DNA of 64,000 bases, taken from positions 10,703-74,702 of IMG/VR virus record IMGVR_UViG_3300030060_006882. One strand, written 5' to 3'. Positions within the stretch are counted from its first letter, which is position 1. Each line of letters begins with the position of its first letter. This document shows positions 1-64,000 of the stretch, in pieces. This DNA is from a virus. The translations under genes were made by a program, and so were the position numbers. The notes under the pieces are model-generated. The model saw only the letters and a list, made by a program, of their open reading frames with translations. It was not told the origin of the DNA and made no database searches.

Positions 1-1
1 G

Positions 2-913
2 AGTAGAATTGCTTTAGTTGATTATGCATGTGCTCCAAACTATGGACCTCAGTCTTTGGGTATAAACATGGAAACTGGAAATCCGTTTGATGCATGGACG
101 AATACTGTTGAATCATTAAGTTATGAAGTAGAAACACTTAATCATGGTTTGGTTACTGTAACATTTCCGGAACATGAAAATGTGGGTGAAATCGATCCCC
201 AAGCAGAAGAAAACGGCGATGCACTTCGTCCCGTAGGTATAAATGCTGCAGAAGATGGCGATACCAGAGGATATTCGGTAATGGATCACGTTTTTACTTC
301 AAATTGCTCGTTTGCTCCGGGACACTTCTTCCGAATGGGCAGAGAGAGAAGATATGCTGGTGGTAATTACGGTAAGAGTTCTGGTATGCACAAAAATTGT
401 CTTGTTCAAAACTGTTCGTTTAGTAGCATGACAGCATATCCCGTCAAAGGAGGCGAACCCAATAACTGGTTCGGGGATAGAACTGATTATCCAAATTGTC
501 CAATCACTGGACAATACTGGAGAAATAACATACAACAGTCCGGTTCTGCAGCTCAAGATGTAGGACTGGTAAGTCCCAGTCTTATAGACGGTGTTAGCAT
601 AGTGTCTGGTTCTGATATAGCTGATGATGGCACTGGAACATCAAGATGGACTAAGATGATGGTACAAAAGTTCATTTTAAACGTAACAAGAGATAATTAC
701 GGTGATGAATCTGTGTATATAAGAGGTGACGAAAAAGTAGAATATTGTGACGAATTTAGTGATTTTTATTCACGGTGTGTTGAAGATAGTGGTCTTTATG
801 GTGGAGAGTCAGAGGTAGACGGATGGACTCCATCAAATAGTGCTTACCGTGGTCATCCTATTCCTGGATTCGACGAAGATCCCCCAGTAGGTTCATTTAA
901 AGTAGAAGGATAA
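2..913 (+). CDS. Hypothetical protein, 5'-partial (frame is open from the window edge), Gly/Asp/Cys-rich
   Basis: No stop in frame from position 2 to TAA at 911-913; no family recognised. Confidence 0.6.
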   Translation, partial: SRIALVDYACAPNYGPQSLGINMETGNPFDAWTNTVESLSYEVETLNHGLVTVTFPEHENVGEIDPQAEENGDALRPVGINAAEDGDTRGYSVMDHVFTSNCSFAPGHFFRMGRERRYAGGNYGKSSGMHKNCLVQNCSFSSMTAYPVKGGEPNNWFGDRTDYPNCPITGQYWRNNIQQSGSAAQDVGLVSPSLIDGVSIVSGSDIADDGTGTSRWTKMMVQKFILNVTRDNYGDESVYIRGDEKVEYCDEFSDFYSRCVEDSGLYGGESEVDGWTPSNSAYRGHPIPGFDEDPPVGSFKVEG

Positions 914-916
914 ACT

Positions 917-1099
917 ATGAGTTATATTTCAAATACAAACAACAGTGCAATGCAACATTTAAATCGGGGCACCGAAGAAAATATGAAAAGAATGCTTGAA
1001 TTCGACGAATTTCTTCTAAAGGGAACAAAAAAGGAGTCACCTTCTGAAATAGTAGAAACTACTATGGGAGACCTACTTCTTCCGATATCAGAGAAATAA
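917..1099 (+). CDS. Small hypothetical protein
   Basis: ATG just after the previous stop, with GAAGGA SD-like sequence upstream. Confidence 0.5.
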   Translation: MSYISNTNNSAMQHLNRGTEENMKRMLEFDEFLLKGTKKESPSEIVETTMGDLLLPISEK

Positions 1100-1106
1100 T
1101 ATTATA

Positions 1107-1355
1107 TCACTGTGTGAGGGTGGTTACAGATGTCCCTGCAGGAATACTCACTATATGAGTTGCTGAAATTTCTAGTAATTGTGATGTATCATCTAAAAGC
1201 TGATATCCAAAAGTAACCCCATAACTACCTAACATTTCCATTGTAATACCACCACCGCTAAAATTGTTAATAATAAATGCAGGTATTGGAAATCCATCAC
1301 CTAATAATGGAAAGTTAGTTTTTGGTCCTTCTATCTTCGCGTGTACTTTATACAT
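1107..1355 (-). CDS. Small hypothetical protein, possibly virion-associated
   Basis: GGAGAA SD upstream on the minus strand; contains GITM/GVTF motifs shared with structural proteins. Confidence 0.5.
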   Translation of the reverse strand: MYKVHAKIEGPKTNFPLLGDGFPIPAFIINNFSGGGITMEMLGSYGVTFGYQLLDDTSQLLEISATHIVSIPAGTSVTTLTQ

Positions 1356-1386
1356 GGGCTATTCCTCCGTTACTATTTATATATTT

Positions 1387-1394
1387 TATAAATA
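1387..1394 (+). promoter_or_regulatory. T4-type late promoter TATAAATA
   Basis: Exact consensus, followed by GGAG and ATG at 1411. Confidence 0.75.
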
Positions 1395-1410
1395 CCTTCG
1401 GAGACTAATT

Positions 1411-1695
1411 ATGAAATATACCGAAAATTACCAAAGAGAAACCTTGAATGAAAATATAGTATTAAGTCTTGTAAAAGCAATACTAGGTGGTGCATCTGCA
1501 ACTACTGGTGCTGATCAAATAATCCCAATAGCAAAAGAAATCGGCAGAAATATCAGACAAAATGAATATATTAGGTCTGGAGCAAAAGCTGGTTTCGGTA
1601 GTAGTGGACTTGGAACTTCTGACTTAATTAGTAAAAGTATCATGCCAAACATACAAGTAACAGATTTACAGAGAGCAATTCCTAGAAGAAGATAA
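1411..1695 (+). CDS. Hypothetical late protein (MKYTENYQRETLNE...)
   Basis: Late promoter plus SD support a start at 1411 rather than 1264. Confidence 0.65.
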   Translation: MKYTENYQRETLNENIVLSLVKAILGGASATTGADQIIPIAKEIGRNIRQNEYIRSGAKAGFGSSGLGTSDLISKSIMPNIQVTDLQRAIPRRR

Positions 1696-1731
1696 AAGAC
1701 TACGCCTGGGCATCGCTACCTTAGGCACCAA

Positions 1732-1771
1732 GACCCCCTCGGAGCGAGCGCCCGGGGGGTCGCTTTTTTTT
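1732..1771 (+). terminator. Rho-independent terminator
   Basis: GACCCCCTCGG...CCGGGGGGTC stem followed by a T run. Confidence 0.75.
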
Positions 1772-1778
1772 ATAAATA
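1771..1778 (+). promoter_or_regulatory. T4-type late promoter TATAAATA
   Basis: Exact consensus upstream of AAGGAG and ATG at 1800. Confidence 0.8.
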
Positions 1779-1799
1779 TAAGATACAAGGAGAACAACT

Positions 1800-2129
1800 A
1801 TGGACCCTCTAGAATCAGTAAAACATAATAAAAACCTTCTACGAGTTGCAAGCGAATTAGGAGGAACTAAAACCGAAGGCGGAAACAATGACGGAATTGA
1901 TGAAATCGAAGATGTGTCCGCTACCAAACAAGAACCTGCAGTAACTGAAACTGTAGAGTTAGATTCAAGCGAAGAAGAGGGCGTAAACGAGACAGTCAAT
2001 CAATTAGCTGATTCAGTCTTGGAACAACTCTCAACACTAGAAGAGAATTTAGAAGAAGAACTAACCGATGAAAATTTAGATTTTGCAATCAACAAAATCA
2101 TCGACAACCTTCTCAATAATAATTCTTGA
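1800..2129 (+). CDS. Acidic late protein, probably prohead/internal head protein
   Basis: Late promoter, strong SD, very Glu-rich, several L/V-x-E motifs. Confidence 0.6.
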   Translation: MDPLESVKHNKNLLRVASELGGTKTEGGNNDGIDEIEDVSATKQEPAVTETVELDSSEEEGVNETVNQLADSVLEQLSTLEENLEEELTDENLDFAINKIIDNLLNNNS

Positions 2130-2154
2130 TTTTTACATCATTTTACTATATAAT
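2126..2154 (+). promoter_or_regulatory. Sigma70-like promoter TTGATT-N17-TATAAT
   Basis: Near-consensus boxes upstream of the exonuclease gene. Confidence 0.6.
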
Positions 2155-2172
2155 GCACATATGAGGTGACAC

Positions 2173-2856
2173 ATGTTTGAACAGAAAACATTTACACATA
2201 AACCTGTAATACAAGACAGCGACTTACTTTCAGAGAACACTGAAAGTGGTCGTTATTATACACTAGATAACGGCAAAAAGCTTCCCAGTGTCACCACGGT
2301 GACTGGTTGGAAAAAGAATCAATTCTTTATTAACTGGAGAGCAAAAAATCCAAAGGAAGCAAAGCGAGTAACTGCTCGTGGTAATCTATTACACTCTCTT
2401 CTAGAAGATTACGTAAACAACGAGACAGTCTGTCTCAAGGACATACCACCAATCGAATGTGATCTGTTTCTACAAATGCAATCCGAAATCGACAAGATTG
2501 ATAATGTCAGAGGAACTGAATTGGCTCTGTCATCAGAGATGGTTGGTGTAGCTGGTAGAGCAGACTGCATTGCAGAGTATGATGGTAAACTTAGTATCAT
2601 AGACTTTAAGGGTTCTACTAGGAAGAAGTACAAAGGAAACATTGATAACTACTTCCTACAAGCAACTGCATACGCTCTAATGTGGCAAGAAATGACACAA
2701 GAGAAAATAGAACAGATTGCAATTATAATTGGATGTGAAACTGGAGATACTCAAGTGTTCACAGATAATCCTCTAAACTGGGTTAGACCTCTTCAAAGAG
2801 AAATCAAAGAATACACAGAGAAGTTTCCTCAAGTAGAATCAGCTTCTCTCTTTTGA
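2173..2856 (+). CDS. PD-(D/E)XK exonuclease (Cas4/RecB-like) of T4-like phages
   Basis: GRYY..LPSVTTV, RGNLLH, GRADCI, IIDFK and YFLQATAYA motifs. Confidence 0.85.
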   Translation: MFEQKTFTHKPVIQDSDLLSENTESGRYYTLDNGKKLPSVTTVTGWKKNQFFINWRAKNPKEAKRVTARGNLLHSLLEDYVNNETVCLKDIPPIECDLFLQMQSEIDKIDNVRGTELALSSEMVGVAGRADCIAEYDGKLSIIDFKGSTRKKYKGNIDNYFLQATAYALMWQEMTQEKIEQIAIIIGCETGDTQVFTDNPLNWVRPLQREIKEYTEKFPQVESASLF

Positions 2857-3095
2857 GTCTTTTTCCAACCAACAAACCATGCAAACAATAATAGCACTGC
2901 TAGTATTAAAGCCATTATAGAGACATACCAAAAATTAATAGAGACAACTGGTGATTCTGCAGTCACCAGTTGTTTTGCTTTTATAGGATTTATAGGGTGA
3001 TCTACAGTTTTTATAAGAGTTTTACATCCACCGACACACATCATAAAAACTATAAATAAACAAATTGTAGACACTAATCGAAGTAAATTTTTCAT
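2829..3095 (-). CDS. Lipoprotein with C-terminal transmembrane helix (possible spanin)
   Basis: Signal peptide ending in VGGC lipobox; hydrophobic FWYVSIMALILAVLLLFAWFVGW segment. Confidence 0.5.
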   Translation of the reverse strand: MKNLLRLVSTICLFIVFMMCVGGCKTLIKTVDHPINPIKAKQLVTAESPVVSINFWYVSIMALILAVLLLFAWFVGWKKTQKREADST

Positions 3096-3532
3096 TTTCT
3101 AGCTGTCGCACTCCCGAAGTAAAACCCTACTATGCTGAGTAAAATTTGTCTGTTTTCTTCAGTAAACAAGTAACCATACACATTGTGGAACTGGACATAT
3201 TGTCCTCCACCAAATATACCCAGAAAAGGCTCTGTGGTTGTTTTAATTTCTACTACTGTGGGAATACCAAAAAAAGGAAGAACAAAGGGTGCTATTATTG
3301 TTCCAAATAATACTGCTATGACAATAGTTCTACGTACTATTTTACCAGCTTCTTGACCGACTCTCTGTATTGCAGCATCTTGATCTTCTCTGTCTGCCTG
3401 TTTGTTTTGCATGAACATTTCAAATTGTTCACGTCTCATCTCTCGGGTTTCAGTTAAGTACTTAAATACAAATCCAGTAAGAGAACCACCAATTAAAGAT
3501 AAAAATTCAGGTGTCAGTAAAGATGCAATCAT
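3092..3532 (-). CDS. Putative holin (3TM/GTA-holin-like)
   Basis: Three hydrophobic segments; C-terminal IVGFYFGS motif. Confidence 0.55.
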   Translation of the reverse strand: MIASLLTPEFLSLIGGSLTGFVFKYLTETREMRREQFEMFMQNKQADREDQDAAIQRVGQEAGKIVRRTIVIAVLFGTIIAPFVLPFFGIPTVVEIKTTTEPFLGIFGGGQYVQFHNVYGYLFTEENRQILLSIVGFYFGSATARK

Positions 3533-4059
3533 TAGCCATTCCTTCTCTGTAAATTATGCATAAAATTAATTACATTACAAAGAGGATTCTTTTTATCCTT
3601 ACACTTAGTTTTTGGATATATTGCGATATCATCATAACCATCTTCGTAGTTACGATAACCCAAACCTGCAATCTCACCCGATCCTACGTTGTTTGCAACA
3701 GGAGCTGCTGCTTCTTGTTCTGCAAGATGTAGTAGGATTCCTTCGCAGATAAAATCACCATCTAAATCATAGGAATCCAGTGACTCTTTGAATAAAGACA
3801 TCGCAGCAGTAAATGATCTTAATTTTGCACTGGTACTAGGATTTGGAATTTGGTCAAACAATCGTTTTACGTATATGACAAACAGATCAAAGGAGGGTAT
3901 TTCTTTCTTAATCACATCATCTGGTTTTGTGAAATATCCATCCTGATCTATAAGACCATTCCTGAATGCGTTGAGTTGAGTAAACGGTTTAGTAATATCC
4001 TGAAGAAATTTATACATGGTGAAGGCGGATATTGTCTTGTTGGTTATATCGTAATTCAT
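3532..4059 (-). CDS. Conserved T4-like hypothetical protein
   Basis: YKFL..TKPF...AF..GLID..G pattern typical of T4-like late hypotheticals. Confidence 0.65.
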   Translation of the reverse strand: MNYDITNKTISAFTMYKFLQDITKPFTQLNAFRNGLIDQDGYFTKPDDVIKKEIPSFDLFVIYVKRLFDQIPNPSTSAKLRSFTAAMSLFKESLDSYDLDGDFICEGILLHLAEQEAAAPVANNVGSGEIAGLGYRNYEDGYDDIAIYPKTKCKDKKNPLCNVINFMHNLQRRNG

Positions 4060-4439
4060 ATTTCCTCTTGCAGTTTCTTCAATATTCTATGATCAGTTGG
4101 TATTTTATCCAAATCCGTTTCTGGTATTGCACAAGGCAATCTGTCTAAAAAATCTAAACATGTCTTTAGTGCTGGGTGGTACTTTTCCTCTACCCGATAG
4201 AATAAAATCCTAGCGGATGGTAAAACACCAAAGACATTATTAAAAACAATCAAATGGTTGACTATAAGCCGAGACTTAAAGTCATTATCTTGTTCATAAC
4301 GACTAAATAAACGCTTTAAATACTTAATCCTGTTCACATCTTCAGAAAATTCATCAATGTCTTTACATTCTGGATTTTCATAATTTCGAAGAGCATAATC
4401 AAGAAAGTTTTTCGAATTAAGCTTCAGGTTCTCCATCAA
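4056..4439 (-). CDS. Conserved T4-like hypothetical protein
   Basis: YENPEC..EF.ED..RIKYLKRL..RY...RLIVNHLIV..NVFG signature. Confidence 0.75.
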   Translation of the reverse strand: MMENLKLNSKNFLDYALRNYENPECKDIDEFSEDVNRIKYLKRLFSRYEQDNDFKSRLIVNHLIVFNNVFGVLPSARILFYRVEEKYHPALKTCLDFLDRLPCAIPETDLDKIPTDHRILKKLQEEI

Positions 4440-4926
4440 CGCCTTCCGATTGTTTAACTACCTTTGCAGTTATATCACATGTTCCATCAGATTTTCCTAC
4501 GTTTATAATCAAGTCGTAAGAATCTCCGTTAGGGAAACCATTTTCATCATCAAATTCATCGTGAGGAGTCTCTGGACTCTTTCCAAAAGCACCACCCAAA
4601 CGAGAAAGTTCAAAAGTATTTTCTCCGTCTCTGAGCATGGTGTTCGTATCATACTTAAAGTCCAAACCCAATAAGTTTAGCTTAGTCTTGAAAACACCAA
4701 GGTGTGTTGTTGGTTCGTCTCTAATACCTTTCCAAAAGGCAGTCGCAAACGAGTTTACTCGATCTAAATTATCTTCTTTGTCAATGTCAAAGATACCCTT
4801 ACCTGTATGCTTCAGTGCAGAATGAGGACTCGTTTTGACGAAAGTATCACCAAATCCACCTCCAAAGGTATGTTCTCCGGCACTACTCTCTGTAATTTTA
4901 GTTTTTAATTCCTTAAAAGTTTTCAT
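4417..4926 (-). CDS. Hypothetical protein, possibly internal head protein
   Basis: MKTFKELK..ITE N-terminus typical of gp21-processed proteins; GGAGG SD. Confidence 0.65.
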   Translation of the reverse strand: MKTFKELKTKITESSAGEHTFGGGFGDTFVKTSPHSALKHTGKGIFDIDKEDNLDRVNSFATAFWKGIRDEPTTHLGVFKTKLNLLGLDFKYDTNTMLRDGENTFELSRLGGAFGKSPETPHDEFDDENGFPNGDSYDLIINVGKSDGTCDITAKVVKQSEGVDGEPEA

Positions 4927-5324
4927 AATTCCTCCTGATCTTTAGTATATAGATCTTTTACATTCATGATAAGTTCTGCTAACTTTTTCTTAAATTTATC
5001 ATTATGTTGCTGAAATCCACATTGGGTTCCCAAAATACTAGTGATTCTGTCCCTGTCGTATTTCTCTTGACTATCCATTTTCATGGTATCTTTATAAGAT
5101 TCATGGATAAGTTCTACGGTTTCCCCAGTTAAAAGAAATTCTTTAATCAAGTCTCCCGTTTCGTTTATCATAGACGAGCAATATGAATTGTTCCCTATTC
5201 TATTTATTTGGTTGACGATGAAAATGGTTTCATTTAATTTGACAACCATTCCTGGTTTCAGTTGTCTTGGGGATATGTTTGTATTATACTTCATCTTCCC
5301 TGTTCCAATTCTTTTCTTATCCAT
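4923..5324 (-). CDS. Hypothetical protein
   Basis: ORF tiles the operon between its neighbours; start uncertain. Confidence 0.55.
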   Translation of the reverse strand: MDKKRIGTGKMKYNTNISPRQLKPGMVVKLNETIFIVNQINRIGNNSYCSSMINETGDLIKEFLLTGETVELIHESYKDTMKMDSQEKYDRDRITSILGTQCGFQQHNDKFKKKLAELIMNVKDLYTKDQEEL

Positions 5325-5563
5325 AGAAGATCCGTTTTTATTTCAGCTAGATCAGATCGTATTTCCAACCGAAAAGATTCTGCTGTGTCTAATCTTGAAT
5401 CTAAATCTTCTAACTCTTTTTCTATTGTATCTAATCTGTAAATGTATTGAGTGTCCTTAGATGCGGCAGCCCATACAAAATTTCCTATGGTCAAAAACCA
5501 GCCAACTAAAATTGCAATTATAACCAAATGGCTTTTAGCCTTATCTTTTGCTTCCTGTGTCAT
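5291..5563 (-). CDS. Single-TM, coiled-coil membrane protein (XhlA/holin- or i-spanin-like)
   Basis: N-terminal TM helix followed by heptad repeats. Confidence 0.55.
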   Translation of the reverse strand: MTQEAKDKAKSHLVIIAILVGWFLTIGNFVWAAASKDTQYIYRLDTIEKELEDLDSRLDTAESFRLEIRSDLAEIKTDLLWIRKELEQGR

Positions 5564-7587
5564 TTATTTTTCTTTCGCTTTTTCAATAAACGTTCGGGAA
5601 TAGTCATATATGGAGTGTCCAAAATGTATCTCAGTAACAACTCATCGGTGCCTTCTTCTCCTGCACCATGTTCTTCTTTAATAGGGACTTTATTATCTCC
5701 CCTATTAGCAGATTTACTTCTTACTCTTGTGTTTGACTTACTGTTATTTAGGGGATTATGATCTTTATGATCTATATCTTTTCCGTCGCCTTTACTAACT
5801 TTTCCATTTTTTTCTGCTTCTCTACGAGCACCATTTCTTCCAGCACGTCTTTTCTTTTGCTTTTCTGTGCCATGATACTCATCGTATTCTTTTCTATAAT
5901 TACGTTCTTTTCCTTCACTCAATCTAAGAGTAGAACTATCGTAATACTCAACATCCTTTTCCACATCAACATAGAATGTTTTATTTCCTACAGAAATCTT
6001 GGTAAAGTCACCATTAGAAATCGAACCAACCGCATCTAGATTAATATTTCTTATTATGATACTGTTTGCGGATAAATCGAACAAAGCAAGTAGTCCAACA
6101 AGAACAGATGGGTATTGACTCATGTGTTGTTCGAAAAATAATTTGGCATCATTTTGATCTTCCATTAAAGAAAAATATTCGTTTAAAGAAGGATATGGTT
6201 GCATTCCAACTGGATTTTTCTGTTTAGCTGCTGCTTCGTTTTCAGGTGGAGTTGTAGGTGCCGCTCCATTTACCAAAAGATCGTACATCTGATCGAATGG
6301 CGTTGTAGGGGAGGAAGGAGTAAGTCTTAATTTAACTTCAGTTTCACCAAGCAAACTATTAATTGTAATTTCTGTCAGTGGAGTAAATCTTAAATTTGTT
6401 CCATCTCTTGAACTACTCATCAATGTGTTTGCAACCGCAGGAGATCCCTCGTCAAATTTTCTTCTCCCTGTGAGAGATTGTATTACCAAAAACCTTTCTA
6501 CTTTATCGTTAGATTGTAGTATAGATTCTATAGAAGAAATTAATTCTTTCTTTACATTTTCTCCATTTGACAAAACATATTTCTTTTGAATATTTTCTTT
6601 ATTATCAAAATTGGTTGCAACATTAATTATTTTTTGTTTCAATTTATCAAGTTGCTTTTTTACTTTTTCATCTGATTCTAATGTCTCTACAAGTTCCTGT
6701 AGAGTGATCGAGAATAAAGCGTTAGCTTCTTCGTCTGTTATTATCTTTATCTTATCATGAATTATAGAAACTGTATAGACATTACCCTTTTCATCTTGAA
6801 CTATTAAATCTGTGTTTGGAGTATCCACGTCTCCTACAACTTTTTTAAATTCTTTAGATACAGGGTAAGTCTCTTCTGCAGTCGTAACTGTAAAATTACC
6901 TTTTACCTTTTCGCCTATTTGTTGGTATGCTCTAATAGAAGCGTCCATTAGAGTTTGACTTTGACCAAAGAACTGACTGGCTGTAGATGGATCTACTTGC
7001 TTTCCTCCAGTACTGTTAGCAACCAATGATATACCTCTGGATAAGGACTCTGGTGCATGATCCCAGTCTGGGTAAGTAGAGTTTGTGTCTTTTCTTTCTA
7101 CTCCATCTTTGGGATAATCATAATGATCACTTCTGACTATTTCTGTTTTTCCTCGTTTTTTCTTTTTAACAATACCCAATAGTCTATTGGATGTCTTTGA
7201 TGCTTCAAATTCATCTTGAGTTGAGATTTCTTGTGCTACATTAGGAGTAACTTCTGGCTTTGGTGGTTGACCAGGTGCCTCACCATACAACAATTCATGT
7301 TTGTTTGAATTAAAATCAGATTTAGGAATCAAGCGTATTTTGCCATCTTGATTAGTCTTAACTATGATGACACGCTTCCACGGACTAGATCCTTCTGTCT
7401 CTTTTTTCCTGTCTACCTGTTTTCTAGCCTTATCTACTTCCTTCTGTCCACCACCTTTAGATCTGGCTTTCTGAACAGCTCTTTCCTTTTCGACTTGATT
7501 GGCTTTTGTGAACTCCAAAAGCTCACCCTCGAATGACGAGTCAATCCAGTTCTGATCTTCCATGAGTTTTATAGTTTTGTTTTTCAT
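5560..7587 (-). CDS. Large late protein with C-terminal HNH endonuclease domain
   Basis: RNYRKEY...GDGKDIDHKDHNPLNNSKSNTRV...NRG HNH-like motif; TATACATA upstream. Confidence 0.7.
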   Translation of the reverse strand: MKNKTIKLMEDQNWIDSSFEGELLEFTKANQVEKERAVQKARSKGGGQKEVDKARKQVDRKKETEGSSPWKRVIIVKTNQDGKIRLIPKSDFNSNKHELLYGEAPGQPPKPEVTPNVAQEISTQDEFEASKTSNRLLGIVKKKKRGKTEIVRSDHYDYPKDGVERKDTNSTYPDWDHAPESLSRGISLVANSTGGKQVDPSTASQFFGQSQTLMDASIRAYQQIGEKVKGNFTVTTAEETYPVSKEFKKVVGDVDTPNTDLIVQDEKGNVYTVSIIHDKIKIITDEEANALFSITLQELVETLESDEKVKKQLDKLKQKIINVATNFDNKENIQKKYVLSNGENVKKELISSIESILQSNDKVERFLVIQSLTGRRKFDEGSPAVANTLMSSSRDGTNLRFTPLTEITINSLLGETEVKLRLTPSSPTTPFDQMYDLLVNGAAPTTPPENEAAAKQKNPVGMQPYPSLNEYFSLMEDQNDAKLFFEQHMSQYPSVLVGLLALFDLSANSIIIRNINLDAVGSISNGDFTKISVGNKTFYVDVEKDVEYYDSSTLRLSEGKERNYRKEYDEYHGTEKQKKRRAGRNGARREAEKNGKVSKGDGKDIDHKDHNPLNNSKSNTRVRSKSANRGDNKVPIKEEHGAGEEGTDELLLRYILDTPYMTIPERLLKKRKKNK

Positions 7588-7616
7588 AAGAAATCCTGAT
7601 AATAATTGATCTACTT

Positions 7617-7624
7617 TATGTATA
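7617..7624 (-). promoter_or_regulatory. Late promoter variant TATACATA
   Basis: One mismatch to TATAAATA; recurs at 8839 and 60594 in similar positions. Confidence 0.55.
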
Positions 7625-7626
7625 AT

Positions 7627-7655
7627 AAAAGGGGAGCAGGTTTCCCTGCTCCCCC
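7627..7655 (-). terminator. Rho-independent terminator
   Basis: GGGGAGCAGG-GAAA-CCTGCTCCCC followed by TTTT. Confidence 0.85.
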
Positions 7656-7658
7656 AAC

Positions 7659-7747
7659 ATAATACTACTTAACCGGTAGGTAAAGGGTCTTTGCTGCTGG
7701 ATCACCCCCCTTCGTGTGCAATAAAACAATTACCGGCGAAGTATTAT
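7659..7747 (-). ncRNA. Putative structured RNA with anti-16S-tail loop
   Basis: Outer stem ATAATACTT..CCGGTA / TACCGG..AAGTAGTATTAT; loop contains AAGGGGGGTGATCCAGCA; terminator follows. Confidence 0.5.
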
Positions 7748-7844
7748 TACTTCACTTATAATAAGTGTATAAATTGAACTTGGAGGAAGGAATTTCGAAT
7801 TCAGTAAAACTTTTATTAAACATATTAGGTTTTCCCTTCATTCT

Positions 7845-7852
7845 TATTTAGG
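7845..7852 (-). promoter_or_regulatory. Late promoter variant CCTAAATA
   Basis: TAAATA core immediately after the upstream gene. Confidence 0.45.
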
Positions 7853-7864
7853 ATAAATTACTTT

Positions 7865-8209
7865 TCATTCGGGTCTTTTTAGCAATTTATACCCTTTGTG
7901 TTGTTTTCTTTCACCACGCAAGGTTCCGTACATTGCTGCCTTATTTAGGTTATTTTCTCTGCAAAATCTAGAAAAAACCTCTATAAGTTCAATTTTCTTG
8001 TCTGGAGTCTCTACAACATATTTGTCAGTATTGTTAGAATAATCTACAGATTCCTGCCATTTTGTCGTTCTTCCAAATCTGTCATTTTGGACAAACTCCC
8101 CTCCAAACATTTCCACAAAGTTCTTTCTGTGAATAATTTTTCTGGCATCTTCATTAACCCTAACCCATGTAGGGGAATTTATTTTATTCACTTCTTCTTT
8201 TACAAACAT
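7865..8209 (-). CDS. Small protein with NUMOD1/HTH-like DNA-binding C-terminus
   Basis: FCRENNLNKAAMY...GERKQHKGYKL resembles homing-endonuclease DNA-binding modules. Confidence 0.55.
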   Translation of the reverse strand: MFVKEEVNKINSPTWVRVNEDARKIIHRKNFVEMFGGEFVQNDRFGRTTKWQESVDYSNNTDKYVVETPDKKIELIEVFSRFCRENNLNKAAMYGTLRGERKQHKGYKLLKRPE

Positions 8210-8210
8210 T

Positions 8211-8762
8211 TCATTTCTCCATATCTTTTACTATTTTAAATAACATCTTACAAATATAATATGAATCTACAATATCGGTTGCTGGATTGTTGAGTGTTTT
8301 CATATTTAAGACACTTACTAAATTGACACCAGTTTCTTCTAAAAAAGATTCATACATTTCGGTTTTTCCTGCATTTCCCTTTCCAGTCGCATATTTCTTG
8401 ACCGCAGATGGTGCTATAGTTTCTAATGGGACACCACGCTGATATAACTTATATTTCAAAACACCAGTATTTTCTGCTATATTGAACACCCTACCAGTAG
8501 CACCATAGGCATAATTTTCTATTGCTACTTGATCTGAAAAATCACACACCTCTACTGCCCATGATGAAATGCTGTCATATCTTTCCTCTTCTGAGTTATA
8601 TTCCTCAAACGATTTTCCATAAAATCTACCCGAGAATACCTCAGAATATTTCTTTTTGTTGGACAAATAATGAAATATACAATTCGTATAGCTCCATTCA
8701 TCTCCGACATGAATGCATATTGCAGGGGAAGTTAAACTATAATCAATACCAGATAATACCAT
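8211..8762 (-). CDS. RuvC-like Holliday junction resolvase
   Basis: GIDYSL, VAIE, VKKYATGKGNA.K and DIVDS catalytic motifs. Confidence 0.85.
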   Translation of the reverse strand: MVLSGIDYSLTSPAICIHVGDEWSYTNCIFHYLSNKKKYSEVFSGRFYGKSFEEYNSEEERYDSISSWAVEVCDFSDQVAIENYAYGATGRVFNIAENTGVLKYKLYQRGVPLETIAPSAVKKYATGKGNAGKTEMYESFLEETGVNLVSVLNMKTLNNPATDIVDSYYICKMLFKIVKDMEK

Positions 8763-8771
8763 AATATAAAT

Positions 8772-8802
8772 ATATAGACACCCCGTAGAGAGGTGTCTAT
8801 AT
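8772..8802. terminator. Hairpin/terminator
   Basis: ATATAGACACC-CCGTAGAGA-GGTGTCTATAT inverted repeat. Confidence 0.65.
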
Positions 8803-8833
8803 TAACAGTGGTGATCCAGCAATCTTTTCTGTA
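8772..8833 (-). ncRNA. Putative ~60-nt small RNA carrying 16S-3'-tail mimic TGCTGGATCACC
   Basis: Lies between TATACATA (8839-8846) and a hairpin; no credible ORF. Confidence 0.4.
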
Positions 8834-8867
8834 TACACTATGTATATAAATTTTATCTTAATAAAAT

Positions 8868-8892
8868 AGGGGTGTCTACAGTAGACACCCCT
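8868..8892 (-). terminator. Terminator of the RNR-porin operon
   Basis: AGGGGTGTCTAC-x-GTAGACACCCCT followed by ATTTT on the minus strand. Confidence 0.75.
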
Positions 8893-8905
8893 TCATTTAT
8901 ATATC

Positions 8906-9154
8906 TCAATCACCGAAATCTACACGATTCAATCGTTGAGTACGAACTGGACGGTCTACACCAACGGCACGAACACCATCATCCCAGAGTCCTGCGATAG
9001 ATCGAGCACTCCAAGAAATCCCTCTAGCTGAATGTGGAAGAATTGCAAAAGCAATCAACCAAACTCCAACAGTTACACCAAAAACTCTCTTATTGAACCA
9101 ACCACACGGACATTGATTTGCACAAGGTGCTTTACAATCATTTTTACTACTCAT
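8906..9154 (-). CDS. Small membrane protein with Cys-rich N-terminus
   Basis: AAGGAG SD before ATG at 9154; CxxxCxxxCxC then a TM helix. Confidence 0.6.
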   Translation of the reverse strand: MSSKNDCKAPCANQCPCGWFNKRVFGVTVGVWLIAFAILPHSARGISWSARSIAGLWDDGVRAVGVDRPVRTQRLNRVDFGD

Positions 9155-9177
9155 ATCATTCTCCTTTATATTAATAA

Positions 9178-10206
9178 TCAAAATTCTAACTGTAACTGAA
9201 CTCTGGCAAGGTACTCACCCGAACTAGTGGAAACATTCCAACCAGTTTCGCCAGTGTTCCAACCCGCTGCAATTCCATTCAGTGCATAACCAAAGTCTGC
9301 ACCAAGTTTCACATTAGCGTTAAAAAAGTAATTAAATCCACCAGTAATAATACTAAGCTGTTCAGATGTAGTATCAAGTTCACCGTACTGATATTCAACA
9401 TATGGTTGAAGCTCTTTGGTGATATGATATCCTAACTGGCCAGTAGCACCCCACTGTCTACCATTGTCATATTCAGCAGAGACATAAGCACCGTCAAGAG
9501 TCAGATCACCCACGGAGATTCCCGCGTCGGCAGTCCAAGTCCAGTAAGTTACATCTTGCTGATTGTATGAAATGGCAGTTCCGAGGTTCAACCAGTTGAA
9601 CACGTCCCAATCCAAACGTCCAGTGGCAGCGTAACCGTTTTGAACACCTGCACCATTTGCAGTATCAAAACCATCACTGTATGCCGCACTAGCAGTAAGT
9701 GGACCAAAATCATGAGACAACTGAACACCTTGAGAACGTCCTTGTCCAAAAGTACTGGAAACAACGGATCGTTCAATTCCGAGAATGTTAGTCTGGGAAA
9801 CAAGAACTTCCTTCATGAAGGGAGTCTTGAACTGTCCAAACTTAAAGTTTACACTCTCAAAATCAGAGGATGCCCATGCATCCTTCAGCGAAAAGTCACT
9901 ACCTTCGCTCCATTGTCCACTGACTTTGTAATTCCAGTTGTAAACCGAACCAGAAAGAATAATTCTGACACGAGGAACACTGAAACCGTAATTTGCATCG
10001 GTATCCGAACCGCTGCTGTATGAGTACCGAGTCTGCAAGAATCCACCAACATTTAATGTTGCAGGCAAATCGTTAGCAAACAAAGTACTTCTGGATGATG
10101 CGTCCATCATGACGTTATTTGTAATGTCTTCGATGGACGAGTAATCGTTAGCAGCAGCAACTCCGCTTACCGCTAATGATACAATAATAGCACTGATCTT
10201 TTTCAT
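9178..10206 (-). CDS. Outer-membrane porin, OprO/OprP (phosphate-selective)-like
   Basis: Signal peptide; GFLQTRY, R.RI.LSG, LKDAW and GQFKTPF motifs; amphipathic strands; terminal QLEF. Confidence 0.8.
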   Translation of the reverse strand: MKKISAIIVSLAVSGVAAANDYSSIEDITNNVMMDASSRSTLFANDLPATLNVGGFLQTRYSYSSGSDTDANYGFSVPRVRIILSGSVYNWNYKVSGQWSEGSDFSLKDAWASSDFESVNFKFGQFKTPFMKEVLVSQTNILGIERSVVSSTFGQGRSQGVQLSHDFGPLTASAAYSDGFDTANGAGVQNGYAATGRLDWDVFNWLNLGTAISYNQQDVTYWTWTADAGISVGDLTLDGAYVSAEYDNGRQWGATGQLGYHITKELQPYVEYQYGELDTTSEQLSIITGGFNYFFNANVKLGADFGYALNGIAAGWNTGETGWNVSTSSGEYLARVQLQLEF

Positions 10207-10227
10207 AATTTCTCCTTATGTTTATGA

Positions 10228-12198
10228 TCATTTTGTCAAATCAACAATTTCACAGGAAGATCCAGAACACGCATAACTTTGTGTCCCAGTTGTGTTATCT
10301 TCCTTCTCATACTTACCCAAATCTAACCAATTCACTTCATTGGGCATTTTCTTCACTAAATTATCATAGTCTGCTTTACTGCATTCCTGATAAGGAGCTT
10401 GCTTGTATGTGTGATCACTGTGTGGAAGAAATGAAATACCAGAGATTTCATCAAAGTGATCATACACCCATCCACCAACTACTGGCCACTCTTCTTCTCT
10501 GACCGTAATAGTAACAGATGGTTTATGTTCGCACCACGATCTTTGATATACAAGCCACAGCTCCAATTGCTCTATTGCAGTCATCTCATTTCTAGTAACA
10601 CACTTCTTGGGTGATTTTATAGGAAAAGAGAAAACTGTTACATGTTCTGGTTTCATTACATCTGCTTCGTAAGAAAATCCAGCATCTTTCATATAAGCAC
10701 AAAGTGGATCTTTGTTATCTGCACGAACAGTTCTGATGTAATAGTCACTGTGTCTTGCGTGGATCCCTGAAGCGGCGTCTACGAGCTGTGAGACGGTTCC
10801 AGAAGGTTTTACACATGTTATAGCAACTGATTGGTTTATTCCAAGCTCATCAGCATGTTTTTTGTTTGTTTGTATCGCAATCTTTCGGAAAGATGTCAGT
10901 CTGTCCGACAAACCTTTCATATTCCGAGTGGTATTGCAGTCCATTATACCAGTCAACGAAACACCAAGAAGTCTCTCTTCTTCGCAGTTCTTTTTCCACT
11001 CACCAGATAAAAATCTAAAGTTCACCAAGGTAGATTGCCACGTACCGAGAATAGTGGCAAGTCTGACCTTTCTCTCCAGAGATTCTACGGTATCATCTTC
11101 TCTGACAACAACTTCAGTAAGATTACAGAACTCTTTATCTCTTAGAATAATCTCAGAGCAGGGATTAGTTCCAAACTCATGATCAATATTTCGTGTTGAA
11201 TAACTTTCATCCATTTCCAGTCTAAAAGCATTAGATCTCTCAATTTGCTTTCTGGCAGCATCTCTATTAAAGATACCACGTTCACCGCTCTTGGACTTGT
11301 AAAGAGCTAACCACTCTTCCATGAAAATACCTGGCTCGGGCTTCTCTCTATAAGAAACAGAGTTATTTGCTAAAGCACGCTGTGGATCTGCTTCCCACCA
11401 TGCTCCACTCTTTGCATCCCTCATACGCTCGTCTGTGAGCGATGACAGAGAGATTAGTGCGGACCTACGAACGCCTCCGACAACCACAATCTCTGCAATT
11501 TTACAGATGATATCGTGACATTCGATAGAAGTAAGTTTTCTACCAGACGCTCTTCGGAAGGAGGTAACTGTGAATTCAAACAACTCTTCAAGTGGTTCTG
11601 GTCCACTTGCTCGTCCTCCAAAAGTCTTAAGGCGTGCGCCGGCAGGACGAACTTTGCTCGTGTCCCATTTTGGAATTTGACCTCCAATGAGAAGGCTAAA
11701 CAACTCTCTATACGCTTTCGCCCAACCCATTTTCGAATCCTGTACAACAATTGTCGTATCACTGTCTTCGAACTCCTCTGCTATCGTCGGCAGGGTTTTG
11801 ATGAGTTCTCTTTCGACGGAAAAACCAACACCAGTTCCGCACATGAGAATATATAAAATCTCATCAAACGACTTGACTTTACCAGCACTCGCATACGAGC
11901 AATTATACCCTGCTACGTTATCTCGTTTGAGTGCATCTCCTGCTGTCATCAATGCTCTCATTGATGGCATTATTTCTAGGTTTAATACAGCTTCTTCTAA
12001 TTCTCTCCTAAGTTCATCAGGTACATCGTGATTACAAGTTTCCTTTAGATGATCCACAAAAAAATCAAAATATCGAGATACAGTTTCGTTCCATGTTTCG
12101 CGTCTTCCCTCTTCTTCTAGCCATCTAGAGTATCGAGAAAGATGTATAAATGCTTGGTATAAAGAAGGAAGTTCTTTGCTCATGTAATAATGCTCCAA
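10228..12198 (-). CDS. nrdJ: Ribonucleotide reductase, class II (B12-dependent)-like
   Basis: YNCS, VVVGGVRRSA, TNPCSE, TCVKPSGT and C-terminal CxxxxC; no beta subunit nearby. Confidence 0.8.
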   Translation of the reverse strand: MEHYYMSKELPSLYQAFIHLSRYSRWLEEEGRRETWNETVSRYFDFFVDHLKETCNHDVPDELRRELEEAVLNLEIMPSMRALMTAGDALKRDNVAGYNCSYASAGKVKSFDEILYILMCGTGVGFSVERELIKTLPTIAEEFEDSDTTIVVQDSKMGWAKAYRELFSLLIGGQIPKWDTSKVRPAGARLKTFGGRASGPEPLEELFEFTVTSFRRASGRKLTSIECHDIICKIAEIVVVGGVRRSALISLSSLTDERMRDAKSGAWWEADPQRALANNSVSYREKPEPGIFMEEWLALYKSKSGERGIFNRDAARKQIERSNAFRLEMDESYSTRNIDHEFGTNPCSEIILRDKEFCNLTEVVVREDDTVESLERKVRLATILGTWQSTLVNFRFLSGEWKKNCEEERLLGVSLTGIMDCNTTRNMKGLSDRLTSFRKIAIQTNKKHADELGINQSVAITCVKPSGTVSQLVDAASGIHARHSDYYIRTVRADNKDPLCAYMKDAGFSYEADVMKPEHVTVFSFPIKSPKKCVTRNEMTAIEQLELWLVYQRSWCEHKPSVTITVREEEWPVVGGWVYDHFDEISGISFLPHSDHTYKQAPYQECSKADYDNLVKKMPNEVNWLDLGKYEKEDNTTGTQSYACSGSSCEIVDLTK

Positions 12199-12219
12199 TA
12201 ACGTAATAATATAGGTGTT

Positions 12220-12247
12220 ATTATATAGAAAAAAATATTAATGTCAA
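12220..12247 (-). promoter_or_regulatory. Sigma70-like promoter TTGACA-N16-TATAAT
   Basis: Perfect boxes upstream of the RNR gene. Confidence 0.7.
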
Positions 12248-12254
12248 TGTATTT

Positions 12255-12704
12255 TTATCGAGAAATATCTCGTGTTATTTCAAAAACACCGTTTAAAACA
12301 GTGCTAACATCAGAGACACCAGTAGCACCACCTAAAATTTTAGTTGACAGTTCTAAATCATAGAAGTGTCTACCTCTAGGCATTTTAGATGTGGTGGTTG
12401 CGTCTATTTCAATATAAACTGCGCCAGTAACACCATCATAGTTAAAGCTTATACCACCGGTAGTTCCCGTTGTACCGTCACCCCTAGAAAAATCACCACT
12501 AACACCAATACCAAACGCACCAGCAGGATGTTTATCAGTTACTTGACACACCATATTAGAACTAAGAGGTGATCTGCGTATCTGCATCTCTCCGGTATAA
12601 CCAAGTCCAACTAAATCTATAGCAGTCCTAGAGGAATCTAAGTGATTGAACTGGAGAATAAAAGTATCTCCCTGAAAATGAACTATGTTATAATCGGTGC
12701 TCAT
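12255..12704 (-). CDS. Virion/baseplate-type beta-sandwich protein (BppU-N-like), paralogue of the next gene
   Basis: QGDTF, DL.GYT..MQ.RRS and YDLEL motifs. Confidence 0.6.
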   Translation of the reverse strand: MSTDYNIVHFQGDTFILQFNHLDSSRTAIDLVGLGYTGEMQIRRSPLSSNMVCQVTDKHPAGAFGIGVSGDFSRGDGTTGTTGGISFNYDGVTGAVYIEIDATTTSKMPRGRHFYDLELSTKILGGATGVSDVSTVLNGVFEITRDISR

Positions 12705-12715
12705 AAAGCCATCTC

Positions 12716-13255
12716 CTAAATTCTAGTTACATTTCCGCTGACATCAATTCTACCGAATAATATTGTATCATTAATACCTGTGGTATTACTCAAAACTTGT
12801 ATATCATACGGGTGTTTTCCTCTAGGAATAGAAGCAGAAGTATCAGAATCTATTTGTATTCTAATAGTTCCAGTAACACCAGAGTAATTTAGTTGAATTC
12901 CGCCAGTTAGTCCAGTGACACCAGAACCACTCGAAAAATCACCAGTGGTGCCTTTACCATAAGAACCTTGTGGATAATTTGTTGTCAACTCTGCAAGTAG
13001 CACATCAGAATGGGATGATCTCTTTAACTGCATACTCGCGGTATAACCAGCCAAATCAAAAGAAAGACCTCCTACAGTTCTAGCATAAAAATCTAATGTA
13101 AAAGTATCACCCTGAACTAAAGATATATCATATTCTGTTCTAGTTGTAGGTCTACTTGTGACATTTGTAATGCTAGAACCTACAGAGGTTTCACCACCAA
13201 CCGGAACGGTAGATGTAGGAGCCGGTGTCTGATTATTGCTTGATTCTATTGTCAT
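12716..13255 (-). CDS. Virion/baseplate-type beta-sandwich protein (BppU-N-like)
   Basis: QGDTF, DLAGYTASMQLKRS, YDIQV; ACTAAATA upstream at 13277-13284. Confidence 0.6.
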   Translation of the reverse strand: MTIESSNNQTPAPTSTVPVGGETSVGSSITNVTSRPTTRTEYDISLVQGDTFTLDFYARTVGGLSFDLAGYTASMQLKRSSHSDVLLAELTTNYPQGSYGKGTTGDFSSGSGVTGLTGGIQLNYSGVTGTIRIQIDSDTSASIPRGKHPYDIQVLSNTTGINDTILFGRIDVSGNVTRI

Positions 13256-13275
13256 TTATTGCCCTAGTATATACA

Positions 13276-13995
13276 CTATTTAGTAGTAAGACACTTCCAA
13301 GAAACTGGAAATAGAGGTGATATCAGCTTTCCTATTACTTTTGCATATTCACGAATTTCCCACTGAGCATGTTCATCAATCCTCTGTGAATAAAATCTGG
13401 CATATGCAGCAAGACTTCCTGTCCAATACCACTCGGTGTACATTCCTTGTGGTAAAACAAACCTTGCTTGTTCAGGTGCAACCCCACTCGATATAAGATC
13501 GTTGTATGTAATCATACAGCTTCTGATAACATTCTCATAGGTATGTTGAATATCTGGACTAATTTCTATAAAATCTTCCGATCCCTGTTTAGCACCATTT
13601 ACTGGTTTACCTCTCCACTTAGGCTGATAAAACTCAGGTTCATATGAAACATACCTTCTACTGATTTCATTTTCTACAAAACCTTGTTTATGTTTAAAAA
13701 ACTGTGTACGAATGGAAACAGGAGCTTTAATTCGTAAAGTAATCTGAGGGTGAGCAAACGGTGTCCAGTGCTTATATTCTGCAAGATATTTCAGCAAAGA
13801 AACATCCTTGTCTGATAACTTTTGTAAGTCTTCTTCGTGATAAACAGAACCAGATTGATCTAGTCGGTTTCGTGCATCCAAATCCGTTTCCCATTTAGTT
13901 TCTTTATTGAAAGAAACACGAGCGGCATTACATACCGTAAGATCTGTGCCCATGCTATCAATTAAATCTACTTTTCCTCTATCCAAAACATTCAT
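13276..13995 (-). CDS. thyX: Flavin-dependent thymidylate synthase
   Basis: NAARVS, HWTPF.H, NEISRRY, EQARFVLP and HAQWEIR motifs. Confidence 0.95.
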   Translation of the reverse strand: MNVLDRGKVDLIDSMGTDLTVCNAARVSFNKETKWETDLDARNRLDQSGSVYHEEDLQKLSDKDVSLLKYLAEYKHWTPFAHPQITLRIKAPVSIRTQFFKHKQGFVENEISRRYVSYEPEFYQPKWRGKPVNGAKQGSEDFIEISPDIQHTYENVIRSCMITYNDLISSGVAPEQARFVLPQGMYTEWYWTGSLAAYARFYSQRIDEHAQWEIREYAKVIGKLISPLFPVSWKCLTTK

Positions 13996-15038
13996 ACTTT
14001 ACTCCACGAATTCAATTTCAAAGTTGCTTCCAACCCACTTACAGTATTATCATCAATTATTTTTTTAATTTCACTTACAGATCTAGTATAGATCATATCA
14101 TTTATGTCTTTATCTGAAAGATGCTCTGGCCATATACAAACTTTATTTCCAGATTTTATAAGTTTTTCATTGTACGAAATAATCTGAGGATTTCTGGGTT
14201 CGTTATCCAACACATACACTAGTTCACTTCCATGAAATCTGGAGGGAATGTTGTCAATTGCACCAGCACCTACTATCGCTACAGAATTAGGAATAAACAA
14301 AGAGTCTAGTGGTCCCTCTACTACATAAATTCTTTTCTTAGGATTTGCTCTCCACAAACCATACCACAGTCTGTCTATGGATTTGTCTGCTTTTACTGTA
14401 ATGTATCGTAACGTACTTCTGGCATTAACCTCACCCTTCATCGTTAAAACTCTTCCCTGAGCACCAACAACATCACCTTTCTTATTGAAGATAGGGATTA
14501 TGAGACGTGGTTCATATGTTACATCGCTGTAGTCCGGATCTAATAGTTTTGCATACCTACCAAAATTATCCGTATAGTATAATACGTCCCAATTCTTTTT
14601 TGGTATTTTACGTAATTCTAAAAATTGAACCGCAACGTGATCATGAGGTAAATCTTTTATGCATGTTAGGGGTTTTAATAAATTTTGCTTCTTATTAAAC
14701 TTAGGCTTCCTCATCAAGGACAACATTTCACTCTCTCCCATATACTTTTTCTTCGGTATATTTTTTTCTTTCCATATCTCTAGAGAATATTCCTTTAAGA
14801 GGGCTGGATTAATCTTTTCCATAAAACTATACAAGTCAGATGCATAACCACAGTTATGACATTTCACTAGGTATTTATTATTTTTTTCATAGAAATAAAA
14901 ACGAGTTTTTGTTTTTTTCTTTTGCGAGTCACCGCAAATGGAACACCTGCAATTTGCTAACTTTTCTTTTTTCCACGCAAACCTATCCAGTTGGGTAGAC
15001 AATATATCAATATATTTTTTATCGATGTGTGCAGGCAA
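13992..15038 (-). CDS. 61: DNA primase (T4 gp61)
   Basis: CxxCGDS..KCHNCG zinc finger; EGPLDS and DNEPRN TOPRIM motifs. Confidence 0.95.
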   Translation of the reverse strand: MPAHIDKKYIDILSTQLDRFAWKKEKLANCRCSICGDSQKKKTKTRFYFYEKNNKYLVKCHNCGYASDLYSFMEKINPALLKEYSLEIWKEKNIPKKKYMGESEMLSLMRKPKFNKKQNLLKPLTCIKDLPHDHVAVQFLELRKIPKKNWDVLYYTDNFGRYAKLLDPDYSDVTYEPRLIIPIFNKKGDVVGAQGRVLTMKGEVNARSTLRYITVKADKSIDRLWYGLWRANPKKRIYVVEGPLDSLFIPNSVAIVGAGAIDNIPSRFHGSELVYVLDNEPRNPQIISYNEKLIKSGNKVCIWPEHLSDKDINDMIYTRSVSEIKKIIDDNTVSGLEATLKLNSWSKV

Positions 15039-15040
15039 TG

Positions 15041-16450
15041 TTAGCTCCAGCTTTGAACACCATTGTTTGTTCGACTAAACTTTTCTTTGAATGAAACATC
15101 AAATCCAGATCCAGCTTTTTCTTCACTGCTTTGATTGGATTCTACCAAACCATTTTGCTCTTCTAGATCAACATCGTACAATTTCATTTTACTTCTGTTT
15201 ATTCCTAGAATAAACTTTCTATTAGATGCAGCATCATTGTATCTATTTTTTAGTTGTTTCACCATAATCTGATTCATGGATTCCAACTCCTCAGTTGAAA
15301 TCAAAGCGATCATGAAGTCGGCAGTAGCAGGAAGACCAAACGATTCACTTGTGTCCTCAAGTCCCATATCACTGTTATTAAAACCCTGTCGATTTACCTG
15401 TGTTGCAGAGAAAATAGGAACAGATCTCTCAACAGCTAAACCTCGAAGTTCCTCTGCAATTGCTTTGATGAATGTATATGAATTTGTATTTCCATTGTTC
15501 TTAAGTCTAGATGAAGTACAAATGTTTAGGTAATCAACAAAGATGATATCTGGTTTAAATTTCTTTTTTAACCAAAGCTCATCCAATAGATTACGGAAAT
15601 GTACCACACTAGCAGAAGATGTAGGATACTCCTTAACAATCAACTTACCCTTTGCATGATCAGAAACTTTCTTTAACTTAGATTTGTAAACTTCTTTAGG
15701 TAGTTCTTTAATTTCGTCTATGGTAATATCAAACAGGTTTGCATCAATTCTTTCTGCAATTCTTTCCTCAGCCATTTCACATGTAATGTAAAGCACGTTC
15801 ATGTTCTGAGAGAGACATCCTGCAGCATGGTGACACAGGAAGAGTGACTTACCAACACCAGTACCAGCCATGATGATGTTTAGTGTCTTCTGCGGAGTAC
15901 CACCATTAGTAATTCGATTAAAGTAGTCCAAATCAAACGCTACTTTGTTTTCTACCTTATGATAAAAATCAAATCGATCATCTGCATCTTCGATATAATC
16001 ATGTCCAATGTGGGCATCAAAAGACACCGACAGTGCTTCGGACAATATCTCTGGTATCGCATTTTCTGTCTTTGTGTCTGACTTTCCATCGATTATGTGA
16101 ATAGATTCCATGATCGCATTGTAAACAGCTTTTTCTTTACAGTAGTTTTCTGTTTCAGATACTAACCAATTTTCATCTGTCTTTTCATCTACAGAAAGAC
16201 CATCAATAAGACTTATACACCCATTATAGGTTTCCTCATTTAAATCATTACGCTTATCCAAGGAAATAACAATTGCCTCTTTTGTTGGGATAGAATTATA
16301 TTCCTTGATAAATTCAGACACAATCCTAAATACAACTTTATCAGAAAAATTCTCAAAGTACCTCTCTTCTAAAAAGGGAAATACTTTACGAGAATATTTT
16401 TCATTGTATGCTAGGTTAGAAAGTATAACCTTAGTGAGATCACTCATCAA
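15041..16450 (-). CDS. 41: Replicative helicase (T4 gp41)
   Basis: [21 protein letters not shown] and [11 protein letters not shown] motifs. Confidence 0.95.
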
Positions 16451-17474
16451 TTTCGCTTTCTGGTGTTACTTCACCGTACATAAATTCTTTTCTTGCTGCC
16501 ACATCCAATTGCTTCATAATATCTTCTGTGAAATACTTTGTTGGATCTTTATAGACATGCTTTTCAAAAGCTTTAGTACCATCAGGAAATTCATATCTGG
16601 TTGATACCTTCTTGATTATATCATATTTCTCTGCAAGAGTCAATAGTCCATAATAAGGATCTAGTCCAGTATCATAGTGTAGCATTACATCTACCATTGA
16701 ATTTTCTTTTGTAAGCCTAGACTTATACAATTTACAATGGACGATATTACCAATAATATCAGTTCCCTCTTTTACCTTCTTCTTTGAGAGGTAGATAATA
16801 GAAGAAGCGGCATATTTAAGACCTGCACCACCACTCATTTCCTTTGTAGGGAACATAGAACCAACTGATGCATAGGTGTGGTTCGTCATTACCATAGGAA
16901 TACCAGCAGCTCCCAGTTTGATTGTAAGAACTCTGAAAGTAGCCTTGATCACCTGAGCACGAGTCATGTCTCGTGTGGTCTTACCCTCTGCGGTATCATT
17001 CATTTCCTTTTCAGTCGAAAGCATTCCCAACGAATCCAACACAATCATCATTGGTTTCTTTTCTTTGCTCTCGTTGTACTTGTCAACAATACTGATTGCC
17101 TGATGTCTAAATTCTTCTACTGTAGATACAGGCATGACTGCAACTCGTTTGGGATCAATTCCCCTACCCCGTATCATATCAGAGGTTACAGCTTGTTCAG
17201 AATCAAAGTAAAGAACAACACCGTCAGGACGGTCACGCAAAAATTTAGAAACGATCCCAAGAGTAAAGTACGTTTTTCCTGTTGCAGACTCTCCGGCAAT
17301 CGCAATAATCTTATTGTCTGGTATACCACCATACAAAGAACCACTAAGGATAGAATTAAAAATGTAACAACCAGTATCGACAAAACCACCGATGTCTGAT
17401 CCTGCAACTCCGTCATCAACAATACTTGCATATTTATTCCCCGATTCTTTAACTAAATCATTTAAAAATTCCAT
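16440..17474 (-). CDS. uvsX: RecA-like recombinase
   Basis: [14 protein letters not shown] and [10 protein letters not shown] motifs. Confidence 0.95.
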
Positions 17475-17482
17475 TTATTCTC

Positions 17483-20029
17483 CTATTCGAATAATGCCTC
17501 TAATGTGTTTACTTTTTCCGCATTCCAACCAATAACATCCAGTATGTTTTTAAGTGGTTCTAGAAAACTAGTGTTGAATTGTTTTTCATAATTAATATAT
17601 TGGTCCAATCCAAATTCTATAGGTATTGAACTCTTAAACGAAACGACTTGATCTCCTCTAGGACCAGAAACTGGATTTGGTTGTTTAAGATAGATAAATT
17701 TAACTTTATCTCCTTCATAGATAGTTTCATATTTTTTTGTCAATTTAAGTTGTTTAATTTTTCTATTATAGAGAAGAGCACCTTTAACTGCAATCGGAGT
17801 TCCCTTTGTGTAAATATCAGTTTTACATGAATACTTTGTAATACTAGAAACACCTCTAGGAAATGCTATGTCCTCTGGTGTGCTATTATAGAATTCATCT
17901 CTGAAATTTACAATCAAATTCTGGATAGTTTCTTCGTCTGTTGTAAGAATCAACCCAATACACTCTTTAAGTTTTGTTCTGACTATTGCAGGAGTTGAGC
18001 TTCGAGTAGTTTCAATTCCCATGATCTTTAACTTAGGCTTTTCATAACGAACTCCTTCGCTATCCCACACGTTAAGCATATATCTTTTCTTCGCAGTCCA
18101 GATACCACTCTCCGCAATAACTTCTCTGCCCATGTTCATCTTGTTTTTGTACGCAGACATCAAATCACAAAGTTCTTCGTATTTACTTTCAATGAATGGT
18201 ATGATTATTTTCTCTGATGCTTTGTCGAGGAAGTTTGTGATTTTCTCCACATCATTTCCATTAGGAATAAACTTGTCCACAAGATTCCCAAGCCTAAGAT
18301 AAACAGAATCGGTATCAGATGCCACAACATAGTCATAATTTTTAGTTCCAACATGATCATTTAAAAATCCATTTAGTTTATCTGCAATCCAACGAATACT
18401 TAACTGCCCTGAAGTAGTAATAGCTTCCGCCATATCTACATCATAGTAACGAAAATATTGATTACCAATCGCACCATAAGCAGAGTTCAATTGAATTTTT
18501 CTAACTAACTGAAAGTTATGATACTTAGTAATCTCATAATCCAAATCTGGATTATCTGGATCCTTCTCTTTTTGTTTCTGACACTCAATCATTTTTTGCT
18601 TGTACATACTACGTTCTTCATACATCGTTTCCATCAGTTCAGGAAGAAATCCATAGAAGTCTTTAGTATAACAAGTACCATTAGCTGCAACTGAATATCC
18701 CATAGATTTCATTTTCTCTATGTTTTCGTGACACTTCTTTGCATGAGGATCAGATGATCCTTTGAGAATATTATCAGGAGAAACTCCAAACGACATATCA
18801 GAATCTTCTTTGCGAAGAGTCTCTGGAGAGATGTTGTATTGCATGATCAAGTGTGGGTATAGTGAGTTCAAGTCAAACGATACAACCCACTCATGCCTTC
18901 CCACTATGGGATCTTTTACATATGCACCGACATACTGATCATTCTTTTGTCCTTGCTTCTTGGGTGGAATCACAATACCCTTATCTCTGAGGTAGTGGTA
19001 GATAATAGCATCCCAAGTTCTAACCTGAGAAAACACATCTTCATAATTCACCTTGGCTGCATATGCAAGTGCCATTGCAAGTTCAAGTAACTTTAACTTC
19101 TCTTCTAATTGCTGAATAAGAACAACGTCCTTGATGTTGTATTCGATGAACTTCTGGAAATCCTTTTTATAGAAGTCGCGTATTGAATCATACTCGGCGT
19201 AAGAAAGTTTACGCTCACCCAGCTCAACAAATGCAATGTGATCTAGTCTATAAGACTCCTGATTCACATAAGTAAATGTCTTATACAAATCAAAGTAATC
19301 TAAAATAGAAATACCAAGAATCTGATATACAAGATTCTTTTTTCCTTGCTTTTCAATATACTTATCACGCAATCTCTTCCAAGGAGAAAGACGCTTTGCG
19401 TGCTTTGGTTTCAGTACATGCTTAATTCTAGAAATCAAATAAGGAATATCAAAAAACTTAACATTCCATCCAGTTATGACGTGGGGTGGATCATTTTCCC
19501 ACCATTCTATAAAAGCTAACAGAAGATCTTCTTCATTGTCAAAACAGTAAGAAAACACATTACGTTCAGAAGTTTTAAACTGTCCTAAACCAAAAACATG
19601 AGTTTTCCCCAACATAGAAACTGTAATTGCAATTACACGCTCTTCTGGATTTTCTACACTAGGAAATCCTCCGTCACATGTAGTTTCGATATCCATGTAA
19701 CAGATAGGAATTTTACTCTGATCATATTCAACTTCTTTTGGAAAATAGTCTCCAATATATTGATAGACATAATCCGTATTACCATACACTGTAAAATTAT
19801 CTACATTTGAATATGTGTTTACAAAATCCCTACACTCGTAAATACTACCGGGAACAAACGGTTCTACGTATTCTCCGTTAAGAGTTTTATAGTCAGTTTT
19901 ATTCGACGATTTGACAAAGAGAGTAGGACGATAATGATCAACTCTTTTAATTTCTTCACCATTAGAAAATCCACGATATAAAATGCCATCACCAACGAGA
20001 GATACGTTGGTGTAGAAATTACGTTCCAT
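17483..20029 (-). CDS. 43: Family B DNA polymerase (T4 gp43)
   Basis: DIET exo I, DLNSLYP, KIQLNSAYG, DTDS and KKRY motifs. Confidence 0.97.
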   Translation of the reverse strand: MERNFYTNVSLVGDGILYRGFSNGEEIKRVDHYRPTLFVKSSNKTDYKTLNGEYVEPFVPGSIYECRDFVNTYSNVDNFTVYGNTDYVYQYIGDYFPKEVEYDQSKIPICYMDIETTCDGGFPSVENPEERVIAITVSMLGKTHVFGLGQFKTSERNVFSYCFDNEEDLLLAFIEWWENDPPHVITGWNVKFFDIPYLISRIKHVLKPKHAKRLSPWKRLRDKYIEKQGKKNLVYQILGISILDYFDLYKTFTYVNQESYRLDHIAFVELGERKLSYAEYDSIRDFYKKDFQKFIEYNIKDVVLIQQLEEKLKLLELAMALAYAAKVNYEDVFSQVRTWDAIIYHYLRDKGIVIPPKKQGQKNDQYVGAYVKDPIVGRHEWVVSFDLNSLYPHLIMQYNISPETLRKEDSDMSFGVSPDNILKGSSDPHAKKCHENIEKMKSMGYSVAANGTCYTKDFYGFLPELMETMYEERSMYKQKMIECQKQKEKDPDNPDLDYEITKYHNFQLVRKIQLNSAYGAIGNQYFRYYDVDMAEAITTSGQLSIRWIADKLNGFLNDHVGTKNYDYVVASDTDSVYLRLGNLVDKFIPNGNDVEKITNFLDKASEKIIIPFIESKYEELCDLMSAYKNKMNMGREVIAESGIWTAKKRYMLNVWDSEGVRYEKPKLKIMGIETTRSSTPAIVRTKLKECIGLILTTDEETIQNLIVNFRDEFYNSTPEDIAFPRGVSSITKYSCKTDIYTKGTPIAVKGALLYNRKIKQLKLTKKYETIYEGDKVKFIYLKQPNPVSGPRGDQVVSFKSSIPIEFGLDQYINYEKQFNTSFLEPLKNILDVIGWNAEKVNTLEALFE

Positions 20030-20058
20030 ATAGTCGCTCCTATTTTAGGACTATTATA

Positions 20059-20460
20059 TCAGACAGATTCCATCGAGTCAACCAAATTGTCCTCGAATAG
20101 CATGAGTTGATCATCGAGAGAAGAGATTTCCTTGTCTTTGATAAATGCCGATAACAGCACCATATAGTTGATAACATCAACCACTGTATCGTTAAAACTT
20201 TCGTCTTTTACGTGCATTTTACCAGCGTCTATAAAAGAAGATAGTCTACTCATCTTATCTGTAATTCGTGTCATGAAACCTTGTTCTGTAGAACAGATTC
20301 CCATAGACTCTACTCTGGTAAAATTGGCAAATGGTTCTTTACCATCATTGCCTGCATAATCTCTATTTTTTAGACTCATTAAGTCCTTTGCATCCTTACA
20401 AAGTTCTTCATGATATTTCAGCAATTCATCGCGTGTCATATTATACTCCTGTTGATCCAA
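20059..20460 (-). CDS. Nucleotide-modification-associated domain (DUF1599/Nmad1-like)
   Basis: KNRDYA..PFANF...RITDKMSRL...DESFNDTVVDVINY. Confidence 0.7.
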   Translation of the reverse strand: MDQQEYNMTRDELLKYHEELCKDAKDLMSLKNRDYAGNDGKEPFANFTRVESMGICSTEQGFMTRITDKMSRLSSFIDAGKMHVKDESFNDTVVDVINYMVLLSAFIKDKEISSLDDQLMLFEDNLVDSMESV

Positions 20461-21010
20461 ATCCGCCCTTGCGGTCTGTTTTATTTTTTGGTGCTTCTGT
20501 TTGTGCGTATGTAATATGGGAAATTATGTCATAAGGTTTCAATATCTCAACCTGAGCAATTCTATCTCCATGATTAATTTCAAAAGGTATATTTGTAGTA
20601 TTATATAATGCAACATAAACTTCATTGCAATAATCAGAATCAATAATGCCCTCTGAATTTATTAGAGTAACTCCATGCTTCCATGCGTTTCCTGATCTAG
20701 GATGTAATCGTGCAGAAAACTCAACTGGAATGTCAAAAACCATACCTGTAGGTATCAATGCACGACATTTAGGTCCAAGCATAAATTTACAATTAGGAAC
20801 ATCACTGTCAAAGACGACATCTGCAGAACTTTCGTGTATTTGATTATATGCATCATACCATTTAATAGTTCTAATTATAGGTGGAATATCCTCTGGAGGA
20901 ACAGCTCCTCGTAAATGAGCGTGAATGTCGAAACATGCCGATTCTGTTGTTGCTCTTTTTAGTGGTAATGTATTGGGATATAACTTATAAATCTTCATCG
21001 TCTCTGACAT
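20441..21010 (-). CDS. dut: Trimeric dUTPase
   Basis: ACFD, PRSG, GIIDSDY, GDRIAQ and RKGGFGSTG motifs. Confidence 0.95.
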   Translation of the reverse strand: MSETMKIYKLYPNTLPLKRATTESACFDIHAHLRGAVPPEDIPPIIRTIKWYDAYNQIHESSADVVFDSDVPNCKFMLGPKCRALIPTGMVFDIPVEFSARLHPRSGNAWKHGVTLINSEGIIDSDYCNEVYVALYNTTNIPFEINHGDRIAQVEILKPYDIISHITYAQTEAPKNKTDRKGGFGSTGV

Positions 21011-21042
21011 GAGTATAGGGTCTCCATAAACTTTGTTCTATA

Positions 21043-21070
21043 ATTATAGATCAAAATTGTAAATTGTCAA
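21043..21070 (-). promoter_or_regulatory. Sigma70-like promoter TTGACA-N16-TATAAT
   Basis: Perfect boxes heading the dut-43-uvsX-41-61-thyX operon. Confidence 0.75.
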
Positions 21071-21105
21071 GAAGTAATTACCTTCTAAACATTAATTATA
21101 TAAAA

Positions 21106-21858
21106 TCAACCGAATGCCTTTACAACAACTTTTCCATCCGCACCAGAATTACCCTGTACGCTTCCAGCAGTTGCGTGTTCTGATGCTCCACCACCAGCTC
21201 CACCACCGGGCGCAGACCCTGCATTTCCAGTTCCAGAACCAGAAGCATTTCCACCATTACCACCACTACCACCATTAGGAGAATCACCACCATCACCTCC
21301 ATCATACGCGCCGCTTTGCTGTCTTTTCAATTCCGCAGCCCCGCTCGAGGGGTTACTTGGTGCGTTAGTATTTGTTATGTTTCCACCTGAGGCAACACCT
21401 CCAGCATGAGCGTTTGTAGGTACGGAAATAATATCTATTCCCGATCCTGGTCCTCCACCACCTGCACTTGGACCAGATAAATCTACTGCACTTCCGCCAT
21501 CGGGAGTAATTGAATTCAAAGTAGTGTCTCCTCCAGCAGTGCCCGTACCACTAGGATGACGTATTCCACCTTCTCCAACAGTAAAATTTATAACGGCATC
21601 TTTAATTACACTAGTATTAAATATTCTATGTTTTACATAAGCACCACCACCTCCGCCTCCACCTCTGACGTGTACCGTAACACCTCTCTGACTTGTCGTC
21701 CCACCATCACCAGAACCACCACCACCACCAAACATCTCTATCTCAACATAAACAGTTCCCTCTGGAACCGTATAGTTTTGAGAACCGGTCGAGGTGATAT
21801 TAGTAGTCGATAAGACTTGGTATGCTCTTGTACTCGCTGCTCTACTTGCACCAATCAT
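21106..21858 (-). CDS. Glycine-rich tail-associated protein
   Basis: YTVPEG..VEIEMFGGGGG...GGGGGGAY...GADGKVVV Gly-rich domain. Confidence 0.75.
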   Translation of the reverse strand: MIGASRAASTRAYQVLSTTNITSTGSQNYTVPEGTVYVEIEMFGGGGGSGDGGTTSQRGVTVHVRGGGGGGGAYVKHRIFNTSVIKDAVINFTVGEGGIRHPSGTGTAGGDTTLNSITPDGGSAVDLSGPSAGGGGPGSGIDIISVPTNAHAGGVASGGNITNTNAPSNPSSGAAELKRQQSGAYDGGDGGDSPNGGSGGNGGNASGSGTGNAGSAPGGGAGGGASEHATAGSVQGNSGADGKVVVKAFG

Positions 21859-23552
21859 GAGAAGTTCAATCCACCTACAAATCCAAAGATATTAGATCCC
21901 CCGTCCGTTGTTAGGAAGGAAAGAACATCGACACCAGATGAAGTTAGCGATGGTGCAACATCACTTGGCCATTTAATTGCAGAAGCAAACGTTACTGTCG
22001 CAGATCCTCCATTTGTAATCACGAGAGTTACAGTCCCCGCTTTACCAGATGCAGGTGGGTTTGTGAAACTAAACTCACAGTTACCGTTAACAGTTACAGT
22101 TTGTACATTACCGTTCTCAAAGTTAACTGCGGTATTACCTGTAATAGTTCCAATGGCATTTACGTGTTCAGAATAGTCTTTAAGGTTTGATCTAGAAACA
22201 TCATTATCTAAAAAGTTTGTGGTTCCCTCTACTGCTAGATTGCCATCACAAGAAATACCGTTTGTAGATATAGTTCCATTTACATCAAGTTTCTGCTGAG
22301 GATCAGTTGTTCCAATACCAACGTTACCATCAGGATCAATTGTCATTCTTGCAGTATTGGCAGTTGCAAACTGAATACCGTGGGTATGGTTGCCCGCACT
22401 ACCGTCTGCTTCGATATAGAACATGTTCGATTCAGCACCCGAGAACTGTGATCCATCATCACCGAGAAGACCAATACTAGCACTAATAACTCCACCATCT
22501 TGTTCTAGTCGAATTAGTGGGTTATCATTCTCGTTGTTGTTGTCAGTATCTGCTTTAACTGTTAGAGCAATATCACCACTGTCTGTTACTAGCGTTACAT
22601 TATTAGTGAATGTTGCACCAGCAGCATCAAGATCACCTAAAGTTTCAATCTTACCATCAGTAAATGTGACACCATCTATAGTTGTTTCTGTGGCGGTTAA
22701 GTCAAGACCTGTATGATCACCAGCAGTTAATCTGAGTCGATTTGAGTCAAATCGCAAATGAGTGTCGCTATCGTTGATGTGAGTAAGGAACTGATTAATT
22801 TGCAAAGAATAAATGGGTATTCTAATTAATCCATTCGTCTTATTGAAAGAAGCAACTGCCACACCTTCTTGGAAAAAGTTAGCATATGCCTGATCTAACT
22901 TAAGATCCCTAGCAATGGTTAAAGTTCCTCCAGAGTAAACTTCTCCTCCAAATGTAGCACCACCTTCAACAGTGATACCCACCGGCACATTAACTCCAGT
23001 TCCAGTTATACTAGCCTGTGTAATACCACCTGCAACAAAATTCATAGTATTGCCGTCAGCAAAATTCACATAGGTGTCTGTATCATTCTTTGATCCTAGA
23101 ACACCACCACCTAGAATATTAACTATAGGAGCATCCAGTTTTATCCGAGTTGCAGCGTTTGCAATTATTTCACTGTGAGAATCTCTAATGCTTATATCAG
23201 TGAGATTTCCATCACTGCCAACATCACCTATTGCTACATTTAAACCACTCTGAATGTCAAAAACAGTTTGTCCAGAAGAATTTAAAATATTATGATTACC
23301 ACTAAATGTTATGTCACCATCAAAAGTCGCACCACCTTTGGAGGTTATTCCAGCAACAGGTAAGATCAGTGCATTTGTAGTAACATCTCCGGTAAGACCA
23401 TTAAATGAATCTACAAGAGCATCTCCAGTGTGACCATGTGTATCGCCCGATGCAACTTGTCTGTCCCAGGCGTAACCATTCCACGTCCATTTACTAGTTC
23501 CAATGGTGTGTACACTTACGTTCGCTATTAATCCTTCTGTCGGAAATGCCAT
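21855..23552 (-). CDS. Tail fibre-like protein
   Basis: MAFP..WTWNGYAW N-terminus; RMTI...GNVGIGTT.P..KLDVNG repeat; IKWP...P.LT..GVDVLSF C-terminal domain. Confidence 0.8.
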   Translation of the reverse strand: MAFPTEGLIANVSVHTIGTSKWTWNGYAWDRQVASGDTHGHTGDALVDSFNGLTGDVTTNALILPVAGITSKGGATFDGDITFSGNHNILNSSGQTVFDIQSGLNVAIGDVGSDGNLTDISIRDSHSEIIANAATRIKLDAPIVNILGGGVLGSKNDTDTYVNFADGNTMNFVAGGITQASITGTGVNVPVGITVEGGATFGGEVYSGGTLTIARDLKLDQAYANFFQEGVAVASFNKTNGLIRIPIYSLQINQFLTHINDSDTHLRFDSNRLRLTAGDHTGLDLTATETTIDGVTFTDGKIETLGDLDAAGATFTNNVTLVTDSGDIALTVKADTDNNNENDNPLIRLEQDGGVISASIGLLGDDGSQFSGAESNMFYIEADGSAGNHTHGIQFATANTARMTIDPDGNVGIGTTDPQQKLDVNGTISTNGISCDGNLAVEGTTNFLDNDVSRSNLKDYSEHVNAIGTITGNTAVNFENGNVQTVTVNGNCEFSFTNPPASGKAGTVTLVITNGGSATVTFASAIKWPSDVAPSLTSSGVDVLSFLTTDGGSNIFGFVGGLNFS

Positions 23553-23561
23553 TTATATCTC

Positions 23562-24995
23562 CTAAGTCTCTACCCAATTATCATCTAATCTTGTGTAAAG
23601 AATACCTGTATCAGTATTTAGGTGAAAATCTCCTGTAGCATAAGTCCCGGTAGCAACATCTGCAGAAACTCCAGAAAATAATCTAGGAACTTTACTCAGT
23701 CTAATAGAAACCCATCTACCATCATCTCTATACTCCCAATGATCTCCTGTAAAGTTTATACTGTCCGAAGATCTTTTCTTTATTATTCCATCAAGTAAAA
23801 TACCAACACCACCACCACCGGAGGATGCAGCATTAATAAACTTATTCATTAATTGAGAATTAATTTGTGGATCGTTACTGAGCAATTTCTCAAAGAATTT
23901 TTTATCAAGAGAAAACTCTTGTCTGTCTGGATTGTAAACAAGAGGATATTTCGAAGAAATTAAACCAGGATCTCCTTCATCCCCCTTGTCACCTTTATCC
24001 CCTTTAGGACCAATAGGACCCATCACACCGTCAATACCGCGGTCTCCTTGAATGCCGATATCACCCTTTGATCCCTTAGTTCCTTGTTCACCTTGAGGTC
24101 CTACAGGACCTTGATTTCCGATATCTCCCTTTTCACCCTGATCACCCTTTTCACCTTTGTCTCCTCGATCACCCTTTTCGCCACGAGGACCCATTTTACC
24201 GTCAACACCAGAAGGACCAGCGACACCCGGTTCTCCTTTGTCTCCCTTTGAACCTACTTCACCATTAACACCGTCTCTACCATCTTTACCATCTACACCG
24301 TCAACACCATCCTTACCATCAATCCCATCTTTTCCATCTACACCATCTTTACCCGGAGGACCAATAGGACCCTCTGGACCTATAGGACCGGGAGCACCAT
24401 CGTCACCAACTGGTCCTATAGGACCTGGAAGACCTTGAACACCCTGTTCTCCCTTATCTCCCATAGGACCTTGAGGTCCAACCACTTGCTCTGTAACTAC
24501 AGGGCTAACTGGTTCATGTTGAATATCATCATCTTGAATTACACGCTGCAAGTTTTCATTTATCTTTTTCCTGCTGCCGCGTATTTCGTACACTTCGTTA
24601 TTAACCTCTAAGAATATCTTAGATAGTCCATGATCCAAAGAGATAGTTCGATCAACCTCTTCTAGAAAACTTTCTCTGTATATTTGTGATGATTTTAAAT
24701 TTTCAATTTCAGGACCTGTCCATGCATATTCATTGCATCTTATGGACTCGTCATATGGAGAAAAATATTCATTAAAATCTTCTTTTTTAGAAACTACTTT
24801 TATTACTCGGTGATCCTCAGTTTCTAAATTTACCCCATTAGTAAATGAAGAGAATCCACCAGAATAATTACTCAATTCAACTATGTCATCATGAGTATCA
24901 TTAGTATTTTCTAATACTAGATTTTTTGTTAAATCAGAATTTATATCTTTTTTTAATATCCATTTTTTCATAGAATGTCCCAGATTATTATTCAC
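23562..24995 (-). CDS. Collagen-like protein
   Basis: About 57 contiguous Gly-X-Y triplets; start may be ATG at 24971. Confidence 0.85.
23967..24479 (-). repeat. Gly-X-Y collagen coding repeat
   Basis: 9-nt periodicity; GPQGPM...GDEGDP. Confidence 0.9.
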
Positions 24996-25026
24996 ATTAC
25001 TGATATAAAATAAGATATACTATTAT

Positions 25027-26277
25027 TTATACTTTTTGTTTCTTTCTAGATTTGTACGTCTTCTTAGGAGTTTTCTTTTTATTTTGAGATTCCATTTGCT
25101 TTTTTCTCTCTTTTATTTGTTCCAATACTTGCTCGTATGATTTTTTATTGTCATGGATTCTTTGCTTGTGTTCTATTGGCAAAATTCCCGGATCAAATGA
25201 CAACAACTTGTTACAAGCTTGAAGTCCGACTTCAGGAAACCCTGCATAAAAAGCAGTAGCGGCAACTTCATCAAGAACAGCCCAACTATAGACATCATTT
25301 TGTATGAATAGTATGTCATGTTCTGGATAAGGAATCTCTGCTGCCATTCTAGCATAAAGATATGCGGTTGCATTCTTGTCTTTCATTCTATACAATCTTG
25401 ATAAAAACCACAGAGGTTCTGCTCTACTAGGTCTGTGATTGAAACAATCAAGAAATGCTTGTGCTGTCTCTTCTGTTGACCGTTCCAACATTCCTTTTAA
25501 TATAGCAACTCTCAAAAGAGAATAATAAACTTCCTCTGGCCATCCACCAAGTTCAACTCTAGCCTCATACGCATCCAGTGCTTTTTGCCATTGTTGAGAA
25601 TCAAAATAACTTTGTGCAAGATAGAACCGATATCTTTCATTTTTGGGTTCATCTACAAGTGCAGCCTCTAGAGTTTCTGCATCTCTTTTGTACTTATCAA
25701 TTGGATTTACTCCAACATTTCTAGCACCTTCAGTTCTAGCAATAACTCTATAATCACCCGTTATTTTACCAAAATTCATTTCTTCTCTTGGTTTACTAGT
25801 ACAGTCTGCATATTCATGAAGAACACCGATATAATTCCAATCGTGTTCTAATTTAAATATTTGATTTCTCCACCAACCAAATTCTGCTCTACCCATACTA
25901 ATTGCATATGCATCGGCATCCATCACATCAGGATATTTAAAGTTACCTTGCATATAATCATCTGCGTCAATTACCCACGCATAGTCAGCATCTGATTTTT
26001 GTGCATTACGCAAAGATTCTGTCCTTGAACCAGTTTTACCATTATGATCACCAAAACCCTTCCAATCAGACTGGTGTACTTCACCGGGAATATTTAACTC
26101 TTCCATAGTCTTCTTAATTAGATCTTGTGTACCATCAGTGGATCCAGTATCTGTAATATCATAGCGATCAATATACTTAGCCATTGATTTTAGACATTGA
26201 TCTATAATATGCGTTTCATCTTTGACAATCATGCATAATGTAACGGTTGGTCGGCTCATAATAACTCCATAATCCAA
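25027..26277 (-). CDS. GT2 glycosyltransferase with TPR domain
   Basis: LCMIVKDE, DTGSTDGT, IDADD, GVLHEY, then FYLAQSY TPR-like helices. Confidence 0.9.
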   Translation of the reverse strand: MDYGVIMSRPTVTLCMIVKDETHIIDQCLKSMAKYIDRYDITDTGSTDGTQDLIKKTMEELNIPGEVHQSDWKGFGDHNGKTGSRTESLRNAQKSDADYAWVIDADDYMQGNFKYPDVMDADAYAISMGRAEFGWWRNQIFKLEHDWNYIGVLHEYADCTSKPREEMNFGKITGDYRVIARTEGARNVGVNPIDKYKRDAETLEAALVDEPKNERYRFYLAQSYFDSQQWQKALDAYEARVELGGWPEEVYYSLLRVAILKGMLERSTEETAQAFLDCFNHRPSRAEPLWFLSRLYRMKDKNATAYLYARMAAEIPYPEHDILFIQNDVYSWAVLDEVAATAFYAGFPEVGLQACNKLLSFDPGILPIEHKQRIHDNKKSYEQVLEQIKERKKQMESQNKKKTPKKTYKSRKKQKV

Positions 26278-27134
26278 GTTTGTAAATCTACTTTAGGAAT
26301 CCATCCCAATTTATTCGAAATTTTATCAATTATTGCTTGGGTAGCAAAAACTTCTCCTGATCTCTCTTTTATATATGAGCTATTATCTGAAATCATTTTA
26401 GAAATTTCATTTATAGAATAACTTACACCAGATCCAACATTAAATAATTCACCTGAAATTTTATTTTTTTCTGCTGATGATATATTAGCCGAAACAACAT
26501 CAGAAACATGAATAAAATCTCTTCTTTGTTTTCCAGTTCCGGTTATAGTTAAAGGCAACCCCTGTTTTTTTTGTTTGAGGAACAAACCCAGTACTGGAGC
26601 ATAATTACCAGTACTATGTTGACGGTTTCCATATACATTAAAGTATCGTAAAATAGTTGTATGTAGTCCATATAATTTAGAGTACATTCTACACAAATCT
26701 TCACCTGCATATTTGGAACAAGCATATGGATTTAGTGTAGGAAGAACTTCAGACTCTTCACTTTGAACCATAAATTTACATTTGTAAATAGCAGAGGTAG
26801 AAGAAAATATAAAGTTTTTAACTTGATTATTTTTCGCTGCTTCTAAAACATTAATCATTGCTGATACATTAGTTTCATAACAATGAACTGGATTTTCTAT
26901 AGCATCCTGTATGCTAACATCAGCAGCCATATGAAATACATAATCAACACCCACCATCAATTCATTTACAAGTTTAGAATCAGAAATATCACCAATATAG
27001 TTATTGGCTAATTTATTCCAATGTCCATTTTCATTAATATCTAAACAAACAGTATCATATCCATCTCTCATCAACCTATCTACTAAGTTACTACCAATAA
27101 AGCCAGCAGCACCAGTCACAAGAACCTTTTTCAT
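26256..27134 (-). CDS. NAD-dependent sugar epimerase/dehydratase (GalE-like)
   Basis: TGAAGFIG, YACSK and LRYFNVYG motifs. Confidence 0.9.
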   Translation of the reverse strand: MKKVLVTGAAGFIGSNLVDRLMRDGYDTVCLDINENGHWNKLANNYIGDISDSKLVNELMVGVDYVFHMAADVSIQDAIENPVHCYETNVSAMINVLEAAKNNQVKNFIFSSTSAIYKCKFMVQSEESEVLPTLNPYACSKYAGEDLCRMYSKLYGLHTTILRYFNVYGNRQHSTGNYAPVLGLFLKQKKQGLPLTITGTGKQRRDFIHVSDVVSANISSAEKNKISGELFNVGSGVSYSINEISKMISDNSSYIKERSGEVFATQAIIDKISNKLGWIPKVDLQTWIMELL

Positions 27135-27436
27135 TACAAACTCCTAAAGTAAGTTTCCGAACTTACATTTTTATCATCAATAAACAAATCATATGCAGGC
27201 TTATTCAAGTGAAGTTCGTGGTATTTTACTCCCCACTCTTTAAACTGATTCTCTGTAACTTCTCGCCAGTCAATTCCAGTTATTACACCTCTTGATGTCC
27301 AATAAACAATTACATTTCCTTCATCATATAGCTCATTTATTCTGTCAATCCGTTTTTTAATAGGGATTGAATTTATATAATTTCTATCATCAGGAGACTC
27401 ACAAATAGTTTCATCTATATCAACATAAATTATCAT
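27134..27436 (-). CDS. Minimal HAD phosphatase (capsule-biosynthesis type)
   Basis: DIDET, WTSRG and KP..DLFIDDK motifs. Confidence 0.85.
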   Translation of the reverse strand: MIIYVDIDETICESPDDRNYINSIPIKKRIDRINELYDEGNVIVYWTSRGVITGIDWREVTENQFKEWGVKYHELHLNKPAYDLFIDDKNVSSETYFRSL

Positions 27437-28896
27437 AATAGACTAATACCAATCTTTCTATCGAATAAATTCAATTTATTAATTTCAGTATCCATATATT
27501 TGGAGTCATTTAACACATGTGTAGTAGAAACCTCTTCAATTACACATCCGTTTTTACTTCTAAAAGAATGTTCTGCTTTTCTAGAAATAATTTTTGGGAC
27601 ACCAAGTTCAAGAGGAACATCTCTACCATTCAAATTTAAGATACAGTCTCCATACAACAATTCAAACGCCTCCTCCTTTTGAATGTGGTGGTGAATTGGA
27701 TGTGACTGCTCAGGAAAAACAATAATTATTTTTTTACAATATTCCCTATTCACCTTATCAATTATCAAAGCACCCGTTTCAAAAAATCTTTCTAATCCAT
27801 AGTGACAAGATATTTCTACTTTATCTTTTTCTGATATTTTTATCTTAGATTCATCTAATATTTTTAATGCTTTCCTTTTAATATCTGAGATAATGACTTC
27901 TTTATCAACAGATACAAAGTCTTTTGTATAAACACCAGAATCGAGTTCGATATCATTTGTCGAAACACTTCCGATTACTTCATATAGGTGAGAAGCATCC
28001 ATTTGGTTTTCTTGAGTTGGCATTGCAAAATACAAATCGTCTCGGTGTATAAGCTCCCCTGCTTTAATTTTTCTGTTGACATACATGCCTCTTTTAAGAC
28101 TTCTAAGTGAATCCTTTTCTTCAGTTGAAACTCCGCTTATAGAAGACTGCAATCTCTGTACTTTAACAACTAAATCTTCAGCTTGTTCTGGATTGACACT
28201 ATATTTATTCAGTGATATTTCATCCGTTGGAACACCTACATGCTTTTCTATAATACTACATCCCATAGAAACTGCAAATGGCACCAAGGAATCTTCATCT
28301 GGAGACTCATGTGTAGAAAAACCTATTTCTATATCATGAAATTCTTCTTGTAACATCCTAATTCTGTTTAGATTAGATTTTTCTACTGGTGTTGGATATT
28401 CTCCAACACAATGCATAAATGCAAAGTCTCTATCATTTTTCTTAAACAGATTGTATACTTTCTTCAGTAAATCGAACTCTGCTCCAGCAGTCGATATAAT
28501 AATTTTTTTGTTTATCTTACAAACTTCTTCTAATAAAGGCCAGTCATCTATAGAGCAACTAGCAATCTTAATAACATCAATGTCTAGACTATTCATCCAA
28601 CACAGAGATTCATTATCAAATGGTGTAGCCATAGTTTTCATACCAGAGTTTCTAATATGATCTACGATTTCACTAAACTGCTCGTATGATAATTTTGTTT
28701 CGTTGAACCTCTTAACGTATTTTAAATCTGATTTTTGATAGTCTTTGTGTATAAAACTTTCCAGTTGTCTAAACTGTAGTTTTATAGCAGACGATAATTT
28801 ATACTTTTTAGATAATTTAGCAAAATCATCTACTATATTCTTTGCATGAGAAACACATCCCATGTGATTATTAGCCATTTCAAAAACGTAAAACAT
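27433..28896 (-). CDS. neuB: Nonulosonic acid synthase fused to SAF and cupin domains
   Basis: EMANNH.G, KLQ, TPFD, KIAS, HCV..YP, GFSTH and IEKH; C-terminal QSHP.HHH..KEE cupin. Confidence 0.88.
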   Translation of the reverse strand: MFYVFEMANNHMGCVSHAKNIVDDFAKLSKKYKLSSAIKLQFRQLESFIHKDYQKSDLKYVKRFNETKLSYEQFSEIVDHIRNSGMKTMATPFDNESLCWMNSLDIDVIKIASCSIDDWPLLEEVCKINKKIIISTAGAEFDLLKKVYNLFKKNDRDFAFMHCVGEYPTPVEKSNLNRIRMLQEEFHDIEIGFSTHESPDEDSLVPFAVSMGCSIIEKHVGVPTDEISLNKYSVNPEQAEDLVVKVQRLQSSISGVSTEEKDSLRSLKRGMYVNRKIKAGELIHRDDLYFAMPTQENQMDASHLYEVIGSVSTNDIELDSGVYTKDFVSVDKEVIISDIKRKALKILDESKIKISEKDKVEISCHYGLERFFETGALIIDKVNREYCKKIIIVFPEQSHPIHHHIQKEEAFELLYGDCILNLNGRDVPLELGVPKIISRKAEHSFRSKNGCVIEEVSTTHVLNDSKYMDTEINKLNLFDRKIGISLL

Positions 28897-29538
28897 TTAA
28901 CTGTTCCTTTTAGTTAAATTTTCCATATCAAAGGGAGTGTCTATATCTAGAGCATGTTTTATTGGAAAATATAAAGTATCTTCATTATATAAATTCAAGT
29001 TTAAGTTTGGTAGCTCACTACACTCAAACATAGAGACAAACCAAGAAATTCTAAAACACTTTGGATAATCTTGTCTCCTGTATAAGTCATGACAAACAAT
29101 CTGTTTACCCATGTTGTCCTCTAGTTCAAATGCACATAAATATGGGTGATCTTTTACAATTTCTTCTCTACATAGTAAACTTTTTGATTTTTTATTCTTA
29201 TACCAATCATAAATTGCCAGAATATCAGACCAAGATCTTTCTGGATATGTTAGGTACATCATTACAATAGTTCCTGTTAATCCATAATCATCAATAACCT
29301 CTTTTAAACATTCTGTAGTAGAAGCAGTATTAGTTGCACTATTTTCACTTCTTCTATGAACTCTAGTTCCACAATCCAATCCCATAGATTCTATTAAATC
29401 ATCATTAGTAGTTATAATTGTATTGGATATTAAATATTCTTTGGGTATAACCGAAATAGTATTTTCAAGTAGTAATCTATTTTTAAAAGGGATTTCTTGT
29501 GAATCTCTTCTGGCTGGTATAATAAAAGTACAATTCAT
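28897..29538 (-). CDS. neuA: CMP-nonulosonate synthetase (acylneuraminate cytidylyltransferase)
   Basis: IIPAR..S..IP.KN, T.P.R, RRQD and DIDT..D motifs. Confidence 0.8.
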   Translation of the reverse strand: MNCTFIIPARRDSQEIPFKNRLLLENTISVIPKEYLISNTIITTNDDLIESMGLDCGTRVHRRSENSATNTASTTECLKEVIDDYGLTGTIVMMYLTYPERSWSDILAIYDWYKNKKSKSLLCREEIVKDHPYLCAFELEDNMGKQIVCHDLYRRQDYPKCFRISWFVSMFECSELPNLNLNLYNEDTLYFPIKHALDIDTPFDMENLTKRNS

Positions 29539-29545
29539 TTTAATT

Positions 29546-30145
29546 CTATTCTACAAATTTAACATTATAAAGTTTTCGTAATATATCTTCTTCTATATCA
29601 ATTTGATGGGTACTAAATGGCTTATTTACTTTTTCATAATAATGATCATGATTATCTTGTCTGAAAAAGTCAAACCCATAGCAACTAACCTCATCAAATT
29701 CTTTGGAAGCAATAACAATAGCACAAAAGCCGGATGTCAATGAATCAATTTTATCTTTGTATTTCAAAACATAATCAGGAACTATAGCCATGTCATTATT
29801 GATTATTTTTTTTATATTTTTTAGTCCCTCTGAATTAGCATCTTTCAAATATAAAAATTCATTATCTTCAATCAATTGACTTATTTTTATACTTTCCCAT
29901 TTTTCAAATTCGGATGTGTAGTGATCCAACATAGCATTAAAATCAACCATAGAAGAAAGAACATGAGTATTAAGAACTCTCTTGTCTGTTCTAGAACCCA
30001 CATGTTTTTCGTATCCACGAACTACAGCTCGGTTACATCTAATTACACAATCATACGAATCGATTTCTTCGCCATATAAGTTATCAAGAATTGAAGGTCC
30101 ACTTCCAACTACAGCACATTTACTTTTTTCCATGATACAATCCAA
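29546..30145 (-). CDS. GT29 sialyltransferase
   Basis: Sialylmotif L (CAVVGSG...IDSYDCVIRCN...VGSRT), S (TSG...V..YGF), III (HYYE) and VS (HxxxxE). Confidence 0.85.
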   Translation of the reverse strand: MDCIMEKSKCAVVGSGPSILDNLYGEEIDSYDCVIRCNRAVVRGYEKHVGSRTDKRVLNTHVLSSMVDFNAMLDHYTSEFEKWESIKISQLIEDNEFLYLKDANSEGLKNIKKIINNDMAIVPDYVLKYKDKIDSLTSGFCAIVIASKEFDEVSCYGFDFFRQDNHDHYYEKVNKPFSTHQIDIEEDILRKLYNVKFVE

Positions 30146-30152
30146 TCAAATA

Positions 30153-30791
30153 TTAAGAGCCATTAGTTCTTGTAAAATGTTCTGGTATTGGTTCTGTATA
30201 GTTCATCTTGTGATCTCTGCTAGAAAAACAGTAAAGAAGTGAATCATTTGGAATTGTCTCAATAAATTCTCCAGCACTATTTTTAAATCCAAGAGAGAAT
30301 GAATCTGCATATTCTAAATATGTGTCACCTACATTAATAGATTCCCATTTCCTAGACTTTCTTGTTTTTGTTCCCATACCATGAATATTAAACCCGTTGG
30401 ATTTATAGAATTCATAATATAAAGCAGGACTAATCGAATAATACCCTCTACCGTAAAACCCAGACAAATTTGAAGTATGAAATACACAACCATTATCTTT
30501 TAGCATATTTGTTATATTTTCAAGAACCATTGCAATGTTAAAACAACAATATAATGTCCCGGAATCTATCACCCAGTCATACTTATTGTGAAATTCTGAA
30601 GGAATTGGTTCATTTAGATTTAACTTATTGGTAGGATTTCCATTTATATCAAATGTTTCTACTTCAGAAAATCCCAAGACATCAAAATTTCCATTTATAG
30701 CACAATCTCCTAGAATTGCACATACATTTCCATCGGAAAATTGTTTTCTATAAGACTGCAAAAGACTAAAATCTTCTGGTTCAATTGCCAC
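30153..30791 (-). CDS. SAM-dependent methyltransferase-like protein
   Basis: FDING, YDWVIDSGTL, G.Y.ISP..Y..FY..NGF. Confidence 0.6.
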   Translation of the reverse strand: MAIEPEDFSLLQSYRKQFSDGNVCAILGDCAINGNFDVLGFSEVETFDINGNPTNKLNLNEPIPSEFHNKYDWVIDSGTLYCCFNIAMVLENITNMLKDNGCVFHTSNLSGFYGRGYYSISPALYYEFYKSNGFNIHGMGTKTRKSRKWESINVGDTYLEYADSFSLGFKNSAGEFIETIPNDSLLYCFSSRDHKMNYTEPIPEHFTRTNGS

Positions 30792-31599
30792 TATAATATT
30801 CCTCTAGTTTAACTTTCAAGAAATCAGTATCTGCTGAGACTATTTTTACATTTTCTGGAATCTCTTCATCGTTTTTTTCAACAGAAATTGGATTATAATC
30901 TACGGTATTATTATAATCATGATAAGAACAAAATGCATCAGATAAATCTTGCAATTTCACATTAAAACATTCATCTACTGAAATTATACCAGAAGAATCT
31001 ATATTGTCAAGAATAGTTTTAGACATTTCAGTTACCATAATAAAATACCTAGAAGGATTATTTACATTAACCCCAATTGGTTCTGAGTTTATCCTTTTAG
31101 TTTCCCATATGTCCAGTACACTCCCCGTAGAAAAGAAAAAATTAACTCCTTGTATCAAAGAATATCCGTTTTCTAACATAGCCTTTTCCATTAGTAGTTT
31201 ACTAGATCCATAAACGCTAGTTGGACTTATGGCTTTATCTGTGCTAACAGCAACTATATTTGTTATTTCTAAATCATTTGCTATTTCTATTAAATTCAAA
31301 CTACCAATTACATTTGTTTTAATTGTTTTAGTTGGATTGCTCTCACATAGACCTATGTGTTTCATTGCAGCACAATGAATTATGTGTGTTATATTATTTT
31401 CTCTTATAACTTTTCTTAAACTAGAATAATCAGTAGATATATCCAAACAATATGTCTTAACTCCTGGAACATTTTCTTGAAATTTTTTATCTCTAGTTTC
31501 TGAGTGTGAAATTCCAACACAATTTATTTTTCTAGAAACACAATCCTTTGCAATTTGTGTTCCTAAAAATCCAGTAATTCCTGTCACTAAAACATTCAT
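30781..31599 (-). CDS. UDP-sugar 4,6-dehydratase (PseB/CapD-like)
   Basis: TGITGFLG, HCAAMKH, STDKA..P..YG.SK. Confidence 0.85.
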   Translation of the reverse strand: MNVLVTGITGFLGTQIAKDCVSRKINCVGISHSETRDKKFQENVPGVKTYCLDISTDYSSLRKVIRENNITHIIHCAAMKHIGLCESNPTKTIKTNVIGSLNLIEIANDLEITNIVAVSTDKAISPTSVYGSSKLLMEKAMLENGYSLIQGVNFFFSTGSVLDIWETKRINSEPIGVNVNNPSRYFIMVTEMSKTILDNIDSSGIISVDECFNVKLQDLSDAFCSYHDYNNTVDYNPISVEKNDEEIPENVKIVSADTDFLKVKLEEYYSGN

Positions 31600-31611
31600 A
31601 ATATATTACTC

Positions 31612-32328
31612 CTAAAAGGTAAAATTAGTTCCTGCGGGTATTTCCATTTCATCTATTACGTCTTTAAATGAAGAAAATGATTTCTCATCCCTGAAATATA
31701 TACCTTCAACACAACTATCCCAAGATGCATACCCATTCCTATGCTCTTCTTTATTTATAGAGTCATAGCAATCGAGCATACTCGCTTTCACAGAGCAATC
31801 AACCTTAAACCTAGCATAAATTTGAAATGGGTAATTAAGAACCTGTGATAAAGTTATTAAATGAGTATTTGCTAAACGTTTCATGTGTGGTAATACAGAA
31901 TTCATACTTAATGGCAATGAAATAGTACTGAAGAAAGCAAACTTAGGTTGTGTCCTGTTGAGATAATTAAAAAGTTCTATATGCTGTACGTGATTATGTT
32001 CATCACCAAACGGAGAATGTGTTACTACCAGATCAATATCTTCACTAGTTAGTCCAATATCATTTAAACATTTTAAAAAAGTTTCTTCTATTCCTGAAAG
32101 AGATATTCCACCTCTAGTGGGAATTTCAATATCACCAACGGACCATTTTTTTATGCCGATAGTATCCATGACACTTTTAAATTCAGAATAACGAAACTCA
32201 TGATTCCTACCAGTCACACAAATAACAGAAGGTTCTGCTGATTTACTTTGATTTAAAAAATGTAAAAGTCCTCCAACCCATAAACTCTCGTCATCTGGAT
32301 GAGCAACTACAAATACTACATTATTCAT
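31612..32328 (-). CDS. PIG-L/LmbE family N-deacetylase
   Basis: AHPDDE and TH...G...H..H motifs. Confidence 0.85.
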   Translation of the reverse strand: MNNVVFVVAHPDDESLWVGGLLHFLNQSKSAEPSVICVTGRNHEFRYSEFKSVMDTIGIKKWSVGDIEIPTRGGISLSGIEETFLKCLNDIGLTSEDIDLVVTHSPFGDEHNHVQHIELFNYLNRTQPKFAFFSTISLPLSMNSVLPHMKRLANTHLITLSQVLNYPFQIYARFKVDCSVKASMLDCYDSINKEEHRNGYASWDSCVEGIYFRDEKSFSSFKDVIDEMEIPAGTNFTF

Positions 32329-33017
32329 TTATTTTTTTCCAATATAATAGAAAAGTTTTCTTTATTCATATTAAACTTTAGTATCGAATATCCAAAGACA
32401 TCAGCATGTTTTTCGTAAAAATCATACCACTCAGTACAAGTTTTAATATTTATATGTGCTCCTTTGTACTTGTACTTATCATTACGCAGATATGTATCCA
32501 CAAATGCATTTGATATAGCAGTTTCATATAGTACATATTTTTTGCTAACTCGCACAGCTTCTTTTAAACAATCAATTTCCCATTCTACAGGAATATGTTC
32601 CATTCCATCAGTATGCTGAACCAGTTCAAAACTATTATCATCAAAAATACTCAAATCCATTGCATTGCATACAAATACTTTATCTGAAAAATCAGGAAAA
32701 TTCTTCTTTAGAAGAGAAACAAATACATCGGATATATCGATGCCAAACACATCTACATTTTCGAATGTCCCAACCCATGACATTACACCTCCAGGTCCAC
32801 TTCCAATATCTAAAACTTTATTAGGTTGCACTTCGCAGACTAAATCATCTTTATTTGAAAAATTGTTTAGAATTTCTAAATACATTTCTGAAACATCTCC
32901 CAAAGATTTAGTCAATCTATCAATTGCAGTAGATCTTTCTGTGTCGGAGCCGTATCCTTGAGATTCAACCAAGTAATTATACTTGATGGTTTCTTGTTGT
33001 TCTAACTTAAATTCCAT
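32325..33017 (-). CDS. Class I SAM methyltransferase
   Basis: VLDIGSGPG, GIDIS, FDDNSFELV and MEHI motifs. Confidence 0.85.
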   Translation of the reverse strand: MEFKLEQQETIKYNYLVESQGYGSDTERSTAIDRLTKSLGDVSEMYLEILNNFSNKDDLVCEVQPNKVLDIGSGPGGVMSWVGTFENVDVFGIDISDVFVSLLKKNFPDFSDKVFVCNAMDLSIFDDNSFELVQHTDGMEHIPVEWEIDCLKEAVRVSKKYVLYETAISNAFVDTYLRNDKYKYKGAHINIKTCTEWYDFYEKHADVFGYSILKFNMNKENFSIILEKNK

Positions 33018-34065
33018 GTGTTAAACTTTCATAAAAAGTATTAAAATTTTCAAACTTCATAGCATGTCCATGACCATGACGACTATCCACCCAAGGTAAA
33101 TCCGTATAATGTGCTGGCAATCTACTAACTAAATCATCAGTATTTATTAATTCACCATTGAAGATCATATTATGTTTTGCATATAGTTTGTTAAAATACC
33201 CTTTTAATTTTATGATTGATTCATCACTTAATAGATCAGATTCTATCTCTTCCATATTCATTTTAAAATTATCATAAGATTCTACCGCATCTATTAAAGT
33301 TAAATGTGCATCTTGATATGAATCAAATAACAATGAATTTGTTTCGTTTAAAAAATCTTGTCCACTTCCTTTTTGACCTTTCCAAATTACTACCGGAACA
33401 CCACACAAAAGGGATTCGGGTATGACACCGGGAAAACCTTCCGTCATAGAATATAAAGTAGAAATCTTAGATGATTGATAGAAAAATGCTAGTTGTTTTT
33501 TTGACAATCCTTTAAACTCTAAGTCTTTACCCAATCTCATGAGAGTAAACATATCTCTCTCTTCTGGACTGAACATTTCATAATAAACATCTGCTATATC
33601 AGTAAAATGATCCTGTGTCGTTTCTTCTTCCCGAGAAGCACAAACTAAAAGTATATTGTACTTTTTACCCATATCATATATTTTTCTTATACTAACAAAA
33701 AAAGATCTTAATTCTTTAACATTACCATTTCTAGAAATGTTTATTATATCCCAATACTTAGGGTAATTAGTTTTAGAAAAGAATTTATTGGAAGTAAAAT
33801 TTCCGCTGGCCATAGGTATTTCAAATACATTCGGATAATTCATATAAACATCAGTTACTGATCTTCTGCCCATATAAAAATCACAAAAAGAAGGATTTCT
33901 TCCATATGAAAATCCTCCATAATGAACTCCAATAAAATATTTATCTTTAAGTTCAGAAATCATCGAATGTGTTTTTTGATCCGAAATAATATAATCAACC
34001 TCTAAGTGAGTCAATACTATTATTCCTTTATTTCCATTGTCTGGTTTTTTAAATAAATGCGCCAT
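33007..34065 (-). CDS. GT-B glycosyltransferase (GT4-like)
   Basis: S..EGFPGVIPESLLCGVPVV (Ex7E) motif. Confidence 0.8.
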   Translation of the reverse strand: MAHLFKKPDNGNKGIIVLTHLEVDYIISDQKTHSMISELKDKYFIGVHYGGFSYGRNPSFCDFYMGRRSVTDVYMNYPNVFEIPMASGNFTSNKFFSKTNYPKYWDIINISRNGNVKELRSFFVSIRKIYDMGKKYNILLVCASREEETTQDHFTDIADVYYEMFSPEERDMFTLMRLGKDLEFKGLSKKQLAFFYQSSKISTLYSMTEGFPGVIPESLLCGVPVVIWKGQKGSGQDFLNETNSLLFDSYQDAHLTLIDAVESYDNFKMNMEEIESDLLSDESIIKLKGYFNKLYAKHNMIFNGELINTDDLVSRLPAHYTDLPWVDSRHGHGHAMKFENFNTFYESLTHGI

Positions 34066-34093
34066 TAATTATCTTTCTGTATTTTTATGCGAT

Positions 34094-34846
34094 TCACCCT
34101 AGTGGTCTATTGTGAACATATATGGCTGTTCTAGTTTCGCCTTCATTCTTTATATCACCACCCGCATGGAAAACATCAGTATCAATTGCAACTAGATCCC
34201 CAAGATCACATTCCACATAAACCGCATCCTCTTCATTAACCGTAACCATCTCCGAAGGAAAATCTACCAGTCGATGAGGCATTCCACCCTGAATACCCTT
34301 CTTATCTGTTTTCCACATCCACTCTTCTCTTATCTTCTTACCTACTTCTCTACTACCGGGAATGACTTTCAATGCTCCATTTTCTGGTGTAGTTTTAGTA
34401 AGGAAGGTTGCATATTTAAATGATTCATATGGATCAACATGCATCCACGATTGTCTACCCAATTCATCTTCTTCTACTTTGCCAATTTCTCTTGAACTAA
34501 AAGTTTGTAAAAACTTATTACAGTTTCCACCATAATATTCATCTACTTGATTTGCCAAAGTTGCATCATTAAAAATTAACTGCGTTAAAACAGGAGTATT
34601 TTGATAAAAAGAGGAACTTATTCTAAGACCCTTTCCGGGAGGAAAGTCTTTTTCTAATTTAAGATTTCCACCATCACAATATCCAGTACATCCATCCTGA
34701 ACATACTCATACAACGAATCAAATTCATCTTTCAGTTTTTTAGACTCTTCAATAGAAAAATAGTTTTTAATAATACAGAAACCATATTTTTTTACTGTTT
34801 CTGCAATTTTGTCAGAATCTTTCTTTTCTAAAATATATTCTTTCAT
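34094..34846 (-). CDS. PhyH-family 2OG-Fe(II) dioxygenase
   Basis: YGFCIIK, H.D, ENGAL.VIPGS, HAG....R motifs. Confidence 0.85.
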   Translation of the reverse strand: MKEYILEKKDSDKIAETVKKYGFCIIKNYFSIEESKKLKDEFDSLYEYVQDGCTGYCDGGNLKLEKDFPPGKGLRISSSFYQNTPVLTQLIFNDATLANQVDEYYGGNCNKFLQTFSSREIGKVEEDELGRQSWMHVDPYESFKYATFLTKTTPENGALKVIPGSREVGKKIREEWMWKTDKKGIQGGMPHRLVDFPSEMVTVNEEDAVYVECDLGDLVAIDTDVFHAGGDIKNEGETRTAIYVHNRPLG

Positions 34847-35262
34847 TCCATATCACCCTTTAATTTTTTATATTGATTAAAATCATGAATATAATCCGAT
34901 TGATTATATTCTGTGTTAGATAAAACCAAAAGAACCGTATCTTCGGTAGTATATACTTGCTCATCCCAGATCATTTCTGGAATATATAAAGCTTGCTGTG
35001 GAGATTCTAATAAGTAGCTTACTTCTTTGTTTTCGTCTTTACAGATAACTTTAACTTTTCCTGATAAACAAATCAATAATTGTTTAGTCTGGATGTGTGC
35101 ATGTTTTCCTCGTATTTTGTTATTTGCAACTCCATACACGTAAAATACTCGTTTTATATCAAAAGGAATATCCTTTCCCGACTCGATAGGACATAGAATA
35201 CCACTTTCATTTAATATTGCATTTGTATTATAAAAACTAACATCATCAACAGAAGTACACAT
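34843..35262 (-). CDS. dTDP-4-keto-6-deoxyhexose 3,4-isomerase (FdtA/QdtA cupin)
   Basis: IPFDIKRVFY..RGKHAH...YIHD motifs. Confidence 0.9.
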   Translation of the reverse strand: MCTSVDDVSFYNTNAILNESGILCPIESGKDIPFDIKRVFYVYGVANNKIRGKHAHIQTKQLLICLSGKVKVICKDENKEVSYLLESPQQALYIPEMIWDEQVYTTEDTVLLVLSNTEYNQSDYIHDFNQYKKLKGDME

Positions 35263-35263
35263 T

Positions 35264-36214
35264 TCATCTCCAATATTCTTTCACTTTACATATTATATAG
35301 TCTGTTTCATCAGATGTCAACATGTGATGTAGAGGAATTGATATAGTCTCCTTAGAGGGTATTGTTACCTTTTCATTGAAGAAATATTCTTCTTGAGTAG
35401 GATTACATTCAGAAAATATAGGATTTAGATGTTGTGGTGTATAATGAATTCCACAAACAATTCCTTTATTTTTAAAATATTCCAATGCATCTGTATTGTC
35501 TTTCACATTTATTCTATACAGATGTCTACTTGTGTTATGTAGTCCTAACTCTTTATTGTATTTTTCTCTAACCTCATCTATTTTTTCGTATTTGCTATCG
35601 AGATTTTTTAGATTTCTAGAAGCAATAGTGGCTTGCATAGTAGACATGTAAGCCTTGAATCCAACTTGCTTCTGGACTCGGTTCCAAGAATCATCTGAAT
35701 AATCCATACCATAAAAAGAAAGGCTCTTCAAGTCATCAATCTTTTTTTTGTCATCAGAAACAACAATACCACCATCCAAAGACGAGAGAGGTTTTGTTGG
35801 ATAAAAAGAAAATACCATTAGACCATTTCCAAACTTATGATCCCACAGATGATTCCTATATTGATCTCTGTCAAGTTGCTGTGCAGAGTCAATAACTCCA
35901 TCACATAATTTGTATGCACCACCAACCCAGTCTGTATTAGAATTAAATTCTATGTTGACACCAGCATCAACCAATGCATTAGGAACCACAGGAGGGATCA
36001 TAGATGGAATTGTCATATTATCTGGAGTTATACAAACACTACTCTTCATTATTGCATAAAGTGCATATGAAGCACTAAAAAATGAAGCAGCGTATTTTGC
36101 ACCAACATACTCGCAAATTTCTTGTTCAAAATCTTTTACAATTTGTCCATGAAGTAGGTGATCAAACTCAGAGGTATCTATTGTGTGGTTATCGAACTCA
36201 AATAAATTAATCAC
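35264..36214 (-). CDS. DegT/DnrJ sugar aminotransferase
   Basis: DSAQ, FSFYPTK.L...DGG and IHY.P.H motifs. Confidence 0.88.
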   Translation of the reverse strand: MINLFEFDNHTIDTSEFDHLLHGQIVKDFEQEICEYVGAKYAASFFSASYALYAIMKSSVCITPDNMTIPSMIPPVVPNALVDAGVNIEFNSNTDWVGGAYKLCDGVIDSAQQLDRDQYRNHLWDHKFGNGLMVFSFYPTKPLSSLDGGIVVSDDKKKIDDLKSLSFYGMDYSDDSWNRVQKQVGFKAYMSTMQATIASRNLKNLDSKYEKIDEVREKYNKELGLHNTSRHLYRINVKDNTDALEYFKNKGIVCGIHYTPQHLNPIFSECNPTQEEYFFNEKVTIPSKETISIPLHHMLTSDETDYIICKVKEYWR

Positions 36215-36989
36215 TAGTAAATTCCATCAAACAAATCCAAGTGTAGTCAAGAAGTTCATTAATAATCGTATCATCATTAAAATAATTAAATTCAAAATGT
36301 GGTTCTGGTGTTTTATAGTTGTCTCCAGAATCACCCCATCTAGTCACATCAATTTTATATATTGGAGATAGTTCTTCGTAATGAATAATTGCATTTTCAA
36401 GACTAGACTTTACATCATCATCGAAAACATGCCATTGTCTATTTCCAGCTATATCAATAACATATTTATCGGACTCTAGAATTTTTTTAGGAGTAATACA
36501 ATCACCCTGATTTGGTGGATAATTATCCTCATCTATTACATATTTAAAACTTGAATTTGATATAAAATCTATTCTTGTATTAAAATCTACATGATCATCC
36601 AAAAAAAGAAGAGTATTTTCGGAGTTGTACTCCGGATTTTTTTCGAAGAAATCAACCCAATCATATTTTGTAATGTCATGGTGATAATAATCAACTTTAT
36701 CTGATATAAAACGTCTCCAACCCAAAGCGATATCAAAAGAAATAATTTTAGCATCAGGACAGACTTTCTCCATGAACCAAGTTCCTTGTCCGTGCCAAAT
36801 ACCACTTTCCACAATAAGTTTAGGATTTAATTTTTTTAATACTAGATATAAGTTAAACAAGTGAGGGATTTTCATACCTCCTTGATTATTTCTAATCGGT
36901 CTTTCTTTATATAAAGATAAAAAATCATTCATAAAATCAATTTTTTCTTCGGTTGTAAAATCTATAATTTTTTTATCTAATATTTTCAT
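36207..36989 (-). CDS. Methyltransferase-fold glycan-modifying protein
   Basis: IVESGIWHGQGTW, FLDDH and DEDNY motifs. Confidence 0.6.
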   Translation of the reverse strand: MKILDKKIIDFTTEEKIDFMNDFLSLYKERPIRNNQGGMKIPHLFNLYLVLKKLNPKLIVESGIWHGQGTWFMEKVCPDAKIISFDIALGWRRFISDKVDYYHHDITKYDWVDFFEKNPEYNSENTLLFLDDHVDFNTRIDFISNSSFKYVIDEDNYPPNQGDCITPKKILESDKYVIDIAGNRQWHVFDDDVKSSLENAIIHYEELSPIYKIDVTRWGDSGDNYKTPEPHFEFNYFNDDTIINELLDYTWICLMEFTSD

Positions 36990-36991
36990 GA

Positions 36992-37594
36992 TTAATTCCT
37001 AGTTAATTCTAAATCAAAAACATCTTCATATAAGTTTGTATAGTCAACAGTGTAATTATTATCGGTTATAGTTCTAAACAAGTCATCTGAATTATGAAAA
37101 AACTTGTAGGTCATAATATCATATGCCGCATATTCTTCGGAATAAGATTTATTATTTGTCAATCTAACTCTTTGTATCAGCAATCTTTTGGGTTTTAACT
37201 TTAATAAAGTCTCCAAAGCTTCATTACCATCTGGAAGCACGTCAAACAATGCATTTGCTACAACCATATCTGTATCTAAAATATCATCTTGTGTAAGATC
37301 TTTATAATTTAAACAATTAAAATTACCACCCCAAGTAGACTCTGCTAATTGTATTGCGTCAGGAGAATAATCATAACCAATATAATTAATTTTCATTTTT
37401 TCACATAAGTTATGATAAACTCCAGCACCACATCCGACATCAACAACTCGTTTGACATCAGAATAACTTTCAACAACAGCGATAAAATGTATCCAATGTG
37501 GAGGATAATTAGTATTCAGCTCATATATATTTCTCTGTAATTGTTGTTCAAAAGTGGACTTAGACTGTTTCCATGAATCTATGTGTTTGTGCAT
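36992..37594 (-). CDS. Class I SAM methyltransferase
   Basis: VVDVGCGAG and YIGYDYS motifs. Confidence 0.85.
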   Translation of the reverse strand: MHKHIDSWKQSKSTFEQQLQRNIYELNTNYPPHWIHFIAVVESYSDVKRVVDVGCGAGVYHNLCEKMKINYIGYDYSPDAIQLAESTWGGNFNCLNYKDLTQDDILDTDMVVANALFDVLPDGNEALETLLKLKPKRLLIQRVRLTNNKSYSEEYAAYDIMTYKFFHNSDDLFRTITDNNYTVDYTNLYEDVFDLELTRN

Positions 37595-38466
37595 GAATAT
37601 TTTTCCAATTGAGAGTCAAACTTTGAAATAAGCTCAGTCATGTTTTCTATTATAGCATCTGGATGTGTTTCTGTAAAGGGTTTTGTGTAACATTCTCCTC
37701 TATACTGAGGTTTAAATTCATGTACACCGAAATACTTTTGTTCTATGACATTTCTATTCTGATTTAACACCCAAGGTAAATAAACTTCATCAAAATAATT
37801 ATCAATGGCATTATCTTTACTTATTTTTGTCTTGTAATAATTTATCTTTTGGTAAACCTGATCAGGAAACACATATGAGTAATGATACATTTTTATGCCA
37901 TAGTTGTGGTATAGTGTATTATGATCCAGATGCTTTTCCGGCCAGGGATTGTCTATCTTATGTGCTATGGTTGGAGGTCTGTGTGTTGCCCAATAAGAAC
38001 CCGGATATACCTTTCGTATTCTCATGAACTCTACATTCTCTTCAAATCCACTCATAGAATTATCGAAACCACCGTAGAAACTACAGCTCTTAAATCCAAC
38101 AGAAGTTGGCTTGTCTGTCTTAAGAATATCAATTAGTTTTTCTATATCTTTAGATTTAAATATTTCATCACAATCAATATTCCAGATGTAATCAGAGTCA
38201 TCATTTAAGTACTGCATGTATGCATTGCACTGATCATCCTTCTCTTTAAATTGACCATGAACTATTTTAATTTTATTATCAGGATCAGGAAAGTTATCAA
38301 GAATATCATTTGTTCCATCAGTTGATGTAGTATAACCCTGCTCTTGCCAGTACTGTACAGGTCCTTCTGAAATCAGAATTTGACTTGCATATGGGTATAT
38401 CGACTTTAGACATTCTTCAAGAACGTAATTACCATTGAATATTATCATTCCTACTGCTAAGTTCAT
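37579..38466 (-). CDS. GT-A glycosyltransferase (GT2-like)
   Basis: STDGT, IDCDE and HYSYV motifs. Confidence 0.8.
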   Translation of the reverse strand: MNLAVGMIIFNGNYVLEECLKSIYPYASQILISEGPVQYWQEQGYTTSTDGTNDILDNFPDPDNKIKIVHGQFKEKDDQCNAYMQYLNDDSDYIWNIDCDEIFKSKDIEKLIDILKTDKPTSVGFKSCSFYGGFDNSMSGFEENVEFMRIRKVYPGSYWATHRPPTIAHKIDNPWPEKHLDHNTLYHNYGIKMYHYSYVFPDQVYQKINYYKTKISKDNAIDNYFDEVYLPWVLNQNRNVIEQKYFGVHEFKPQYRGECYTKPFTETHPDAIIENMTELISKFDSQLEKYSCTNT

Positions 38467-39353
38467 AACGAATACTTCTCTCTTGTTAAAATTAATTTAT
38501 TAAAATAATCATCATATAGGTCTACAACACCCGGATGAATTTTAACATAAGGTCCCCACTCACCCTGTCTGTCCATACTATAAGTACAAGCTTCATAATT
38601 TGGACTAAAATGGCTAAAGTGATTAAAAACTAAATCTTGTTCTATACTAGTCCCCGCATCCAAAACATTACCCAACAGTGTGAAATTCCAAGGAGCACCA
38701 TTACCTACAGTCAAACATAAGTTTTGAATGTTATCCTCACCAAACTCATCTCCAAACAATTCAAGGTATTTTTGATCCCAACAAGCACCAAATATTTGTG
38801 AATATTTATTGTCCGAATAGATACAACAATCTCTCCAAAAGTTCAAACAATCATTACCTACAGAATCATTCTTAAAATAAACAACACCTACATTATAATA
38901 GCCTGGATTTCTAGTTGTTTTATCTAGTCTAATATGTTTATGTGTTATTAAACCAACACTCTTTTCCATTGTATTGAATATTAGATTTACATCTCTATAA
39001 AATAGAATATCAGAGTCGATGTAAAGAACATCTTTACAGTCTACATTGTTCATAATATGGTGCGTAAAAAAAGAGGATAGCATAAAATGGAATGCACTAT
39101 GTCCTTTTTTAGTCTCTTCTTCACTGGAAGTGTTATTTACTTTTAACTTTTCAAAATCTTCACCCTCAAGATCATCTAGAGTGTAGATTACAATATTATC
39201 TTTATTTAACTCTTCCAATTTTTTCTTGGTATCAGAGTCCATTGCCAGATAATGTAAAGTAAAATCACAACTTGCAGTTTCACTCAAAGAGTCATATAGA
39301 GCCAAACCACAACTTAAATAATTATTATCACTTAGAGTTAATAGATGTTTCAT
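38463..39353 (-). CDS. GT-A glycosyltransferase (GT8-like)
   Basis: YIDSDILFY, YNVG, DQKYL, APWN and HFS motifs. Confidence 0.75.
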   Translation of the reverse strand: MKHLLTLSDNNYLSCGLALYDSLSETASCDFTLHYLAMDSDTKKKLEELNKDNIVIYTLDDLEGEDFEKLKVNNTSSEEETKKGHSAFHFMLSSFFTHHIMNNVDCKDVLYIDSDILFYRDVNLIFNTMEKSVGLITHKHIRLDKTTRNPGYYNVGVVYFKNDSVGNDCLNFWRDCCIYSDNKYSQIFGACWDQKYLELFGDEFGEDNIQNLCLTVGNGAPWNFTLLGNVLDAGTSIEQDLVFNHFSHFSPNYEACTYSMDRQGEWGPYVKIHPGVVDLYDDYFNKLILTREKYSL

Positions 39354-39976
39354 GTGTCTGATTTGATGTAAAAAGCATCACCCCAAGTTTGTCCCGCCCA
39401 ACTAGTTTCTTTCCTCTCGAATCCAAAATCTCTTAAAAAAGAATCTAGTTCATCAACTCTTGCACAATTCTCATACAACTCATCTCGATTAACTTCAGCT
39501 ATAATATAATCAATGTTATTTAAAGTTTCCATTGATCCTTTAAATACTTCTAACTCATATCCCTGAACGTCTATATTAATTAGATTAAAATCATTTAAGT
39601 TTTTGTCTTTCATGAAGTTGTCTAATGTTGTAACCTGTACAGTTTCGTTTCCATTAAAAACTATGTGAGGATACTGTTTAGTGTGTAGTGATGGTTTGAG
39701 TAGAGAGGAAGACTGTCCCATATTTGCAGTTTCTGTGTACATTTTCATTTCTGATTCGGATGAACCCAATGCAATATTAACACAATCATAGTTATGTTTT
39801 GAAACATTAAGTTCACATACAGAAAAACTACTCTTCATTGGTTCAAAGAAAATTGCATTTTCAACTTTTAAATTATGATATAAACTAGACTCTTCTCCAA
39901 AGTGTCCTCCAATATGGAGAATCCCTTTTATATTCATATCATAAAATTCATTCAATTTATATAAGTCAAGTAACAT
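39350..39976 (-). CDS. FkbM-family methyltransferase
   Basis: HIGGH.GEE, FEP, SSSLL and IDVQGYELEVFKG motifs. Confidence 0.9.
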   Translation of the reverse strand: MLLDLYKLNEFYDMNIKGILHIGGHFGEESSLYHNLKVENAIFFEPMKSSFSVCELNVSKHNYDCVNIALGSSESEMKMYTETANMGQSSSLLKPSLHTKQYPHIVFNGNETVQVTTLDNFMKDKNLNDFNLINIDVQGYELEVFKGSMETLNNIDYIIAEVNRDELYENCARVDELDSFLRDFGFERKETSWAGQTWGDAFYIKSDT

Positions 39977-39977
39977 A

Positions 39978-40829
39978 TTAGCCTCTCAGATAATTAATAT
40001 TCATATAATCTTCTATTGTTCTAAATTTCTGAACCAATTCGAAGTTTTCTTTTATAGCATCCATTTTACTTTCATAATATTCTGGTGTCAAGTTATTTAC
40101 TACGTCTAATATTTCTTCATTACTCTTATCGTTTATAAAAATAACACCATCAGTATTAAAATACTTTCCTAGATCAGTAGCACCCAAATATATTGGTATG
40201 GTTCCTGTTGCAAAACAGTTCATTAATTTTTCAGTAAAATACCACTTATCTATATAATTCTCTAATACTATACTGTATCTATAGTCATGTAGACTGTGGT
40301 ATATTTTACCTTCTCCTGTAGGAGAAGCACATCCTATTGTCACAACAACTGAATCTGTATTATCTTTTAAATAGTTTGCCAACTGCAATCTAAATTTATG
40401 AAGATCATTCATCTCTTTGGTGGAGGAGACCATAGAAATCATCTTTGATTTATTGTGTAGTTTAATTTCACCTCCACCATATGCTCCAACCCAAATACCA
40501 CCTCCCGGAACCCATTTACACTTATCTGGATAAGTTTCAACTAAATATGAATTTGGAGTAAACACCACCTTAAATTTATTGAGGTTCTTTTCTAGATAAT
40601 CATAAACCTGTGGTATCAATCCTCTTGATTCATAAAGCAATGCATACCCAGGCACATGTTCTGTTAATGGATTTGCAACATCAAAGTTAACAAAAAAAGT
40701 TTCGTAATTTGGATTATATTTCCAATTCCAATCAAACGTATCTGGAACTTGAGTAGCTACAGCATAATAACCAGGTCCACCCATAGTGGAATCCAAAACA
40801 TTATAAATGTCTTTCAAATTAAAATCCAT
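39978..40829 (-). CDS. GT10 alpha-1,3/4-fucosyltransferase-like
   Basis: YRYSIVLEN....YFTEKL..CFATGTIPIYLG motif. Confidence 0.85.
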   Translation of the reverse strand: MDFNLKDIYNVLDSTMGGPGYYAVATQVPDTFDWNWKYNPNYETFFVNFDVANPLTEHVPGYALLYESRGLIPQVYDYLEKNLNKFKVVFTPNSYLVETYPDKCKWVPGGGIWVGAYGGGEIKLHNKSKMISMVSSTKEMNDLHKFRLQLANYLKDNTDSVVVTIGCASPTGEGKIYHSLHDYRYSIVLENYIDKWYFTEKLMNCFATGTIPIYLGATDLGKYFNTDGVIFINDKSNEEILDVVNNLTPEYYESKMDAIKENFELVQKFRTIEDYMNINYLRG

Positions 40830-41581
40830 TCTTTTTCATAAATAGAACCATCATTTCTATATTCTAAAGTATCTCCAAACCACCTCTTTGGTGCTACAGA
40901 AATACCACCACCCAACCAAGCACCCCACCAGCTAAAACTGCTGTTAGATAAAACATGAGCATCACATAAAGTCATTGCACACATATCTTCGTACATACTA
41001 TCTAACCCGGAATATAGATATTCATCACCAAAAGTTTCTTTACACCATCCAATATCATCCGATATAATCAGAGGAGTCTTGTCTTTAAATTCAGATATAC
41101 CCTGAAGATAATATTCTTTACTCTGAGGAGGATGACAATCAGAAAGACTCACATAGTCTCCACGTCTAACGTGAACCGACACTAATCCATTTACATCCAA
41201 TGAATCAATAAAATCTTGAACTTTGTTTTTTATTTCGTCTTTAAATGTAAATTCTTTTCTTACTATATCTTTGCAATGTGAAAAGTAATCTGAATTTTGA
41301 AAGTAACCGTGTATGTTTGTATTTTCAGGAAGTGCTAATAAAGCACCGCTTTCCATAAAATTTAATTTAGGATTGATCTCAGTTTCGTAGTTTAGATTAA
41401 ACATATCACCTAAAACGAATCTTTCGTTATACCCCAACCCACCAATCTCAGTTTCTTCTGAATTTCTTTTTGGTATACCCCACTTCTGGTTTGAGTGTGT
41501 TGCAAAACCAACAAGAGCGGCATACTGAAACATCTGATTGCCAAGTCTACCAAAATATCCAAGTCGTTCAAATGATATCAT
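40814..41581 (-). CDS. GT11 alpha-1,2-fucosyltransferase
   Basis: GRLGNQMFQYA, GYFQ, HVRRGDY and NSSFSWWGAWL motifs. Confidence 0.92.
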   Translation of the reverse strand: MISFERLGYFGRLGNQMFQYAALVGFATHSNQKWGIPKRNSEETEIGGLGYNERFVLGDMFNLNYETEINPKLNFMESGALLALPENTNIHGYFQNSDYFSHCKDIVRKEFTFKDEIKNKVQDFIDSLDVNGLVSVHVRRGDYVSLSDCHPPQSKEYYLQGISEFKDKTPLIISDDIGWCKETFGDEYLYSGLDSMYEDMCAMTLCDAHVLSNSSFSWWGAWLGGGISVAPKRWFGDTLEYRNDGSIYEKEWILI

Positions 41582-42195
41582 GTTCTAGTCCTAAAGACAG
41601 AAGTTACAGGATGTTGAGTAAATATTGCATTTCTAGGACAGTCTTGATAAAACATAGGTTTCTCAAAACAATATGCTTTGTAATTACCTAATTGCATTCC
41701 ATAGGATTCATCGTAACACTTACCTGTTTCTGCCATATAACGTATGCTATTATAAGACATCTCATTGCAGGTATCTTTATTAATGTAAACTATAGCGTGT
41801 GCGGATGTCATATGTCTGACTCTAAAAATGTCACCATAAATATGTTCAAAGTCAGATCCATTCAGTGTGCTCTCACCAGTCTTTAATCCCCATGCAGAAG
41901 TTCCCAAATAAAATAAATCACTATCATCTGGAATTTCTATCTTAGAATTATACCACTCAGTAATAGCAGCATCATCTTCAAACACAAGACACGGAAACTG
42001 TGCTTGTGAAACACATTCTCTATGAGCTAAACTACATCCTACAATATAAGAAAAATGAGGAGTTGATTTTATCGCATCAAAAAACTCCCAATCTTCAAAT
42101 CCAAGATCATCTAGCATTTTAGAAATTCTAGCTCTGTGGTCAGAATCCTTCAGTGAAATGACATAAGTTTTAAGTTTTCTGATATCAAGTTCCAT
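41578..42195 (-). CDS. GT25-like glycosyltransferase
   Basis: YVISL, FFDA, GCSLAH, FEDDA and AHAI.Y motifs. Confidence 0.8.
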   Translation of the reverse strand: MELDIRKLKTYVISLKDSDHRARISKMLDDLGFEDWEFFDAIKSTPHFSYIVGCSLAHRECVSQAQFPCLVFEDDAAITEWYNSKIEIPDDSDLFYLGTSAWGLKTGESTLNGSDFEHIYGDIFRVRHMTSAHAIVYINKDTCNEMSYNSIRYMAETGKCYDESYGMQLGNYKAYCFEKPMFYQDCPRNAIFTQHPVTSVFRTRT

Positions 42196-42832
42196 ACTCC
42201 ATACCCTTCTTACCCTCTACTGTATGTGTACTACCCCAGTACTGCTTACAGTAAACTTTATCATCACCACTATACTCCAATCCAGAATAATGTCTAGGAA
42301 TAAAATAATGACTCGGGTAGACATGCAGACCGGAGTCATTACCCATCTCTCCAGCTATCGAAGTGAGGAGCATTGGACCTACAACTCTCCATGCAGTTAA
42401 ATTGGGAAGAAGAGCGATCTGATCTGGTGGGTATGTGGATATTCTCTCAATTAGTTTTTTAGCAAGAGGACTATCCTTCTTAGTAGCAAGATATCCATTA
42501 GACATCAATCCTTTGCGAATCTCTTCATTTTCCCAACAACAAAAGGCATCATTTTCTGTTAGGAAATCATCTAGTGGATTTATACATTCGGAATCGGCAT
42601 CTATAAAAAATCCCCCATGAGTATTCAACAACTCATAGCGTAATATATCAGCTTTACCCGCAAGTTCATTCATAGCATCAAATTGTTTTTGATTAGTCAA
42701 TTCTGGCATATTCTCTTCAGTCCAAAGAATATGCTCCCATGAGGGATTCATGTCGATCCAAGTTTGAATTAAAGAATCAGGTCTTTTAGACTGATCGCCC
42801 ACCCAAATCTGGTGTATAATTTTTGGTATCAT
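42185..42832 (-). CDS. GT32 (DXD, Och1/TcdB-like) glycosyltransferase
   Basis: IPKIIHQIW, ADILRYELL..GGFFIDAD and GP motifs. Confidence 0.9.
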   Translation of the reverse strand: MIPKIIHQIWVGDQSKRPDSLIQTWIDMNPSWEHILWTEENMPELTNQKQFDAMNELAGKADILRYELLNTHGGFFIDADSECINPLDDFLTENDAFCCWENEEIRKGLMSNGYLATKKDSPLAKKLIERISTYPPDQIALLPNLTAWRVVGPMLLTSIAGEMGNDSGLHVYPSHYFIPRHYSGLEYSGDDKVYCKQYWGSTHTVEGKKGMEYGT

Positions 42833-42860
42833 AATAAATAAAGTTCACTTTCATAATATA

Positions 42861-43262
42861 CTAATTTCTTCCTATGTGGTATTTAGGGATCAATTCCCAT
42901 TCACCTTTTTCTTTATGTGGGATTATTTTTATCTGAGACATACTAGCTTGTGGTTCTAAATCATCATCTAGTATCTCAAACAATCCCCATTCTTCCATCA
43001 GTCTACAAATAGTGTTTCTTCTTGCAATATCACTCTCAGAGATGTCACTCTGTAAACCGTCCAGAATGAAAAATTCCTTGAAGTGCAATATTGCATATTT
43101 ACCCCTCTTGTGAAGGATATGACAAGACTGATATAACTTCTTCTCTTTTCTAGAGGAAACACCCATTCTAGTCAATGTTTCACGAACTTTTAAGAAATCA
43201 TCAGGGTTTTTCAATTCGATCTCTATGCCGAGACCATCAAATACGTCATTATCTTCTACCAT
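42861..43262 (-). CDS. regA: Translational repressor RegA
   Basis: DDFLKVRETLTRMG..LYQSCHILHKRG.Y..LHFKE; start uncertain. Confidence 0.95.
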   Translation of the reverse strand: MVEDNDVFDGLGIEIELKNPDDFLKVRETLTRMGVSSRKEKKLYQSCHILHKRGKYAILHFKEFFILDGLQSDISESDIARRNTICRLMEEWGLFEILDDDLEPQASMSQIKIIPHKEKGEWELIPKYHIGRN

Positions 43263-43313
43263 ATATAAGTCCCTTAAACTAAGCAAGGCTCTTATATTTA
43301 GTAAAAAGGAGGT

Positions 43314-43694
43314 CTAACCCCCCTTACCACCCCTAGAATAGTTCTCTTTCAGAGCTTTGATTCCTTCTTTACCTAGAACTTCAATAGCCTCCTTTGCCTT
43401 TTTATTGGAGTAATCGAAGTGCTCCTTTATAAACTCTAAATCATCAGAAGACTCCTGTTTCATCCATCTACTAAACCTCTTCCTTTTTCTGACTGAGTTT
43501 AAGAAATAATCATATTGCAGCTTATTATCAACATGAGCATTCCTATTCATTTCATTTGCATAAAGGATAGTATCTGTGAAATAAGAAAGACATCTATTGA
43601 CAATAAACGGAGTATACAACTTCTCCGATTTATTGTCAGTTATCAGATTTTTCTTATTGTCGTTTATGGAATTCAGAAAATCTTTAAGTTGCAT
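43314..43694 (-). CDS. 62: Clamp loader small subunit (gp62)
   Basis: PFIVNRCLS..DTI..NEMN...QYDY...RKRKRFS.W; ATG at 43694. Confidence 0.9.
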   Translation of the reverse strand: MQLKDFLNSINDNKKNLITDNKSEKLYTPFIVNRCLSYFTDTILYANEMNRNAHVDNKLQYDYFLNSVRKRKRFSRWMKQESSDDLEFIKEHFDYSNKKAKEAIEVLGKEGIKALKENYSRGGKGG

Positions 43695-43974
43695 CCCGTA
43701 CCGCCAATAACTCGTTCCCTGGCACCAGATCAAGAACCAAATCTCCAGTTTTGAAGTGTCCTGATGCAGAATTGAGCTTCCAGCAAACCCAGTCACCTTC
43801 TTTAATATCAACTGTGACATAAGGTCCCACCGAATATACCTCACTCCACACCACTAGAGTTTCATCTAATTGACTGTCATTATAGATAATACCTTCAGTT
43901 GTTGTTTTCTCTTCTTTTTGAAGATTGGTTCTCAACGCAACCACATTTCCAATAGCATTAAATTTTTTACTCAT
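43684..43974 (-). CDS. GroES/gp31-like co-chaperonin
   Basis: KTT..GII mobile loop, V.SVGP.V..DIKEGD.V, ELLAV. Confidence 0.65.
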   Translation of the reverse strand: MSKKFNAIGNVVALRTNLQKEEKTTTEGIIYNDSQLDETLVVWSEVYSVGPYVTVDIKEGDWVCWKLNSASGHFKTGDLVLDLVPGNELLAVRDAT

Positions 43975-44906
43975 TTGAATTCGCACCTCATCATTAGTTC
44001 TACTATACATGCTACAAAATTAATTTCCTGATCGGCAACAAAAGCCGACTTATACTGATACTCTGCAATGATTAAAATTGCATCTGGAATAGAATTCTTT
44101 TCCAAGTTATCTGAAAGTGAATCATACATCTTACGGAAAAGCTCTGGAGGTGAGTTATCGAGATTAGAAACAATCCACTTCCTAGCATCTGTAAAATTCT
44201 TATCCTTCATTGCAGAGATCAAATCTTGAATACGAATCTTATCGTAGTCAGATAAGATTCCAACATCAATAGTACCTGAAACAGAATATCTTTGAATCTC
44301 ATTGATAACTCTGCGAAAATCAGGAAAGTGTCTCAAGATTAACTTAGCAAGAACCTTTTCTTCATACTGAATGTTTTCCTGCTCTAAGATAAACGCCAAT
44401 CTAGATAGGAATCTCTTAGCCATTCCTGGCTTTTCTTCTGATGGAATCGAGAATTCTATGTTAGTACATCTAGAGTGGATAGGTGCGATGATTCTGTTCT
44501 TGTAATTGCAGGTGATAATAAATCTACAATTCTTAGAAAACTCTTCGATTGCACCACGTAATGCTGGTTGAATTGAATTTGCATTTGAATAATCAAACTC
44601 ATCCAGAATAACAACTTTAGTATTCCCATTAAGAGAAACTGTGCTTGCAAAGGATCTGATCTTTGTTCTAAGAGTATCGATATTACCATCTTCAGAACAG
44701 TTTATCACAATACTCTCTGCATCTAAATCAGAACACAATGCTTTCGCTACACTTGTCTTACCAGTTCCTGCGGGACCACAAAGAAGTAGATTTTGAGGAG
44801 TTCCCTCTTTAACCATTTCTTCGAAAGTGTCATTTAGATTTTTTGGTAAAATACATTCACTGATCGTCTTTGGACGATACTTTTCTACATACAAATCCAT
44901 ATTCAA
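43971..44906 (-). CDS. 44: Clamp loader large subunit (gp44)
   Basis: VEKYRP, GPAGTGKT, LDEFD and SRC motifs. Confidence 0.95.
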   Translation of the reverse strand: MNMDLYVEKYRPKTISECILPKNLNDTFEEMVKEGTPQNLLLCGPAGTGKTSVAKALCSDLDAESIVINCSEDGNIDTLRTKIRSFASTVSLNGNTKVVILDEFDYSNANSIQPALRGAIEEFSKNCRFIITCNYKNRIIAPIHSRCTNIEFSIPSEEKPGMAKRFLSRLAFILEQENIQYEEKVLAKLILRHFPDFRRVINEIQRYSVSGTIDVGILSDYDKIRIQDLISAMKDKNFTDARKWIVSNLDNSPPELFRKMYDSLSDNLEKNSIPDAILIIAEYQYKSAFVADQEINFVACIVELMMRCEFK

Positions 44907-45604
44907 GAAACTCCGATATTAGATCCTACGGTAGAAGTAAAAGAGCTACTACTCTCTAAAGCAATCCAATAATTCAAATCTAGATTTTTATTACTAAATT
45001 GACTCACGATTTTTTCCGCGAATGAAACATCATAATTTCCGGGAATAATTCTAAGATTATCAATCTTAAAATCAAAATTAAATACGTTACCACTTTCGTT
45101 ATAACCAATATCAATTGAATACGTGTTACTGGTATTGTTCTTGATATCAGAAAGAATAGCAACAATTGAACTACCATCAGTAGAACAGATAGAAAGATCA
45201 CTGAGATTCAGAACAGCAGCAGCTTTCTTCAGTTCACCAAATGCTTCTTCTGTAAGTTCGATGCTCACAACAGACTCAGGCATCTTTACGTCCTTAGTAG
45301 GAACCGTAAGAAGAGATGGCTCTGAGTAAAAATACTTCACAGTAGATCCATTTGATCCTGTAATATCTACGTACTTATCCTTGAAATCAAAGTCTGGATC
45401 GTCAAACAGTGATACTGTTCCCAGAAAACTAGTAAGATCCCAAAGACCAAACTCTACAGGGAAGGATTCAGTTACAGTTGCAGATGACATCACGTTCTTT
45501 GCTGGTGTTAGAGTCTTCAGCAGACTACCTTTACTAATAAGGATGTTTGAATTCAGATCTCTAAAATTCTTCAAAATTGATAGAGTATTCTTCGAAATTT
45601 TCAT
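44903..45604 (-). CDS. 45: Sliding clamp (gp45)
   Basis: MKIS..TL.ILKNF..LN..I, FP..FG..DL..FL and YWIALE. Confidence 0.92.
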   Translation of the reverse strand: MKISKNTLSILKNFRDLNSNILISKGSLLKTLTPAKNVMSSATVTESFPVEFGLWDLTSFLGTVSLFDDPDFDFKDKYVDITGSNGSTVKYFYSEPSLLTVPTKDVKMPESVVSIELTEEAFGELKKAAAVLNLSDLSICSTDGSSIVAILSDIKNNTSNTYSIDIGYNESGNVFNFDFKIDNLRIIPGNYDVSFAEKIVSQFSNKNLDLNYWIALESSSSFTSTVGSNIGVS

Positions 45605-45607
45605 TAA

Positions 45608-45805
45608 TCACTCCAGTTCGGTGTCTTCTAATTCATTCATTATATCAAGATATTTGTCTTCGTCAATAGAAGAACTAGTATAATTATTCAATATTGTTTT
45701 CGTTTGATGTCTATGGTTTTTATGTTCTCTTTTATTTTGAGAACGGTGTGCTTTAGATTCTAACCTGTCATCAAATTTCAATTTTCGTTTTTTCTTAAAA
45801 GCCAT
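45608..45805 (-). CDS. Small protein with basic N-terminus and acidic C-terminus
   Basis: ORF fills the gap upstream of gp45. Confidence 0.55.
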   Translation of the reverse strand: MAFKKKRKLKFDDRLESKAHRSQNKREHKNHRHQTKTILNNYTSSSIDEDKYLDIMNELEDTELE

Positions 45806-45813
45806 TATTTATA

Positions 45814-46128
45814 TTAGATCTCAATCCAATGATTTCCATTGTCATCACTAATCCTTTTATAAGTTATTCCATTAGTTGTATCAAACCACTCATCTCCTGC
45901 TTTTGCATATACAGGAGCCGTGGCACTCTCGTAAAAAACCTGATTTCTAGCTAAAGAAATCCAACCAACTGATTCTCTAAGAATTGGAGATTTTCCAACT
46001 ATAGTCTTAGATGCTATAAAAGTTTCACCATCTAGGTACACCACATCATTCTTCTTGTACACTTTAGGAGTGCCAACTGAAGTTCTTGATTTGAATTCAC
46101 CTAAGATGTTTAACTCTGTTATCTTCAT
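45814..46128 (-). CDS. Small late/virion protein (CBM5/12-like plus fibre motif)
   Basis: Y..NDVV...G..F.A and GDEWFDT..G; TATAAATA at 46151-46158. Confidence 0.55.
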   Translation of the reverse strand: MKITELNILGEFKSRTSVGTPKVYKKNDVVYLDGETFIASKTIVGKSPILRESVGWISLARNQVFYESATAPVYAKAGDEWFDTTNGITYKRISDDNGNHWIEI

Positions 46129-46841
46129 GAAAGTACTCTAAGTAATATAGTATTTATATTAAATCTTCCTGTACATTTCTTTTTCTTAGTCTTAATCTTG
46201 TTTAATTGATTTTCAGAGAAAGCCACGGTTCCACTTGTCAATGTTGCGATGAATGACATACCTCTTCTGCCTACTCTAGCACAATAAGATTTTTCTGTAT
46301 TAAAATCTGAGAGGGTAGTACCTTTCACTGAAAATTTTGTATCAGTTTCATAGTAATACAGATCACCTGTTTTTGTATTATAGGCAAGAAAGGATTTTAC
46401 TGAAAATAATTGTGATGGATCAAACGAGGAGATATTTCCATTCGGTGTTTTTTCCATATACTGAAACTTTTTCAGCATTTGCTCTGGAGTCTTTTTCTTC
46501 TTTTTTCTGGTAATAGTACAGTACGAAACTGTATCAGTGTAAATAGAATCAACAAATTCTCTAAGTTTTTTAATTTTAGTACTACTCAGATAAGAATATC
46601 CCTCAGTCAACTCAGGATCCTTGTCAACAATAACCATATCTAATTCGTCTCTAAAAGCTAGACTAGATTCGATTATTGGTTTGCAATCCGCTCTTTTAGG
46701 TTTTTGTACACGTAAGTACTTTAAAAAACTTCTCTTTTTATTATACTCGTTTGTAGTTAAATTTTCAATAAATTCATCAATCCAAGATTCAACATAACAT
46801 GACAGTTCTTCTGATACTTTAGTTATTTTTGTGCTTGACAT
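46125..46841 (-). CDS. Conserved T4-like hypothetical protein
   Basis: L.EGYS.L, YNTK, VKGTTL..F and GR.N..TILL motifs. Confidence 0.7.
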   Translation of the reverse strand: MSSTKITKVSEELSCYVESWIDEFIENLTTNEYNKKRSFLKYLRVQKPKRADCKPIIESSLAFRDELDMVIVDKDPELTEGYSYLSSTKIKKLREFVDSIYTDTVSYCTITRKKKKKTPEQMLKKFQYMEKTPNGNISSFDPSQLFSVKSFLAYNTKTGDLYYYETDTKFSVKGTTLSDFNTEKSYCARVGRRGMSFIATLTSGTVAFSENQLNKIKTKKKKCTGRFNINTILLRVLS

Positions 46842-48421
46842 TATTGTTTCCTAAAAACATAAATTGGTTCATACTTCAAATATCTTCCGTTTATACTACA
46901 GAAGTTTTTACATTTTGGTTTTCCATCTTCACCAATTCGATTCTGACCGGGCATCCCTTCCAATGCCATCTTTAACTTATCTATAAAAATAAGACCATTA
47001 GATTCAAGTATCTTAACAGAATCATCCTCCAATGTCAAGTAAGAACCTTTTATTAAAATATCAGCAATATTCCACAGTAAATATCCCCCAGGTCTAAGCC
47101 ACTCACAGCAGGTATTCAGCGTCGGTAAAAGGAATCCATCACGCCAGGATTCGTATGACGAACCATATTTCTTGTAACTCTGCGCCTCATCTTCACTATA
47201 CGCTTCTCTATTGAAGTAAGGAGGAGAAGTAAACACCAAATCCACAGAACCCTTATGATTTGCAAAATCTTCATTTTGATGAATTACCTCCGAACCTAAC
47301 TGGTAGATTTCGTATGTATTCGTTTCTGAGAAGAAGGAGTTTCCTCTGTAGGTTTTTGTGTTATAAAAATCTGCAACATTAGAATACCTAGACGTTCCAT
47401 CAGAGAAGAAATTATCAGGATTGGGGTCAGTACCAATATAGTGAATAGAACGGTCATCCCTGCAAGACATAGCGCCCAAGATTCTACCAGCCCACCCACT
47501 AGAAGGGTCGTAAATTTTAATCGTTCTATTCTCTGTAATATGTTTTGTATATCTTTCATACAGATACTTTGCTGTTGCTGGTGGAAAATTAACCGCTGGT
47601 TGTATATAACCGATTCTAAATGCTTTAAATCCAGAAGGAAATATCTTCCTTCCTTTCTTATACATTCTAATAGAATATAATCTATCACTAGACATATTAT
47701 TTATATCAAATGTAGAATGGTGTCTATACTTCAACCATCCCTTATCACGAAACCCCAATACCTGGTCTGAAGTTAGCTGTAAAATTTCGCTCTGTTCTAA
47801 TTGAAAATATCCAGAATTCAAACCATCTCTAATTTTAACTTCTTCAAGAAAGAAATCATATCCAACAAACATAGTTTTATTTTGAAAAAATGCCTCTATC
47901 CATTCAACACCAGTAGAGACTTCTACTATAGAATATTTCTTACTGTTCTTGATTGTGGAAAGAGCATGGGAATAAAAGGAATCTCTTCTAAAGTGTCTTG
48001 CTGCTCCCTTACAGACCTTATCAAGATAATTAGGATTTGCCACAAGATCATAAATTGAATATCCATTATCTTTATCTGAATAGTTTATACGAGTCTTGAA
48101 CATGTTATCAAAAAACTGATCAACCTCAGACCCCATTCTAGACTTATTAAGAATAACATCATCACTTCCATCAGACAGTTCATCTGTATGAACAAAAGTA
48201 TGAACAGGAAATGATTCTAGTAAATTCCAGTTTTCTATAATTTTGTATTCGTCTTTACCAGTCCTAGGAGGACAATTATTAGTATCCCAAGAATACTTGA
48301 TCACATCTCTCATTTCTTCCACCCACTCATTAAAAGAGTCGAGATTCATTTCTAAGAGATCTTCAAAATTAACATTAATCTTATGATTTATTACGTAATC
48401 GTTTCTTTGATAAAATTTCAT
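46841..48421 (-). CDS. Amino (N4-C/N6-A) DNA methyltransferase
   Basis: YDPSSGWAGR (motif I) and FTSPPYF (motif IV). Confidence 0.8.
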   Translation of the reverse strand: MKFYQRNDYVINHKINVNFEDLLEMNLDSFNEWVEEMRDVIKYSWDTNNCPPRTGKDEYKIIENWNLLESFPVHTFVHTDELSDGSDDVILNKSRMGSEVDQFFDNMFKTRINYSDKDNGYSIYDLVANPNYLDKVCKGAARHFRRDSFYSHALSTIKNSKKYSIVEVSTGVEWIEAFFQNKTMFVGYDFFLEEVKIRDGLNSGYFQLEQSEILQLTSDQVLGFRDKGWLKYRHHSTFDINNMSSDRLYSIRMYKKGRKIFPSGFKAFRIGYIQPAVNFPPATAKYLYERYTKHITENRTIKIYDPSSGWAGRILGAMSCRDDRSIHYIGTDPNPDNFFSDGTSRYSNVADFYNTKTYRGNSFFSETNTYEIYQLGSEVIHQNEDFANHKGSVDLVFTSPPYFNREAYSEDEAQSYKKYGSSYESWRDGFLLPTLNTCCEWLRPGGYLLWNIADILIKGSYLTLEDDSVKILESNGLIFIDKLKMALEGMPGQNRIGEDGKPKCKNFCSINGRYLKYEPIYVFRKQ

Positions 48422-49188
48422 GATCCCACATTCCAGAACAAAGCACCTTTATTTGCATATTTTTTCATAAATTCCCAAGCCTTTGCATCATATGTTATTG
48501 CGGAGGGGAATGGTGGTTTGACTTTTGCGGGTTTGTTGAATGGAATTTCACATTTGTATGTTTTTGCACGTCCGTAGTCTCCAGCGTGTCCCACAGTAAC
48601 ACAATGAAAGGCTGCGTCCCTCCACGTCCTCTGTAGTCCTCGTGTGAGGGTTCCAGAGGATCCGACTGTCCATACTTCACTCGGAACCACACCAATATCA
48701 CTAGAAACACGAGCGATGCTAGCGATAACAGTATCATCATCAAATCCGATAGGAAGAAGTCTACGACGTTTTGGATCTTCTGCAACATAGTCCCTAGCCC
48801 TTTTTTCTGTAACGGATAACATTCCGTTTGGAACCCAGTGCATTATAGCACCTTCTTCTATGGCACGCAACTGATAATCATGAAGTTTATCCATAGATCG
48901 CTTTGCCATAAAAATTACTGATTTTTTACCATATTTGGCGCACATACAAGAAAGAGAAATCTGTGCGTACCCAGTTGCCGGCGAACTCCCATATACCCAT
49001 TCTTCTACCTCCGGATTAGAACTAATTAAATAATCTGCAAATCTCATCTTAGATCCACCGCCCAACATGTCATCACGAACAATTAAAAAGCCCTCATGTT
49101 CTTCTATGACTGGTTTTGGATAAGGATCAATCCAATCTTTGATTATATTAGAATAATCATCATCTGTTAATTCAAATAAATTAGACAT
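48418..49188 (-). CDS. PLP-dependent fold-type II enzyme
   Basis: VRDD..GGSK, GSSGT, YDAKAW and LFWNVG motifs. Confidence 0.8.
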   Translation of the reverse strand: MSNLFELTDDDYSNIIKDWIDPYPKPVIEEHEGFLIVRDDMLGGGSKMRFADYLISSNPEVEEWVYGSSPATGYAQISLSCMCAKYGKKSVIFMAKRSMDKLHDYQLRAIEEGAIMHWVPNGMLSVTEKRARDYVAEDPKRRRLLPIGFDDDTVIASIARVSSDIGVVPSEVWTVGSSGTLTRGLQRTWRDAAFHCVTVGHAGDYGRAKTYKCEIPFNKPAKVKPPFPSAITYDAKAWEFMKKYANKGALFWNVGS

Positions 49189-49529
49189 TACTTATAAATT
49201 TCCGCATGTCCTTCTTCTAGTAACATATCATTTAGACTTCTGTTATCAACGTAAATCTCACCTAGATATCTACCATACTTACCACGTTCTTTACCTGTTC
49301 TAACAACAACTTCAGATCCAACAGGAATTTTTTCCTCAACAAACTTCTTTGCCTTCAATCCATCTTCTCTTTCTTCTCCACGAGTTTCCCAAGCATCAAC
49401 ACCATAGAATCTAATACGTTCTTTTCTTATAATATTAAATCCACAATCTACTAGAAGATCCACCGTATCACCATCTACTATTTTAGTTACGGTTGCTTTA
49501 TAGACATACTGAGGTTTCATTTCTTTCAT
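49188..49529 (-). CDS. Thermonuclease (SNase-like)
   Basis: IVDGDT, RF.GVDA.E and GKYGRYL motifs. Confidence 0.9.
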   Translation of the reverse strand: MKEMKPQYVYKATVTKIVDGDTVDLLVDCGFNIIRKERIRFYGVDAWETRGEEREDGLKAKKFVEEKIPVGSEVVVRTGKERGKYGRYLGEIYVDNRSLNDMLLEEGHAEIYK

Positions 49530-49531
49530 TA

Positions 49532-51247
49532 CTATTTCATCCTACTAAAATTGTTTGTTTTTGTGAAGTTTATTGATTTTTTAAATTTATCTGTTAATTG
49601 TTCACCTTTGTGTGTAATAACAAATATATTATTATTTTTAGATAAATCTCTAAGAACCTTTGTTAGATCATCGACTCCGACACCATCCAGAGAAGAGTCA
49701 AAAATCTCATCTAATATTAATATATTACAACTTGCACTATTCTTCAGCTTTGCTATTTCTCTCCAAGTTAAAAGAATCGCTAGATCTATTCTAGATTTTT
49801 CACCTTCACTAAAATTCATATAACTAAACTTATCTCTATGCCTACTTTTAATTACTTCGTTAAATTCTTCATCCAAAGTAAAAGTAACAAAGAAATTCAT
49901 TCGATCTAGATATTTGTTTATCAATTTATTCATAATAGGCAAATAATTCTTTATGATCTTCGACTTAATACCAGAGTCTTTTAGAAGAACTAGTAGAATC
50001 TCATAACAGCTCTTTTTTTCTCGTAGTTCTGATAGATCTAATTCGGTGTTTCTTATGTCATTCTCGTATGAATTTATATTTTCTTGAGATTCTTTTATAC
50101 TAGCAGTGAAATCATTTATGGAATCAATGTCTTGTTGCAGTGATGTCATATATTTTTTTGCTGCAGATAGAGAGTTAGACTTTTCTGTTACACTAAATTT
50201 TATTTCATTCATTTGTTCTATAGAATTCATCTTATTGGAAGAGTCACTATTTAGAACTTGTGTATTATCAACCAATTCTGAAATGGCTTTTGTTACTTCT
50301 TCATGTTTTTCTGATAAAGAATCGACTTTATCTTTCTTAAAATCCTCTGTTATGGTTTGCATACAGACTGGACATGACTCATTTTTAGTAAAGAAATCTA
50401 TATCTTTTATTAAATCTTTTTCTTTTGATTTTAGTTGAAAACTTAGTTTTTCTATCTTAGACACTTTTCGCTGTATCTCTTCATTCTCTTCTATTACATC
50501 GGGAAGAGTTTTAATTTGAGTATTCATCTCATCAATATCATTTTCCAATTCCTGTATCTTGGAAGCAATCTCTTCTATCTTTTTAGAATTATTTGATACG
50601 TTTTTTTCTTTCTTTTCTAAAAGATTCTTTATATTCTCAGATTGAATTGAAATCTTTTCTTTGAATATTTCAATTTTATGATTCAAACCAGATATAGATT
50701 CTTTTATTGCTGATAGTTTTGCCTTTATAATAACATTCATAGAACTGAATATGTTAATGTCTAATATGTCTTCTATTACATCACGACGATCATTGGCACT
50801 AAGCTGCATAAATGGGATAAAGGAAGAGCTACCTAGAGTTACGATCTGAGTGAATGATTTATAGTTCATTTTCAGTATCTGATCCTCTAGTAATTTTTGA
50901 TAATCTTTTGCTTTTGCTTCCTGTGACAGTAATACATCATCTTTATAAATTTCAAATGTTTTAGGAGCAAGTCCTCTAACGACTTTATAACGAGTAGAAG
51001 AAATAGTGAAGTAAACCTCAACAATACAGTTTTTCTTATTAATTGTGTTTACTAACTGAGGAATGTTTATTTTTCTGAATGGTTTTCCAAACAAACCAAA
51101 AGTAATAGAATCCAATAAAGCATATGACTTACCGTGTCCATTAGACCCAGTAACCAAAGTCATATCACTCTCAGAAAATTCAATTTCCGTAAAGTAATTT
51201 CCAAACGAACCAAAATTTTTAAATCTCACCTTCTCAAACTTTATCAT
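49532..51247 (-). CDS. 46: Recombination ATPase subunit (gp46, SbcC-like)
   Basis: GSNGHGKS, CPVC hook, FSEGE and LDEIFD motifs. Confidence 0.95.
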   Translation of the reverse strand: MIKFEKVRFKNFGSFGNYFTEIEFSESDMTLVTGSNGHGKSYALLDSITFGLFGKPFRKINIPQLVNTINKKNCIVEVYFTISSTRYKVVRGLAPKTFEIYKDDVLLSQEAKAKDYQKLLEDQILKMNYKSFTQIVTLGSSSFIPFMQLSANDRRDVIEDILDINIFSSMNVIIKAKLSAIKESISGLNHKIEIFKEKISIQSENIKNLLEKKEKNVSNNSKKIEEIASKIQELENDIDEMNTQIKTLPDVIEENEEIQRKVSKIEKLSFQLKSKEKDLIKDIDFFTKNESCPVCMQTITEDFKKDKVDSLSEKHEEVTKAISELVDNTQVLNSDSSNKMNSIEQMNEIKFSVTEKSNSLSAAKKYMTSLQQDIDSINDFTASIKESQENINSYENDIRNTELDLSELREKKSCYEILLVLLKDSGIKSKIIKNYLPIMNKLINKYLDRMNFFVTFTLDEEFNEVIKSRHRDKFSYMNFSEGEKSRIDLAILLTWREIAKLKNSASCNILILDEIFDSSLDGVGVDDLTKVLRDLSKNNNIFVITHKGEQLTDKFKKSINFTKTNNFSRMK

Positions 51248-52004
51248 CAGATCTCTTTTTTGCAATAATAGTCTTCAATGGAGAACCGTCGACCATAGAC
51301 TTAAATTTTGTATGTTCGTTCTTTTTTTCCCTTTCTTTTTCTTCTCTTTCTTTTCGTTTTCTTTTTCTTGCTTTATATAAAGGCTCAGGTTCATCGGGTG
51401 TTTCTGTTCCATCTAATAATTTAGTAACATTTCTTTTGTTCTTTCCGCAATTACACCCCATATCCTTTTCTCCTTTAGTTTCTGGTGTGGTATTGGATTC
51501 TAAATTTTTGTTAATATCAATATTAGTAAATCCATACTTGTTTTCTCTAGATCCTAATACAATTTCTTCCGATTCAGATATTTCTCTTTTTGCTCGGATA
51601 GTTACTATGTTATATTTTCTATTATATTCAACATCAGCATTACTTTCTAAACTTTGCTTATATGCAAAAAAATTACCTGTAGGCAGAATCAGTGGATGTC
51701 CTAGCTCGTGAAATACTTCATGTGCCGTAGGGTAAACTAGGCATTTAGATAGTAAAACCGGATCATTTAATTTAGTCTTATCAACTAAATCTTCAACAGT
51801 AGTTCTTACTACAAGAACAGGAGATTCTTCTATTATATCACCAGATCCATAACTTCTATCTGCATACACACCGCATCCAGTTTTGTCACATTTTATTGTA
51901 GTATCAGGTAAAGAAAATTTAGAATAATAAGACTTGTCACCAGTACTAATTAAATCCTTACCCAAAGAATAATCTATCCAAGTTTGTTTTATATCTTCAC
52001 TCAT
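51234..52004 (-). CDS. Degenerate SET-domain protein with basic C-terminal extension
   Basis: GCGVYA....GDIIEESPVL ... YKQS..SNA ... AKREI...EEIVL. Confidence 0.6.
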   Translation of the reverse strand: MSEDIKQTWIDYSLGKDLISTGDKSYYSKFSLPDTTIKCDKTGCGVYADRSYGSGDIIEESPVLVVRTTVEDLVDKTKLNDPVLLSKCLVYPTAHEVFHELGHPLILPTGNFFAYKQSLESNADVEYNRKYNIVTIRAKREISESEEIVLGSRENKYGFTNIDINKNLESNTTPETKGEKDMGCNCGKNKRNVTKLLDGTETPDEPEPLYKARKRKRKEREEKEREKKNEHTKFKSMVDGSPLKTIIAKKRSDDKV

Positions 52005-53035
52005 GAATTTAAAGCCTCTATGTAAATATCACTAATCAACTTTTTCAGTTTTAACTTGTCCAATTCATCATCAAATGATTCAATTTCTTCATTTATTATT
52101 GTAATAGTATCTTTACTTAGGTCAACATTTTCTTTCTCAGTTTCGTCTGTTGACGTGTCTTCTATTACAGTAAAATCAAAAGGTTCAGCTCTGTCTATAT
52201 TTAGAACGATTGATTCTGATTTTTTCTTAGAAGTATTTGAATTTATAATCAACTTCACATATTTATTTTTAAGTTCAGAATAGTTAAAATTTTCATCAAC
52301 ATCTTCTGTTGAAATAACATAAAAAATCTGATCTATATTTTCAATAAAATCTATGTCTCTTGTTTCAGTATCAAGAACACTAAATCCTTTCTGTGTTCCA
52401 GAATCTGCATATGTCATTTCATACTGTGTTCCCAAATAGTTCACATTATTTTTTTGTGATCTTAAATGGAAATGTCCAGACAGAACTGTCTCGAATCTAC
52501 TAAAAATCTTATCTGACATCCCATCTTTAAAATTTACCCCAGATAAAACCTGATGTCCACTCAACTCAAAGTGTCCAGCCACTATTGGACATTTACAGTT
52601 TTTTATATAATCTAAAACTTCAGACTCATTTTCGCTACATATCCAGGGAACTAGCCCTATACAAAGACCATCATGCTCAAATGTATATGGAACATTGTGC
52701 AAATGAAAATTAGAATAATCGGAGAACAGCTCATTTGCAGAATTTATCTCATTAGTATTTCTATAATACATGTCATGATTCCCCACAATCATATGAAATT
52801 CAATACCCATTTCTGTGAGAGGTTCTATAAATCTTTTTTTGACTTTGTTGAGCGTATGAATATTTACATACTTTCTCCTATCAAGTAGATCACCCAAGTG
52901 AAAAATAGTTTTTATATCATTGTCTTTAATGTAAGGAAAGAACTGAGTTTCAAAAAAATCTAAAAAATGATTTAGAAAAAAAGAAGAATCATTTCTAATC
53001 CCAAAATGGGTATCATTTATCAACGCTATTTTCAT
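52001..53035 (-). CDS. 47: Recombination nuclease subunit (gp47, SbcD-like)
   Basis: DTHFG, GDLLD, GNHD and SGHFH motifs. Confidence 0.95.
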   Translation of the reverse strand: MKIALINDTHFGIRNDSSFFLNHFLDFFETQFFPYIKDNDIKTIFHLGDLLDRRKYVNIHTLNKVKKRFIEPLTEMGIEFHMIVGNHDMYYRNTNEINSANELFSDYSNFHLHNVPYTFEHDGLCIGLVPWICSENESEVLDYIKNCKCPIVAGHFELSGHQVLSGVNFKDGMSDKIFSRFETVLSGHFHLRSQKNNVNYLGTQYEMTYADSGTQKGFSVLDTETRDIDFIENIDQIFYVISTEDVDENFNYSELKNKYVKLIINSNTSKKKSESIVLNIDRAEPFDFTVIEDTSTDETEKENVDLSKDTITIINEEIESFDDELDKLKLKKLISDIYIEALNS

Positions 53036-53576
53036 TTACTTTTCTTTTCTTTTTTTTAGGAGTAAACTTTGCTATATCGTTCTTAGACAAAGAAAAGAAA
53101 TCAGCTAAACCGTCATCATTCTCTTCCTTTTCCGTATTTGAAAAGTTATTACTGAACCATCTACGAACACTACCTTCATGATCAAGGTGATCGATCATCT
53201 TGTACTTAATATAATTTTGTTTCTTTTCTTTATCTATTCTTCTGATAAAGGCATAGTAAGTAATTTGTGTAAAGTAAGAAAATGGATTTTTTGATTTATC
53301 TGGATCAAAGTTATGTGCATACATCAAACAATTTTCTACTGCATCCCCAACCATATCCTCTCGAAAAGGATAATTAACAAAATTAGATTTACGAGAAAGA
53401 TGCTCTGCAATGTCCCAGAAACACTTTCCTAGGTACTCCGTGGCAGGTGGTGGATCATCTCCACTTTCTCTTGTTCTAAGGACTTCGGCTTTCCACTCTT
53501 TAATTTCTTCAAAAAACTTCTCATTATCTATATAATTATTTGACATTTTTTTCCTTGACATATTTAAAGTATACAT
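53013..53576 (-). CDS. 55: Late-transcription sigma factor (gp55)
   Basis: YIDN..F, NF.NY..REDM..D..ENC..Y..NFD and NPFSYFTQI...AF.RRI.KEK. Confidence 0.93.
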   Translation of the reverse strand: MYTLNMSRKKMSNNYIDNEKFFEEIKEWKAEVLRTRESGDDPPPATEYLGKCFWDIAEHLSRKSNFVNYPFREDMVGDAVENCLMYAHNFDPDKSKNPFSYFTQITYYAFIRRIDKEKKQNYIKYKMIDHLDHEGSVRRWFSNNFSNTEKEENDDGLADFFSLSKNDIAKFTPKKKKRKVNENSVDK

Positions 53577-53611
53577 TATAATCCGAGTGTAACGAGTAAA
53601 AAAGAGATCTA

Positions 53612-54235
53612 TTAATACTCTTTTGGATTAGAACTCCAATCAGTCCATCTGTTACCAAAATCCGGATGATTCAATTCATCTTCTGTGCTCTCATCAGCAT
53701 TTATTTCTTCTGGGGTAAAGTTAAATTCAAATTCAAAATCTATTCCTTCTCCCTCTGGAAAATTAAGACCTTCCATCATTTGTCTTAACATTTCTTCGTT
53801 CATGGGAATCATTCCCCACTTTTTAAAATTTTCTGACGGATTATCTATCTCAGATTCCATCTCATCCAGCATATTTTCTAGTTCTTCTTGAAGATTTTTC
53901 TTTGTATCTTTATAATTTTGAAGCTTCCTTTGTGGTTGATCATCAGATAGCTTTTTCTCTACTTCTTTTTTATACAAAGAAATAACTTCTTCTTCTGGAC
54001 TTGTATAGGTAAGGATATAATCACTTGGTAAAGAGACTTCAACATCTTTAGTATAAGACACCCAATCACGAAGAACTGTTATTTCTTTTTGAGTACCATT
54101 ATATGGATCTGGAATGATCATGGTTTTAAATACCATTGGTAGATTCAAATAAACTTCATTATTTTCCTCTTTAACCACACTACAAATCATTTCATCACCG
54201 CTCTTTAGTTTTAGAATTTTATATACTGGATCCAT
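53612..54235 (-). CDS. Conserved T4-like hypothetical protein (Sm-like N-terminus)
   Basis: ILKLKSGDE.I start; lies between uvsW and gp55. Confidence 0.7.
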   Translation of the reverse strand: MDPVYKILKLKSGDEMICSVVKEENNEVYLNLPMVFKTMIIPDPYNGTQKEITVLRDWVSYTKDVEVSLPSDYILTYTSPEEEVISLYKKEVEKKLSDDQPQRKLQNYKDTKKNLQEELENMLDEMESEIDNPSENFKKWGMIPMNEEMLRQMMEGLNFPEGEGIDFEFEFNFTPEEINADESTEDELNHPDFGNRWTDWSSNPKEY

Positions 54236-54245
54236 TTGTTACCTC

Positions 54246-55724
54246 TTATAGTATTATTCTAGTATTACTAAAATCAAAACCTTCATTATTATATATCTTG
54301 AGCCTTTCGTCTAGGTGTCTCAATGTGTGATTGATATAACTCTTATATTTCATATCATCTGATATATCATAAATTTTTGTTACTTTTTGATTTTTAGACT
54401 TCCTCAAACCACGTCCTATAGACTGCAATACCCTTACAACTGATTTGGAAGGAGAAGCAAATATTACATTGTCTATATTAGGAATATTAAGTCCAGTTGA
54501 ACATGTACCGTATGATGCCACTAAAATGGCATTCTTTTCTTTATTTACTATTTTTCTTATATCTTCTCTTTGAGATGCTTCAGTACCACCGTGTATGAAA
54601 AATATCTTCTTATTGTTGTCCAATGCCAGTAAACTCTCATTTAAAACTTTTCCATGAAGTTCTACGTAGTTGAACAGTATCAATGTATTACCTTTGGTTT
54701 TAGTTGCAAGATTTACTATAAAATTATTTCTCTTTTCGTTTGTAATGAGATACTTAATTTCATCCTGATATGAAGTTCTTTTATTCTCATTACAAATATC
54801 ATCATCGTACTTTAACGTTATGCACTCTATTTTAAGATCAGATAGCAATTCTTTATCTATAAGTTTCTTAGTAGAAGTAACATTAAATACTCTGCCAAAT
54901 AAACCCTCAATCACTAATTTATGAGTTTTAGTTCCATCTAGTGTACCAGTGGTTCCGATTCTGTAATGTGCATTTTTTATTTTAGTCATAAGAGAAACCA
55001 GTGATTTTGATTTGAACAAATGGCATTCATCGCCAAATACTACGGAAAACTTTTCGAAGTATTCATTAGGCATATTATACAGGCTTTGCCAGGTAGATAC
55101 AACTATTTTTTTATAAGTTTTTTTCTCTTGGCCAGAAAAAATGGCATGTACGTTATTATCCACACTCCATTTGTCTTGTGTGTAATCCTTGAAATCATTT
55201 ATCATTTGATTCACCAAACCTATGGTAGGAACTACTATTAGTATTTTCTCTTCCTCTGATATTTTATTGAAATAATACCTCATCAATAAGTAAATTATTA
55301 GAGATTTGCCACTTCCTGTAGGTGACAATAAAAGAATTCTTTTTTTATTCAGTGATTTAAATGTAGCACTTAACTGGTGTGGGTGTGGTTTTAGTTTTAG
55401 TTTTAAACTAGAGACAAATTCAGAAAATTCCTCTAGTGTTATCTTTTCTTCATCCAGTGCTAATAAGTTATCACTGTCTATATCAAATGTATATTTTCTG
55501 TCTGCGGCAAACTGTTTTATGTAATCTAACAAGCCAACATAAATAGTTCTACCATATAAGTTAAAAAGACGTATCTGTCCGTCCCACACCTTTTTTTTGT
55601 ATGCAGGTGTATATTGATAATTAGGAACATAGAATGTGAAGTATTGATTCAATTCTTTTGCAATTGACTTTTCACACTCTATTATAAGATTAACAGCGTC
55701 TTTTTGGTGTACAATAATATCCAT
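54246..55724 (-). CDS. uvsW: SF2 helicase UvsW
   Basis: WDG.IRL, PTGSGKS, DECH, TGT and QSIGRGLR motifs. Confidence 0.95.
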   Translation of the reverse strand: MDIIVHQKDAVNLIIECEKSIAKELNQYFTFYVPNYQYTPAYKKKVWDGQIRLFNLYGRTIYVGLLDYIKQFAADRKYTFDIDSDNLLALDEEKITLEEFSEFVSSLKLKLKPHPHQLSATFKSLNKKRILLLSPTGSGKSLIIYLLMRYYFNKISEEEKILIVVPTIGLVNQMINDFKDYTQDKWSVDNNVHAIFSGQEKKTYKKIVVSTWQSLYNMPNEYFEKFSVVFGDECHLFKSKSLVSLMTKIKNAHYRIGTTGTLDGTKTHKLVIEGLFGRVFNVTSTKKLIDKELLSDLKIECITLKYDDDICNENKRTSYQDEIKYLITNEKRNNFIVNLATKTKGNTLILFNYVELHGKVLNESLLALDNNKKIFFIHGGTEASQREDIRKIVNKEKNAILVASYGTCSTGLNIPNIDNVIFASPSKSVVRVLQSIGRGLRKSKNQKVTKIYDISDDMKYKSYINHTLRHLDERLKIYNNEGFDFSNTRIIL

Positions 55725-56158
55725 CAGATGCCCTGTGTGAACTTAATCCATTCTATTGCAGACTTAATATTCCACTGTCTAGAGCTTACTATTTTCACAA
55801 CCTCTTCTAAATAGTCAACTACGGATTTCTGTAGTGATATCTTAGCTCTGATTTTCTGCATATCTTCATCAGAGTCTAGAAACATCGGTATGTCAGTTTT
55901 TAGAATGGTATAATCAAAAGGTTCCCAGTTTAACCTTTTCATATCATCATCACCAAGTTTACCTGTGTAATATAACCACTTATTTCTTTTTAATATTTTT
56001 TCTTGAAACTCAAGTTTCTCTAACTCTAGCTTTGAGTTCTCATGAAAAATTAAGTATTTGTTATGAAGTTGCGGTGTATTCAGTGATTCTGTATGTAAAT
56101 CATTTTCATTAATAACAAGATCTGATTTGACCATTGTACGCAAGTCTTCTATATTCAT
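55724..56158 (-). CDS. uvsY: Recombination mediator UvsY
   Basis: ESL..P.LH.KY, YYTGK and IK.AIEW..F..G motifs. Confidence 0.9.
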   Translation of the reverse strand: MNIEDLRTMVKSDLVINENDLHTESLNTPQLHNKYLIFHENSKLELEKLEFQEKILKRNKWLYYTGKLGDDDMKRLNWEPFDYTILKTDIPMFLDSDEDMQKIRAKISLQKSVVDYLEEVVKIVSSRQWNIKSAIEWIKFTQGI

Positions 56159-56170
56159 ATAAACTCCACA

Positions 56171-56689
56171 TCATGCTTTTTCTACATCATAATAAGAAAA
56201 TCTAAAAGTGGCAGAAGAAGAGAGCTGAATTGAATCTGCTGCTGTTGTAGTGAAAGAAAAACCAGTCAAGGATATAGGAAACATATTGTAGAACTTATAC
56301 TTAAACTTGGGCTTATATGCACTATTCAATATAGTAAGTTCCCCTACTGTAGTGGAATCATAACAGTTGTCATACATTATTTCCTGTGAATTTTCATTCA
56401 TTGGTCCTAAACGAATCATCCACTCGTATATTTCTCTCCAGGATTCCAATTCTTCGTCTACTAAAAACGATACCGTCAAATCTTCAAATATGTATTTACC
56501 GGTTGCAGTTGGAATATTAACACCAAACGCGGTCCCAAGTTCAGCACTCACAAATTCAATTGATGGTACGTTCACACCAATAACATATTCACCTAGGATC
56601 GGAATCCTAGCAGTGTTAAATTTAAATTGATTTGCAGTAAGCAAATTTGAAGTTGTCGGGAAGTTTCCCAGTAGTCTATCGTCTGCCAT
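56171..56689 (-). CDS. Tail tube terminator/completion protein (gp3-like)
   Basis: F.DL.V.FLVDE.L....EIY.W, FP.SL and F.Y motifs; position after gp23. Confidence 0.85.
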   Translation of the reverse strand: MADDRLLGNFPTTSNLLTANQFKFNTARIPILGEYVIGVNVPSIEFVSAELGTAFGVNIPTATGKYIFEDLTVSFLVDEELESWREIYEWMIRLGPMNENSQEIMYDNCYDSTTVGELTILNSAYKPKFKYKFYNMFPISLTGFSFTTTAADSIQLSSSATFRFSYYDVEKA

Positions 56690-56694
56690 ATAAG

Positions 56695-56702
56695 TATTTA
56701 TA
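56695..56702 (-). promoter_or_regulatory. Late promoter TATAAATA
   Basis: Exact consensus only 5 nt from the gp3 ATG. Confidence 0.75.
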
Positions 56703-56703
56703 T

Positions 56704-56734
56704 AAAAAAAAGGAGCACTCCGAAGAGTGCTCCC
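56704..56734 (-). terminator. Terminator after gp23 with UUCG loop
   Basis: GGAGCACTC-TTCG-GAGTGCTCC followed by a T run. Confidence 0.9.
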
Positions 56735-56759
56735 TTTATTTTGAACTACTTAGTTACGA

Positions 56760-58232
56760 TCAGAAGTTGGTTCCACCAAACTCTGCACCAGTCGAACCAC
56801 CAAGACCATGAAGGTTCTTGACACCGAAGATTCGGTAGTATTGGTTAGATGCAAAGCCCATGTCAGTAGAATCTGCGAATGGGTTTGCTACGATACCGTA
56901 TCGAGTCTTGAACCCGATCTTAGGCTGGAAGGTGTTAGGATCTACCGCACGTACCATTTGCAGCGGTACGTATGGGCAGTAGAAGAACCCAGCATCGTAT
57001 GGACTAGCACCTCTATAACCAACACAAGCATAGTCAGCAGTGCTGTTGGTTCCGGTGTTAGCGGTTGAGTATGGATCGACGTAGACCTTGAACTTACCGT
57101 TAAGGGTTCCGACGAAGGTGTTACCAGTATCGTCAACTTCTAATGCGTTGTTGAGTGCTGGTGAGATGTTGAGGAAGCCACCCATCGCAAGGGCAGAAGC
57201 AACGTCAGAAGTACAGATAACGAAGTTACCTTTTCCTCTACGTGTTTGCTTGGCGATGATGTTTGCTTCACGCTCGATTTGGAACATGAGTCCACGGAAG
57301 CGTTCTGCACTCCATCTACCATCCGAGTCTGCATAGAGGTCATATGTACCACTTGAACGACCGAAGATGTCAGATTGCTGACAACCAAGTTTAGCAACAT
57401 GGTAGACACTACGAACGATTTCGCGGTTGATCTCGGTAAGAATCTCAGTAGAGAGAATGTTAGCGAGTTCAGTCTCAGCATCAAGACCATGAACAGCCTT
57501 AAGGTCCTGAGCAAGCTCAGTGGTGTACTCTGCTTTGAGAGCTTTAGTCTTAGCTTCAACAGCAATTCGATCAATATCGAATGCCATATCACCAAAGGTA
57601 ACACCAGTTGCAGAACCGAGAGCTTCGGCAGTAGCAGTGCTCATACCACGGAAGTCGTATGAAGCAAGTGCTGCATTTTGAGCAGTTCCTGCAGTAGTAC
57701 CAGTAAGACCATGAACACTTCTAGTTCCTGATGAGAATGGTTCAACAGAATTAGTTGAATCAAGTACGTAACCTTGGTTGCTTGCAGCACCAAATTCCGC
57801 ACCATATCCTTCACGCGAACCAGCGAATGGCTGTGCTTCTTGGAAGAGTGCTTCTGCACCAGTCTGACTTTGATATTTACTTCTCATAGCAAAGATCAAG
57901 CCAGTAGGAGCAGTCATGGGCTGAACACCGCAGATGTCGTATGCCATAAGGTTTGGCATAGAACGACGAACAAGACTGATCAGAACGGGATCATAACCAG
58001 CAAGGTTACCAGCAGAACCAGTCTGTGGATCTGCAAAGGCGCCACCCATGCTATTGTCATGAGCCTGCTCGTTGATGTGTTGCTCTTTAAGAGCAGTCTG
58101 TTGGTTCTCAAGAAGAACTGCAGTTACTTTCTTTTTATGGTAATCGCCAATTGGCTCTAATGAACTATGTTCAAGAAGTGGGTTCCACTTCTCGACCAAA
58201 GAGTCATATGTGTTATTTTCTTCGTTTAACAT
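56760..58232 (-). CDS. 23: Major capsid protein (gp23)
   Basis: LLENQ, GVQPM..PTGLIFAMR, ELAQDLKAVHGLDAE and YCPYVPL motifs. Confidence 0.98.
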   Translation of the reverse strand: MLNEENNTYDSLVEKWNPLLEHSSLEPIGDYHKKKVTAVLLENQQTALKEQHINEQAHDNSMGGAFADPQTGSAGNLAGYDPVLISLVRRSMPNLMAYDICGVQPMTAPTGLIFAMRSKYQSQTGAEALFQEAQPFAGSREGYGAEFGAASNQGYVLDSTNSVEPFSSGTRSVHGLTGTTAGTAQNAALASYDFRGMSTATAEALGSATGVTFGDMAFDIDRIAVEAKTKALKAEYTTELAQDLKAVHGLDAETELANILSTEILTEINREIVRSVYHVAKLGCQQSDIFGRSSGTYDLYADSDGRWSAERFRGLMFQIEREANIIAKQTRRGKGNFVICTSDVASALAMGGFLNISPALNNALEVDDTGNTFVGTLNGKFKVYVDPYSTANTGTNSTADYACVGYRGASPYDAGFFYCPYVPLQMVRAVDPNTFQPKIGFKTRYGIVANPFADSTDMGFASNQYYRIFGVKNLHGLGGSTGAEFGGTNF

Positions 58233-58253
58233 TGAAATCTCCTTGTAAGACTA

Positions 58254-59294
58254 TTATTTGTCTCGGTTTCTATTTTGAAATCCTATTACTTTGCTATAAG
58301 CTGCGATTGTTGGATCAACAGCAATAGTTTGGTGTGCAGTTTCGTTTAGATCCTGCATTTTGTTTTCTGTGAGTGCAACTTCATCAGATTCAGGTTCAAC
58401 TGAACCCATAAATGACTCTTTGATAATGCGAAGTTTTCTTGCATATTCATCTACACTGTCATACTCGATAGTTTCTGCCAAGTGTGCAAACTTTTCGATC
58501 TCAGTGTCGGTAAGACCGTTTGAGCTTTCGATAAAGATGTTTGTAGCAGCACTTGCGTGAATATCTTTCTGAAGTTCGATATTCTTCTCAAGTTGTTGAT
58601 TGAGCTGCTCTTCCAATTCGTTCTTGGAATCGAGAAGCTCTTCCATTACCTGAACCTTTTCGTCTGGCATATCAATATAGTGAGTCTCAAAGAGATCCTT
58701 AAGACCAGTCATGAATGACTCAGCAATATCAGCTTTGATTCCTCTTTCAATTGCAAGAGTGTTTTCTTTAGTCCACTCTTCTACAACATAAGAAAGAAAC
58801 TCGTCTAATTTCTCAGAGAGTTCTTCTGAAATGGTTTCTACCTGATCATTAAGATTTTGATTGAATGTTTCTTGAAGAGCAGACTGAATGTGATTTACTC
58901 TATCAGCAAGAGCTGTAGAGAAGATGGTAGTCAATTTCTCTTTAAAATCTTCGGACAGTTCATCTTCACTAAAAAGAGAAGCCAAGTAATCTTCAATTGA
59001 AGTTTCTTCTGCTACTTCTTCTTTTTCTTCTTTTTTCTTCTTGGGTTTTTCAGAAACAACTGCATCAGATGGATTTGGTGTAATGGTAGCCAAGTTTCCT
59101 TCTGGTCCAGTAGAAATTGGTTTGTTGACCACAGCACCTTTGCCATCTGCATCGGCATAGAGAGCTGGATCTTCAAAGGCTGTTGGTTCTACGGTTACAG
59201 CAGCCTCTGTTGCTTCTTTGTATGTGTTCAGTCCATTTTCAATGGCTTCACTAATTTGTTCTTTAATGTCTTTTTTGTCTGTGTTACTCATCAA
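58254..59294 (-). CDS. 22: Prohead core scaffold (gp22)
   Basis: LSEDFK.K..TIF, YVVEEW..EN..AIE.GI and F..GLK.LF motifs. Confidence 0.92.
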   Translation of the reverse strand: MMSNTDKKDIKEQISEAIENGLNTYKEATEAAVTVEPTAFEDPALYADADGKGAVVNKPISTGPEGNLATITPNPSDAVVSEKPKKKKEEKEEVAEETSIEDYLASLFSEDELSEDFKEKLTTIFSTALADRVNHIQSALQETFNQNLNDQVETISEELSEKLDEFLSYVVEEWTKENTLAIERGIKADIAESFMTGLKDLFETHYIDMPDEKVQVMEELLDSKNELEEQLNQQLEKNIELQKDIHASAATNIFIESSNGLTDTEIEKFAHLAETIEYDSVDEYARKLRIIKESFMGSVEPESDEVALTENKMQDLNETAHQTIAVDPTIAAYSKVIGFQNRNRDK

Positions 59295-59319
59295 TGCTCT
59301 CCTTGATGCCTTATTGGAT

Positions 59320-59327
59320 TATTTATA
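59320..59327 (-). promoter_or_regulatory. Late promoter TATAAATA
   Basis: Exact consensus upstream of gp22. Confidence 0.8.
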
Positions 59328-59359
59328 AAAATTGGTTTTTCTATAAGAGGCTGCGTATA

Positions 59360-60007
59360 CTATAAGCTTCTTAAAAAGTCCTCGAAAAGATTACTAAATG
59401 TATCCTTCATTTTACGTGAAGGAGTAGTTTCTATTGTTTTTTGATAATCTGAAATTAGAGTTTCTTTGAGGATACCGTTATCCCATATCCACTCTTTTCC
59501 TTCCATTATCCCATCAACAAATGCATCGGGAGCGGATGGATCCGCAACAATGTCTACTGCAGCCAGAGAAAAATCAGGCTGAACTAAGTTTACACCGTTT
59601 TGTTCTTTCAAGGAACCCATGCCTCGGGTAGATACACCAAGTCTGGCACCTTCGTCCATAAGACTTTTAACTATTTTTCCCATAGGAGTATCCATAATTT
59701 TAGCTTTACCAGTAAAATTATTACCTTCTACAACCAAATCATTGATAATATGGGAAACTCTGTCTAAGTTAACAGTAGGACCTTTGGGGTGATTTAACTC
59801 CCCAAAGGCTCTTTTCTTGGAAACAAAATTTTCATTGTAGTTTTCTACCTTTGGACCTAAAACATCCATTGGGTATACTCTACCATTTCTGTTTTTCTGC
59901 TCGGCTTGCATGAAAACACCCGAGATAAAATAATTTTTCTTTCCGCTATCGGAAGATTCAATCAGGAGATCTACATCCTCATTCATCTCGGTAATAAGTT
60001 TCATCAA
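59360..60007 (-). CDS. 21: Prohead protease (gp21)
   Basis: NRNGRVY, GELNHP, GVSTRG.GS and DIVADPSAPDA motifs. Confidence 0.95.
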   Translation of the reverse strand: MMKLITEMNEDVDLLIESSDSGKKNYFISGVFMQAEQKNRNGRVYPMDVLGPKVENYNENFVSKKRAFGELNHPKGPTVNLDRVSHIINDLVVEGNNFTGKAKIMDTPMGKIVKSLMDEGARLGVSTRGMGSLKEQNGVNLVQPDFSLAAVDIVADPSAPDAFVDGIMEGKEWIWDNGILKETLISDYQKTIETTPSRKMKDTFSNLFEDFLRSL

Positions 60008-60561
60008 TAGCCCTCCGAACCAGAATTTTTAGCTCTCATGGCTTTACTAATAGCTTTACGACGGTTTTTTAAATACTTATCAGTTTTAGTATTTTTCTTT
60101 CCATCATTATCGATGTCTTCGTCTTCTTCTCCGACAGGATCAAGTTCTTCACTCATTTTTTTCTTTTTTTTACCACCATGTGAATGGTTCATTTCTGAAA
60201 CTACTTTCATATCAGAAACTTGAACTTGCTCTTCAATACCATGTTCAAACTCAACATCATACCATTCAACAAAACCATTTTCGTCAGGTTCTGCGTGCAT
60301 TTCGGTGATACATTTACCTTCTCCCCATTCTGGGTGTTCGACTACAGTAGCACAACCGTGCATTTTATCACTCTTGGCATACTCGGGCTTCATTTCTCCA
60401 CCCATTTCTTCTACATCATCTGTGATAATAGATGGAGCAATATCTTTATATGCTTCGGTTAGTTTTTCACCTAATTTAGCATACAGAGCGTCTTCTATTT
60501 CTTTTTTAGCACCAATTAGATTTTCATCTAACAGTTCTTTTACTATTTTCTGTGTATTCAT
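60004..60561 (-). CDS. Prohead core protein (gp67/68 position)
   Basis: Lies between portal and protease; LDPVG.ED.DIDNDG...DKYL..RRKAI motif; TATACATA at 60594-60601. Confidence 0.65.
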   Translation of the reverse strand: MNTQKIVKELLDENLIGAKKEIEDALYAKLGEKLTEAYKDIAPSIITDDVEEMGGEMKPEYAKSDKMHGCATVVEHPEWGEGKCITEMHAEPDENGFVEWYDVEFEHGIEEQVQVSDMKVVSEMNHSHGGKKKKKMSEELDPVGEEDEDIDNDGKKNTKTDKYLKNRRKAISKAMRAKNSGSEGY

Positions 60562-60609
60562 GAGTAGTCCTCTTTGTTAAGCTTGACAGTAAATATGTAT
60601 ATTATTTCA

Positions 60610-62175
60610 TTAGTTAGCAGGTTCTGCCTCTTCTTCTCCGGGAGGTAGTTGACCTTGCATTTGTTGCTGCATCTGCATCAGTTGCATTGCCTGTTGCTCT
60701 TCTGCATTCTGTGAATCTATACGTTTTATATCTTCCTCACTTTGCTTGAGAATATTCTTTCTAATGTATTCTGTGGAGAAATATTTTCCTAAGTATGGTT
60801 CTACTGATGCTACAACTGCTAATCTTTCCTTTAAGATTTCAGTATCTCTCAGCTCAGAAAAATATGAGTCTTCATTGAATTTATATGTTAAATTATCACC
60901 AATATCAGTCCAATCATTCTCGTTGATTATACCTTTTAGTAATAATTGCTTCTTCAATACATCAGTTAGAATACTAGAAAACTTAAATCGAAGTCTAGAA
61001 ATGAATTTATAGAACTTTGCTTCATCTCTTGTGATCTCTGCAGATCTACCCATATTGAAACCATTTTGAGTTTCTAGTCTAGAGATAGGTACATTTAATG
61101 CTCTGTATAATTTTCTTTGCAAATATTCTACATCTGACATTTCACCCAGATTCTGTCCACCAGAAAGCGTACTAATTTCTGTTCCTCGTCCACCTTCTCT
61201 TCTAGGCAACCAATAGTCCTCAAGCATGTGAAGATGATTTCTGTCATCTTTGACTTCACCGGTAGACTGGTTATATACCAGTTTGTTTCTGTACCTATTC
61301 ATAAGTTCTTTTAGGTACTGTTCGGCTTTTTGCTTGGGCAAATTGCCAACATCAATATAAAATATTCTTCTTTCAGGTGCTCTAGATATTCTGTAGATTA
61401 CAACAGCATCTTCTATCTGCCTGAGCATGTTTACAGGTCGAATTGCTTTTTGCAGATACCCAACAACTTTCTTGGTTGTTGAATCTACAATTCCACTGTG
61501 AACATATGCGATAGAATCTGGTTGTATCTTTACCCCAGTCGAACCTGTGTACTGATAACTATTTTTGTCATTATCAATATACATGAAAAATTCTTCAGTA
61601 TTAGTGACTAGAGGAACTGAAACATTTCCTTTTACAAATGGCTTCTTTTCTACCTTCCGTACTTTCTTTATTTTAAGAGGATCGATTGCTCTCGCTTCTT
61701 TAATTCCTGCTCTTGGATTTTCTTTATCCAGAACTAGATGAAAGTACAATCTACCATCAACGTACCAACGTCTAAAAATTTCATATCCTTTGTTTGAAAT
61801 ATCAAATAGTTTTAGAATGGTTTCATATTCTTTGTAAATTTTAGTTTTTATATTTTCCGAAAGATCTGTATTCTCTAGATCTAATTTTATGGGTTTTCTG
61901 TCTGTTCCCATTACGATAGAATCATTTACAATATCTTCTATCGCCAAATCTACTTCAGGAAATAATGAAAGACTTCTGTAAGTTTGAATGAATTGATTTT
62001 CATCTTGAACACCACCACTAAAATCAACATATGTGCCTAAAAACCCTCCAGTTTGAAGGGATTGTGCTCCATCATATTCGTCTGGTGTGACAAAAGATTC
62101 AGCACGAAGGTTTTCTTCAGTTTCTTCTTCTCTGGTTTTTCTTCCTATAGAAAAACCAAATAAATCAATAGCCAT
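60610..62175 (-). CDS. 20: Portal protein (gp20)
   Basis: WYVDGR, YRISRAPERRIFYIDVGNLP and EDYWLPRREGGRGTEI motifs. Confidence 0.97.
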   Translation of the reverse strand: MAIDLFGFSIGRKTREEETEENLRAESFVTPDEYDGAQSLQTGGFLGTYVDFSGGVQDENQFIQTYRSLSLFPEVDLAIEDIVNDSIVMGTDRKPIKLDLENTDLSENIKTKIYKEYETILKLFDISNKGYEIFRRWYVDGRLYFHLVLDKENPRAGIKEARAIDPLKIKKVRKVEKKPFVKGNVSVPLVTNTEEFFMYIDNDKNSYQYTGSTGVKIQPDSIAYVHSGIVDSTTKKVVGYLQKAIRPVNMLRQIEDAVVIYRISRAPERRIFYIDVGNLPKQKAEQYLKELMNRYRNKLVYNQSTGEVKDDRNHLHMLEDYWLPRREGGRGTEISTLSGGQNLGEMSDVEYLQRKLYRALNVPISRLETQNGFNMGRSAEITRDEAKFYKFISRLRFKFSSILTDVLKKQLLLKGIINENDWTDIGDNLTYKFNEDSYFSELRDTEILKERLAVVASVEPYLGKYFSTEYIRKNILKQSEEDIKRIDSQNAEEQQAMQLMQMQQQMQGQLPPGEEEAEPAN

Positions 62176-62193
62176 TATACTTTCTCCATTATA

Positions 62194-62709
62194 TCAATTT
62201 TCAACTGTAAAGAATTCATACTCAACCTGACACGTAAACTGCGACAATGTATCTATAGCTCCATATGCCAAATCAAATGAACCCACATTACTTGGCCAGC
62301 AGTTGTGTAGCATAATTTTCTTAATTTGCTTATCACCATTCAAATTATAGTGTGTTATTGACCAGTTTTGTGTGTCGTCTTCATATACAAACGGGGTTTT
62401 ATTAGTGGAGTGTTCGTTTATTCGCTCACTCCAGTTATGAAGCTCTTCCCACAAATTTCCATTTTCTGTTGTATCATATACAGTAAATCCCCAAGTAGCA
62501 TATCGCCTATCACCGGGTAGTTTCAAAACACGACCCCTAAAAGGAACACCGATAGGTGGTACATTGGAATCTGGTAGACTCAATGCGGAAACTTCAGCTT
62601 TCATTTCATAACCACTATTGGGAATTTTCATAGAAACTTCATAGCGATTAGGTCTAGTTCCCATACCTACAGCTTCTTTGAAATCAGATAGATTTAAGTT
62701 GAACGCCAT
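62194..62709 (-). CDS. 19: Tail tube protein (gp19)
   Basis: RPNRYEV, VPFRGR.LK.PGDR...W and WP..V motifs. Confidence 0.92.
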   Translation of the reverse strand: MAFNLNLSDFKEAVGMGTRPNRYEVSMKIPNSGYEMKAEVSALSLPDSNVPPIGVPFRGRVLKLPGDRRYATWGFTVYDTTENGNLWEELHNWSERINEHSTNKTPFVYEDDTQNWSITHYNLNGDKQIKKIMLHNCWPSNVGSFDLAYGAIDTLSQFTCQVEYEFFTVEN

Positions 62710-62728
62710 TTGTTACTCCTACTAGTTA

Positions 62729-62736
62729 TATTTATA
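62729..62736 (-). promoter_or_regulatory. Late promoter TATAAATA
   Basis: Overlaps the gp18 stop, upstream of gp19. Confidence 0.75.
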
Positions 62737-63337
62737 CTAACTCACCTTCGTTTGTATTTGTAAAGGTGATTTCTAAAGTTTCTATAGAGCGAGCAGGAGT
62801 CACAAATACACTAGCAACAAATTTTCCATCTGCAATTACAGATGGAGGATTGTTAGTTTCATCACATTTAATTACATAACTGGTTATGCCCCTCTGATTT
62901 CTTACCGTTTCTAAAACAGAAGTTGCTTGATTTATGAATGATTGTCTAACAGCATCTGTATTTTGTTCGAATAATGTTGTTCTTGCAATAGCACCAATAT
63001 TTTTCTTTAGGTATAAAAGTAAAGAAGAAACTTCAATTCTAGATAGAATATTAGTTGAATCTGCTCCGGTTTTATTTCCGAATAAAACCACACCCTCTCC
63101 AGGAAAACTTAAAACTGGATTTATTTTATTGTTGTAAAGGGCAGTTGCCTGAACTGCAGTTGGGGGATCTTTCAGTTTTACTACATTTTTAATTTGACCT
63201 CTAGTCATTCCGCCTGGAGAGAACCAAGGATGTGCAACTCTAAACGTTCTTGCTAAACACCCAATTACATCAGAAGTTAATCTGGTTTGAATATATTGAG
63301 AATCATTGGAAATTGATTCTGGATCAGTATGGAAAAG
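62732..63337 (-). CDS. 18: Tail sheath (gp18) C-terminal fragment, 5'-truncated
   Basis: DVIGCLART..PWFSPGG..RG.I.NVVKL, INPV..FPG.G and CDETNN motifs; in-frame stop at 63338-63340. Confidence 0.85.
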   Translation of the reverse strand, partial: LFHTDPESISNDSQYIQTRLTSDVIGCLARTFRVAHPWFSPGGMTRGQIKNVVKLKDPPTAVQATALYNNKINPVLSFPGEGVVLFGNKTGADSTNILSRIEVSSLLLYLKKNIGAIARTTLFEQNTDAVRQSFINQATSVLETVRNQRGITSYVIKCDETNNPPSVIADGKFVASVFVTPARSIETLEITFTNTNEGELV

Positions 63338-63861
63338 TTATTAACGGAACGTCACAGATTAGACTACAACAGGCAAACGGCAATCAAATTATTGGTACAA
63401 TAGCAACAACTACGCTTGATGACACAATATTGCTATACACTGTTGATGATGATACAATACCTAGTAACACTCTAACTGCTGTGAAAAAAATTATTAATCC
63501 GGCAACTTTCAACCCCGGCACCCCTTCGAACGGTGATAGATATCTAGTAATTAACGACGTGGGTGATTCTACTGCATCTTTCCAAAGTGCGACATGGGGT
63601 ACACTTGTAGCCAAAGTTGGAGATATTATAGAATATAATAGTTCAACAAGTAAATGGAACATAGCATTTGATGCCTCTGATCCGGATTCAACACAACACT
63701 ACGTAACCAATTTAAACACTGGTATACAGTACAGATTTAACGGCACAGAATGGGTAAAATCATACGAAGGTGTGTACAAACAAGGTGACTGGAGCATTGT
63801 GTTAGATGGTGGTTACCAGCAAACAGAAGACGCTGATGCCAACGACCCAACTACTCCTTGA
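63300..63861 (+). CDS. C-terminal fragment of an unrelated phage structural protein
   Basis: GDRYL...W..LVA..GDIIEY...W..FD...Y..NG..W..SYEG; no credible start. Confidence 0.55.
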
Positions 63862-63891
63862 TAATTAGGCAATTTGCTGTTATAATATAGC

Positions 63892-64000
63892 ATGAAAGAT
63901 AACATAGTTTGTTCGGGTGCATTGTTTTATTCAACAAGCACAAAAAGATTTTTATTTTTACAAAGGACAGATAAAAAAACAGCTGGTGCATGGGGACTTG
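63892..64000 (+). CDS. NUDIX hydrolase N-terminus (partial)
   Basis: MKDNIVCSGALFYSTSTKRFLFLQR...WGL, the region that precedes a Nudix box. Confidence 0.55.
   Translation, partial: MKDNIVCSGALFYSTSTKRFLFLQRTDKKTAGAWGL

Follow-up and report, generated by a model that had tools for sequence, protein, structure and literature searches.

A conserved two-hairpin RNA element upstream of a RuvC-like gene in uncultured marine T4-like phages carries a copy of the 16S rRNA 3' region and probably pairs with a second, 16S-complementary RNA

The window (i.e., the whole 64-kb stretch of DNA that was analysed) belongs to an IMG/VR viral record of 74.7 kb with an estimated completeness of 41%; its GC content is 35% and its late boxes are of the T4 type, TATAAATA. 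The element described here, El2, occupies minus-strand positions 8846-8768, and all of the genes surrounding it are also on the minus strand. In the order of transcription the locus begins with a class II ribonucleotide reductase gene (12198-10228), followed by a 342-aa ORF, a 91-aa ORF and the intrinsic terminator of these upstream genes (8868-8892; 11 pairs, 6 GC). El2 lies between this terminator and the gene for a RuvC-like Holliday-junction resolvase (8211-8762; phrog_159, E 5e-33, and Pfam RuvC). Next come ORF-B (7865-8209), which encodes a 114-aa protein resembling DNA-binding proteins derived from homing endonucleases and is always found upstream of El1; El1 itself (7659-7764), a 16S-complementary structured RNA that carries AAGGGGGGUGAUCCAGCAGC and is the putative partner of El2; and the intrinsic terminator that closes the RuvC/ORF-B/El1 unit (7630-7655). 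The next gene, which encodes a 675-aa protein with an HNH end, has its late box TATACATA (7624-7617) on the 3' side of that terminator. A protein search gave Pelagibacter phage Mosig (Kyanoviridae) and Caulobacter phage Cr30 as the cultured phages with the closest RuvC (43-44% identity), and a DNA search of the phage database with the window returned no close relative. The RuvC gene comes after nrd genes not only in the window but also in Mosig and a group of relatives termed here the L332 type, i.e., its position is syntenic; since, in addition, the inverted repeats flanking this RuvC-fold gene are within RNA structures bounded by promoters and terminators, a transposon reading of the locus was rejected. 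Inspection of the sequence before the RuvC AUG revealed no Shine-Dalgarno (SD) sequence in the window type.

The original prediction had placed a tiny minus-strand transcription unit ahead of RuvC, made up of a box TATACATA (8846-8839), a 12-mer TGCTGGATCACC (8821-8810) and a hairpin (8802-8772), all behind a terminator (8892-8868), and each of these was found at its place on that strand. The terminator has an 11-pair stem, GGGGUGUCUAC/GUAGACACCCC, and the tail ATTTTATT / AUUUUAUU; it insulates El2 from transcription upstream, as had been claimed, and it is present in some relatives (L003, L222, L224) and absent from subfamily 2. The box, termed P1 (8839-8846, minus strand), is late-promoter-like and matches the T4-type TATAAATA at 7 of 8 positions, with a predicted El2 start at A8832, about 6 nt downstream. 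A P1 box TATA[ACT]ATA, or a one-off variant of it (AATACATA, AATATATA, GATACATA), was aligned in 22/22 relatives, the P1 position reading TATAAATA in L228, L230 and the L247 type, and the three TATACATA sites within the window are all intergenic and in the sense of the genes. P1 may function as a late-type promoter.

The 65-nt RNA running from 8832 to 8768 folds into two hairpins with a predicted energy of -22.9 kcal/mol (z = -5.5 relative to shuffles), and it contains no candidate peptide ORF. Stem-loop 1 (ACAG...CUGU; 8805-8832, minus strand, 28 nt) displays the motif that resembles the 16S tail. Hairpin 2 (AUAUAGACACC...GGUGUCUAUAU; 8772-8802, minus strand) has 13 pairs, 5 of them GC. The predicted hairpin thus held up as a GC-rich stem-loop, but it can be called terminator-like only, because its U tract is interrupted (AUAUAUUUAUAUU); its base is A/U in the window type, the L247-type hairpin was not scored as a terminator, and that of the L332 type, which has GGCGGGGGUUUUCU, was. 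The 3' base of hairpin 2 is formed by the invariant sequence CTATATA (8771-8777, minus strand), which precedes the RuvC AUG by 5-9 nt. In relatives without El2, CTAAATA, CATAAATA or TATAAATA is located 4-7 nt before this AUG, and therefore CTATATA may be the late promoter of RuvC itself (P2), which would give a nearly leaderless message. If it is, then El2 would be a separate unit; if it is not, El2 would be the leader of RuvC. Among known RNA families, the Rfam 15 covariance models gave no match anywhere in the window, and a scan of positions 7500-9000 with E values up to 10 returned chance-level matches only, far below the gathering score.

Eleven nucleotides of the 12-mer within stem-loop 1, UGCUGGAUCACC (8810-8821, minus strand), copy the 16S 3' region; the 12-mer is also, as had been noted, the reverse complement of a site in El1, so that one copy is read at 7695-7706 on the plus strand and the other at 8810-8821 on the minus strand. 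When one mismatch was allowed, the 12-mer was found at exactly two sites in the 64 kb, where shuffled sequences led us to expect 0.10 (2 of 100 shuffles reached two sites), and the 11-mer occurs as the same two copies only in the entire 74.7-kb record. The likeness to 16S was borne out by a genuine 16S fragment, L101, whose sense strand reads ...CTGCGGCTGGATCACCTCCT / ...GCGGCTGGATCACCTCCT; GCTGGATCACC matches this 3' end. The further claim, that the copy lacks the anti-SD end, is true of the window (CACCAC), but most relatives retain a degenerate one (CACCUCU or CAUCUCU). Identity of the El2 motif to 16S amounts to 11 nt in all sequences and to 12 to 13 of 14 positions (GCUGGAUCAYCUCY) in most relatives. 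El2 thereby shares the sequence of the natural target that it would mimic, as RNA sponges and target mimics do.

RuvC relatives were drawn from viral contigs and from metagenome contigs. Both elements were present in 24/24 relatives whose RuvC was at least 54% identical and whose contigs covered both flanks, and so the co-occurrence expected of a pair was observed: the 24 metagenome loci have GCTGGATCA[CT]C upstream of RuvC, and [AG]GG[AG]GGTGATCCAGC some 160 nt beyond ORF-B, on the strand of El2. Seven loci showed one element only, each of them cut by the end of a contig. RuvC relatives whose identity did not exceed 54%, L251 excepted, had neither element, and Mosig and a complete 147-kb relative also lacked both. 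A covariance model of El2 matched only the window and L003-L005 among 87 sources; a search with it of the distant RuvC relatives, L108 and Mosig found nothing. L108 was at one time a candidate for an El1 without El2, and it was set aside as uninformative, because its contig stops about 600 nt past El1 on the side where its sister contigs carry El2, 7.2 kb away. The gain of both elements may have been one evolutionary event, or at most two.

The relatives supplied 24 distinct El2 and 21 distinct El1 sequences, and 22 of the former were aligned. The core GCTGGATCA is invariant in this alignment and its flanks are variable. With this conservation the pair is far from a chance match. Single-sequence folds gave two hairpins for each of the 22 relatives, with GCUG of stem-loop 1 unpaired in every one. 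The stem of stem-loop 1 shows double changes (ACAGA/UCUGU versus AUAGA/UCUAU, and AGAGAU/AUCUCU versus GGAGAU/AUCUCC), and its register differs between subfamilies, such that 76% of the cells pair if one fixed register is imposed; in subfamily 2, El2's own stem ties up the 3' part of its 16S-like motif and leaves only GCUGGAUC free. For hairpin 2, 99.6% of the cells pair and 5 of 12 pairs are changed on both sides, giving a covariation score that was reached by 0 of 500 shuffles and that collapses when the partners are slid against each other. Compared in this way across relatives, El2 is a real, conserved and previously undescribed RNA element; it is small, it has two hairpins, and it is found directly upstream of a RuvC-like gene in uncultured marine T4-like phages.

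El1 is likewise structured: its alignment shows a long-range stem with at least six doubly changed pairs, together with a conserved GCACAC. The core, AGGRGGUGAUCCAGC, is followed by a C-rich strand, the pairing partner of GGRGG, and then by the terminator and the late box of the next gene. The core is the complement of the 16S 3' tail, and it remains unchanged while RuvC diverges to 51% identity. In single-sequence folds, AUCCAG is in a loop (mean unpaired probability 0.84-0.99) and GGRGG is paired (mean unpaired probability 0.02-0.34). The exposed AUCCAGC matches 16S bases at the foot of helix 45, and in the predicted folds a stem buries GGRGGUG, the segment that corresponds to the accessible part of the tail. 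A start codon 3-15 nt after the SD-like core was absent from 21/21 sequences, and therefore El1 is not the ribosome-binding site of a gene.

The neighbouring ORF-B raises the question of whether the repeated motif acts as DNA. Its AlphaFold model (pLDDT 77) has I-HmuI as the best PDB match; its C-terminus resembles NUMOD-like and homing-endonuclease DNA-binding domains, and no nuclease motif was recognisable in the protein. The homing endonuclease I-TevI represses its own late promoter. By analogy, the two GCTGGATCACC copies could be operators through which ORF-B represses its own operon, a reading suggested by the I-HmuI-like model and the type of C-terminus, by the position of the El2 motif 10-25 bp downstream of the P1 box, and by the indifference of DNA binding to orientation. 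We consider it quite improbable. The L247 type keeps both motifs intact although its ORF-B has been stripped of the helix-turn-helix end, and the ORF-B homologues of L139 and L194 are followed by a plain terminator with no El1. Moreover, the motifs are in RNA hairpin loops flanked by compensatory changes, G.U pairs are formed on the transcribed strands only, and operators would give no reason for a 15-nt match to 16S.

The two RNAs are complementary in antiparallel, contiguous runs of 11-17 bp in 17 distinct genome pairs and of 18 bp in two further genomes (G007 and G008). Within a 14-nt zone, 203 cells are Watson-Crick, 31 are G.U and 4 are mismatched. If the opposite strands are read instead, each G.U becomes A.C and the runs drop to 9-12; this wobble pattern is based on about three positions. 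The same pattern bears on whether the plus strand could be the functional one, with a TATAAATA box at 8765-8772 (+) driving a second anti-16S RNA that would carry GGUGAUCCAGCA. That box is a perfect TATAAATA on the plus strand, and a plus-strand terminator score was also obtained for the hairpin at 8868-8892, but relatives do not conserve the box (they read TAAAAATA or TACAAATA), the promoter boxes and terminators of 3/3 architectures point to the RuvC-sense strand, and the wobbles fit the sense strand only; we give this possibility almost no credence. Compensatory changes between the two 12-mers, the sign of pairing that the original prediction had proposed to look for in relatives, did not appear: the changes seen were one-sided and compatible with wobble, and there is no true two-sided covariation between El1 and El2 because the core never varies. 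The rest of these intergenic regions has diverged, and a private pair would be free to drift; an invariant outside partner, the universally conserved 16S tail, would explain the frozen core. In the predicted folds, the complementary bases are unpaired in the loops of both partners, as in kissing-loop pairs. The complementarity and its conservation support an RNA-RNA pair built on the 16S tail, and the El1 and El2 RNAs probably pair with each other.

A third architecture (the L332 type; G007 and G008) separates the two elements. The RuvC of these genomes is 51% identical to that of the window, and the homologue of the 342-aa ORF upstream is 38% identical. Between the two genes is an El2-like stem-loop with a 10-bp stem and a loop containing GACUGCUGGAUCACUUUCG, and this El2 ends in a strong and clear intrinsic terminator. 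El1 and the ORF-B homologue are 7.2 kb from El2 on the opposite strand, with a terminator on their own strand, and it is here that the El1 and El2 RNAs are complementary over 18 contiguous positions. The persistence of the pair when unlinked and on opposite strands favours action in trans, and this arrangement rules out pairing between the 5' and 3' parts of one mRNA as the general mechanism. The L332-type layout and the strong terminator of its El2 fit a small independent unit that would act in trans.

Calculated energies were used to compare El2 with the 16S tail as binders of El1; they are for hairpin-only cofolds, read alongside the run counts, since the energies of whole-length duplexes mostly reflected spurious long pairings and were dropped. 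El2 stem-loop 1 with the El1 core gave a predicted net gain of -12 to -24 kcal/mol, and an oligonucleotide of the 16S tail with the El1 core a predicted net binding of -22 to -30 kcal/mol, El1 being bound more strongly by the 16S tail than by El2 in 14 of 15 genomes according to these predictions. Because the tail is the tighter predicted binder, simple titration of El1 would need either an excess of El2 or a kinetic advantage.

Our preferred interpretation, for which the chances appear about equal either way, is that El2 is an RNA that mimics the 16S tail, pairs with El1 and competes for it with the tail of the ribosome. The loop of El2 hairpin 1 would expose GCUGGAU(CA), the copy of the 16S rRNA 3' region, and the loop of El1 would expose AUCCAGC next to a stem strand with the SD-like GGRGG. 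A first loop-to-loop contact of GCUGGAU with AUCCAGC could then extend over the SD-like strand to form a duplex of 11-18 bp, and this duplex would mask exactly the stretch of El1 that could pair with the 16S 3' tail in the 30S subunit. El2 would act in trans, and in the window type it may also share a late transcript with El1. From the sequences and predicted folds we infer transcription, duplex formation and ribosome contact, as well as the direction and effect of regulation; the El2-El1 pair may affect how the phage deals with ribosomes.

What this interpretation retains of the original prediction is the idea of titration, and in that reduced form it stands at roughly an even chance; it omits the claims of a toxin/antitoxin-like system and of a timing switch. 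In the fuller version, El1 would be a harmful RNA that blocks ribosomes, and El2, made as a separate tiny transcript, would be its antidote. All of the evidence for pairing speaks for this too, as do the promoter box and terminator-like hairpin that belong to El2 and the clear terminator of the L332 type, and the cellular RNA rreB, with an extended SD of 17 nt, binds 30S subunits strongly (PMC5711450). Against it, El1 and El2 of the window type both rely on late-type boxes, with no temporal offset visible between them; the 16S tail is predicted to out-compete El2, and the SD-like strand of El1 is sequestered in its own fold. Nor is there a toxin ORF: El1 and El2 do not include a small toxic-peptide ORF bound by an antisense RNA, as in type I toxin-antitoxin systems, and in place of the tandem RNA repeats beside an endoribonuclease toxin gene that mark type III (ToxIN-like) systems there are two inverted copies of a motif, with RuvC-like and homing-endonuclease-like neighbours. 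We therefore regard the antidote version as unlikely. A protein-free circuit of three parties, in which El1 would clamp the 3' tail and anti-SD of the host 16S rRNA and El2 would set the level of free El1, likewise seems improbable as a whole; if it were true, the phage could tune initiation late in infection, e.g., between SD-led messages and leaderless ones such as RuvC.

The place of El2 at the locus allows for a different target. El2 always adjoins RuvC, and therefore RuvC rather than El1 could be what it regulates: the two RNAs might form a private pair without contact to the ribosome, in which El1, made with ORF-B, pairs with El2 as a leader or attenuator and controls either termination at hairpin 2 or the translation of the SD-less RuvC message, the likeness to 16S being historical. 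El2 is directly upstream of RuvC in 3/3 architectures, even where El1 is 7 kb off; hairpin 2 abuts the start of RuvC; and 5'-3' UTR pairing has a precedent in icaR (PMC3868564). We nevertheless find this doubtful. It leaves the 15-nt identity of El1 with the 16S complement unexplained, along with the want of drift or covariation over a deep divergence; the El1:El2 pairing stops at least 5 nt before hairpin 2; and CTATATA, downstream of El2, may serve RuvC as a promoter of its own. Regulation of RuvC could also take the form of an adaptor, an SD supplied in trans, with El1 as a bridge, its GGRGG paired to the anti-SD of the 30S subunit and its AUCCAGC to the El2 loop in the RuvC leader, so that ribosomes are delivered to the RuvC start. 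Here the window-type RuvC without an SD would find its explanation, the two pairings overlap by just about 4 nt, and El2 of subfamily 2, which frees only GCUGGAUC of its motif, would leave GGAGG of El1 available. It is a very unlikely arrangement, however, as the L332 type has a strong terminator between El2 and RuvC, the L247-type RuvC has its own promoter and SD, and a full El2:El1 duplex would cover GGRGG as well.

We compared competition between El2 and the 16S tail for El1 with systems described elsewhere; by analogy, the nearest precedents would be the 5'-3' UTR pairing of icaR, RNA sponges and kissing-loop pairs, and, for El1, rreB. Phages take over translation by means of proteins, and we know of no phage RNA that binds the mRNA-docking tail of the ribosome, nor of a second RNA that copies this tail; the literature consulted described neither a phage RNA complementary to the 16S tail nor a mimic of the tail. 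Small RNA sponges and target mimics, e.g., the prophage-encoded anti-sRNAs of enterohaemorrhagic E. coli, resemble El2, which reproduces the target of another RNA and could sequester that RNA; unlike theirs, the target copied by El2 is the 16S rRNA 3' tail and not an mRNA. The kissing-loop antisense pairs CopA/CopT of plasmid R1, RNA I/RNA II of ColE1 and hok/sok have complementary bases in hairpin loops, as El1 and El2 do, with extension into the stems possible, but they arise from opposite strands of the same DNA, whereas El1 and El2 come from separate places. STAB-SD, in the cryIIIA leader of Bacillus thuringiensis, is an SD-like sequence that does not serve initiation and presumably binds the 16S 3' end; El1 is similar in having an SD-like sequence not used for initiation. 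STAB-SD, however, is in a 5' leader and stabilises the mRNA, whereas El1 has a 3' position and its partner is a dedicated mimic.

In the icaR mRNA of Staphylococcus aureus, UCCCCUG of the 3'-UTR pairs with the SD in the 5'-UTR (PMC3868564). The window type is comparable in having complementary SD-like and anti-SD-like motifs at opposite ends of an operon, and the two could be on one mRNA if transcription reads through hairpin 2. The roles are reversed, however, with the tail mimic 5' and the SD-like sequence 3' and serving no gene; the 5' motif in El2 is anti-SD-like rather than the SD of a regulated gene, RuvC being without an SD; the complementarity of El1 and El2 (11-18 nt) extends past the SD into GAUCCAGC; and in one lineage the elements are on opposite strands and 7 kb apart, where pairing must be in trans. 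The small mRNAs rreB and rreR of Alphaproteobacteria have an extended SD of 16-17 nt, and rreB binds 30S subunits (PMC5711450). El1 is like rreB in that it can match the 16S 3' end over an unusual length; a small ORF follows the SD of rreB, whereas El1 is without a start codon in 21/21 sequences, and a mimic partner like El2 has not been described for rreB.

Across three different arrangements of the genes, the pair has been retained by ocean phages that are abundant and related to SAR11 phages. Should the pairing and the contact with the ribosome be real, this would be a new mode of controlling translation initiation, and the tail binder and the tail mimic would be natural parts for engineering. 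If instead the pair controls only the resolvase gene, it would still illustrate clearly how loop-loop RNA control can be encoded in trans in T4-like phages.

Several further sequences were considered as copies of the motif. The exact 17-mer TTGCTGGATCACCACTG had 14 matches in viral contigs, all of them in unrelated coding sequence. A scan with AGGRGGTGATCCAGC gave more than 117 matches, most of which encode GGDPA, are extended SDs before a start codon, or are real 16S; among the matches listed, only L099, L133 and L108 are in the El1/El2 family. Of those that looked noncoding, L128, L139 and L194 actually read ...QGGDPAKTLWENP..., and the records of L112, L214, L100 and L117 contained no partner resembling El2, the additional CTGGATCAYC sites there being coding. 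A reading of TTGCTGGA plus TAATAT as a MotA box and middle promoter was also dropped, as the partner copy is without TAnnnT at the right spacing; the wider phage group is not known to use the MotA/middle-promoter mode. A 10-mer, GGGGTGTCTA, is common to the terminator at 8868-8892 and hairpin 2.

The structured RNA El1 (window 7659-7764, minus strand), which carries a complement of the 16S 3' tail, was found to contain a segment, CUUCGCCGG, with two mutually exclusive pairings: with GUGAAG upstream it closes a small hairpin, and with CCGGUUAAG downstream it forms a long-range stem. Because the GUGAAG duplication of El1 is also present in relatives, El1 may switch between these two conformations.

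El1 follows ORF-B (7865-8209, minus strand; 114 aa), a homing-endonuclease-derived, DNA-binding-like protein whose best PDB match is I-HmuI and in which no evident nuclease motif was found. In the L247 type, one of the locus types among the RuvC relatives, the C-terminal helix-turn-helix of ORF-B is swapped for a lysine-rich tail, and the ORF-B homologues of contigs L108, L139 and L194 are preceded by a different gene, not RuvC. The gene for a 675-aa protein (5560-7587, minus strand) comes immediately downstream of El1 and its late box (T4-type, late-promoter-like); nothing in this protein is recognisable apart from an HNH endonuclease domain at the C-terminus (residues ~560-633). The gene 3' of El1 in relatives is apparently not the same.

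Within El2, the two-hairpin element upstream of the RuvC-like gene, hairpin 2 (8772-8802) shares GGGGTGTCTA and TAGACACC with the upstream terminator (8868-8892), and the two have the look of one hairpin that was duplicated; their counterparts in relatives are unlike each other. A perfect TATAAATA on the plus strand (8765-8772) overlaps the RuvC start codon and is directed into El2; it is not kept in relatives with RuvC identity ≤79%.

On the minus strand, TATAAATA late boxes at 45813, 47705 and 56702 stand 0, 2 and 5 nt upstream of ATG, which suggests that the window phage has late messages that are leaderless or nearly so; the same layout, with a late box close before ATG, was also found in the RuvC relatives. 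The sigma-70-type promoters at 12228 (minus), 35300 (minus) and 2146 (plus) (TTGACA/TTGATT, 17 nt, CTATATAAT), one of which is directly 5' of the ribonucleotide reductase gene, are probably early promoters of this phage.

Structured-looking non-coding stretches with AGGRGGTGATCCAGC were also seen in jumbo-phage contigs (viral contigs of 200-316 kb: L200, L211, L146, L199, L311, L315 and L316; L165/L172/L178; L102/L104), and a GTACAGG...CCTGTAC stem (~115 nt) closes one group of them. Scans of the stretches of L200, L211, L146, L165 and L102 gave no Rfam match, and searches at the locus in L200, L165, L102, L311, L315 and L316 gave no non-coding El2-like partner.

A further stretch, GCACAC...AGGAGGTGATCCAGC, was observed at 9905-9929 (minus strand) of L117, a complete viral contig of 96 kb, in whose genome no partner motif for it was found. 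It is enclosed by a same-strand cluster of 15 tRNA genes and may be a small stable RNA that is processed along with the tRNAs.
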